DNA of 39,185 nucleotides, taken from the NCBI GenBank assembly GCA_965612865.1, contig CBFDTJ010000005.1, positions 1 through 39,185 on the forward strand, in the 5' to 3' direction. Source of the stretch: an uncultured bacterium (GTDB lineage: Bacteria; Caldisericota; Caldisericia; B22-G15). Below the pieces are notes generated by a model. It searched no databases. It was not told the origin of the DNA and was given only the letters and a program-made list of their open reading frames with translations. Position numbers and translations under genes: made by a program. Below are positions 1-39,185 of this stretch, piece after piece. The number at the start of each line of letters is the position of its first letter. Position 1 is the first letter of the stretch.

Positions 1-870
1 GGCAAAATAATAGGATAGACCATCCTCCCACCATCCAGCATGGCCTGGAACAGTCATTGTCTCTATATCTTCATCTTTTATGCTCTTAAGCAAGATTCCC
101 AATTTTATAACCTGCCAGGGTTTTAGATTCGTTTGAACCCAGTTTTTCATCTCAAGAAGAATCTTCTGCATTCTTATGGTGTTTTTGATAGATAAGGCTT
201 CTTTGGCAAGCTCTTTCAAGAACTTCTGCTGTCTCTTCATTCTACCAATGTCTCCTGTTTCATCAGCTCTAAACCTTACATACTCCAGAGCTTTCTCTCC
301 ATTTAGATGTTGAAGACCTTTCTTTAAGTGAATATGCACATCTCCAAGGTAAGAATCATAATCCATGTCCTTTTCAACCTCAATTGTTATTCCCCCAAGC
401 ATATCAATCATCTTTTTAAAACCATCGAAGTTTATCTTCACATAGTATGGCACATCTATACCAAGTTCCTGTTCAACAGTTTCTATAAGAAGCGGCACAC
501 CTCCATAGGCATGTGCATGGGCAAGTTTTTGAACGCCTTCATATCCTGGAAGAACAACCATCATATCTCTTGGCAGAGAGAGTATAAATATTTTCTTATT
601 AACGGGATCTATGGAAACAAGGATGTTTGTATCAGATCTACAGATTTCATCTAAGTATCTTGCATCAATACCTATAAGGAGAATGTTTATCCTCTTGTTC
701 CAATCAATTTCCTGAGACGATACAGTATTATTTTCTTTGTTGTTATTATTTTGCGGCTCCTCGGGATTAAGTGATGATAAAACATAATAAATGTATCCCA
801 TATATAGTCCTATTGAAACTAAGAGCACAATTATAATTGAAACAAGTATCTTCTTCCCTCTTTTACTCAT
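1..870 (-). CDS. LCP (LytR-CpsA-Psr) family protein, runs off the left edge
   Basis: Not in the ORF track; translated by hand from ATG 870 (SD GGAGGT at 881-886). It shows an N-terminal TM helix and LCP motifs INILLIGID, RSDTNILVSID, LSLPRD, LNGEKALEYVRFR and DIGRMKRQQ. Its start overlaps the murJ stop. Confidence 0.92.
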   Translation of the reverse strand, partial: MSKRGKKILVSIIIVLLVSIGLYMGYIYYVLSSLNPEEPQNNNNKENNTVSSQEIDWNKRINILLIGIDARYLDEICRSDTNILVSIDPVNKKIFILSLPRDMMVVLPGYEGVQKLAHAHAYGGVPLLIETVEQELGIDVPYYVKINFDGFKKMIDMLGGITIEVEKDMDYDSYLGDVHIHLKKGLQHLNGEKALEYVRFRADETGDIGRMKRQQKFLKELAKEALSIKNTIRMQKILLEMKNWVQTNLKPWQVIKLGILLKSIKDEDIETMTVPGHAGWWEDGLSYYFA

Positions 871-2422
871 TTCTATCTATACCTCCTCTTATATTCTTAA
901 GCTCCTTTTTAAGATCTTTATAGTCCCTTATATATATTAGGACAAAATAAACCAGAAGAGAAATAACTATAGCAGAGAAGACCTGTATAATCTGGCCTTT
1001 CTTTGTAAGTGTAAACCCATTCTTTTCAAAGTAATTTGAAGCGTATAGGGCTAAAGATGACATAATCACTGAATATATTAAAATATATAAAAATCTCTTT
1101 ATAAAATCAAGTATGGAGAGAGTGGTAACCTTTTTCTTTATAAATATATAGAGTAGAACAAATTGCACAATAGCCGCAATGGAAGCAGCCAGAGGTATAC
1201 CTTTAAGTCCAAGAATTCTTGAATTTATAAAGTACAGTGATATTTGAATAAAGATGGTTATAAGACTTATTATCACCGGAGTTGTGGTATCTTTAAATGA
1301 ATAGAAAGCCCTGTTTAAAAGAGCCGTCATCCCCCAGAAGGGAAGTCCTATTGAATAAAAAGAGAGGAGCATGGAAACAGTTTTACTTGAGTTAACTGTA
1401 AACTCCCCCTGTTGAAATAGAAGTCTTATAATGGGAAAAGAAAGCAATATTAACCCTAAAGCAGATGGAAGCATAAGATAAAGTATGAATCTTAAGCCAA
1501 AATTTAAAGTTCTTCCCAGCCTATCTATCTCTTTTCTTGCAACCAATTGAGAGAGGGTTGGATATATAACAAGAGCTATGGCAAGGGCAAACAGACCAAG
1601 TGGTAGCTGGGATACTTTATATGCATAATCCAGAGAGGAAATTGCTCCTTCTCCAAAACTTGAGCCAATGGATTTCTCAAAAATTGGTGTTATGTAGGCA
1701 AAGGTGGAGTTTATTAAGATAGGGATAGATAGCAAACCTATCTTTTTAACATAAGGGTTTTTCAAATTTAATATAAATTTGTATCTCCATCCCTTTTTAA
1801 TAACAAAGGGTAGCTGTATTAAAAGCTGTGCAATGGAACCAAAGAGAGCTCCATAAACGATAGCCATGGGACCAAAAAGGGGAACACCTATAATAAGAAG
1901 TATAACCACCCCAAAATTGTACAGGAATCCGCCTATGGCAGGTATTGTGAAGGACTCATATGTGTTGTGAAGACCTGTAAAGAGAGTGGCTATACCAAGA
2001 ATGAGCATCTGAGGAATAAGTATTTTAAACATGAGGGTGGCCAATTTAAGCATATCTTCTGAAGCATGGGGTGCCATCATGTAAACTACCTGACGGGAGA
2101 AGATGAAAAAGATAACAGATAGGATGAGAAAAATAATGACGATTGTGTTAAAGAGGGTATTGAAGACCTCCCACATCTCATCCTCTTTCTTTTCAACAAG
2201 AAAATCTGTAAAAACAGGTATAAAAACTGCAGAGAGAATCCCTGCCACAAGAAGATGGGAAATGGTAAATGGTATGTATGTAGCAATCTTCATGGCATCA
2301 GAGACAAAGGTCGTTCCAAAAAAGTATGCAATGGTCTCCTCTCTTACAAAGCCAAGAATTCTACTAAGAAGTGTAATTGTAATTATTATGAAACTTATTG
2401 AGACAAGTTTCTTACCTCTCAA
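863..2422 (-). CDS. murJ: Lipid II flippase MurJ/MviN
   Basis: SRILGFVRE, SAVFIPVF and QLPLGLF..A motifs; many TM segments; TTG start with GGAGG SD. Confidence 0.93.
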   Translation of the reverse strand: MRGKKLVSISFIIITITLLSRILGFVREETIAYFFGTTFVSDAMKIATYIPFTISHLLVAGILSAVFIPVFTDFLVEKKEDEMWEVFNTLFNTIVIIFLILSVIFFIFSRQVVYMMAPHASEDMLKLATLMFKILIPQMLILGIATLFTGLHNTYESFTIPAIGGFLYNFGVVILLIIGVPLFGPMAIVYGALFGSIAQLLIQLPFVIKKGWRYKFILNLKNPYVKKIGLLSIPILINSTFAYITPIFEKSIGSSFGEGAISSLDYAYKVSQLPLGLFALAIALVIYPTLSQLVARKEIDRLGRTLNFGLRFILYLMLPSALGLILLSFPIIRLLFQQGEFTVNSSKTVSMLLSFYSIGLPFWGMTALLNRAFYSFKDTTTPVIISLITIFIQISLYFINSRILGLKGIPLAASIAAIVQFVLLYIFIKKKVTTLSILDFIKRFLYILIYSVIMSSLALYASNYFEKNGFTLTKKGQIIQVFSAIVISLLVYFVLIYIRDYKDLKKELKNIRGGIDRNE

Positions 2423-2477
2423 AAACTATTTCCTCCAGATTGAAAAATAAAAGGGCTTTAATCTTCACTGCAAACAA

Positions 2478-2506
2478 ATTTTAAAAAATAAATGTTTCTT
2501 TGTCAA
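2478..2506 (-). promoter_or_regulatory. sigma70-type promoter for murJ-LCP
   Basis: Minus strand TTGACA-N17-TAAAAT, about 50 nt upstream of the murJ start. Confidence 0.7.
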
Positions 2507-3309
2507 TTATAGACACTCCTAAGACCTGTTATAATCTCCTCCAAGATAGGTACATTTTCCTGTGGATTCCCGTAACAAAAAATCACAGCATAATCTATAC
2601 AATCCTCTATTCTTCTAAAACCCTCAACTATATCTTCCTTTCTGTTCTTCCTTAAGACAAGCTGCACCTTCACTTTTATATCTGGATTATACCTCTTAAA
2701 CAATTGGCTCTTTTCCTCTACATTCTCTTCAAAACCTTTCACTCCACGAGAAAGTAAAATATTCTGTCCCTGATATCCTATACTATCAAGCAGGGGAAGT
2801 ATCTCTTTAAGTATGCCATTCTCGTTTAGAGAATCTATGAGGCTAACAACGGGAGCCCATCCCATCTTTTTACCGTGCCTGTGAACAATATTTGAAAACT
2901 TGGCTATAGACTCTAAAATGTTGAGGTTCTCTGAGGAGGGAGTTATTTTTCTCTCTGTATTATAACTAATCCATTCAACGGAGCCGGGAAGTTCATCAAT
3001 GTATTTAATCAAATCCTCAAGTGATGAAAAAACCACTGCTTTTTTTATACGAGAATCGTCTATAGCTTTGAGTTTATTTATTCTAAATAAGAATTTACTC
3101 TCATCAAGGGGCTCTGAGGCATTTGCTCTAACCAAAGTAACATACACCACATCTCCATAAGTAAGCTTATCCTTCAGATAATCATAATATAAAGCATCAA
3201 TTATAAGATTTGGTTTAAATTTAACAGGAACAACTGGAATACAATCAGTTATAAAAACAAGCAAGATTAGAATAAACAATAAAATAATTCTCTTTGACTC
3301 TATCTTCAT
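2503..3309 (-). CDS. Hypothetical exported protein (possible lipoprotein)
   Basis: 268-aa ORF with a basic N-terminus, hydrophobic helix and then Cys (FITDC); no family recognised. Confidence 0.65.
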   Translation of the reverse strand: MKIESKRIILLFILILLVFITDCIPVVPVKFKPNLIIDALYYDYLKDKLTYGDVVYVTLVRANASEPLDESKFLFRINKLKAIDDSRIKKAVVFSSLEDLIKYIDELPGSVEWISYNTERKITPSSENLNILESIAKFSNIVHRHGKKMGWAPVVSLIDSLNENGILKEILPLLDSIGYQGQNILLSRGVKGFEENVEEKSQLFKRYNPDIKVKVQLVLRKNRKEDIVEGFRRIEDCIDYAVIFCYGNPQENVPILEEIITGLRSVYN

Positions 3310-3349
3310 GGTTGCATCATTTTAATTATATAAAACCAGTGGGTAATGA

Positions 3350-4945
3350 TTGAATGAAAGTATGGGAAAGAGACTTCTTGAATTAGTAAAAAATAAAGAT
3401 TATCCATATACCTGTGCCATCGTAAACAACCAGAGAATGGGATTTCTTGATGAGGTGGAGGAAATCTCGTCCATAGAGCTATTAAGTATTAAAGACAGGG
3501 AGGGAAGAAGGACATATGAAAGAACTCTTGCTTTTTTAGTCTCCTTCTCTGTAAGAAAACTGTTTCCAAATCTAAATGTTTCTATAAAACATTCCTATGG
3601 AGATGCTCTATACGGTGAGATCGAGGAAGAGGAAATAGACGAGGGAACGGTATCTAAGATAAAGAACTTCCTGTTAGAAGTCATTAAAGCGGATAAATCT
3701 ATTGAAAAAATTGAACTTACAAAGGAAGAAGCCATAAGAAGGCTCGTAAGAGAAAAAAGATTCGATGATATAAGACTTCTCAAGTATCTTTCAAGAGAGG
3801 TCATTCCTCTATATTCCATAGATGGATACGCAGCTTACTTTGCTGGTCCCCTTCTTCCAAGAACAGGCATGCTAAAGGTCTTTGATCTTGTTTCTTACCC
3901 TCCTGGTTTTCTTATTCTCCTTCCAGAGAGAGAAAATCCCTTCAAGATTTCAGAAGTTGTTGATAGAAGAAAGCTCTTTGATACTTTTCAGGAATCAAAA
4001 AGATGGATTAAAGCCCTTGAAATTATGTATGTGGGAGATTTGAATGAAACAATTGTAAAAGGGGAAGCTTCAAGATTGATTAAAGTTCAGGAAGCCCTGC
4101 ACGAGAAAAAGATCTCAGATATAGCTGATAGAATAAAGGAGAGGAAAGCAAAGGTAATACTAATTGCAGGACCGAGTTCATCAGGAAAAACCACTTTTGC
4201 AAAGAAACTTGAGATACATTTAAGAGTGAATGAACTTAAGCCTCTTCTTATATCTACAGATAACTATTTTGTTGATAGAGAAAAAACTCCCATTGGTGAG
4301 GATGGTAAACCTGACTACGAAACCATCGAGGCCTTAAATTATAGACTTCTTCAGGATCACATAGAGAAACTTCTATCCAAAGAGGAGGTAGTGCTTCCAA
4401 GATACAACTTCTTAACAGGAAAAAGTGAGAAATGGAAAAAAGTTCATCTTCCAGATAATGGAATCCTTATGATAGAAGGAATTCATGGATTAAATCCCAA
4501 ACTAACCGATAGAATCCCGGAAGAGAAAAAATTTAAAATATATGTAAGTGCTCTGACACAACTAAACATAGATAGAATCAACAGGATACCAACAAGAGAT
4601 ACGAGACTTATAAGAAGAATAGTAAGGGACACACATTTCAGAGGAATACCTGCCATTGAAACAATAAAGAGGTGGCAGGGTGTTATAAGAGGTGAAGAAA
4701 AGTATATTTTTCCCTATCAGGAGAATGCAGATGTAATGTTTAACTCTGCACTTGTTTATGAACTTTCCATTCTTAGAACCTATGCCGAGATCTCATTACG
4801 AACCATAAGCTACAACAAAAGGGAGTATAGTGAAGCTTTGAGATTACTTATCTTTTTGTACCACTTTGCTCCATTAACATCTGATGAGGTTCCGCCTACC
4901 TCAATATTAAGAGAGTTCATAGGTGGAAGTGCCTTTAAGTATTAA
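3350..4945 (+). CDS. Uridine/nucleoside kinase with N-terminal ThrRS/AlaRS-editing-like domain
   Basis: P-loop AGPSSSGKTT, STDNYF, IEGIHGLNP and RLIRRIVRD; N-terminal YERTL..L motif like the ThrRS N-domain. Start may be TTG 3350 or ATG 3362. Confidence 0.85.
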   Translation: MNESMGKRLLELVKNKDYPYTCAIVNNQRMGFLDEVEEISSIELLSIKDREGRRTYERTLAFLVSFSVRKLFPNLNVSIKHSYGDALYGEIEEEEIDEGTVSKIKNFLLEVIKADKSIEKIELTKEEAIRRLVREKRFDDIRLLKYLSREVIPLYSIDGYAAYFAGPLLPRTGMLKVFDLVSYPPGFLILLPERENPFKISEVVDRRKLFDTFQESKRWIKALEIMYVGDLNETIVKGEASRLIKVQEALHEKKISDIADRIKERKAKVILIAGPSSSGKTTFAKKLEIHLRVNELKPLLISTDNYFVDREKTPIGEDGKPDYETIEALNYRLLQDHIEKLLSKEEVVLPRYNFLTGKSEKWKKVHLPDNGILMIEGIHGLNPKLTDRIPEEKKFKIYVSALTQLNIDRINRIPTRDTRLIRRIVRDTHFRGIPAIETIKRWQGVIRGEEKYIFPYQENADVMFNSALVYELSILRTYAEISLRTISYNKREYSEALRLLIFLYHFAPLTSDEVPPTSILREFIGGSAFKY

Positions 4946-4956
4946 TAAGTATGTGA

Positions 4957-6573
4957 TTAGCTCTTAATCCCCCTTTTTCTGTGTAAAAGCTCAAAATAGG
5001 CTTTTGCAAATCTGTGGGCTTCGTCCCTTATTCTCTGAAAAAGATGTAGAACTCTTGAGTCCTTTGGAAGAATCAAAGGCTTACTAAAATCTTCAAAGAA
5101 TAGTATCTCCTCCTTTTTGGCAATGGATATAAATTTGTAAGGGAGTTTAAGAGCTTTTTTAACCTTCAATGCCACAGAGAGCTGTCCTTTGCCCCCATCA
5201 ATAAGTATTAAATCTGGCTCCCATGGAAATCTCTCATCCTTTATGTGAAGGAACCTTCTTTTTAAAACCTCCATCATCATGGCGTAATCATCCGGGCCCT
5301 TTGTAAATTTTATTTTAAATCTTCTGTAGTATTCCTTCTTTTCCTTTCCCATATGAAAAACTACCAAAGACCCTACGGCATCCACCCCGCTAATGTTTGA
5401 TATATCATACCCCTCAATATACTCTGGAATTCTTTTGAGCCCAAGTAACTCTTTAACCTTGATAAGCGTCTCTTTTCTCGTAGGAATGAATGTTTCCTTC
5501 CAGTGCTCCTCTGCATTCTCTTCTGCAAGGGAAAGCACTTCCCTCTTAAAGCCTCTTTTTGGTAGTCTGATTTTTACATTATGGCCAAACTTCACTTTTA
5601 AAAACATTTCTAATTCATCTTTTTCCCTTATTCTTACATTTGTGATAATTTCGTAAGGAGCATCCACCCTCTTTGAATAAATCTGGGATATGAATGATGA
5701 GACTATCTCTCCTCTGTCTTTACTATCAGTAATCTCAAAGGACTTTTCAAAGGTGAGTCTCCCCTCTCTCACCTCCATATACTCAATTAATGGTTTCTCA
5801 TCTTTTACAAAAAGGAAAACCACATCAAAGGAGATATTCTTGTTTAAGAGTACCCTCTGTTTATAAAACACCTTCTCAATGGATTCTATTCTATCTCTTA
5901 AAATGGCAGCTTTCTCAAACTCTAATTTCTTGACTGCCATTTCCATCTCCCTTTTAAGAGAATTCTTAAGTTTTCCCACTCTTCCCTGAATAAAATAGAT
6001 GAAATCCTTCACGATTTTCTGGTAATCCTCTCTGTCAATCTTATCAATACATGGTCCACTGCATTCTCCAACATCATAATATATGCACTTTTTCTTCGGC
6101 AGCTTTCCCTTGCATCTTCTGAGTGGAAAAAGTTTTCTTGAGATACTTAAAACTCTTCTTAAGGCTTTAACATTTGTGTATGGACCGAAATAAAGTGAGC
6201 CATCATCTTTAAGCTTCCTTGTAACAATGACGTATGGAAATTCATCCTTAACAATTTTCAAATAAGGATACGATTTATCGTCTTTGAGTCTTACATTGAA
6301 TCTTGGTTTATACTTTTTAATTAAATTTGCCTCAAGTAGAAGAGCTTCAGACGGTGATGAGGTGACAATAAATTCAAAATCGTGGATGCTTTTTCTTAAA
6401 AGCCTATCCTTTGGAAAGACAACACCACTTTCTGATGTGTAACTCCTCATACGCTCTCTAAGAGAGGTGGCCTTTCCAACATATATTACCTCTCTAACTT
6501 CGTTGTAAAATATGTAAACTCCTGGTTTATCCGGGACTTTCTTAAGTTTTTCCCTCCAGTCAAAATTCTCCAC
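4957..6573 (-). CDS. uvrC: Excinuclease ABC subunit C
   Basis: GIY-YIG domain (PGVYIF..IYVGKA), UVR domain (LEFEKAAILRD) and RNase H-like domain (EGYDISN, PDLILIDGGKGQL, RIRDEAHRFA). Ends without the usual HhH tail. Confidence 0.95.
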   Translation of the reverse strand: MENFDWREKLKKVPDKPGVYIFYNEVREVIYVGKATSLRERMRSYTSESGVVFPKDRLLRKSIHDFEFIVTSSPSEALLLEANLIKKYKPRFNVRLKDDKSYPYLKIVKDEFPYVIVTRKLKDDGSLYFGPYTNVKALRRVLSISRKLFPLRRCKGKLPKKKCIYYDVGECSGPCIDKIDREDYQKIVKDFIYFIQGRVGKLKNSLKREMEMAVKKLEFEKAAILRDRIESIEKVFYKQRVLLNKNISFDVVFLFVKDEKPLIEYMEVREGRLTFEKSFEITDSKDRGEIVSSFISQIYSKRVDAPYEIITNVRIREKDELEMFLKVKFGHNVKIRLPKRGFKREVLSLAEENAEEHWKETFIPTRKETLIKVKELLGLKRIPEYIEGYDISNISGVDAVGSLVVFHMGKEKKEYYRRFKIKFTKGPDDYAMMMEVLKRRFLHIKDERFPWEPDLILIDGGKGQLSVALKVKKALKLPYKFISIAKKEEILFFEDFSKPLILPKDSRVLHLFQRIRDEAHRFAKAYFELLHRKRGIKS

Positions 6574-6620
6574 AGATTAATTTTATCACCATGGCAACTC
6601 TCTATGGTATTATTCACTTG

Positions 6621-7538
6621 ATGAGAACTCCTTTAATTGTGATAACAGGACCCACTGCTGTTGGTAAAACTGAGATTTCAATACTTGTTGCAAAAGAAAT
6701 TTCTGGAGAGATTATCTCCTTTGACGCATTTCAGGTCTATAGATTCATGAATATAGGCACAAATAAAATTAAAAAGGAAGAGATGCGGGGAATTCCACAT
6801 CATATGATAGATGTTGTAAACCCTAACGAAGAGTTTTCTTCAGGTAGGTTTAAAGAAATGGCAGAAAAGATTATAGATTCTATTTATAAAGGGGGTAAAA
6901 TTCCTGTACTTGTTGGAGGTACAGGGCTCTATTTAAGAACTCTTCTCTCCTTTGAACCACCTGGTAGTAAAAAAGAGGTAAGAAAAAAAATTGAGGAAGA
7001 GGTAGAAAAATTAGGTCTAAACACCCTCTACGAGAAATTAAAAAGGGTCGATCCAGTTTTTGCAGGGAAAGTTTCCCCGAAGGATAGAAAGAGGATAATC
7101 AGAGGACTTGAAGTTTATGAAATTTATAAAAAACCTATATCTTCTTTTTTTGGAGAAGAGGAAAGGTATGATGCTTTAAAGTTTATACTTTTAATGGACA
7201 GAAAGAAACTTTACAAAAGAATAGAGGATAGAGTGGATAGGATGTTTGATATGGGTTTTGTGGATGAAGTTAAGAGAATAAAGGAATATTGGGGCTTCTC
7301 AAAAACATCAAAAAAGGCAATAGGATATGAGGAGATACTTCTCTACCTTTCAGGAGAAATTTCCCTTGAGGAGTGTAAAAGAAGGATAAAGAAGAGAACA
7401 AAGGAGTATGCAAGAAGACAGATCATCTGGCTAAGGAAAGAGAAAGGCGCAATTATAATAGATGTAACAGATAAAAACCCTTATGAACTAGCTGAGGAAG
7501 TTTTAAAGAAGGTGAAAGAGAAATGGAAGAATTTGTAG
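6621..7538 (+). CDS. miaA: tRNA dimethylallyltransferase
   Basis: ITGPTAVGKT, DAFQVYRFMNIGTNK, VGGTGLY and YARRQIIW. Start moved to ATG 6621, directly after an extended -10. Confidence 0.95.
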   Translation: MRTPLIVITGPTAVGKTEISILVAKEISGEIISFDAFQVYRFMNIGTNKIKKEEMRGIPHHMIDVVNPNEEFSSGRFKEMAEKIIDSIYKGGKIPVLVGGTGLYLRTLLSFEPPGSKKEVRKKIEEEVEKLGLNTLYEKLKRVDPVFAGKVSPKDRKRIIRGLEVYEIYKKPISSFFGEEERYDALKFILLMDRKKLYKRIEDRVDRMFDMGFVDEVKRIKEYWGFSKTSKKAIGYEEILLYLSGEISLEECKRRIKKRTKEYARRQIIWLRKEKGAIIIDVTDKNPYELAEEVLKKVKEKWKNL

Positions 7539-8725
7539 AAAAAAAAGAAGAACAAATAAAAGAGGTTTTTGAGAGAATAGAGAAAATAAGATTTAAGAAT
7601 TTTAAGAGGGTGATTGAGGCCTTTAGACTGTATAAAGTGAGAGAAACGGATTTCTCAGACTCCACAGGATATGGATTTTACGATACAGGAAGAGACAAAC
7701 TCGAAAAGATTTTTTCCCATGTTTTTGGAACAGAGGACAGTCTTGTAAGAAGTCAAATTGCTTCAGGAAGTCATGCAATATCCATAGCACTGTTCGGCAT
7801 CTTAAAAAAGGGAGATGAGATACTCTCAATAACAGGAAGACCTTATGACACTATAGAGAGAACCATTGGACTTAAGCCCTCTCCTCTTTCGTTAAAGGAT
7901 TTTGGGGTATCCTACAGAGAGGTAAACATATTCGAGGAAGAGGTGGATTTTAAAAAAGTTTTAAGAGATGAGACGAGGGTTGTCTTCATTCAGAAATCTA
8001 TGGGATACACTAAAGGAAGAAGATCTCTTTTAAATAGAGAGATTGGTGAACTCGTAAGAAATATTAAGGGTGTAAAGAGGGACTGTATTATCTTTGTAGA
8101 TAACTGCTATGGAGAGTTTGTGGAGGATAGCGAACCAACACATTTTGGCGTTGATATTGTTGCGGGATCCCTCACTAAAAATCCTGGCGGAGGCATTGCC
8201 CCCTCTGGAGGTTATATAGCTGGAAGAAAGGACTTAATAGAAAGGTGTGCTTCTCTTCTTGCATCTCCTGGAATAGGAAAGGAGGGGGGAGCTCAAATTT
8301 CCTTTAAAAGATACGCCTTTCTCGGATTATTTCTCTCCCCTCACATAGTTGGAGAGACTCTAAAGGGTATAACTCTTGCCTCAAAAGTACTTGAAGATAT
8401 GGGCTTTAGAGTGTTTCCAGGGTGGAATGAAGAGAGGGGGGATATAATTCTTGGAATTGAGTTTGGGGACAGAGAGAAACTTATAAAATTTGCACAGCTT
8501 GTTCAAAACTACTCACCAATAGATTCTGATGCCATACTTGAACCCATGACGGAAGACTTCTTTAATGAAGATGTTATAATGGCAGCAGGAACCTTCTCTC
8601 AGGGCTCGTCTATAGAGTTCTCCTTCGATGCGCCACTCTCCCCTCCATACATCGGATACTTGCAGGGTGGACTTACCTACGAACACATCAAATATGCACT
8701 TATAAATATACTCAAAGAGCTTTAA
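7523..8725 (+). CDS. Methionine gamma-lyase family / aluminium-resistance (YnbB-like) PLP enzyme
   Basis: STGYG..D.GR, FVDNCYGEFVE, AGSLTKNPGGG, VIMAAGTFSQGSSIE and QGGLTYEH motifs. Confidence 0.88.
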   Translation: MEEFVEKKEEQIKEVFERIEKIRFKNFKRVIEAFRLYKVRETDFSDSTGYGFYDTGRDKLEKIFSHVFGTEDSLVRSQIASGSHAISIALFGILKKGDEILSITGRPYDTIERTIGLKPSPLSLKDFGVSYREVNIFEEEVDFKKVLRDETRVVFIQKSMGYTKGRRSLLNREIGELVRNIKGVKRDCIIFVDNCYGEFVEDSEPTHFGVDIVAGSLTKNPGGGIAPSGGYIAGRKDLIERCASLLASPGIGKEGGAQISFKRYAFLGLFLSPHIVGETLKGITLASKVLEDMGFRVFPGWNEERGDIILGIEFGDREKLIKFAQLVQNYSPIDSDAILEPMTEDFFNEDVIMAAGTFSQGSSIEFSFDAPLSPPYIGYLQGGLTYEHIKYALINILKEL

Positions 8726-9321
8726 GAGGAAGCAATTATCTTTTTCATGGAATCAAACACATCGCTTCCCCATTTTCTTACATATTTTAATATTTCATTT
8801 GCCTCTTTAAAGGTTTTCTCTCTATACTTTTCATCTTTTATATACTTCAAATTTATAAGAACATTAAGGTATGCAGACATAACTCCGGCTTTAAGAGTTA
8901 CAGCAGATACACCCACATCGGATATAGCATTTTTATTACCATCCTTTAACAAAATTTCAACAAAAGGAATAATCTCTTTCGCTTTCTTCATTGCTTCAAG
9001 TGGAACATCAGTTGCTTCCTTCAGTGCTTTCTGAATAGCCTCCTTTCTTTTCTTCTTTTCCTCTTCAGTTTTCTTTGGAAGGGAATAAGCTTTCATTACC
9101 TTGTTGAAAGCCTCTTCATCCATCTGTGCGAGTTTTAAAAACCTTTCTGAAAGCTTCTTTAATTCAGGCATGTACCTCTCAAGGCTTGGAGTTAGTCCAC
9201 AGACCATTTCTGACAGAGAAGAGGAAAGAGAGAGCAGGAAACAAGAAACACTACCTCCCCCTGGAGTGGGTGACGAGGAGGATAACTCCTCAATATATTC
9301 CCCTATTGTCTTTTCTTTCAT
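8722..9321 (-). CDS. Cyclodeaminase/cyclohydrolase (FTCD C-terminal family)
   Basis: LSSSSPTPGGGS, D.EAF..VM.AY.LPK, GNKNAISDVGV and NVLINL motifs. Confidence 0.9.
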   Translation of the reverse strand: MKEKTIGEYIEELSSSSPTPGGGSVSCFLLSLSSSLSEMVCGLTPSLERYMPELKKLSERFLKLAQMDEEAFNKVMKAYSLPKKTEEEKKKRKEAIQKALKEATDVPLEAMKKAKEIIPFVEILLKDGNKNAISDVGVSAVTLKAGVMSAYLNVLINLKYIKDEKYREKTFKEANEILKYVRKWGSDVFDSMKKIIASS

Positions 9322-9405
9322 CTCTTCCTCCTCAAAATGTTATTTTTTAAATCTATTATAACAAATATGATAAAATGTATTAGAGAATATTTTAGGAGGT
9401 GAGAC

Positions 9406-9603
9406 ATGCCTGGACCAATTATTGACCATGAGAAATGCACAGGTGATGAAGAGTGTGTAAATGTCTGTCCTGTAGATCCCAATGTATTCGAGATGAGAGG
9501 TGAAGGAGACGAGAGAAAGGCTTATGTAGTTCATCCAGAGGCATGCATTGAGTGCGGACTCTGCGTAGATGCATGTCCAACTGGTGCAATAACGTTGGAG
9601 TAA
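9406..9603 (+). CDS. Dicluster-type ferredoxin (first motif CxxDxxCxxxCP)
   Basis: CTGDEECVNVCP and CIECGLCVDACP; strong SD AGGAGGTG; extended -10 TGATAAAAT upstream. Confidence 0.92.
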   Translation: MPGPIIDHEKCTGDEECVNVCPVDPNVFEMRGEGDERKAYVVHPEACIECGLCVDACPTGAITLE

Positions 9604-9607
9604 TCAA

Positions 9608-9630
9608 TTAGGAGGGAAAAACCCTCCTAA
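9608..9630 (+). other. 9-bp stem-loop between ferredoxin and tRNA
   Basis: TTAGGAGGG-AAAAA-CCCTCCTAA with no U-tract; more likely a 3' protective or processing hairpin than a terminator. Confidence 0.55.
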
Positions 9631-9635
9631 AGGAA

Positions 9636-9728
9636 GGATGGGTGGCCGAGTGGTTGAAGGCACCGCACTTGAAATGCGGTAGGTGGGTAAATCCTGCCTC
9701 GCGGGTTCGAATCCCGCCCCATCCGCCA
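9636..9728 (+). tRNA. tRNA-Ser (anticodon TGA)
   Basis: Acceptor GGATGGG/CCCATCC, discriminator G, encoded CCA; anticodon arm CCGCA-CT-TGA-AA-TGCGG; long variable arm; T-loop GGTTCGAATCC. Confidence 0.96.
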
Positions 9729-9733
9729 GAAAA

Positions 9734-10693
9734 ATGAAGGATAGATTTGGAAGAGAAATTGATTATTTAAGAATATCTGTTACCGATAGATGTAATTTTA
9801 AGTGCTTCTATTGCGTTCCGAGAGAAAAATTCAAATACATTCCACACAATGAAATACTGAGATACGAAGAAATACTGAAACTTATAAAAATATTTGTCTC
9901 CCTTGGAATCAAAAAAGTAAGAATAACTGGCGGGGAGCCTCTTATAAGAAAAGACATAGAGAAGTTGTTCTTTGAGTTAATAAAACTAAAAGGGGTGGAA
10001 AAATTATCTATAACAACAAATGGGTACTTTTTAACTAAATTCATTCCCATTTTTTCAAAAACAGGGGTGTCTGTAAATGTAAGTCTTGACACACTGGACA
10101 AGGAGAAATTTATAAAAATTACCGGTGTTGACGGATTAAAGAATGTGCTTGAGGGACTCAGAGAGGGAAAAAGGAATAATGTAAATATAAAGTTAAATAC
10201 TGTGCTTATGAGGAGCAATCTTGATGAAGTGGAGAAACTTGTGGAGTTTGCCTCCTCTCTTTCCTTTCCCATAAGGTTTATAGAACTTATGCCCTTCTCC
10301 AATAAAGATTTGTGGAAAAAGGAGTATGTACCTCAGGATGAACTTGTTAAGATTCTATCAAAGAGGTGGAGTATAGAAAAATACAATAAGAAGATGGGCG
10401 AGGGTCCCAGCGTATACTACAGAATAAAAGAAAACGGAGTTGTCATTGGATTTATATCCCCGATATCTCACAATTTCTGTGATAAGTGCAACAGAGTAAG
10501 ACTCACATCTGATGGCTTTCTATATCCATGTCTATCAAGGGAATTAAAGTTCAACCTCAAAAAACCCCTAAGGGAAGGAAAAAGTGGAGACTACATAAGA
10601 GAAAAAATAAGAGAAATAATATACAATAAACCCTTCTCATATCTTATGGACGAGAAGGAACCAGAAACATCTATAAGGAGGATTGGGGGATGA
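9734..10693 (+). CDS. moaA: GTP 3',8-cyclase
   Basis: Begins MKDRFGR; YLRISVTDRCNFKCFYC, FCDKCNRVRLTSDG and C-terminal IGG. The ORF-track start at 9683 lies inside the tRNA, so ATG 9734 is used. Confidence 0.95.
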   Translation: MKDRFGREIDYLRISVTDRCNFKCFYCVPREKFKYIPHNEILRYEEILKLIKIFVSLGIKKVRITGGEPLIRKDIEKLFFELIKLKGVEKLSITTNGYFLTKFIPIFSKTGVSVNVSLDTLDKEKFIKITGVDGLKNVLEGLREGKRNNVNIKLNTVLMRSNLDEVEKLVEFASSLSFPIRFIELMPFSNKDLWKKEYVPQDELVKILSKRWSIEKYNKKMGEGPSVYYRIKENGVVIGFISPISHNFCDKCNRVRLTSDGFLYPCLSRELKFNLKKPLREGKSGDYIREKIREIIYNKPFSYLMDEKEPETSIRRIGG

Positions 10694-11544
10694 AAAATAT
10701 TGATGTTGGAAAAAAGAAAGATACAGAGAGGAAAGCCACCGCCATCGGAAGACTATTTACAACGCCAGAGGTTATAAAACTTATAAAAGAGGGAAAAACT
10801 GAGAAAGGAGATGTCATAACTGTTTCTGAAACTGTTGGCATGCTTGGAGTGAAGATGGTCCCTCAGATTCTTCCCTTCTGTCACCCTCTTCTTATAACAA
10901 ACATAGAGTTTGAAACAACCCTCTTTGATGAAGGCATTATCGAAGTTAAAGGGACTGTAAAAAATGTTGGAAAAACAGGAGTGGAGATAGAGGCAATAAC
11001 AGGTGTCACTTTTGCTCTTCTCAATATGTATGACATGATAAAAAGGGTCGATAGATGGGTAAGTATTGGAGATATTAAATTGATGGAGAAAAGCGGCGGG
11101 AAAAGTGGGCATGTAAAGAGGGATTACGAGTATGAAGGAATTGTTCTTCAGGTGGCAAAGAGTGAGAAAAGAGGGTTAAAGGAAAAAAGAGAAGAGATAA
11201 ATTTGATAAAAGGTTCTGGAGTTGAGGGTGATGTTCATGCTGGAACAGAGAGAGAAGTCTCCATCTTTCCAATAGAGTGTATGAAGAATGTGCCAGAAAA
11301 AATAAGGAAAACTATAAATCCGTTTGATATGACAGAGAATATAATGATAATGGGTATACCTCCATTTCTGTTGAAGGAGGGGAAAAAATTGAGGATAGGG
11401 AAGGCAGAGATCTTAATAACAGAGATAGGCAAGGAAAAATTTGTAAACGCGGGAAAGCCTTACATTGTATCCAGAGAAGGAAGGTTTGGAAAAGTAATAA
11501 CTGGAGGAAAGGTAAGGATAGGGGATAGGGTGATTCTACCTTAA
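10690..11544 (+). CDS. moaC: MoaC-MOSC domain fusion
   Basis: KGDV, LPFCHPL, TGVEIEAITG, YDMIK and KSGGKSG, followed by a MOSC-like domain (GVEGDVHAG, REVS, ENI, REG..G.V..GG.V..GD). Confidence 0.88.
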   Translation: MKNIDVGKKKDTERKATAIGRLFTTPEVIKLIKEGKTEKGDVITVSETVGMLGVKMVPQILPFCHPLLITNIEFETTLFDEGIIEVKGTVKNVGKTGVEIEAITGVTFALLNMYDMIKRVDRWVSIGDIKLMEKSGGKSGHVKRDYEYEGIVLQVAKSEKRGLKEKREEINLIKGSGVEGDVHAGTEREVSIFPIECMKNVPEKIRKTINPFDMTENIMIMGIPPFLLKEGKKLRIGKAEILITEIGKEKFVNAGKPYIVSREGRFGKVITGGKVRIGDRVILP

Positions 11545-11545
11545 A

Positions 11546-12520
11546 ATGCCAGCAAATCTTCCACCACAGTTTTACCAACTGGAAAGAGAGTACAGGGAAA
11601 AGAAGACCATAAAAGAAAAGATTGAGGTCTTAAAGAAGATGTATGCAATAATGCCAAAACACAAAGGAACTGATAAACTTCAGGCGGAAATAAAGGCAAG
11701 AATATCAAAACTCAGGGAGGAGCTGGAAAACGAGAAAAAGCGTGGTGGAAAGAGAAATTTCATTCACATAGAAAAAGAGGGAGCAGGACAGATTGTGCTT
11801 GTGGGTCCACCCAATACTGGAAAATCCACAATTCTTTCGATGCTTTCAAATGCAAGACCAGAGATAGGAGATTATCCCTTTACTACAAAAACTCCATGTG
11901 TGGGAATGGTTCCCTTCGAAGACATACAGCTTCAAATGGTCGATTTACCCCCCATTGCAGAGGGTAGTATTCCCTTCTGGGTTGTGGAGATAGTAAGAAA
12001 CTCAGATCTTGTGCTTATTGTTCTCTCTTTTGACCTAAACATTGAAGAGGAATTTAAGAAATTAACTGAACTTCTCCGGGAGAAAAAAATTGAGGTGGTT
12101 AGAGAACCCTCTGAAGAAGGAATATTTGGAATGATAAAAAAGAAGGGAATTGTCTTTATAAATAAAAAAGATGAGGCTGAGGATGTTGATTTAGTAAAAT
12201 CCAATCTTTCATTAAAGGTTCTCTCTGGCTCATCTTTTGACGAAAAAGACCTTGATGAGTTAAAGAGAGTTCTTTTTGAAGAGTTGGGTATCATAAGAGT
12301 TTACACAAAGGAGCCGGGGAAACCTCCTGACTTTAAGGATCCCATTATCCTCAAGGAGGGAGCAACAGTTTATGATGCAGCAGAGAGACTGCACAAGGAA
12401 ATAGCAAGGAAATTAAAGTATGCAAGGCTCTGGGGATCAAGTAAATTTGACGGACAGAGAGTGTTTAAAAATCAGGTACTCAAAGATAAGGACATTGTTG
12501 AGTTTCACACAAAAAAGTGA
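11546..12520 (+). CDS. DRG/OBG-family GTPase with C-terminal TGS domain
   Basis: PKHKGT, GPPNTGKST, YPFTT, DLP, NKKD, IRVYTK and the TGS end L.D.DIVE.H. Confidence 0.9.
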   Translation: MPANLPPQFYQLEREYREKKTIKEKIEVLKKMYAIMPKHKGTDKLQAEIKARISKLREELENEKKRGGKRNFIHIEKEGAGQIVLVGPPNTGKSTILSMLSNARPEIGDYPFTTKTPCVGMVPFEDIQLQMVDLPPIAEGSIPFWVVEIVRNSDLVLIVLSFDLNIEEEFKKLTELLREKKIEVVREPSEEGIFGMIKKKGIVFINKKDEAEDVDLVKSNLSLKVLSGSSFDEKDLDELKRVLFEELGIIRVYTKEPGKPPDFKDPIILKEGATVYDAAERLHKEIARKLKYARLWGSSKFDGQRVFKNQVLKDKDIVEFHTKK

Positions 12521-12540
12521 GTGGTGGTAGAATATAAGAG

Positions 12541-13749
12541 ATGGGAAATTTCCTTTATCTACCTACGATTAAAGAATTGATAATGATAGCTGTGGGTTTA
12601 TCCCTTGTTTTTATCTCTGTAAAGAAGAAGTATGAGCCTCTACTTCTACTTCCCATAGGTATTGGAATCCTTCTTGTAAACCTGCCCTTTTCTCCTTTAA
12701 GAGAAACTGGATCAATATTTGACATTCTCTTTAGATATGGAATAAAAAATGAACTCTTTCCGCTCCTTATATTTATAAGCATTGGTGCAATGATTGATTT
12801 TAAGCCTCTTATTGAAAAACCCTGGATGGTTGTGTTTGGAGCAGTTGGGCAGTTCGGAATATTTGGTGCAATGATCATTGCTCTTCTCCTCGGGTTTACT
12901 CTCTTTCAGAGCGCATCCATTGGAATAATTGGAAGTGCAGACGGACCAACATCCATATTCGTAACCAGCAAACTCGCACCAAAAATTCTTGGTCCTGTAA
13001 CCCTCGCAGCATATTCATATATGGCGCTTGTTCCACTGATCCAGCCACCCATTATGAAGTTTCTCACAACAGAAAGAGAGAGAAAAGTGCGAATGGACAC
13101 AGAGAGGGTGAAAGTATCTCCTTTTATGGAAAAGTTGTTTCCTTATTTAATAATAATCATCTCTGCAGTGGTAAGCCCCATGAGTATTCCCCTTGTGGGC
13201 TTTCTAATGTTTGGAAACATACTCTCTACTTCTGGAGCAACAGACATGCTTGCAAAAGCAGCAAAGGAGTACCTCTCTGGAATTGTGACCCTTTTTCTTG
13301 GAATTGCAGTTGGTTCCACCATGAAAGCGAGTATTTTTTTAACAAGAGAAACTCTCCTTATATTCATTCTGGGTCTTGTGGCATTCTCCCTTTCAACAGT
13401 TGTTGGAATACTCTTAGGTAAACTGCTCCTTTTATTTGGAATAAAGGTAAATCCATTAATTGGAGCTGCAGGATTATCCTCTTTTCCCATGTCTGCAAGG
13501 CTTGTTCATCAGATAGGGAGAGAGGAGGATAAACACAACTTCCTTCTTATGCACGCCATAGGAGCAAACACATCAGGACAAATTGCATCTGTTGTTGCAG
13601 GAGGTGTCCTTCTTGAGCTTGTAATGAAATATGGAAATACAGGAGGAATTGGGATAGGCTTAAATATCCTGCTTCTCGGTATGTTAAAGGTATTTATTGT
13701 ACTTTCCCTTATCGGGATAATCACATATATTTTGAGAAAACTATTTTAA
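12541..13749 (+). CDS. Na+-translocating decarboxylase beta subunit (OadB/MmdB family) with extra C-terminal helix
   Basis: YEPLLLLPIG, PLLIF..IGAMIDF, SIGIIGSADGPT, AAYSYMALVPLIQPP, NPLIGAAG.S..PMSAR and NFLLMHAIGAN. Confidence 0.92.
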   Translation: MGNFLYLPTIKELIMIAVGLSLVFISVKKKYEPLLLLPIGIGILLVNLPFSPLRETGSIFDILFRYGIKNELFPLLIFISIGAMIDFKPLIEKPWMVVFGAVGQFGIFGAMIIALLLGFTLFQSASIGIIGSADGPTSIFVTSKLAPKILGPVTLAAYSYMALVPLIQPPIMKFLTTERERKVRMDTERVKVSPFMEKLFPYLIIIISAVVSPMSIPLVGFLMFGNILSTSGATDMLAKAAKEYLSGIVTLFLGIAVGSTMKASIFLTRETLLIFILGLVAFSLSTVVGILLGKLLLLFGIKVNPLIGAAGLSSFPMSARLVHQIGREEDKHNFLLMHAIGANTSGQIASVVAGGVLLELVMKYGNTGGIGIGLNILLLGMLKVFIVLSLIGIITYILRKLF

Positions 13750-13791
13750 CAAAAGGTTGATTAGTCTTTAAAATTGAGGTATTTTTGAATT

Positions 13792-14649
13792 ATGAAAAGA
13801 ATTTTCATTTTTGTGATTCTACTTGTGGTTATTTTTTCAGGGTGTGGCAAAAGAGAAGTTAAGAAAAAGGTGGTATCAGCCACAATATTTCCTGTATATG
13901 ACTTTGTAAGGAATCTGGTGGATGGAACGGACATTGAGGTAAACCTTATAGTTCCTCCAGGGGAAAGTCCTCACACATTCTCCTTAACACCGGGAGAAGT
14001 TAAAAAAATTGAGGGAAGCAGAATCATCTTCTATAACGACTTTGGACTTGACGAGTGGATTATATCAAGCGCAGAAAGTGTTGGTGTTAAAAATATTGTT
14101 AATGTGAACAGGAGTTTAACTCCCATCAATAACAATCCTCACTTCTGGCTTTCCATCCCTTATGCTATAAAGGAGTGTGAGGTGATAAAAGATTCTCTCA
14201 TAAAGGAATTTCCAGAATATAAAGAGGTCATCGAGAAAAACTTTATAGACTACAGGGAAAAACTATTCAAACTTCATAACAGGATAAAAAAATCCATAGA
14301 TAAACTTGAGACAAAAAAGATAATTACATATCACCCCGCATACCTTTACTTTGCCAGGGAGTATGGGTTAAATGTTCTCTCTGTCATTGAAAACTCCCCG
14401 GGAAAAGAACCAACACCAAAAAAGATAGCAGAGATTGAGGATATTATAAGAGAGGAGAATGTTAAAGCGCTTTTTATAGAACCTCAACTCTCTTCATCTG
14501 TGGTTGATGGGATTGCCATCGATACGGGTATAAAAGTATTTTCCCTTGATCCCCTGGGCGGAACACCTGGAAGGGATTCATACATAAAACTTATGAATTA
14601 TAATCTAAACACCATACTGGAGGCTTTAAGTGAAGATTGTGGATGTTAA
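13792..14649 (+). CDS. znuA: Zn/Mn ABC transporter substrate-binding lipoprotein
   Basis: Lipobox FSGC; three His ligand motifs SPHTF, NPHFWLS and YHPAY.YF; EPTPK. Confidence 0.88.
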   Translation: MKRIFIFVILLVVIFSGCGKREVKKKVVSATIFPVYDFVRNLVDGTDIEVNLIVPPGESPHTFSLTPGEVKKIEGSRIIFYNDFGLDEWIISSAESVGVKNIVNVNRSLTPINNNPHFWLSIPYAIKECEVIKDSLIKEFPEYKEVIEKNFIDYREKLFKLHNRIKKSIDKLETKKIITYHPAYLYFAREYGLNVLSVIENSPGKEPTPKKIAEIEDIIREENVKALFIEPQLSSSVVDGIAIDTGIKVFSLDPLGGTPGRDSYIKLMNYNLNTILEALSEDCGC

Positions 14650-15397
14650 GGGGGTAAGTGTTGAGTTTGGGAGAAGAAAAATACTGGATAACATAAACTT
14701 TCAGCTTGATAGAGGTGAATTTTTAATAATAATCGGACCCAATGGTGCAGGTAAGTCTACTCTTCTTAAGGCAATACTTGGATTAATCCCATTTAAAGGT
14801 GAAATCCATATATTTGGAAAAGACATAAGAAAACTCTCACGGAAGGAGAGGGAAAGGATTGGATATGTGCCACAGAAATTCCTTCACGAGAGGGAATTTC
14901 CAATAACAGTTGAGGAACTCATAAACCTATCCATAGGAAAGGTGGAAAGAAGGGAGGAGATAGTAAATAACTTCCTCTCTTTACTGGGAATAGAGGATTT
15001 AAGAAAAAAACTCATTGGAGAATTATCAGGTGGACAGCTCCAGAGAGTTTTTATAACAAGGGCACTTGTTCGATCTCCTGAGATTCTAATAATGGATGAA
15101 CCTCTATCGGGTATAGACATTTCAGGAGAAAAAACCTTCTATGAACTTGTCAACTTCCTTCACAGGGAGCTTAAGATATCCATAATTCTCGTATCTCATG
15201 ATGTAACAGTTGTGGACAGGTTTGCAGATAAAGTTTTGTGTTTAAATAAGAGAATGGTTTGTTTTGGAAAACCACGGGAGGTGCTGTCTGAGAAATCTCT
15301 TGAGTCTCTCTACGGTAAGGAGATGGGAATCTACAAACACAAACCCTGTCCCGAAGATGGACCCTGTAAACTTTTTGTGGAGGATGGTGATGTTTAG
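14630..15397 (+). CDS. znuC: Metal ABC transporter ATP-binding protein
   Basis: GPNGAGKST, IGYVPQ, LSGGQLQR, MDEP, VSHD and VLCLN. Confidence 0.9.
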   Translation: MKIVDVKGVSVEFGRRKILDNINFQLDRGEFLIIIGPNGAGKSTLLKAILGLIPFKGEIHIFGKDIRKLSRKERERIGYVPQKFLHEREFPITVEELINLSIGKVERREEIVNNFLSLLGIEDLRKKLIGELSGGQLQRVFITRALVRSPEILIMDEPLSGIDISGEKTFYELVNFLHRELKISIILVSHDVTVVDRFADKVLCLNKRMVCFGKPREVLSEKSLESLYGKEMGIYKHKPCPEDGPCKLFVEDGDV

Positions 15398-16193
15398 CTA
15401 TCCATTTATGGTAAGAGCGATAATAGCTGGAATTATAACCGGTGCCCTTGCTGGTTTTATAGGTGTTTTTGTGGTTTTAAGGAAAATGTCTTTCTACGCC
15501 AATGCCATAGCCCATGCATCCCTTTCAGGTGTTGCTCTTGGTTTCTTCCTCTCTGTTGATCCCTTCCTCTCAGCCATGGCTGTGGGTTCCCTTGTTTCCC
15601 TCGGAATAGGTTACCTATTTCATAAAACCTCCCTCTTTATGGATACAGTGATAGGGATTTTTCTCCCTGTGAGTATGGCAATAGGAATAATCCTTTTTGG
15701 CCTCACAAGGGGATACAAACCTGAGCTTATAACCTACCTATTTGGAAGTATATTATCAGTCTCTTTATCAAACCTCCTGCTTTCCTCTGTTGTAGGTATT
15801 GTGTTTTTAATATTTGCAATTATTGTATTTAAGGATATGACGATGATTTCCTTTGACGAGGAGTGTGCAAAGGCAAGAGGGATAAATGTTACCCTTATAG
15901 ATACATTTTTCCTCATATTTCTCTCTCTTATAGTTGTGATTGGAACAAAAACAGTTGGAATAGTTTTGATTTCAGCCCTTATCGTTATTCCCGCAGCTTC
16001 TGCGCGTCTTATAAGTAGAAGTTTTAAGGAAATGATAATTTATTCAGTGGTTTTTGGGGTTATCTCCAGCTTCTTTGGATTAACCATTTCCTATTATACG
16101 AACCTTCCTTCTGGCGCAACTATTGTTATCATCCTCTCATTGATATTTGTCTTCTCCCTTTTAAGGCAAAGGTTCTCCTATGAAAAAATTTAG
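15390..16193 (+). CDS. znuB: Metal ABC transporter permease
   Basis: FMVRA, AIAHASLSG, YLFGSILSV and VG..LISAL.VIPAA.A; start reassigned to ATG 15390 after a GGAGGA SD. Confidence 0.9.
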   Translation: MFSYPFMVRAIIAGIITGALAGFIGVFVVLRKMSFYANAIAHASLSGVALGFFLSVDPFLSAMAVGSLVSLGIGYLFHKTSLFMDTVIGIFLPVSMAIGIILFGLTRGYKPELITYLFGSILSVSLSNLLLSSVVGIVFLIFAIIVFKDMTMISFDEECAKARGINVTLIDTFFLIFLSLIVVIGTKTVGIVLISALIVIPAASARLISRSFKEMIIYSVVFGVISSFFGLTISYYTNLPSGATIVIILSLIFVFSLLRQRFSYEKI

Positions 16194-17052
16194 ATGGCTT
16201 TTCTTTCTAATTTCAATCCTTTTTCTCTTTGGATTAACATACATCTTCAGATGGAACACCTATTACCTCTTTACAAACCCGTACTTCATCGCTCTATCTT
16301 TTGCTCTAATACTCTGCCTGTCAGTTCTGTCTGGAATTAAATTAAAGGTATCAATCCTTGTAACCTTTTTAATCCTTTTTTTGCTTTTTTCCTTCAGTCT
16401 GTATCTTTTGAAATTGGAAAAAAATAGAGAAGTTCCTTTCTCAGAATCAATAATTGAAAGAATTAAAGGGGAGGAGAAAGAATTTCACTCATATTTAACA
16501 CTTACAAGTGGAAAATTGAAGATAGGAGCAACTGTGGGGGAAAACCTATTTATTTTTGATTACTATGCTCCTGTTAAACTATTTCACAAGTATCTGATTA
16601 AAAACGGAATTTCACTTTTTACAGTAAAGGAAGTGGGCTTCTTCGAAAATGATTATGAAAGGAATGAGTGGGAACTTTACATAAATAAAGGTGTTAACTC
16701 GAAGATCTTTGTGAGAGGAAAAGTTTTAAAAGGAGATATAAACCTCTTAGAAATTCCTGTAAAAGAAATCAAAATAAAGGGAAAAGCTCTACATCTAAAT
16801 ATGAAGTTGGGGAAAAAGGAAAGTATCGTCAAGGTGGACATAGATTCAGTGTCATTTATGGGAAAAATTGAAATCCCACCTGACTTTTATGTTGAAGTGA
16901 GATTCAGCACCCCATACACACTTTTTGATGGTAAAAACTTTAAAAAAATAGGGAAAGGTGTGTATGCAAAAGAAGGTGGTAATGGTAGAATTTATATAAG
17001 TGTAAAAGGAAAAGGAACAATACTTACCATTGAGGAGGAGAATCATGATTAA
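16180..17052 (+). CDS. Hypothetical membrane protein with beta-rich C-terminal domain
   Basis: Three N-terminal TM helices followed by beta-strand repeats loosely resembling the toast-rack/DUF2154 type; overlaps both neighbours. Confidence 0.6.
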   Translation: MKKFRWLFFLISILFLFGLTYIFRWNTYYLFTNPYFIALSFALILCLSVLSGIKLKVSILVTFLILFLLFSFSLYLLKLEKNREVPFSESIIERIKGEEKEFHSYLTLTSGKLKIGATVGENLFIFDYYAPVKLFHKYLIKNGISLFTVKEVGFFENDYERNEWELYINKGVNSKIFVRGKVLKGDINLLEIPVKEIKIKGKALHLNMKLGKKESIVKVDIDSVSFMGKIEIPPDFYVEVRFSTPYTLFDGKNFKKIGKGVYAKEGGNGRIYISVKGKGTILTIEEENHD

Positions 17053-18211
17053 CGTAATTATTACAGGTATAACCTCTTTTTTAACAGATGTAAGTAGTGA
17101 AATGTTCTATCCCTTAATATCTCTCTATCTGGTTGCTCTTGGTTCAGGACCAGAGATAATAGGAGTTATTGAGGGAATTGCTGAGAGTCTTGCAAGCTTG
17201 CTTAAAGTCTTTTCCGGTCATATCTCAGACAAGATTGGGAAGAGAAAACCCCTTGCAATACTTGGATATTCCTCATCAACTATTGGGAAAGTGCTTATGT
17301 TTCTTGCGTCAAGCTGGCCTGGAGTGCTTCTTGGAAGAATAACAGATAGATTTGGAAAGGGATTAAGAACAGCTCCAAGGGATGCACTTATTGCAGAATC
17401 AGTAAAGGAGAAGAGGGGAGCAGCTTTTGGCCTTCATAGAACTCTTGATACCCTTGGAGCATTCACTGGAGTACTTATTGCAATATGGTTTATGAGAAGA
17501 TACGAACTTGAATCAATAAAGGGGAGCACAGAAGTATTAAAGAATTATCTACCTGCATTTAAATCTCTACTTCTCTTAAGCCTTATCCCTGCAATTCTCG
17601 GTATCGTTGTTCTCTTCTTTGCCAGAGAAACCGGGGGAGGGAAACTTGCAAAGAAACTCGTCTTTAAGTGGAAGGAACTTCCTTCAAAACTGAAGGGATT
17701 TTTAATTGTAACCTTTATCTTTACCCTTGGGAATTCATCAAATCAATTCCTTCTCCTCAGGGCAAAAACCATAGGTTTCTCTGTAGTTTCAGTGCTTCTA
17801 CTCTACTTAACCTACAATGCAGTTTATGCACTCTTCTCCTATCCTGCAGGAAGACTTTCAGATAGAATTGGTAGAAAATGGATAATTGTTATCGGTTATC
17901 TTACTTATGGACTCGTGTACATACTCTTTTCACTCACAAAGAATCCACTGTTTATATACATTCTCTTTGGAATATATGGAATCTACATGGGGCTTACTGA
18001 AGGAGTCTCCAAGGCACTTGTATCTGACATTGCACCAAAGGATTTAAAGGCAACACTTATAGGACTTCATGCAACACTTGTTGGTATAGGTCTATTTCCT
18101 GCATCTTTAATTGCAGGGATTCTCTGGCAGAGAATTTCTCCTGTGGCTACATTTATGTTTGGTGGAGCCATGGGAATAATTGCCGCCATTGGAATGATGC
18201 TCGTTTTGTAA
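17045..18211 (+). CDS. MFS transporter
   Basis: SFLTDVSSEM, G.ISDKIGKRK, DRFGKGLRTAPRDALIA and GRLSDRIGRK; start ATG 17045 after GAGGAG. Confidence 0.9.
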   Translation: MINVIITGITSFLTDVSSEMFYPLISLYLVALGSGPEIIGVIEGIAESLASLLKVFSGHISDKIGKRKPLAILGYSSSTIGKVLMFLASSWPGVLLGRITDRFGKGLRTAPRDALIAESVKEKRGAAFGLHRTLDTLGAFTGVLIAIWFMRRYELESIKGSTEVLKNYLPAFKSLLLLSLIPAILGIVVLFFARETGGGKLAKKLVFKWKELPSKLKGFLIVTFIFTLGNSSNQFLLLRAKTIGFSVVSVLLLYLTYNAVYALFSYPAGRLSDRIGRKWIIVIGYLTYGLVYILFSLTKNPLFIYILFGIYGIYMGLTEGVSKALVSDIAPKDLKATLIGLHATLVGIGLFPASLIAGILWQRISPVATFMFGGAMGIIAAIGMMLVL

Positions 18212-18223
18212 AAGGAGGATTGT

Positions 18224-19462
18224 ATGTCTTTTGTAAAAAAACTCAAGTGTGTGCTGTGTGGAACTGAATATTCACCAGATGAGGTAACCTATACATGTCC
18301 CAAGTGTGGATATGATGGTGTCCTTGAGGTCATATATGATTATGAAAGGATAAAAGAAACATTTACTCCCAAAAAATTAAAAGAGAGACCCTTAAACATA
18401 TGGAGATACATGGAACTTCTTCCAGTTGAAGAAAAAGGAACTTTTCCACCATTATCTATCGGCTGGACTCCCCTATACGAAGTTAAACGTTTAAGGGAAA
18501 AACTTAATCTTAAAAATCTCTTCATAAAGGATGACGGTAAAAATCCAACGGCATCTTTAAAGGATAGAGCCTCTGCTGTCGCTGTTAAAAAGGCACTGGA
18601 GAGAGGAGCAAAAGCAATAACCACTGCATCAACAGGGAATGCAGCATCGTCTCTTGCAGGAATTTCAGCCAGTGTAGGACTTCCCTCTTTTATATTTGTC
18701 CCAAAAACTGCCCCAAAGGCAAAAATTGCTCAGCTCCTTGTCTTTGGATCCACAGTTTTTAGTGTAAATGGAACTTACGATGACGCCTTTGATTTGTGTA
18801 TAAAGGCATCAGAGGAATTCGGTTGGTATAACAGAAACACAGCCTTTAATCCATACACCCTGGAAGGTAAAAAAACCGTTTCTCTTGAAATATGGGAGCA
18901 ACTTGGTGGAAAAGCTCCAGATAAAGTCTTTGTATCTGTAGGAGACGGGGTTATATATGGTGGAGTTTATAAGGGATTTTATGATTTATACACCCTTGGT
19001 CTTATAGATAAAATTCCAGAGGTTATAGGAGTTCAGGCAGAGGGTTCTGCTCCCATTGTTAAAGCTTTCAATGAGGGAAAAGAAAGAGTCGCTCCGCTTA
19101 AAAACCCAAAAACCATTGCAGATTCCATATCAGTGGGAATACCGAGGAACGGAACAATGGCATTGAAGTATGCAAGGAAATGGAACGGAAAATTTATATC
19201 AGTTTCAGATAAAGAGATACTCTCCACCATTCCCTTCCTTGGAAAATTAACTGGAGTATTCGGGGAACCGGCAGGAGTTACAGGACTTGCCGGATTAATC
19301 AAGATGTTAAATGAAGGAAAGATTGACAGGGATGAAACAATCGTTGTTATAGTCACAGGAAACGGTCTTAAAGATGTTGAATCTGCAATGAAAAGTGTAG
19401 GAGAGCCAATAATCGTGGAAAACTCCTTTGAAGATGTAAAGAGAAAAATCAAAAACTTTTAA
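18224..19462 (+). CDS. thrC: Threonine synthase (Zn-ribbon type)
   Basis: CxxC..CxxC N-terminus, NPTASLKDR (PLP Lys), ASTGNAA, EGKKT and TGNGLKD. Confidence 0.85.
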   Translation: MSFVKKLKCVLCGTEYSPDEVTYTCPKCGYDGVLEVIYDYERIKETFTPKKLKERPLNIWRYMELLPVEEKGTFPPLSIGWTPLYEVKRLREKLNLKNLFIKDDGKNPTASLKDRASAVAVKKALERGAKAITTASTGNAASSLAGISASVGLPSFIFVPKTAPKAKIAQLLVFGSTVFSVNGTYDDAFDLCIKASEEFGWYNRNTAFNPYTLEGKKTVSLEIWEQLGGKAPDKVFVSVGDGVIYGGVYKGFYDLYTLGLIDKIPEVIGVQAEGSAPIVKAFNEGKERVAPLKNPKTIADSISVGIPRNGTMALKYARKWNGKFISVSDKEILSTIPFLGKLTGVFGEPAGVTGLAGLIKMLNEGKIDRDETIVVIVTGNGLKDVESAMKSVGEPIIVENSFEDVKRKIKNF

Positions 19463-20479
19463 TCACTCAACCTCATCTATAATTCCCCCACCAATTACAT
19501 AATCATCTTTGTAAAAAACACCAGATTGTCCTGGAGTCACTGCAAAAATCTCCTCTTTAAGAGTCACCTTAAATCTTTCTTTTCCTATTTTTCTAATCTC
19601 TCCTTCCCTCTCCTCTCCTTTGTATCTTGTCTTTACTTTTGCATTGAACACATCTGGCGGTGAATCAAAGTAAATCCAGTTTAAATCACGCACAACAAAA
19701 CTCTTTTTAAAGGCAACCTTTTTCTCCCCCACGATCACTTTGTTCTCCTCTGGAACAATCTTTACTACATAGAGAGGCTCACTCCAGGAAATATTAAGTC
19801 CAGATCTTTGCCCTATGGTAAAGAATTGAATCCCTTTGTGTTTTCCAAGGACTTTACCAGAAACATGAACAATTAATCCCTCCCTCTCTCCAATTCTTTC
19901 TTCAAGAAGCCTGTTCTTTCCTCCATAGACAAAGCACACATCCTGACTTTCAGGTGGAATCTCATCAAGAAGAGAAAGCTTAAGGACCTTCTCTTTAACT
20001 TTGCTCTTTCTCCAGTTTCCCAGAGGAAAGATGACTCTCTCAAGCTCATGTTGTTTGAGTCTATAGAGCATGTATGACTGATCCTTATCCTTGTAAAGGC
20101 TCTTCTTAAGTAAAAATCTCCCCTCTTTTTCCTCAATACGAGCATAGTGTCCCGTTGCAATCTTTCCTTCTTTTTGAAGAAGTTTGTTTATTGTAAGATT
20201 AAATTTTACCCTTTCATTGCATATCACACAGGGATTTGGAGTTCTTCCTCTTTTATATTCCTCAATAAAATTTTTAATGACCTCCCTTTTAAACTCCTCC
20301 CTTACATCAAGAATGAGAAAGGGGGCACCTAACTTCTTCGAGACTTTTTCTGCATTAACATAACTCTGCCCCTCATACATCCAGAGAAAAACAGATACAA
20401 CATCAAAACCTTTCCTCTTTAAAAGGTAGAGAGAGAAAGAAGAATCAACTCCTCCAGAAACTAAAGCATAAACCCTCAC
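19463..20479 (-). CDS. mnmA: tRNA-specific 2-thiouridylase
   Basis: SGGVDSS, TPNPCVICN, ATGHYA, KDQSYML, ESQDVCF, TIGQRSGL and VTPGQ. Confidence 0.95.
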   Translation of the reverse strand: MRVYALVSGGVDSSFSLYLLKRKGFDVVSVFLWMYEGQSYVNAEKVSKKLGAPFLILDVREEFKREVIKNFIEEYKRGRTPNPCVICNERVKFNLTINKLLQKEGKIATGHYARIEEKEGRFLLKKSLYKDKDQSYMLYRLKQHELERVIFPLGNWRKSKVKEKVLKLSLLDEIPPESQDVCFVYGGKNRLLEERIGEREGLIVHVSGKVLGKHKGIQFFTIGQRSGLNISWSEPLYVVKIVPEENKVIVGEKKVAFKKSFVVRDLNWIYFDSPPDVFNAKVKTRYKGEEREGEIRKIGKERFKVTLKEEIFAVTPGQSGVFYKDDYVIGGGIIDEVE

Positions 20480-20529
20480 ACCCTAATTCTACCAGGAATC
20501 TTCTCTAAACCAAGATTTTACACTTTAAA

Positions 20530-21882
20530 TTATTTCTCAAGGAGTTTCTTTGAAATTTTATTTTGTTTCTCTATATATATTTTTTCGTCTAAAATCGTGA
20601 ATTCTCCGTTCTCAATTACTATTTCGCCATTTATCATAGAAAAATCTACCTTCCCCGCATCAAGTATAACCGGAATACTTAATAAATCGTTGAGACCCCC
20701 GGAAAACTCAAGTCTATTCAAATCAAACATTATTAAATCAGCTGCTTTATGGGGCTCAATACTTCCAATATAGTCATCCATTCTTAAAACCCTTGCTCCC
20801 CCCATAGTTGCCATCTTCAAAACCTCTCTTGTGGTTAATGCGTCTGCTCCGAACCTAACCCTCTGAAGGAGAAGAGCATTTCTTATCTCTAAAAGAAAAT
20901 TTCCTGTATCATTGCTTGAGCTTCCATCCACTGCAAGACCAATCCTTACTCTTTCTTTCATTTTAGTAACTGGAGCAATGCCAGAGCCAAGTTTCATGTT
21001 TGAGGTAGGACAGTGTGCCATCCCAACATCGTATTTCACAAGTTTCTCTATGTCCTCATCAGATAGATGCACAAGATGGGCAAACCAGACTCTCTCATTC
21101 AACCAACCCAGCTCCTCCATGTAATCGATAGGTCTCTTTCCAAACTTCTCAAGACAGAATTTTTCCTCATCGAGAGTTTCTGCAAGATGGGTGTGAAGTA
21201 GTACATTCTTCTTTTCACTAAGTTTTACCGTTTCTTTCATAAGTTCAGGGGTTACAGAGAAGGGTGAACATGGAGCAAGGGCAATTCTAAGCATTGAGTA
21301 TTTCTCTGGATTATGATATTTGTCTATGAGTTCTTCAGAATGAGTTAAAATCTCCTCTTCGGTTTGAACAACTGAGTCTGGAGGAAGACCACCATCCTTT
21401 TTAGATAAGGACATACTCCCTCTCGTTGGATGGAATCTAACTTTTGTCATTACCCCGCCCTCAATCTGAGCATCAAATATAAAGTTGTTACCTTCTGGAA
21501 CAAGATAGAGATGATCTGTGGTGGTTGTAACTCCACTCTTCATCATCTCAAGAATTGCAACAATAGTGGATATATGAACTGCTTCCTCATCAATGTTTTT
21601 CCACATTTCATAAAGGGTCGTAAGCCATGGAAAAAGGGGAAGATCATTCACTCCTTTTATATTCCTGAAGAGAGACTGGTAGAAGTGATGATGAGTATTC
21701 ACAAATCCAGGAAGCATAAGTTTTCCCCTTCCATCTATAACCCTATCAAATTTTCCCTCTGGTTTTTCGCTTCCAACATAATCAATTTTATTTCCATCAA
21801 CTAAAACAAACCCATTTTCTATTTCTCTCCCCTTCTCATCCATAGTTCCAATTAACGTTACATCTGAAAAAAGTATTTTCAT
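20530..21882 (-). CDS. 8-oxoguanine deaminase-like amidohydrolase
   Basis: PGFVNTHHHFYQ, TRGSMS, LAPCSPFSV, HTHLAET, AHCPTSN and GLAVDGSSSND. Confidence 0.85.
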   Translation of the reverse strand: MKILFSDVTLIGTMDEKGREIENGFVLVDGNKIDYVGSEKPEGKFDRVIDGRGKLMLPGFVNTHHHFYQSLFRNIKGVNDLPLFPWLTTLYEMWKNIDEEAVHISTIVAILEMMKSGVTTTTDHLYLVPEGNNFIFDAQIEGGVMTKVRFHPTRGSMSLSKKDGGLPPDSVVQTEEEILTHSEELIDKYHNPEKYSMLRIALAPCSPFSVTPELMKETVKLSEKKNVLLHTHLAETLDEEKFCLEKFGKRPIDYMEELGWLNERVWFAHLVHLSDEDIEKLVKYDVGMAHCPTSNMKLGSGIAPVTKMKERVRIGLAVDGSSSNDTGNFLLEIRNALLLQRVRFGADALTTREVLKMATMGGARVLRMDDYIGSIEPHKAADLIMFDLNRLEFSGGLNDLLSIPVILDAGKVDFSMINGEIVIENGEFTILDEKIYIEKQNKISKKLLEK

Positions 21883-21934
21883 TCATCACCTCTTTAAAAA
21901 TTTTGTCTTATTTAAATTTTACCACTAATAATAT

Positions 21935-21966
21935 ACAATAAGACCCCAGGCCTAGGGTCTTATTGT
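21935..21966 (-). terminator. Probable intrinsic terminator after the protease gene
   Basis: 12-bp inverted repeat ACAATAAGACCC...GGGTCTTATTGT, 38 nt past the protease stop. Confidence 0.7.
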
Positions 21967-22003
21967 GCTTTGATATCTCTTTAAAATAATTTTCTGATTT
22001 ATT

Positions 22004-24787
22004 TTAAAGAAAAAACATAAACCTTCTATAATTTATTATTGCTGAATTAAAACAGGATGTATAGGCATCATTCACGAGTATCACATTGTTTTCTGACAAT
22101 GTGTTCACAGCGATAGTGAAAGACCACATCTGGGACCAAGAACTTACTCCTGCATCATTGACTCCAGCAACTCTCCACCAGTACATAACCCCTTCCTCAA
22201 GTATCCCATCTGGTATGGTAAACTGTGTATCTAATATACCGTTAACTGAATACACAACTCTTATTCTTCTTCTAATTCTTGTGAGGATTTGAAGATTGTA
22301 TGAAGTTGCCCTATTAGCTTCCTCCCAGATAAATGTTGGTGTGAGTGTATCGAGAATGCTTCCATTTTCAGGGGATATAAGAGTTGGTGGTGGAGGAGGA
22401 TTGAGGGGTATATAAACACTGACCTCGTTGGATGGGTTGCTCTCACCTACAGAGTTTACAGCAGTCACATAGTACCAGTAAGTATTTCCACCACTAACAT
22501 CTGTGTCTGTATAGGAAGTGGTTGTGCTGGAAACTTCTATAAGAAAAGTTTCTTCACCAGAGGAGGTGCCTTTATAAATTCTGTATCCTGTAATGCTTGA
22601 GCCTCCATCATTCTCTGGAGGATCCCATGATAAAACTACACTTTCACCATCTCTTACACCTGTAAGGTTTTGTGGTGAAGATGGAGGTGTTGGGAGAGAA
22701 ACTGTAAAGCTCCATTGATCAGAGTAATCTCCCCAGCCATCACTATTGTGTGCCTTTACTCTCCAGTAATAGACACTTCCATCTGAAAGAATACCTTCTG
22801 GAAGTGTAAATGATGTGGTTATTATGGAATTGTTATTATAGATTTCTGTATGAGAGGAGTCTTCTATCGATAATTCATATAAGTCAGCATCTGATATTTC
22901 CTCCCACTCAAAAGTTGGGGTTAAGGTTCTAACAATGCTTCCATTTTCAGGGGATATAAGAGTTGGTGGTGGAGGAGGCTGGGGTCCAAGACTTGTAACT
23001 GTAAAACTCCACATACTTGACCAATCACTCTGTCCATAAGAGTTAACACCACAAACTCTCCAGTAGTAAAGAGTATTAAGGGATAGAATTCCTTCTGGAA
23101 CTGTATATTGAGTTGAAGTAATTTCCGTGGCTGAATAAACAACCCTTAATCTTCTCCTTATTCTTGAAAGAATCTGAATGTTATAAGAAGTGGCTCCCTG
23201 AGATGCCTCCCAGATTAAAGTCGGGGTCCAGCTGACACTGGAACCATTTTCAGGGGATATAAGAACTGGTGGTGGAGGAGGCTGGGGAGGTGGAGGGGGC
23301 TCCTCAACAACAATAGTGCCTGTAATATCTATGTAAGATGGTGTTCCATGAGCACAGCTAACCCTTACAACATAATTAAATTCTCCTGTTACTCCAGCAG
23401 GGGGAAAGGCAGTTATGGAAAATGTTTTATTCTGACCTGATGAAATATCACCAAGATTCTCAGGTGATACGGTTATCCAGTCAGGACCACTTATTTTCTC
23501 TACGGTAACATTCAGTATATCTCCATCGGAGGCAGAAACAGTAAATACCTCTGAATCACTCTCACCGTAATTTATAGTAGTGGACCAGGAGGCGGGTAAA
23601 ACTGACATTGTTCCATAATTAATCTCTGGAGTAGCACTTACCTCATTGGAGGGATCACTCTCTCCCGAACTATTCACAGCAGTCACATAGTACCAGTAGG
23701 TGTTTCCATTTGTAACTCCTGTGTCATGATAAGATGTAGTGTCTGAAGAAACTGAAACCAAAAATTCTTCTGATCCTGAAGATAATCCCCTATAAATTCT
23801 ATATTCAGTAAACGGCGGAGTTCCAGAATCCTGTGGAGGTTCCCATGAAAGATCCACAAACCCATTTCCTGAAGATGCTAAGAGGTTCTGTGGTGGAGAT
23901 GGAGGAGAAGTGCTTTCTACATGGTCTGTCATGGCCCAGGCTTCCCATGCACGGGTTCTAAAGAAGTTATAACTTATATTAACAAATCCATCGTACCCCC
24001 ACGAGGTACCCCAGGAATTAACTACTTTAAACGCCTGGAGGCTATCATTATATCCCACAACAGCCATTCCATGACCACCCTGATAGGTGCCCCATTTGTA
24101 ATCATAGACATAATCGGGATCATCAGGTACATAGTAAAAATCTGTATATACTGGAATAGCTACAACGAATATGTCACCTGAGGCAAGGTAGGTCTTTAGA
24201 GCGTCTATATCGCTAACATCCAGCCTTCCATAACTTTCTGCCCTATACGGATAAGCTATACTTTTTTGCTCATCTGTTGGTTGCGTGGAACAATCGTATT
24301 GATTGTAAGGGAACACACTTAAAGGATCAGCACCCTGGGTTACAAGGATATTAAAATTTTCTGGAAAAGTGCTTCCTCTATCACAATTCCCATTTACTAT
24401 CTGATTGTACACATAAGCTGGTGAAAATTGATGATCGGTAGAAGTTAAATCCCAGCCTCTTTCAACTCCTTCCTGATAACTCTTATAATAGTACACGCTT
24501 GCCCACGAAGCACAACTCCCCTGAGACCCCTGGTTGCCTACAGGAGGAATTCCGTCAGAGTGATCAACAACAGCTGGAAGGGAGAGAAGACCAACTTTCC
24601 TTATCTCATCTCTTATAGCCCCAATATCTACCTTTGGAAAATCCTCTAAGTTCTGCGTTCTTTTTAACCCCAATGAAAATATGTTACTGGAAAGTACCTC
24701 CTCTCTACCTGAAGAAAATAGAAAAGGAAGAGACACAAAAATAAGAGTAAAGAGGATAAGAGATATTAAAATTTTCCTCTTAAGCAT
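22004..24787 (-). CDS. Secreted C1A (papain-like) cysteine protease with FN3/Ig-like repeats
   Basis: Signal peptide; NQGSQGSCASWA, GHGMAVVGY and VNSWG catalytic motifs; two classic FN3 domains (PPS.PQNL...YWYYVTAVNS.GES..SNEVS), one Ig-like domain, and three PPPPxLISPENG...YxWRV modules. Confidence 0.9.
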   Translation of the reverse strand: MLKRKILISLILFTLIFVSLPFLFSSGREEVLSSNIFSLGLKRTQNLEDFPKVDIGAIRDEIRKVGLLSLPAVVDHSDGIPPVGNQGSQGSCASWASVYYYKSYQEGVERGWDLTSTDHQFSPAYVYNQIVNGNCDRGSTFPENFNILVTQGADPLSVFPYNQYDCSTQPTDEQKSIAYPYRAESYGRLDVSDIDALKTYLASGDIFVVAIPVYTDFYYVPDDPDYVYDYKWGTYQGGHGMAVVGYNDSLQAFKVVNSWGTSWGYDGFVNISYNFFRTRAWEAWAMTDHVESTSPPSPPQNLLASSGNGFVDLSWEPPQDSGTPPFTEYRIYRGLSSGSEEFLVSVSSDTTSYHDTGVTNGNTYWYYVTAVNSSGESDPSNEVSATPEINYGTMSVLPASWSTTINYGESDSEVFTVSASDGDILNVTVEKISGPDWITVSPENLGDISSGQNKTFSITAFPPAGVTGEFNYVVRVSCAHGTPSYIDITGTIVVEEPPPPPQPPPPPVLISPENGSSVSWTPTLIWEASQGATSYNIQILSRIRRRLRVVYSATEITSTQYTVPEGILSLNTLYYWRVCGVNSYGQSDWSSMWSFTVTSLGPQPPPPPTLISPENGSIVRTLTPTFEWEEISDADLYELSIEDSSHTEIYNNNSIITTSFTLPEGILSDGSVYYWRVKAHNSDGWGDYSDQWSFTVSLPTPPSSPQNLTGVRDGESVVLSWDPPENDGGSSITGYRIYKGTSSGEETFLIEVSSTTTSYTDTDVSGGNTYWYYVTAVNSVGESNPSNEVSVYIPLNPPPPPTLISPENGSILDTLTPTFIWEEANRATSYNLQILTRIRRRIRVVYSVNGILDTQFTIPDGILEEGVMYWWRVAGVNDAGVSSWSQMWSFTIAVNTLSENNVILVNDAYTSCFNSAIINYRRFMFFL
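22355..23281. repeat. Three near-identical DNA repeats within the protease gene
   Basis: 45-nt exact match at 22355-22399 and 22934-22978; third copy at 23244-23281 (38 nt, 2 mismatches). Encodes PPPPxLISPENG. Confidence 0.85.
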
Positions 24788-24812
24788 GATTCATCCTCCT
24801 TAATACAAAATT

Positions 24813-24888
24813 CCAGGCCGGTTGCGTCACTGAACTCCCTCTAACCCCTTGACGCCCAAGTTGAGGTTAGAGATCCTCGTCCTCCTGG
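24813..24888 (-). ncRNA. c-di-GMP-II riboswitch aptamer
   Basis: mRNA CCAGG-A-GGAC-GAG-GA-UCUCUAACC-UCAAC-UUGGGCGUC-AAGG-GGUUAGAG-G-GA-GUUC-AGU-GACGC-AACCG-G-CCUGG: P1 CCAGG/CCUGG, P2 GGAC/GUUC, kink-turn G.A pairs, P3 CUCUAACC/GGUUAGAG, pseudoknot GCGUC/GACGC, conserved AGU and CAACCG. Confidence 0.85.
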
Positions 24889-24910
24889 CGAACCTACCTG
24901 GTTCATTTAA

Positions 24911-24938
24911 ATTATATAATAAAACCCGATAAATACAA
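24911..24938 (-). promoter_or_regulatory. sigma70-type promoter for the riboswitch-protease transcript
   Basis: Minus strand TTGTAT-N16-TATAAT; predicted start near 24904, just before the aptamer. Confidence 0.6.
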
Positions 24939-24958
24939 AAACGCCCCTCCCGGGGCGT
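24931..24958 (-). terminator. Intrinsic terminator after the beta-helix gene
   Basis: ACGCCCC-GGGA-GGGGCGT followed by TTTTGTATTT. Confidence 0.85.
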
Positions 24959-24992
24959 AACACAATTGATAGGCTCTTTTTCTCCTAAATGT

Positions 24993-26582
24993 TTAACCTC
25001 TACCTGTGATTTTCAGCGATATGCCTTCTCTCCTATCATAAAATATAATGCGGTACATACCAGAAGGATAGTAGTTCAGTATAAGCCTGTATCTATTGTC
25101 TGCATAGTAGCCTGACATGTACCCTCCAGATGAACGGAATCTATCAAATGGCATCCAGCCTGTATCATAACCTTTAGATGGAATTACAATTCTCCACTCT
25201 GCCGGGCTTGCGCCGGGGGTGAAGTATACAAGGGCATCACCTGTATCAGATTCAGTCCTTCTAAGCCATGGAGTGTAATCAACATTACCTACAACACTAT
25301 CACCGGAACCAGGACCGTCTCCAGATGGACCATCATTGGCACCCCAGTAGTTATTGGTAGCATCCACTGTATCAGTTTGAAGATCATCAGTCCACAAACC
25401 CCATCCATTACCGTATATATCATTATAATGAATTTCAACATCTGTAGGACTGGGATCACCATAGCCATAATTCCACACATCAATAGCATCATTAGTATTG
25501 TTAAGTAACTTATTATTACTCACAGTAATGTTCCGGGCATCATTAGATATTCCTATACCCCACTTGTTTTTCTCTATTATGTTATTTGTCACTAATACAT
25601 TATTTACATTATAAACGTTCCATGGGAAGCCGTAAGCGGACGGAAAATCTACAATTCCTATAGCTTGATCGTTACTTTCAAGATAATTTGAATTAATAGT
25701 AACATTTTCTGTATCCACAACCAATATACCTGTAGCGGCCCAGCTTGGATTGTTAACATAACAATTGTAAACTTCGTTTTCTTTCACAGTACCGGTAGCA
25801 CCGTAACCAATCTGAATACCATTTTCTGCCCACCAGCCAGTAGAAGGAGTCTCATCAAAGCCATAAATTTTGTTAGATTCTATAGTCACTACAGGATCTG
25901 GAAGACAAGAAGCATCTCCCATTATCCCGATTCCTCCTCTTGAGAAATCTCTAATTGTATTCTCGGCTAATGTTACATTGGAATCACCATATACAAGAAT
26001 TCCGAATGTTTGTTCCCCAGTTCCGTCTCCACTTGGTCCATACATGTTATGTATAGAGCAATTTCTAAATTCTCCTGTTGCGTTTCTCCATAGGACACCA
26101 ACAAATCTACGAGAGGTTCCTGTCCCATTATTCTGCCCATCTATCTTGAATCCACTAATATTAACATTTATTGTTCCAGTTCCTTCCCACTTATCTTCTC
26201 CCGCATTGTAGGTTCCACCAAAAACTCCTATTATGTATTCAAAGTAAGATTGACTTTCTTCAATCTTTGCATCTTCAGGGGCGGCTGGTGCTTTTATCAC
26301 TGCACCTGTCTCTCCAATCAGGGAGAGATTCTTACTTATTGTAATACTCTCCTCATAACTTCCTGCTTTTACATGCACTGTTCCGCCATCTTCAACAGCG
26401 TTAACCCCTTCCTGAATAGTATCAAAGTGATCGTATCCATTATCGGGTCCATCGTCATCAACCCACACTTCATTTGGATCTGGGGGAACTAAAGAAAAGG
26501 TTGTCTTCGGTAGAAGGATTATACTGAAACCTAAAACCAAACTTGCAACCACCAATATGCTTACTAACTTCTTCATGTTCAT
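24993..26582 (-). CDS. Secreted right-handed parallel beta-helix (pectin lyase-fold) protein
   Basis: Signal peptide; F.TIQEGVNA..G.TV.V.AG.Y.E cap; Asn-ladder repeats (VTI.SN.I, ITVSNNKL); ends IHYNDIYGN...VDATNNYWG...VDYTPWL, then a separate ~85-aa C-terminal domain. Confidence 0.85.
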   Translation of the reverse strand: MNMKKLVSILVVASLVLGFSIILLPKTTFSLVPPDPNEVWVDDDGPDNGYDHFDTIQEGVNAVEDGGTVHVKAGSYEESITISKNLSLIGETGAVIKAPAAPEDAKIEESQSYFEYIIGVFGGTYNAGEDKWEGTGTINVNISGFKIDGQNNGTGTSRRFVGVLWRNATGEFRNCSIHNMYGPSGDGTGEQTFGILVYGDSNVTLAENTIRDFSRGGIGIMGDASCLPDPVVTIESNKIYGFDETPSTGWWAENGIQIGYGATGTVKENEVYNCYVNNPSWAATGILVVDTENVTINSNYLESNDQAIGIVDFPSAYGFPWNVYNVNNVLVTNNIIEKNKWGIGISNDARNITVSNNKLLNNTNDAIDVWNYGYGDPSPTDVEIHYNDIYGNGWGLWTDDLQTDTVDATNNYWGANDGPSGDGPGSGDSVVGNVDYTPWLRRTESDTGDALVYFTPGASPAEWRIVIPSKGYDTGWMPFDRFRSSGGYMSGYYADNRYRLILNYYPSGMYRIIFYDRREGISLKITGRG

Positions 26583-26616
26583 TTTTTTCTGCCTCCTCTA
26601 TTTTATTTAGAGGGAG

Positions 26617-26642
26617 GTTGGGGGACCCGAAAGTCCCCCAAC
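26617..26642 (-). other. Strong 3' stem-loop after the S-layer-like gene
   Basis: GTTGGGGGAC-TTTCGG-GTCCCCCAAC: 10-bp stem with a UUCG-containing loop and no U-tract. Confidence 0.75.
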
Positions 26643-26666
26643 TATCCGATTACCCCTAATTATCTA

Positions 26667-29600
26667 TTAGTACCAGAGGAATGTGATGGTTACAGTTCTT
26701 GTGAGAGGATCCCAATCAACCTGAGAACCGAATGCCTCTGCGATAAATCTGATTGGAACAAAGGTTCTTCCATTTACGATCTCTGGAGCAACATCAAGAG
26801 CGAAGACCTCACCGTCAACTATTGCTGTTGGGTTACCAACCTGAAGACCAATGGTATGTTTTGTGGATGCAAGGTCAAGAGAAATGTTGATTCCTCTTGT
26901 CTCTGGGATCCACTCAACAGTTGCACCAAAGGCTTCTGCAATGAGACGGAGAGGTACCATTGTTCTTCCGTTCTTGATGTATGGAGCTGCTTCATATGGT
27001 TCACCGAACTCACCGTTGACTCTTGCCACTGGGTTACCAATCTGGAGTTCAACTACTGTCTTCTTGTAGATGACTACTGTGATTTCCTTGGTGGTCTCAT
27101 TTCCAACTGCATCTGTTGCGGTGACTGTTACGATGTTCTCACCATACTCAAGCTCAAGCTCTGCTTCCCAGTAATCGTGAGCAACAGTGGCTTCCACATC
27201 GTTAACCATTACCTTTGCACCTTCCTCTACCTTACCGGAGAGTTTCACGGTGGTTGAGGTAAGTGGTGAAGGTAATGCATCAACTGTGAGTTCTGGTGGA
27301 ACTGTGTCAAGAACAACAACTACTGTCTTTTCAGTCTTGTTTCCAGATGGATCCTTTGCTACTACTGTAATCTCATTTTCACCCTCAGTGAGTGTTACTT
27401 CTGCACTGAACTTGCCATCTGCTCCAACTTCTGCCTCGACTCCATTAACCTTAACCATTACTGTGCCTGAGTTATCTGTTGCTGTACCTGTAATTGTCAC
27501 TGTTGGCTCGTTGGTTGGAGATGCTGGCTTGTCAACTGTGAGTTCTGGTGGAATGGTGTCTGCACCAACAGAGACTACCATCTTGCCAGAGATGTATCCA
27601 TCTTTGGCTGCTGTGATAAGAATATCACCAGCTTCTGTTGGCTTCACTGAGAACTTAACCATTCCATCAGCATCTGTTGTTCCCACAAGATCAACACCAG
27701 CACCGTAGAGTGTTACCTCTGCACCTGCAACTGGGAAGTTAGGTCCTGCCTCTACTACCTTAACGGTAACCTCTGTCTCAACTCCAACAGTGAGGTCACC
27801 CTTCAAGGAGAGACCAAGTCCCTTTGCTGCATCGAAGTATGGAAGTGGCCATGAAGCGCTTCCAACTGGAGGAGCAATTCTCTGAGCTTCTCTCATGTCT
27901 GCAACTTCGTGTCCCTTTGGTGTGATAAGGAATGAACCATTGAATAGTGAAGCACCCCAACCAGTAAATGCTGCTAACCAGTCAGTTATGAAGCTTGCTG
28001 CTCCAAACTCAATCATTGCATTATCTGGTGCTCTGTCATCGTATGTCCAGTAGAGGACTTCACCAACAGAGTTGAACTTATACCACCATGGCTCGAGGTC
28101 GTTTCTCATCCAGAACATATCAGAACCCCATCTTGCAACAACTGCAAGGTAGGCAACTCTTGTACCAACTCCTCTTGGTAAGAAGTTCAAGGTTGTCTCT
28201 GCTACACCATCATCGTTGTGTGTGAAGGTTCCATATGCCCATGTCTCAACGTTTCCTACAAGCTGTACCTGTACACCTTCTCTTACTGCAAGATCTCTGT
28301 CGTCTGCTGGAAGTGCATGTACAACAAGGTGGTTCTCAAGTCCATATGTTAGATCATAGAAGTTCTCGTTGAATATCTCTTTTCCAAGCTCCTCATGGGT
28401 TTCACCATTAAGCACCTCAAACTTCATGAAGTCAATGTCAACCTGTCTATTTGCATTTCCATACCAGTCAAGGAAGAATCCCCAATCTGCACCATTTCCA
28501 GTTCCACTCCATGCAGCACCAAATCTGTACCTTGGATAGGAGAGCATGTAAGACCAACCTGCAACGTCACCAAGATCGTATACTCCTGCTCCTGTATCAA
28601 ATATGGTTACATATGGGTTCTTTCCAACAATTCCTGAAAGTGCAGAGATGTCATCTGTCTCAACATAGAAGGTTGCCTGTCCATTCTCATCAAGTGTGAA
28701 TGTATCGTCAACATCTATTACACCATCAGTATTTATATCTGGATACATATTTCCGATTGCCCATGGACCAATATCGTACTGAGAGTTGTAGATTCCCTGC
28801 TGACCTTCAAATCCATCGGCTGTAGGATTGCCCCAGTAGAAGAGATAGTGTGTCCAATCGTGTACACCATAAACTTTACCTTCTCCAGCTCCACCTTCGT
28901 AGATGTTGTCATAGGTAGATGCGTATGCTCCAAACGGTATCCACTCTGTGAAGGAAACATCTCCATCACCATCAAAGTCTGCACCGACCCAGTTGAAGTA
29001 GTGTGGTGTGTATCCCATGTATGGGAGGAATCCTGCATATACACCCTCTGTTGGAGGCTCACACTCACCAACTGGACCTGGAGATGCAATTGGCTTACCT
29101 TCGCAGTCCTTTACAGTTACTGTCACTTCATAGATTCTGATGTCACCTGCAGTCATAACAAAGTCTGGATCACCTGGTACAGTAAATACTGTTCCAGTCT
29201 CATCCTCAACATTTGTTATCTCATAAGAGACATCTGGAAGTTCAACCTTAACTGTGGCAACACCATAGTGCTTTCTATCTGGACTGTAAACATATACCTC
29301 AAACTCACCCTTATCATTGGCAACGAATCCAGTGAACTTGTAGATACCATCGCCCATCTCTGTGAAGTCTGGATTGATTGGCTCAAGGGAATTACCAATT
29401 GCATCTACATCTGCAACACCGTCACCATTCCAGTCGTATGGTCCACCTACATACATGTCATTTGCTGCATACAGATTGAGAGCATGTGCAAGTCCTGTAT
29501 CTGGATCAACAACTATTGCATCATTGTGCAGGTCTGTTCTTACCCAGTAGTACTCAGGAAGTGGTACTGGTACAACATCATCAAAGAGTCCGTTCCAGAT

Positions 29601-32600
29601 CATAACATCATTTACTGTTCCTCCGCCGATACCAACGGAGAGGTCAACTGGATTACCATCAGCGTCTGTTACGATGAATGTAAGTGGCTTACCATCAGGC
29701 TGTGCCTCAGGAAGTACACCTGCAGTTAAGCATGGCTCAGTGTCAACATTCCAGTCCTCAACACCAACAACTGGAATATCTACCTGACCGGCAAGGTAAA
29801 CTTCCCATGGCTCCCAGCCCATACCTGGTGAAAGGGTTGCTTGTCTTGGGTTAACTCCATCATCACCATAGGTGTATGCAGTAATTCTTACTGGAATCTC
29901 TTCGTCGGTGAGAAGTACACTGTTTGAATCAAAGTCAAATCCAATCTCATCAATCTGAGCACCGTTTGCTGCGGTAAGATCAAATAGATACTTACCATCG
30001 TTGATGTGGTTGGTCATTGCAGAGTAGGTTACAAATCCACCCTGCCATGTCTGTGTTGCAATATCAAAGGTTCCAACAATCTCTGTTTCCTTGTCTGCAA
30101 AGGAAATTACACCATCACCGTTCCAGTCGTATGCATTGTAAACTGGACCTGCGTTGAATGCTAATCCTTCAAGTATACCCAATGGCTGACCACCATACTT
30201 TGGTGTCTGACCTGTAATCCAGGCATCACCAACACCATATCTTAACCCTGTTACTGGATCTTCAACACCTCTATCCTGCCAGACAAACATAATTACCTGG
30301 TTTGCAAGTGGCTGGTTGGTTGTTATGGTTGTCTCACCCCAAGGTGAGTTATCTTTATCGTATGGATATACCTTTGCTGTGATGTCAAGAGTTGTATCCT
30401 TGTCCACTGTTATGCTTTCTGGGAATCCAGTGAGCTCTACTGCATGAACTGGAACTCCCTCTGGATTGTCTGAGCAGGATGTGCACCACTTGAAGGAATT
30501 GGTGTTTCCAAGATAATCAGTGATGATTATCTTGATCATTCCTGGTCCAGTTGGAATAATACCTGTAATTACCTGCACATCGTCAAAGGTAAATGGCCAT
30601 CCGTCGTCGTATGCATATCCATCATATTCGAACATACCGTTAGTGATTACTATATCGCCAGATGTATCATATCCTCTTGGTAGATACTCTGTTCCAAGAT
30701 ACTCGTATGGTCCATCTGTAAGCGCTGGATAAGCTGGTGCAACATTGTCTTCAAGAAGGTATGGTCTCCAGACAAATACTGGCTGAGCATTTGGATCTGC
30801 CTTTTCACCAACTATCTCAATGGATGCAAGGGTTCCTGCATCAAAGGAGAGGTGATTTCCTTCAGCATCCTTTGCAATGAATCTAATTGTGTAGTTGGTT
30901 AATGGATAGTACTCAGTTCCAAGTTTCCAGAAGAGGTTTCTGAACTGAGCATGTCTTGAGTTAAATCCATAGAGAAGCCCAACTACAGTCTGAGCATCAA
31001 CTGGACCTGAAAGTGGAAGTCCCTGATAATTATTACCCCAGCCAGAACCTTCAAGTAGGGTCTGACCACCTGGGTATGATCTAAGTTCCATGTTAAGGTT
31101 CTGAAGAACCCATGGATACTGATCAGAGCTCCATCCATATGGAGGATATGGATTTATCCAGTCAGGTCCTGCCCATGCTCTAAGTCCTTCATCAACAATC
31201 TCAAATTCTGCAAAGTTTACATCATAAACCTTTGTTACTGTTACATTTACTGTTCCAAGGTAGTCAATAAGGTCAAAGTCTGGATCATCAAGGTAGAGTG
31301 GTGGCTGTGGTCCGACAAAGTTGTAAATTACATTTGTTGTAAATACAGTAAACTCAACCTCTGCACATCCACTCTTTGGAACCTTGACAAGTGCATAGAT
31401 CATTCCAGATGTATCAATATCTGATGGAAGTGCATATCCATAAAGTGTGTATGCCATGAATCCGTCTGTAAGGACATCGCCAGGGCTTGGAATTCCATCA
31501 AGGTCGTTATCAATAAGGCTGTATGGTCCTCTATCATATACTGGCTGAGTTGTTACTTCTCCTGGCTCAAATATCTGGTCTCCATCATCATTCCATAACC
31601 AGACATAAATGGAGAGATCAGAGTTATATTGAATAATATAATCATCAGCCCCATCATTTCCTGCATTTATCCACTCGATACCATTACCATGTGCATTTAC
31701 ATAACCCCAGAGATTATCTGCTGTTGTATCATAAATAGCTCCACTTGGATCGTCAACATCCTCTGGATTGTCAGCATTGAAGAGAGCAAATCCAATATTT
31801 GGCCATCTCTGATCAAGTGGTGAGATGCACTCCTTGTTTGGATCAAGAATTAAGTCTTCTGGATTGATGGGCCATTCCTCTTCATACCAGCAATCATAGT
31901 TTCCAAACTTGTATGATTCATCATCAATCTCATAATAGTTCTCAAATGGAACTACATCAACAATGTTTTCTCCTGTTGCGTCAAGTTCAGGAACATAGGT
32001 ATACCCATAATATCCATCTTCTGGTCCAAGGGCACCGCAGATCTCTGCAAATGCTCTCACTCTGAACATTGGAGGAAGGTGAGTTACCATATCTGGATAT
32101 AGGCTTCCTCTCCATCCAGTAACATTGTGTGTCTTCTCGCTTCTGTGATTGTTGTCAAGGGTGAAGTACTTAATTACCTCATAGTATGGATCTCCCTGTG
32201 TATCATATCCTGGAAGCTCAAGAACTACATGAACTGTTGCTCCAGCTGGAAGTGTGCAATCATCAGGAAGGCTTACCCACACTGTGTAGGTCTGCTCAAC
32301 CTTGAGTTCGTCAACAGTTACTCCAGCCTCTGTCTCAATGGTTACATCAAGATCCATTGTTCCAGGAAGAACTGTGATATCCATTCCTCTGAAGTCACCA
32401 TAAACCATGGTGATTCCAGAAACTGGGTTCTCATCAACCCATGAATTCTGTGGTCCGTAGAATGTAACCATCTGAAGAACAACAGCACCAACTGTACCTG
32501 CAGCATAGACAGTTGCAAGTGGTGCACCAAGATTTACATCACCACTTGAAACAGAGCCTACTGCCACAAACCAACCTGCAGCTGATGGCTCAAGGATAAC

Positions 32601-33650
32601 GTCTCCAGCAGTGAATGAAGTGCTAGCATCTGTATCATAAACATAGACAATGTTTCCAGAAAGAGAATCAATTATGTAACCAAGCATGTTTGCCATAGTT
32701 GTTACAAGACCATCGTTATCAACTGCACCTACAAACTCTTCACCAGTGTTAAGTGGAACATAGTCATCAGAAAGGTTATCTGTAACAGTTGCAGTAACTG
32801 CAGCTGTATCGTTGTTATCTACTCCATTATCTCTGAATATTTCAAGATCAAGGAATTCTCTGTTTGTGAGCTCAATGTCAAAGAATGTTGTTGTAGAAAC
32901 ATTGTATGCAGTACTTCTTGCAAGTTCGTGTGTGATTGGTGCAAAATCGCTACCTGTTCCTGGTCCAAGAACTGCTGTTGCTACAGGATCATTTACAAGT
33001 GGATTGCCCCAATCCACTGGCTCAACATCAGACTCTACAGAGATATCATAAACTACACTATTCCCGCAGCAGGATGCAGTAAGAACCTCAAAGAATAGGA
33101 AAAGATCACCAGGAGTGTATCCTCCACTATAATCCATATCTGCAAGACCAATCTGGAATGTTCTTCCAGCTGCTGGTCCATAGTCAAGGGTTACATAATC
33201 ACCAACAGCGAATGGTCCCATTGTGTTTGCCCAGGCAGTTGAACCTGGAACATCAAAGTGTGTGTCTGGGTCAATGTATATATGCTCCTCTTCGTCTACT
33301 ACCACATAGTAGTGGTCCTTGAGTTCAGAGAGACTTCCCTCAGAGACTACTGTGGCATAGAAATCTGTTGCGAGATCTGGTTCCACAGTAGTGAGAGGAT
33401 CGGCATCACCATCCCAATCTGCTGTTTCATCCCAGTAGAAACTGAAGTATCTCTGAACTGTTACTGCTGAATCTACAAGTTCCCATGTGTGTGGAGGTGC
33501 TGTTACTGCTTGAACATCCTGCCATGCATTGGCTATCATTGTTGCAGGAGTCTTGTCATAAGCGGCTGCTGTTGGTGTTCCTGTAAATCTGAATGGGACA
33601 AAGGAAATTGCAAGGAGCACTACTAAAAATAAAGCTAAATACTTACGCAT
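26667..33650 (-). CDS. Giant acidic surface/S-layer-like protein (~2327 aa) with C-terminal Ig-like domains and copper amine oxidase N-terminal (stalk) domain
   Basis: Start at ATG 33650 (SD AAGGAGGT, signal peptide MRKYLALFLVVLLAIS...AAA); many DxDxDG-like loops; two DT.PPELTV Ig repeats; stalk motifs AP.IKNGRTMVPLR.IAEAFGA.V.W and AP.IVNGRTFVPIRFIAEAFG..V.W; codon use visibly different from neighbours (TTC/AAC/TAC/GAC frequent). Confidence 0.85.
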   Translation of the reverse strand: MRKYLALFLVVLLAISFVPFRFTGTPTAAAYDKTPATMIANAWQDVQAVTAPPHTWELVDSAVTVQRYFSFYWDETADWDGDADPLTTVEPDLATDFYATVVSEGSLSELKDHYYVVVDEEEHIYIDPDTHFDVPGSTAWANTMGPFAVGDYVTLDYGPAAGRTFQIGLADMDYSGGYTPGDLFLFFEVLTASCCGNSVVYDISVESDVEPVDWGNPLVNDPVATAVLGPGTGSDFAPITHELARSTAYNVSTTTFFDIELTNREFLDLEIFRDNGVDNNDTAAVTATVTDNLSDDYVPLNTGEEFVGAVDNDGLVTTMANMLGYIIDSLSGNIVYVYDTDASTSFTAGDVILEPSAAGWFVAVGSVSSGDVNLGAPLATVYAAGTVGAVVLQMVTFYGPQNSWVDENPVSGITMVYGDFRGMDITVLPGTMDLDVTIETEAGVTVDELKVEQTYTVWVSLPDDCTLPAGATVHVVLELPGYDTQGDPYYEVIKYFTLDNNHRSEKTHNVTGWRGSLYPDMVTHLPPMFRVRAFAEICGALGPEDGYYGYTYVPELDATGENIVDVVPFENYYEIDDESYKFGNYDCWYEEEWPINPEDLILDPNKECISPLDQRWPNIGFALFNADNPEDVDDPSGAIYDTTADNLWGYVNAHGNGIEWINAGNDGADDYIIQYNSDLSIYVWLWNDDGDQIFEPGEVTTQPVYDRGPYSLIDNDLDGIPSPGDVLTDGFMAYTLYGYALPSDIDTSGMIYALVKVPKSGCAEVEFTVFTTNVIYNFVGPQPPLYLDDPDFDLIDYLGTVNVTVTKVYDVNFAEFEIVDEGLRAWAGPDWINPYPPYGWSSDQYPWVLQNLNMELRSYPGGQTLLEGSGWGNNYQGLPLSGPVDAQTVVGLLYGFNSRHAQFRNLFWKLGTEYYPLTNYTIRFIAKDAEGNHLSFDAGTLASIEIVGEKADPNAQPVFVWRPYLLEDNVAPAYPALTDGPYEYLGTEYLPRGYDTSGDIVITNGMFEYDGYAYDDGWPFTFDDVQVITGIIPTGPGMIKIIITDYLGNTNSFKWCTSCSDNPEGVPVHAVELTGFPESITVDKDTTLDITAKVYPYDKDNSPWGETTITTNQPLANQVIMFVWQDRGVEDPVTGLRYGVGDAWITGQTPKYGGQPLGILEGLAFNAGPVYNAYDWNGDGVISFADKETEIVGTFDIATQTWQGGFVTYSAMTNHINDGKYLFDLTAANGAQIDEIGFDFDSNSVLLTDEEIPVRITAYTYGDDGVNPRQATLSPGMGWEPWEVYLAGQVDIPVVGVEDWNVDTEPCLTAGVLPEAQPDGKPLTFIVTDADGNPVDLSVGIGGGTVNDVMIWNGLFDDVVPVPLPEYYWVRTDLHNDAIVVDPDTGLAHALNLYAANDMYVGGPYDWNGDGVADVDAIGNSLEPINPDFTEMGDGIYKFTGFVANDKGEFEVYVYSPDRKHYGVATVKVELPDVSYEITNVEDETGTVFTVPGDPDFVMTAGDIRIYEVTVTVKDCEGKPIASPGPVGECEPPTEGVYAGFLPYMGYTPHYFNWVGADFDGDGDVSFTEWIPFGAYASTYDNIYEGGAGEGKVYGVHDWTHYLFYWGNPTADGFEGQQGIYNSQYDIGPWAIGNMYPDINTDGVIDVDDTFTLDENGQATFYVETDDISALSGIVGKNPYVTIFDTGAGVYDLGDVAGWSYMLSYPRYRFGAAWSGTGNGADWGFFLDWYGNANRQVDIDFMKFEVLNGETHEELGKEIFNENFYDLTYGLENHLVVHALPADDRDLAVREGVQVQLVGNVETWAYGTFTHNDDGVAETTLNFLPRGVGTRVAYLAVVARWGSDMFWMRNDLEPWWYKFNSVGEVLYWTYDDRAPDNAMIEFGAASFITDWLAAFTGWGASLFNGSFLITPKGHEVADMREAQRIAPPVGSASWPLPYFDAAKGLGLSLKGDLTVGVETEVTVKVVEAGPNFPVAGAEVTLYGAGVDLVGTTDADGMVKFSVKPTEAGDILITAAKDGYISGKMVVSVGADTIPPELTVDKPASPTNEPTVTITGTATDNSGTVMVKVNGVEAEVGADGKFSAEVTLTEGENEITVVAKDPSGNKTEKTVVVVLDTVPPELTVDALPSPLTSTTVKLSGKVEEGAKVMVNDVEATVAHDYWEAELELEYGENIVTVTATDAVGNETTKEITVVIYKKTVVELQIGNPVARVNGEFGEPYEAAPYIKNGRTMVPLRLIAEAFGATVEWIPETRGINISLDLASTKHTIGLQVGNPTAIVDGEVFALDVAPEIVNGRTFVPIRFIAEAFGSQVDWDPLTRTVTITFLWY

Positions 33651-33659
33651 ACGCGTAAC

Positions 33660-33886
33660 CTCCTTTTTGTTTAGAATTTTGAGGAATCCGTCCTCATGCG
33701 GGGTCAGGGGCAAACTTTCTGGTTTCTCTCCTTCCCTGACCTTTAAGGAAAGAAACCTTCCTTTACTCATACTCTACCTTCTCACCTCCTTTCATTTTGT
33801 TTTGAGTTTGGGTTGGGCGCCTGCCTACCCTCTCCAGTTCCCTGGCGGTTTGGCAGTAACACAGCCCAAACCTCAAACTCCACCCA
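33660..33886 (-). promoter_or_regulatory. Long structured 5' UTR of the surface-protein gene
   Basis: 77-nt hairpin 33804-33880 with GGAA tetraloop; extra SD 33782-33792; stems at 33745-33763, 33702-33741 and 33681-33695. Confidence 0.65.
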
Positions 33887-33896
33887 CCTAATATCA

Positions 33897-33912
33897 TGCA
33901 AATTCCATGCCA
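33897..33912 (-). promoter_or_regulatory. sigma54 (-24/-12) promoter
   Basis: Minus strand TGGCATGGAATTTGCA, i.e. GG-N10-GC in a TGGCA...TTGCA context. Predicted +1 near 33886, right before the 5' hairpin. Confidence 0.8.
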
Positions 33913-34073
33913 GTTTTATTTCCCAATTTGAATTTACTGCTCTATAAAGTAACTCCTCTCTTTTTTGAGGTAAACTCCAAACTAAAAACTTATAAAGAAA
34001 AATTTTCTCATAAGTTTCCAAGTAATCCTCTTTCCACAAAGAATTTTATTCCTTAAACTCTACCCTTTCAATA

Positions 34074-34110
34074 TGTGTAAAAAGTAAACATGCTGTGTAA
34101 AATTTACACA
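34074..34110. promoter_or_regulatory. Tandem TGT-N11-ACA sites (candidate enhancer-binding-protein UAS)
   Basis: TGTGTAAAAAGTAAACA (34074-34090) and perfect inverted repeat TGTGTAAA-A-TTTACACA (34094-34110), with a 20-bp period, about 200 bp upstream of the sigma54 start. Confidence 0.6.
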
Positions 34111-35021
34111 CCGTGTGGAAATACCACCTCAAATTCTTTCAGTATTTCAATAATCTCGTCTTTAATCTTCCTCTTTGCCTCCTCAGTGTTTCCTCCAATA
34201 TGTGGAGTAAAAATGCAGTTATCAAATTCAAAGAGTTTACTTTCTTCGGGAGGCTCAGTTTCAAAAACATCGAGAGCACACCCGGAGATTTTACCACTTT
34301 TTAACCCACAGACAAGAGCCTCTTCGTCAACAACCTCTCCCCGAGATGTATTTATAAGAAAAACTCCTCTTCTCATTTTATCCACGGCTCTCTTATTTAT
34401 AAGATGGTAGGTATCTTCTGTCAGAGGAACATGAATGGAGATAAAGTGAGAGATGGAGAGAATTTCATCAAAAGAAATATACTTTATAAAAGAAACACCT
34501 TTATTAAATGGATCAAACCCAAAAACATTCATGCCCAGAAATCTTGCCATAAGAGCAACGCTTCTTCCAATGTTTCCCGTTCCAATAATTCCAAGGTTTT
34601 TTCCTTTTAGTTCAAATCCAATGAATTTATCCTTATCCCATTTTCCAGATCTTGTTGAATTTGAAAGAGGCAGTATATTTCTTGAAAGTGCTATCATGAA
34701 ACCAATTACAAGTTCTGAAACTGAGTTAATACTTGCATTTTTTGTATTTCTCACCTCTATTCCCCTCTCCCTCGCAAATTCACAGTCTATATTATCCAGT
34801 CCGATTCCTGCTCTTATTATGAGTTTCAGGTTTTTTGCCCTTTGAAGTACCTCTCTATTTAATCTGGTTCTACTCCTTACAATAATTACATCCTTATCCT
34901 CTATCTCTTCCTCAAGTCTATTTCTTTCAATACCTGGCCTGTAAAAAACCATATACTTTCTGGAAAGAATCTCAACTAAAGACTCATGAACAACATCTGT
35001 AATTAGAATCCGAAAGGCCAT
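34104..35021 (-). CDS. D-2-hydroxyacid / D-3-phosphoglycerate dehydrogenase (short form, no ACT domain)
   Basis: IVRSRT, RAGIGLDNID, GFELKGK.LGIIGTGNIG, INTSRG, LDVFETEPP and TPHIGGNT.EA. Confidence 0.85.
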   Translation of the reverse strand: MAFRILITDVVHESLVEILSRKYMVFYRPGIERNRLEEEIEDKDVIIVRSRTRLNREVLQRAKNLKLIIRAGIGLDNIDCEFARERGIEVRNTKNASINSVSELVIGFMIALSRNILPLSNSTRSGKWDKDKFIGFELKGKNLGIIGTGNIGRSVALMARFLGMNVFGFDPFNKGVSFIKYISFDEILSISHFISIHVPLTEDTYHLINKRAVDKMRRGVFLINTSRGEVVDEEALVCGLKSGKISGCALDVFETEPPEESKLFEFDNCIFTPHIGGNTEEAKRKIKDEIIEILKEFEVVFPHGV

Positions 35022-35023
35022 AA

Positions 35024-36361
35024 CTAAACCTCCGGTAGCTCCTTTAATGCTTTTTCTATCTCCTCTTCTGGATACTCGTAATCTGTAAGTTTTCCTTTAA
35101 GATATGCATCGTACGCTGAGAGGTCAAAATGACCATGACCTGAAAAGTTAAAGACTATAACATCTCCTCTTTTTGCCTTTTTTGCCTCTTCAATAACGGC
35201 TTTTATTGCATGATTCGTCTCTGGAGCAGGAATGATTCCTTCTGTTTTTGCAAAAAGAATTCCTGCCTCAAATACTTCCTTCTGATAAAAGGATGTTGCT
35301 TCTATTATGTTGTTTTTTAAAAGTAAACTGAGAATTGGCGCATCTCCATGGTATCTTAAGCCTCCTGCGTGAATTGATGGTGGAACGAAGGAACTTCCAA
35401 GGGTGTACATCTTAAACAGAGGGGTAACTCTTCCAGTATCACCATAATCATATGTGTATTTTCCTTTTGTAAAGGTTGGACAGGCTTTTGGCTCCACTGC
35501 AACAAATCTTATATTTTTATCATCAAGCCTGTCAGGAACAAAGGGAAGAATAAAACCGCCGAAGTTACTGCCACCTCCAACACATCCTATCATAACCGTC
35601 GGTGTAAGCCCTTCCTTTTCAAGTTGCTTCTTTGTTTCAAGTCCTATAATCGTCTGATGCAGGAGTACATGGTTTGCCACACTACCGATGGCATATTTAG
35701 TGTCTTTATTCTTTGCCGCCTCTTCAACTGCCTCAGAAATTGCTATTCCAAGACTTCCAGAGGTATCTGGAAACCTCTCTCTTATCATCTTCCCGACTTC
35801 AGTCATATCTGTTGGGGATGGGAAACATTCTGCACCCCAGGACTCCATTAAAAGTCTTCTGTAAGGTTTCTGTTCATAACTTACCTTTACCATGTAAACC
35901 CTTACATTCAATCCAAATTGAGCACCTGCAAAGGAAAGAGCGGAACCCCACTGACCTGCACCAGTTTCAGTAACAAGTCTCTCTGTTCCCTCAATGCTTG
36001 CAAAATAAGCCTGTGCTACTGCTGTGTTTGGTTTGTGGGAGCCTGGAGGAGAGACTGACTCATTTTTGTAGAAAATTTTTGCCTCTGTGCCGATTGCTTT
36101 CTCAAGGTTCTCTGCTCTTACAAGGGGAGTTGGTCTCCACATTGAATACACCCTTAAAACCTCTTCCGGAATATCAATCAATCTTTTCTCTGAAAACTCC
36201 TGTTCAACACAGGATTCTGGAAAAACAACTTCCAGCTCTTCTGGTTTCACAGGTTTAAGAGTTTGTGGATTAAGGGGAGGGGGAACACTTTCTGGTAAAT
36301 CTGGCAAGACATTGTACCAGCCTCTCGGAAGCTCACTTTCGTTTAATAAAATTTTTTTCAT
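35024..36361 (-). CDS. trpB2: Tryptophan synthase beta chain 2 (TrpB2)
   Basis: [55 protein letters not shown] and SGHGHFDL; no adjacent trpA. Confidence 0.93.
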
Positions 36362-36384
36362 AAAGCACCTCCTTTTGGTTTATA

Positions 36385-36417
36385 AAAATAAAAAAGGAGC
36401 CTCTCCCGAGGCTCCTT
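36385..36417 (-). terminator. Attenuator terminator upstream of trpB2
   Basis: AAGGAGCCTC-GGGA-GAGGCTCCTT followed by TTTTATTTTT; lies between the promoter and the trpB2 SD. Confidence 0.9.
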
Positions 36418-36451
36418 GATGGTATTCTTGTGGGGTTTTATGGTTCTGGCT

Positions 36452-36547
36452 TTAGGTGAATACAAAGGCAGCCCCGGAAGAGAGTCTCTCTTCAGAGCGC
36501 CACCACCAGAACCAATTAAGTGAATATACAGAAGTCAAATCTTTCAC
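36452..36547 (-). CDS. Trp leader peptide (31 aa, MKDLTSVYSLNWFWWWRSEERLSSGAAFVFT)
   Basis: GTG start, TGG-TTC-TGG-TGG-TGG at 36514-36500, TAA at 36454-36452; directly upstream of the terminator and trpB2. Confidence 0.82.
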   Translation of the reverse strand: MKDLTSVYSLNWFWWWRSEERLSSGAAFVFT

Positions 36548-36557
36548 ATTTTGAATT

Positions 36558-36585
36558 AGGTTAACACAAAATTTATTTTTGTCAA
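36558..36585 (-). promoter_or_regulatory. sigma70 promoter for the trp leader-trpB2 transcript
   Basis: Minus strand TTGACA-N16-TAACCT with an extended -10 TG. Confidence 0.7.
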
Positions 36586-36641
36586 TATTTTGATACAATT
36601 TAACTAATCAATTGGTCTTTGGACTTAAAAATGGAGGAAAC

Positions 36642-37079
36642 ATGGAGAAAGCTAAAACGGGAGATACTGTAAGGGTGGAATACACGGGAAAATTTGAGGA
36701 TGGTCAAATATTTGATTCAAACAAAGGAAAAGAACTTCTTGAATTTACCCTTGGAGAGGGAAAGATTATACCAGGGTTTGAAAAGGCAGTTATTGGAATG
36801 GAGGTGGATGAAGAAAAAACTGTTAAGATTCCACCTAAAGATGGGTATGGAGAGTATATTGAAGGACTTGTGGCTGAAGTAGAAAAGGAGAGGTTTCCAG
36901 AAAACTTAAGTCTTGAAGTGGGAAGGCAACTTGTTATTCCACAGGAAAATGGCGGTCAGTTGATAGTAACCATAACAAAGGTTACAGACTCAAAAGTGAC
37001 ACTGGATGCAAACCACCCTCTGGCTGGAAAAACTCTTATATTTGATATAAAACTTAAGGAGATAGTTAAAAAAAGTTAG
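36642..37079 (+). CDS. slyD: SlyD/SlpA-like FKBP peptidyl-prolyl isomerase (no His-rich tail)
   Basis: GD.V.VEYTG..EDG..FDS, IIPGFE, IPP..GYG and LDANHPLAGKTL.F; ATG 36642 after GGAGGA. Confidence 0.88.
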   Translation: MEKAKTGDTVRVEYTGKFEDGQIFDSNKGKELLEFTLGEGKIIPGFEKAVIGMEVDEEKTVKIPPKDGYGEYIEGLVAEVEKERFPENLSLEVGRQLVIPQENGGQLIVTITKVTDSKVTLDANHPLAGKTLIFDIKLKEIVKKS

Positions 37080-37158
37080 TAAAGAAAATTATTTAAGGCA
37101 TTTTCCTTCTAAAGAAGGTTTTATAGTGTGATTTAATAAATAGAATAGTTAAAAACTA

Positions 37159-37186
37159 TTGACAAATTTAAAATTTATTTTATAAA
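37159..37186 (+). promoter_or_regulatory. sigma70-type promoter for speD-speE
   Basis: TTGACA-N16-TATAAA in an AT-rich intergenic region. Confidence 0.55.
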
Positions 37187-37258
37187 TTTATTTGCTACTT
37201 TATTTTTGCAATCTAATTTTATTATTTTTTATATATTCTCTCTATGGAGGGAGGTGAA

Positions 37259-37696
37259 ATGGAGACAAAAGGAAGACACTTGATCCTCGAGATCTCTGGA
37301 TGCGATCCAGAAGTGTTAAATGACATTGAGAAAGTGAGAAACATTCTCACAGAAGCAGCAAACAGGGCTAACGCCGAAGTCAGGGAGACGGCTTTTCACC
37401 GATTTTATCCCCAGGGCGTTAGTGGAGTGGTTGTTATATCGGAATCCCATCTCTCTGTGCACACCTGGCCAGAATATGGGTATGCAGCCCTTGACATCTA
37501 CACATGCGGAGAAGATACCGACCCATGGAAAGCGCTTAAATTTGCAGCAGAAGAGTTTAAAGCCAGGGAGGTTTGCCTCACCTCCATTTCACGGGGTGAG
37601 AGGGAGAATGGGAGATTTGTACATAAAATAACAAGAAACTTAACGGGGAATCTTGTGGAGGAAATAGGTGAAGAAGCGGTGGATGTGGTTTCATGA
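37259..37696 (+). CDS. speD: S-adenosylmethionine decarboxylase proenzyme
   Basis: GRHL, F.PQGVSGVVVISESHLSVHTWPE (E-S cleavage site) and AALDIYTCG; ATG 37259 after GGAGGTG. Confidence 0.92.
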   Translation: METKGRHLILEISGCDPEVLNDIEKVRNILTEAANRANAEVRETAFHRFYPQGVSGVVVISESHLSVHTWPEYGYAALDIYTCGEDTDPWKALKFAAEEFKAREVCLTSISRGERENGRFVHKITRNLTGNLVEEIGEEAVDVVS

Positions 37697-38597
37697 TAGG
37701 TTTGAACCCACTGAGGTTCACCTCCATGGGTTCTCAGACTATATAGCTGGAAAGGAGACGGAGTATCAGAAGATAGAGATACTCCAGTCTCCTTTCTTTG
37801 GTAAGATGCTTGTAATTGATGGAGATGTTCAATCCTCTGAAAGGGATGAATATATATATCATGAATCTTTAGTTCATCCGGCTCTAACAATCCTAAAAAA
37901 GCCGGAAAATGTACTTATACTTGGCGGAGGAGAGGGCGCCACTTTAAGAGAGATTTTAAAACACAAAACTATTAAAAGGGTAACAATGGTTGACATTGAC
38001 AGAGAGAGCATTGAATTTGCTAAAAAACATCTTAAGGAGTGGCATAAAGGAGCATTTGAGTCAGAAAAGCTAAATCTTATCCTGGGAGATGCCCTTAAAA
38101 TAGTTAATGAACTTAAAGAGGGTAGTTTTGATGCAATAATATCTGATGTTACAGAACCCTTTGAGGGAGGTCCATCTTACAGGCTTTTCACAAGAGAATT
38201 TTTTGAAAAATTAAAAAGGCTACTTAAAAAAGACGGGGTATTCTCACTTCAGGCATCGATGCTAAGAAATGTTACATACGAACTTCACAGAGCAATACAC
38301 TGGACATTAAAGGAGGTTTTTCACCTTGTCTTCTCCTACTACTCCTATGTCCCTTCCTTTGACACAACCTGGGGTTTTTGTCTTGCAAGTGATGAATTAA
38401 ATCCAGAGGATTTCTCCATAGAGGAGATAGACAGAAGAATAGGTGAGAGAATAGAGGGAGAATTAAGGTTCTACGATGGTGAAACACACAAGAAGTTATT
38501 TCTTTTACCGAAGGATATAAGAGAGATTTTAAAGAAAAAAACAAATATAATAGAAGAAGATAAGCCCTTTGTTTTACCCAAGAAGAATAGTCTCTAA
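37668..38597 (+). CDS. speE: Polyamine aminopropyltransferase (spermidine synthase)
   Basis: T.YQ, LVIDGDVQSSERDEYIYHESLVHP, VLILGGGEGATLRE, MVDID and FDAIISDVTEP. Confidence 0.93.
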   Translation: MKKRWMWFHDRFEPTEVHLHGFSDYIAGKETEYQKIEILQSPFFGKMLVIDGDVQSSERDEYIYHESLVHPALTILKKPENVLILGGGEGATLREILKHKTIKRVTMVDIDRESIEFAKKHLKEWHKGAFESEKLNLILGDALKIVNELKEGSFDAIISDVTEPFEGGPSYRLFTREFFEKLKRLLKKDGVFSLQASMLRNVTYELHRAIHWTLKEVFHLVFSYYSYVPSFDTTWGFCLASDELNPEDFSIEEIDRRIGERIEGELRFYDGETHKKLFLLPKDIREILKKKTNIIEEDKPFVLPKKNSL

Positions 38598-39185
38598 AAG
38601 AAGAGAGAGAAGAATAAAGAAGAGGAAGCCTTCCAAATTTGGAAGGCTTTTGCTTATCATCACCATAACAGCCTCTATAATACTCCTCGTGTTATTCATT
38701 GTTTCATTCAACTACTATGTAAATTTATCTCAAGCGCTTCCAGACATAAGAGAAATAGAGTATGATCCCCCGGAGTCTTCTGAGATATTTGATAGAAGCG
38801 GAAACCTTATAAGAACTGTCTTTTTTGTAGAAAATAGAATCTATGTCCCTCTGTCTGAAATACCAGAAAATTTTGTAAACGCCCTCATTGCCAGTGAGGA
38901 TGCAAGATTCTTTGAACATAAAGGTGTAGACCTTAAGGCAATGTTTAGAGCTTTGTATGTAAACTGGAAAGAAGGTAAAGTAGTTGAGGGAGGCTCAACC
39001 CTGACACAACAGCTTGCAAGGGAGCTTTTTCTTTCAAAGAGAGTTACCATTGAGAGAAAATTAAAGGAGATAATACTTGCCCTTCGTCTTGAAAAGGTTT
39101 ACTCCAAAGAGGAGATACTTGAGTATTACATAAATCAGGTTTACTTTGGTTCAGGTGCATATGGAGTTGAGGCAGCAGCAAGGAA
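38569..39185 (+). CDS. Class A penicillin-binding protein (transglycosylase domain), runs off the right edge
   Basis: Not in the ORF track. The frame opens after TAG 38551; TTG 38569 gives a basic tail, a TM helix, then GT51 motifs EDARFFEHKGVD, GGSTLTQQLAR, RKLKE and KEEILEYYINQVYFG..AYGVEAAA. Confidence 0.9.
   Translation, partial: MFYPRRIVSKRRERRIKKRKPSKFGRLLLIITITASIILLVLFIVSFNYYVNLSQALPDIREIEYDPPESSEIFDRSGNLIRTVFFVENRIYVPLSEIPENFVNALIASEDARFFEHKGVDLKAMFRALYVNWKEGKVVEGGSTLTQQLARELFLSKRVTIERKLKEIILALRLEKVYSKEEILEYYINQVYFGSGAYGVEAAAR

Follow-up and report, generated by a model that had tools for sequence, protein, structure and literature searches.

The window, a 39,185-nt stretch of DNA from an uncultured bacterium, carries a short leader ORF, an intrinsic terminator and trpB2, a gene for a stand-alone TrpB-like PLP enzyme, in this order on the minus strand (Table 1). 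The trpB2 product scored 702.1 bits against NF009057 (cut-off 366) and 654.2 bits against TIGR01415 (cut-off 518.85). Its score against TIGR00263 (trpB) was 164.3, under the cut-off of 392.45, which places it in the TrpB2 family and not in TrpB1. The gene that follows encodes a PGDH-like 2-hydroxyacid dehydrogenase, which matches profile positions 1-297 of 525 of TIGR01327 with 309.5 bits, under the cut-off of 454. This gene is probably part of the trpB2 transcript, so the attenuator described below would govern a second gene. It is found at this place only in the window's organism (loci L001, L092, and L093). In TrpB2 scans of genome and metagenome contigs, L092 (100%) and L093 (99%) represent the window's own population and the next best match was 69% identical; the informative relatives came from the genome search and not from the contig scans. 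In relatives of the sister family, the partner of trpB2 is a DUF1015 gene. L002 and L003 are loci that encode such DUF1015 proteins. DUF1015 (‘SerBK’) has been proposed in outside work as a putative serine kinase, and it had no match by sequence in PDB or NCBIfam.

Table 1. Window positions of the trpB2 leader elements and the downstream genes.
Feature	Position	Strand	Description or basis
-35 box TTGACA of the putative leader promoter	36580-36585	minus	direct reading and alignment A2
-10 box TAACCT (putative, weak)	36558-36563	minus	TGT before it, 16-nt spacer; direct reading and alignment
Leader ORF	36547-36452	minus	31 codons + TAA; GTG start 36547-36545, stop TAA 36454-36452
Regulatory Trp codons UGG-UUC-UGG-UGG-UGG	36514-36500	minus	codons 12-16; Trp = codons 12, 14, 15, 16
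Segment 1, 5' strand of the anti-antiterminator, includes the Trp codons	36487-36514	minus	MFE and centroid structures, free RNA
Segment 2, pairing partner of segment 1 or, in the antiterminator, of the terminator 5' arm and loop	36465-36486	minus	folding
GCCAGAACCA, distal 3' strand that pairs with the first Trp codons at the foot of the 1:2 hairpin	36441-36450	minus	folding, window only
Intrinsic terminator hairpin, segments 3 and 4	36417-36394	minus	10 bp, loop GGGA; AAGGAGCCUC-GGGA-GAGGCUCCUU
Terminator U-run	36384-36393	minus	sequence reading
trpB2, stand-alone TrpB-like PLP enzyme	35024-36361	minus	SD AAGGAGG at 36374-36368
PGDH-like 2-hydroxyacid dehydrogenase	34104-35021	minus	305 codons; begins 2 nt past the trpB2 stop

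The original prediction described a 31-codon minus-strand ORF containing W-F-W-W-W-R, and the ORF is present exactly there, encoding the peptide MKDLTSVYSLNWFWWWRSEERLSSGAAFVFT with four Trp residues within five codons. In the entire 1.42-Mb genome (G000, six frames), there are 154 clusters with at least three Trp per five codons and five with at least four. Just three Trp clusters lie outside open frames of at least 100 codons, and the window leader is the sole one of these with four Trp in five codons. The other two were rejected as leaders and attributed to chance, one being ahead of a tRNA array and one within a gene. Reading of the sequence also bears out the claim that no Shine-Dalgarno (SD) element precedes the leader ORF. 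An out-of-frame ATG-TGA overlaps or precedes the GTG start of the window leader. Two contigs from two other studies (X2 and X5) carry T at the plus-strand position C36547, which gives ATG for GTG in frame and exactly at the predicted start. Codon 8 and the unstructured spacer hold the remaining differences of X5, and the contigs X7 and X12 in this comparison leave most of the leader uncovered. The start codon is ATG in all 10 complete leaders of relatives, versus GTG in the window. As the sister populations differ only by ATG at the start codon, and GTG is a regular start codon, we regard this as variation between two functional starts.

The free leader RNA folds as a 1:2 hairpin followed by the terminator, with an energy of -61.5 kcal/mol compared with a shuffle mean of -45.75 (z = -3.71; none of 200 shuffles was as good). 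The terminator expected at 36385-36417 was found, with a 10-bp stem of -18.2 kcal/mol and a U-run reaching 36384. The proposed anti-antiterminator, in which the Trp codons pair with 36441-36450 around the antiterminator arm, is seen in the same fold. Here UGGUUCUGGU (36514-36505) pairs with GCCAGAACCA (36450-36441), enclosing the pairs between 36500-36487 and 36483-36467. The antiterminator pairing of CCGGGGCUGCCUU (36477-36465) with AAGGAGCCUCGG is as described, but its extent had been understated: the full helix starts at 36486 and has about 20 pairs. The 2:3 duplex of the window reaches -21.4 kcal/mol, which none of 500 shuffles equaled. When a ribosome was placed on Trp14, Trp15, or Trp16 in constrained folding, the antiterminator of about 20 pairs formed and zero terminator pairs were left. 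Constraining the Trp codons thus exchanges the terminator for the antiterminator in the window, as had been anticipated. With the ribosome placed at the stop codon, the terminator remained intact. The leader stop sits 10 nt past segment 2 in the window, so that a ribosome at the stop masks just the 3' end of segment 2.

Among the 84 genomes of the class, 12 carry trpB2, and the leader architecture is common to all 12 (12 loci holding the 5' end of the gene). These loci have in common a promoter-like site, a W-x-W-W(W) ORF that is 29-36 codons long, and a terminator of 7-12 bp with a U-run. Trp-codon clusters upstream of trpB2 orthologues are therefore conserved in 12 of 12 class genomes with the gene, and TGGTGG is unchanged in every aligned leader (12/12). 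The Trp codons are in frame with the start and with the pre-terminator stop in the 11 of 12 leaders that are whole, and L174, which is cut at the 5' side, keeps the frame and the stop. The leader stop lies 22-34 nt upstream of the terminator across the leaders (34 nt in the window). The terminator hairpin of 7-12 bp is present in 12/12 leaders, as is a 2:3 duplex of -12.0 to -21.4 kcal/mol, which at most 13 of 500 shuffles reach. A covariance model (R1) detects one element per genome in 13 of the 93 genomes of the phylum, corresponding to the 12 leaders and one orphan. The element stands ahead of trpB2 in 12 of these 13 cases; the orphan leader is in G055.

The alternative helices are also conserved as base pairs. 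In alignment A3, 91.7% of 120 cells of helix 2:3 are paired versus 35-68% in slid controls, in which the partner is displaced by 1-3 columns, with L002 standing one column out of register. Both sides vary in four of its 10 pairs, with a covariation score that 3 of 500 shuffles attain; this covariation is moderate and comes from 12 sequences that are kin. For the core of helix 1:2, 90.3% of 72 cells are paired (12 leaders) compared with 29-67% in the slid controls, and three of six pairs vary on both sides. One covarying pair involves a base of the terminator loop, where L176 has GGGAA in the loop and CCCCC in segment 2 and the others have GGAAA and CUUCC. Since a terminator loop base takes part, this pair is explicable only by the antiterminator. 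The 3' arms of the two terminator types (loop GGAA or GGGA versus GAAA) fall in different MAFFT alignment columns, and for this reason the terminators were judged sequence by sequence, with no single consensus counted.

The core motif of segment 2, CUUCCGGGG, is in codon phase 2 in eight leaders, phase 3 in three, and phase 1 in one, and it translates as SSG, FQG, LQG, PRG, or FPR. A motif read in three phases with a varying peptide indicates conservation in the RNA and not in the peptide. The leader peptides do keep W-x-W-W and the next Cys, Arg, or Tyr, as might be expected of an independent Trp-rich micropeptide gene that has its own terminator and does not regulate trpB2. We consider this explanation extremely unlikely, because past the Trp codons the RNA motif is kept while phase and peptide vary, and because segment 2 is complementary to the terminator 5' arm and loop, with covariation. 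The position of the element ahead of trpB2 in nearly every model match also argues against it, and there is no separate promoter-like site in the gap of about 22 nt between the terminator and trpB2. Across the leaders, 19-23 nt separate segment 2 from the last Trp codon. With this spacing, a stalled ribosome would cover segment 1 and leave segment 2 uncovered.

A putative, sigma-70-like promoter stands in front of the leader ORF. Alignment A2 covers the promoter region of 11 leaders, and 10 of them have TTGACA at the matching place, the exception being L179 with TTGACT; L174, cut by the contig end, is outside this count. The window -10 box TAACCT matches TATAAT at three of six positions and was unlisted by the promoter scan, and the relatives have TAAAAT, TATATT, TATACT, TATTAT, TAGTAT, or TAAACT at the corresponding place. 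The -10 box is 7-10 nt away from the start codon in 11/11 leaders. This spacing suggests that transcription starts at or very near the start codon and that the leader mRNA is probably leaderless or nearly so, which would explain the missing SD. Leaderless starts are plausible in this genome: of 110 promoter-like sites, 11 have their first ATG, opening an ORF with 60 codons or more, 6-11 nt past the -10 box, and the two neighbouring bins hold one each.

The weak -10 box, missed by the scan, could also be taken as a sign of decay. The window might hold a degenerate or constitutively terminating copy of a real attenuator family, whose leader is untranslated here and whose trpB2 is silent or driven otherwise. 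The GTG start where the complete leaders of relatives have ATG, and the out-of-frame ATG-TGA overlapping the start, would fit such a copy. Within family f1, trpB2 is found in only one of nine genomes, and the orphan leader in G055 indicates that the locus can decay. However, the window trpB2 is intact and scores well over the family cut-offs, all helices are intact, and the window switch is the cleanest of the 12 leaders. The GTG/ATG difference between sister populations is moreover a difference between two functional start codons. We therefore consider decay unlikely.

The searches against known families returned nothing that would account for the element. Between 35900 and 37100, the best Rfam match had E = 0.31, and the 13 weak matches were at chance level with no leader family among them. 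RF00513 (Trp_leader) had no match in this interval at E up to 10 and none at the gathering score in nine related or analogous leader loci. The original prediction had stated that neither a T-box nor a TRAP repeat tract is present. RF00230 indeed has no match at the window, though the same search detects T-boxes ahead of other trpB2 genes, and a search of five genomes for the TRAP protein (PF02081) gave no match, while the B. subtilis control matched. These results bear on a switch that is independent of translation, in which the UGG-rich stretch would be the binding site of a protein or RNA (TRAP-like, T-box-like, or a riboswitch) and the short ORF would have no role. The lack of an SD would agree with such a switch. 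We nevertheless judge it very unlikely given the absence of matching families and of TRAP, and three properties of the ORF itself speak against it. The Trp codons keep their frame with start and stop in the whole leaders and, as far as it extends, in L174; the start codon varies between GTG and ATG only; and the spacing is such that a ribosome stalling on the Trp codons would lie over segment 1 and leave segment 2 exposed.

We conclude, with a probability of roughly 85%, that the element is a ribosome-mediated leader-peptide transcription attenuator that reads tRNA-Trp charging and controls the operon of trpB2 and the PGDH-like gene. The trpL-type logic first proposed from the sequence is supported by the constrained folding, the architecture in 12/12 leaders, the helix statistics, and the GTG/ATG polymorphism at the start. 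The ORF, the three alternative helices with their conservation and covariation, and the start-codon polymorphism are direct observations, as is the failure to find other trp genes. The predicted switch, including its response to Trp and the timing of its events, would work as follows. Transcription would begin a few bases upstream of the leader start codon. When Trp is scarce, the ribosome would stall at codons 14-16 and cover segment 1, leaving segment 2 free. Free segment 2 would pair with the terminator 5' arm and loop, no terminator would form, and RNA polymerase would continue into trpB2. When Trp is plentiful, the ribosome would run past segment 2 to the stop at 36454-36452. Segment 2 would then be occupied or recaptured by segment 1, the terminator would form, and transcription would end at about 36384-36390. 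In the absence of translation, helix 1:2 and the terminator would form and the operon would be off. TrpB2 would make Trp from scavenged indole.

Equilibrium folding reproduces this exchange in only part of the family, which counts against the model. When the ribosome occupies the last Trp codon, the antiterminator replaces the terminator in 3 of 12 leaders (window, L003, and L174), and the terminator remains in the MFE structure in the other nine. In transcripts cut at the terminator loop with the ribosome stalled, segment 3 is paired upstream in 12/12 leaders, and its paired bases rise from the free to the stalled state in just five of them. Since the equilibrium folds mostly keep the terminator, and the paired bases rise in so few leaders, the switch would have to be kinetic.

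The mechanism is classical, and the leader family is unannotated, without an Rfam match. The window leader resembles the enterobacterial trpL (RF00513) in its Trp-codon cluster within a short ORF, its three mutually exclusive helices (1:2, 2:3, and 3:4), and its intrinsic terminator ahead of the structural gene, and here too the position of the ribosome would set the outcome. Unlike trpL, it has no SD, its start is 7-10 nt past the -10 box, and it has four Trp codons in five. Its ORF extends across segment 2 and ends 34 nt short of the terminator stem, and its target is a stand-alone trpB2 instead of the trpEDCBA operon. The trp attenuators of Corynebacterium and Streptomyces, as described in the accessible part of PMC1262725, resemble it in their UGG-run leader peptides and terminator with U-tract. 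They also have a conserved complementary triple common to antiterminator and terminator, which in the window is CCUCGGA / UCCGGGG / CCUCGGAA. These actinobacterial attenuators differ in belonging to another phylum, in having no sequence relation, and in targeting a biosynthetic operon. The ‘trpB2A’ named there is a second trpB copy beside trpA, and the name alone does not place it in the TrpB2 family. The leaderless polycysteine short-ORF attenuators of mycobacteria, in the accessible text of bioRxiv 10.1101/834739, share an SD-less regulatory ORF at or near the transcript 5' end and the sensing of one amino acid. The mycobacterial ORFs of that text sense Cys and not Trp, and a leaderless start of the window leader is predicted from promoter spacing. 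According to the accessible part of PMC2965389, leader-peptide attenuators had until then been demonstrated in Proteobacteria and Actinobacteria alone, and that work extended them to Firmicutes. The present leaders form a well-supported unannotated attenuator family (13 members, with a covariance model) in an uncultured small-genome lineage, and they provide a clean example of a regulatory ORF that is probably leaderless.

The genomic context bears on the role of TrpB2. The TrpA, TrpC, and TrpE families were not found in any of five genomes (some 98-99% complete), while the controls matched in 14/14 cases, and TrpA was over the cut-off in 1 of the 84 genomes of the class. These results suggest that TrpB2 acts alone. 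G000 itself is 87.6% complete, so that genes missing from G000 alone do not count as absent. For tryptophanase (PF01212), G000 showed nothing beyond partial matches of about 29 bits, which are uninformative. The missing TrpA, TrpC, and TrpE (0/5), the single TrpA among 84 genomes, and the T-boxes before trpB2 elsewhere strengthen the original prediction of a role for this TrpB2 in Trp supply. An indole-salvage role of TrpB2 has been proposed on enzymological and genetic grounds (Hettwer and Sterner, 2002; Hiyama, 2014; both as cited in the accessible parts of PMC11535334 and PMC11085991), and the former part includes a complementation result bearing on indole salvage. In these genomes, with no TrpA, TrpC, or TrpE found, the leader would couple a stand-alone TrpB2 directly to Trp starvation, and this is regulatory evidence for the indole-salvage role.

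The co-regulated partners, PGDH-like and DUF1015, link indole salvage to phosphoserine metabolism. It is possible, in our view rather less than probable, that the attenuated operon is a self-contained, starvation-induced salvage module. Such a module would combine TrpB2 with an O-phosphoserine-supplying enzyme (the PGDH-like protein in the window; the putative serine kinase DUF1015 in the sister family), and it would be the sole Trp route in the 12 trpB2 genomes of a candidate phylum otherwise lacking the Trp pathway. SerC (TIGR01364) reached only 39.9 bits in G000 versus a cut-off of 443.6, so that G000 has no established route leading from the PGDH-like gene to O-phosphoserine. If the salvage module is true, the cells would depend on the indole of their neighbours. 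The shared Trp leader would then be in vivo regulatory evidence for O-phosphoserine as the physiological co-substrate of TrpB2 and for DUF1015 acting as a cellular serine kinase. The link of the partner genes to phosphoserine metabolism makes two questions testable, the in vivo substrate of TrpB2 and the function of DUF1015.

In other phyla, trpB2 is preceded by T-box leaders. RF00230 matched 10 of the 11 candidates tested, and the loci include L013-L020, L113, L114, and L144. The motif GAAUGGR, which we take to be the Trp (UGG) specifier, is present in 22/22 T-box candidates ahead of trpB2. These leaders and the window leader have the identical target gene and tRNA-Trp charging as the signal, with a terminator at the end of each. 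The T-box senses through an RNA that binds tRNA, whereas in the window, which has no T-box, the sensor is predicted to be a translated ORF. At five sampled T-box trpB2 loci, a pairing with a mini serine kinase was not seen in four, which have no plus-strand ORF of at least 80 codons within 300 nt past trpB2.

Other Trp-codon leaders ahead of trpB2 occur in Bacteroidales, in Chlorobiota, and on other contigs. A Trp-cluster scan of 150 trpB2 loci flagged 20 of them. L040, L119, and L122 were rejected as Trp leaders, as their cluster lies upstream of the promoter-like site and over the start of a divergent frame. The flagged loci L064, L117, and L154 are GC-rich, and L123 and L125 encode the same peptide.

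The window's trpB2, a stand-alone TrpB-like gene, is preceded by a Trp leader-peptide attenuator that is real, well conserved and of classical design, with a predicted response to Trp. In profile searches, the gene scored 702 bits against the NF009057 cut-off of 366, and its product fell under the canonical TrpB cut-off. The gene and the frame behind it, which is similar to phosphoglycerate dehydrogenase (PGDH-like), probably share one transcript. The parts of the locus are listed in the table.

Features of the trpB2 locus in the window, with equivalent features of other loci (L numbers)
Feature	Position	Strand	Remark
FKBP-type isomerase gene	36612-37079	+	divergent; bounds the leader region on the far side from trpB2
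TTGACA	36585-36580	-	promoter-like -35 box
TGT-TAACCT	hexamer 36563-36558	-	-10 box after a 16-nt spacer
Leader start GTG	36547	-	ten bases beyond the -10 hexamer
Leader ORF, 31 codons, MKDLTSVYSLNWFWWWRSEERLSSGAAFVFT	GTG 36547 to TAA 36454-36452	-	
Spacer, 34 nt	leader stop to terminator hairpin	-	
Terminator hairpin AAGGAGCCUC-GGGA-GAGGCUCCUU	36417-36394	-	U-run to 36384
SD AAGGAGG	36374-36368	-	5' of trpB2
trpB2	36361-35024	-	ATG at 36361
PGDH-like frame, 305 codons	35021-34104	-	begins two bases past the trpB2 stop
DUF1015 gene, sister family	L002:3014-4333; L003:2866-4122	+	equivalent place in L172-L177, L179, L180
T-box leaders before trpB2, other phyla	L013, L015-L017, L019, L020, L022, L113, L114, L144 and others		

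The original prediction named three pairings, which we write as 1:2 (anti-antiterminator), 2:3 (antiterminator) and 3:4 (terminator) after the segments involved, and all of them were present where it had placed them. Folding of the free leader yields, at -61.5 kcal/mol (z = -3.71; none of 200 shuffles was as stable), a single long hairpin followed by the terminator. In the long hairpin, the Trp codons and the next 14 nt (36514-36487) pair with 36483-36441. A ribosome was then modelled at varied positions, with a footprint of -12 to +15 relative to the A-site codon. Refolding with the Trp codons masked in this way (Trp14, Trp15 or Trp16) turned the minimum free energy (MFE) structure into the antiterminator of about 20 pairs, in which 36486-36465 pairs with the entire terminator region and no terminator pair is left. 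With the ribosome on the leader stop codon the terminator was restored, and with the ribosome on Trp12 it was retained. A six-frame scan of the whole genome gave 154 clusters with at least three Trp in five codons and five with at least four. Three clusters lie outside long open frames genome-wide, and the leader cluster alone of these has four of five; the other two are chance occurrences and not leaders. The window element follows the attenuation logic of trpL, as proposed, and is a leader-peptide attenuator by structural criteria, with leader translation and control by Trp predicted from sequence.

The same design recurs in the class. Among its 84 species genomes, trpB2 is found in 12, namely the window's own genome (G000) as the only one of nine in its family and 11 of 26 in the sister family. 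Conservation of the Trp codons upstream of trpB2 orthologues, on which the original prediction depended, was borne out in 12/12 loci holding the 5' end of the gene (one of these leaders, L174, is cut by a contig end). Common to the leaders are a promoter-like site (TTGACA, 16-17 nt, TAnnnT), a start ATG in the relatives 7-10 nt past TAnnnT, an ORF 29-36 codons long that includes W-x-W-W or W-x-W-W-W, a terminator of a 7-12 bp hairpin plus U-run located 22-34 nt past the leader stop, and a strong SD before trpB2. Searched with a covariance model built from the alignment of the 12 leaders, 13 of the 84 class genomes have exactly one element each, and the 93 genomes of the phylum hold no further match. 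The thirteenth is an orphan leader in genome G055 (L186:1466-1632, contig C23) with the ORF MEKIKVSSFKNFFSWMWWCLEDIKSSGVYLDTA and a terminator; a convergent 257-codon gene occupies the expected place of trpB2, an arrangement that suggests loss of trpB2 with the leader left behind. The window leader is most similar to those of the sister-family loci L003 and L179 (WFWWWR or WAWWWR, GGAGCC-type terminator). This likeness and the patchy occurrence hint that trpB2 and its leader were transferred together between families.

The competing helices are also conserved as RNA. The core of segment 2, YUUCCGGGG, is complementary both to segment 1 (CCUCGGAGA-like, just past the Trp codons) and to the terminator 5' arm plus loop (CCUCGGAAA-like). 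The 2:3 duplex amounts to -12.0 to -21.4 kcal/mol, a value reached by at most 13 of 500 segment-2 shuffles in each of the 12 leaders. Of the 120 alignment cells for its ten core pairs, 91.7% are paired; shifting the partner by 1-3 columns lowers this to 35-68%. L002, which is one column out of register in the MAFFT alignment and has 11 pairs by eye, contributes several of the unpaired cells. Four 2:3 pairs change on both sides, with a covariation score reached by 3/500 shuffles. In L003 and L179, pair 47/114 changes from G-C to A-U, and the altered base still pairs in the terminator as G-U. L176 has the terminator loop GGGAA for GGAAA, matched in segment 2 by CCCCC for CUUCC, a double change for which the antiterminator is the sole explanation. 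For the six core 1:2 pairs, 90.3% of 72 cells are paired (29-67% when slid), and three of the pairs change on both sides (score reached by 29/500 shuffles). Since eight leaders read the segment-2 motif in codon phase 2, three in phase 3 and one in phase 1, with different peptides as the outcome, it is the RNA that is conserved rather than the peptide.

With the ribosome on the last Trp codon and the full leader at equilibrium, the terminator was displaced in 3/12 leaders and still in the MFE structure in 9/12. In transcripts ending at the terminator loop, segment 3 was paired upstream under the stalled ribosome in all 12 leaders; the number of paired bases was higher with the stalled ribosome than without it in just five. 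The decision is therefore presumably kinetic, as in known attenuators.

The leader had been described as lacking an SD, and none is present before its start, which reads AAUGUGAAAG in the window. At 36544-36549 (minus strand), an out-of-frame ATG followed at once by TGA forms a start-stop pair overlapping the leader GTG. In X2 and X5, contigs from sequencing runs of other studies, a C to T difference at plus-strand 36547 makes the GTG an in-frame ATG, and this minus-strand G to A difference also abolishes the out-of-frame ATG. Elsewhere in the leader, X5 differs only by Y8C and by the loss of 1 nt at 36436 in the spacer. As these contigs have ATG at the same place as the relatives, which read ATG-AAA or ATG-GAA there, the leader start codon is fixed. 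In 11/11 leaders only 7-10 nt separate it from the -10 box, implying a 5' UTR of about 0-4 nt. Among 110 promoter-like sites of G000, the first ATG that starts an ORF of ≥60 codons lies 6-11 nt past the -10 box in 11, with one in each flanking bin and a second peak at 30-41 nt, a pattern suggestive of regular use of leaderless mRNAs in this genome. From both spacings, leaderless initiation of the leader mRNA is a plausible prediction. The window -10 box is poor and absent from the list of the promoter scan.

TrpA, TrpC and TrpE families were found in none of five genomes (G000, 87.6% complete; G001; G002; G010, 99%; G030, 98%), with controls at 14/14; TrpA exceeded its cut-off in one of 84 class genomes, as a fragment in G068. 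This leaves TrpB2 as the sole Trp-forming enzyme detected, with a predicted Trp-starvation signal controlling it. PMC11535334 reports rescue of an E. coli trpA mutant by a TrpB2 homologue from Bacteroides, via cross-fed indole, and cites a KM for indole below 1 μM for Thermotoga TrpB2. Work showing indole salvage by Thermococcus TrpB2 is cited in PMC11085991, and PMC2700814 names the protein indole-scavenging. This literature fits the Trp-supply reading of TrpB2.

The partner genes differ between families. The PGDH-like gene follows trpB2 in the window's own population only. A DUF1015 gene follows it in 10/10 sister-family loci with downstream sequence, hence behind the same Trp leader; tblastn gave no homologue in G000. 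The predicted structure of the L003 DUF1015 protein, of modest quality at a mean pLDDT of 65.9, matched nine PDB entries with E ≤0.001. Each is a free serine kinase or a homologue of one (SerK, as 5x0b and similar entries; SbnI; 1vk1). The matches are weak, with low TM-scores (0.23-0.30 by query, 0.34-0.48 by target). DUF1015 proteins ("SerBK") are proposed as serine kinases on other grounds in the preprint 10.1101/2024.10.14.618325, and O-phospho-L-serine is a substrate of TrpB2 enzymes according to work cited in PMC11917138. Both partners thus point to phosphoserine supply. SerC was not found in G000 with TIGR01364 (39.9 bits, cut-off 443.6). Directly downstream of the operon, a 2367-codon ORF (26667-33770, minus strand) encodes a giant secreted or surface protein with a signal-anchor-like stretch at the N terminus and repeated modules at the C terminus. 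At 37244-38597 (plus strand), the genes for adenosylmethionine decarboxylase and spermidine synthase share 29 nt (37668-37696), suggesting a translationally coupled polyamine pair.

The window element lies outside the Rfam Trp_leader family and, in line with the original prediction, outside the T-box and TRAP systems; the TRAP protein was found in none of the five genomes. Searches of an open-access library turned up no account of a leader peptide upstream of a gene of the TrpB2 family. The attenuator represents a new family, from an uncultured lineage of bacteria, and is joined to an indole-salvage operon. For 150 trpB2 loci surveyed in other phyla, each with at least 150 nt upstream, a scan of the 400 nt before the gene showed Trp-codon clusters in the sense frames of 20 loci and on the antisense strand of none (background 0.025 per 400 nt). 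On inspection, L092 (the window's twin), L002, L003, L060, L075, L087, L091, L149, L157 and L169 are leader-like, with a short ORF and then a terminator; this list excludes L158 (same peptide as L157), five GWWAW loci (rejected or uninspected) and three uninspected GC-rich loci. L060, L075, L087 and L091, from Bacteroidales and Chlorobiota MAGs, form a second Trp leader ORF family unrelated to that of the window (for example, MKTVSRAYWWWWRFHENGG and MNYSRTYWWWWRIKICAVTGMSE) with the common terminator core CAUGUUGGUUAC.AGCAUG. L149 and L157 represent further types of Trp leader. Nine Trp-leader loci gave no match to Rfam leader families. Another 20 of the 150 loci, on contigs labelled Actinomycetota, Anaerolineales, Dehalococcoidales and others, contain a T-box core motif, and Rfam confirmed RF00230 in 10 of 11 candidates tested. 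One copy of GAAUGGR, which we take to hold the UGG (Trp) specifier, lies 138-202 nt upstream of the T-box core in 22/22 T-box candidates.
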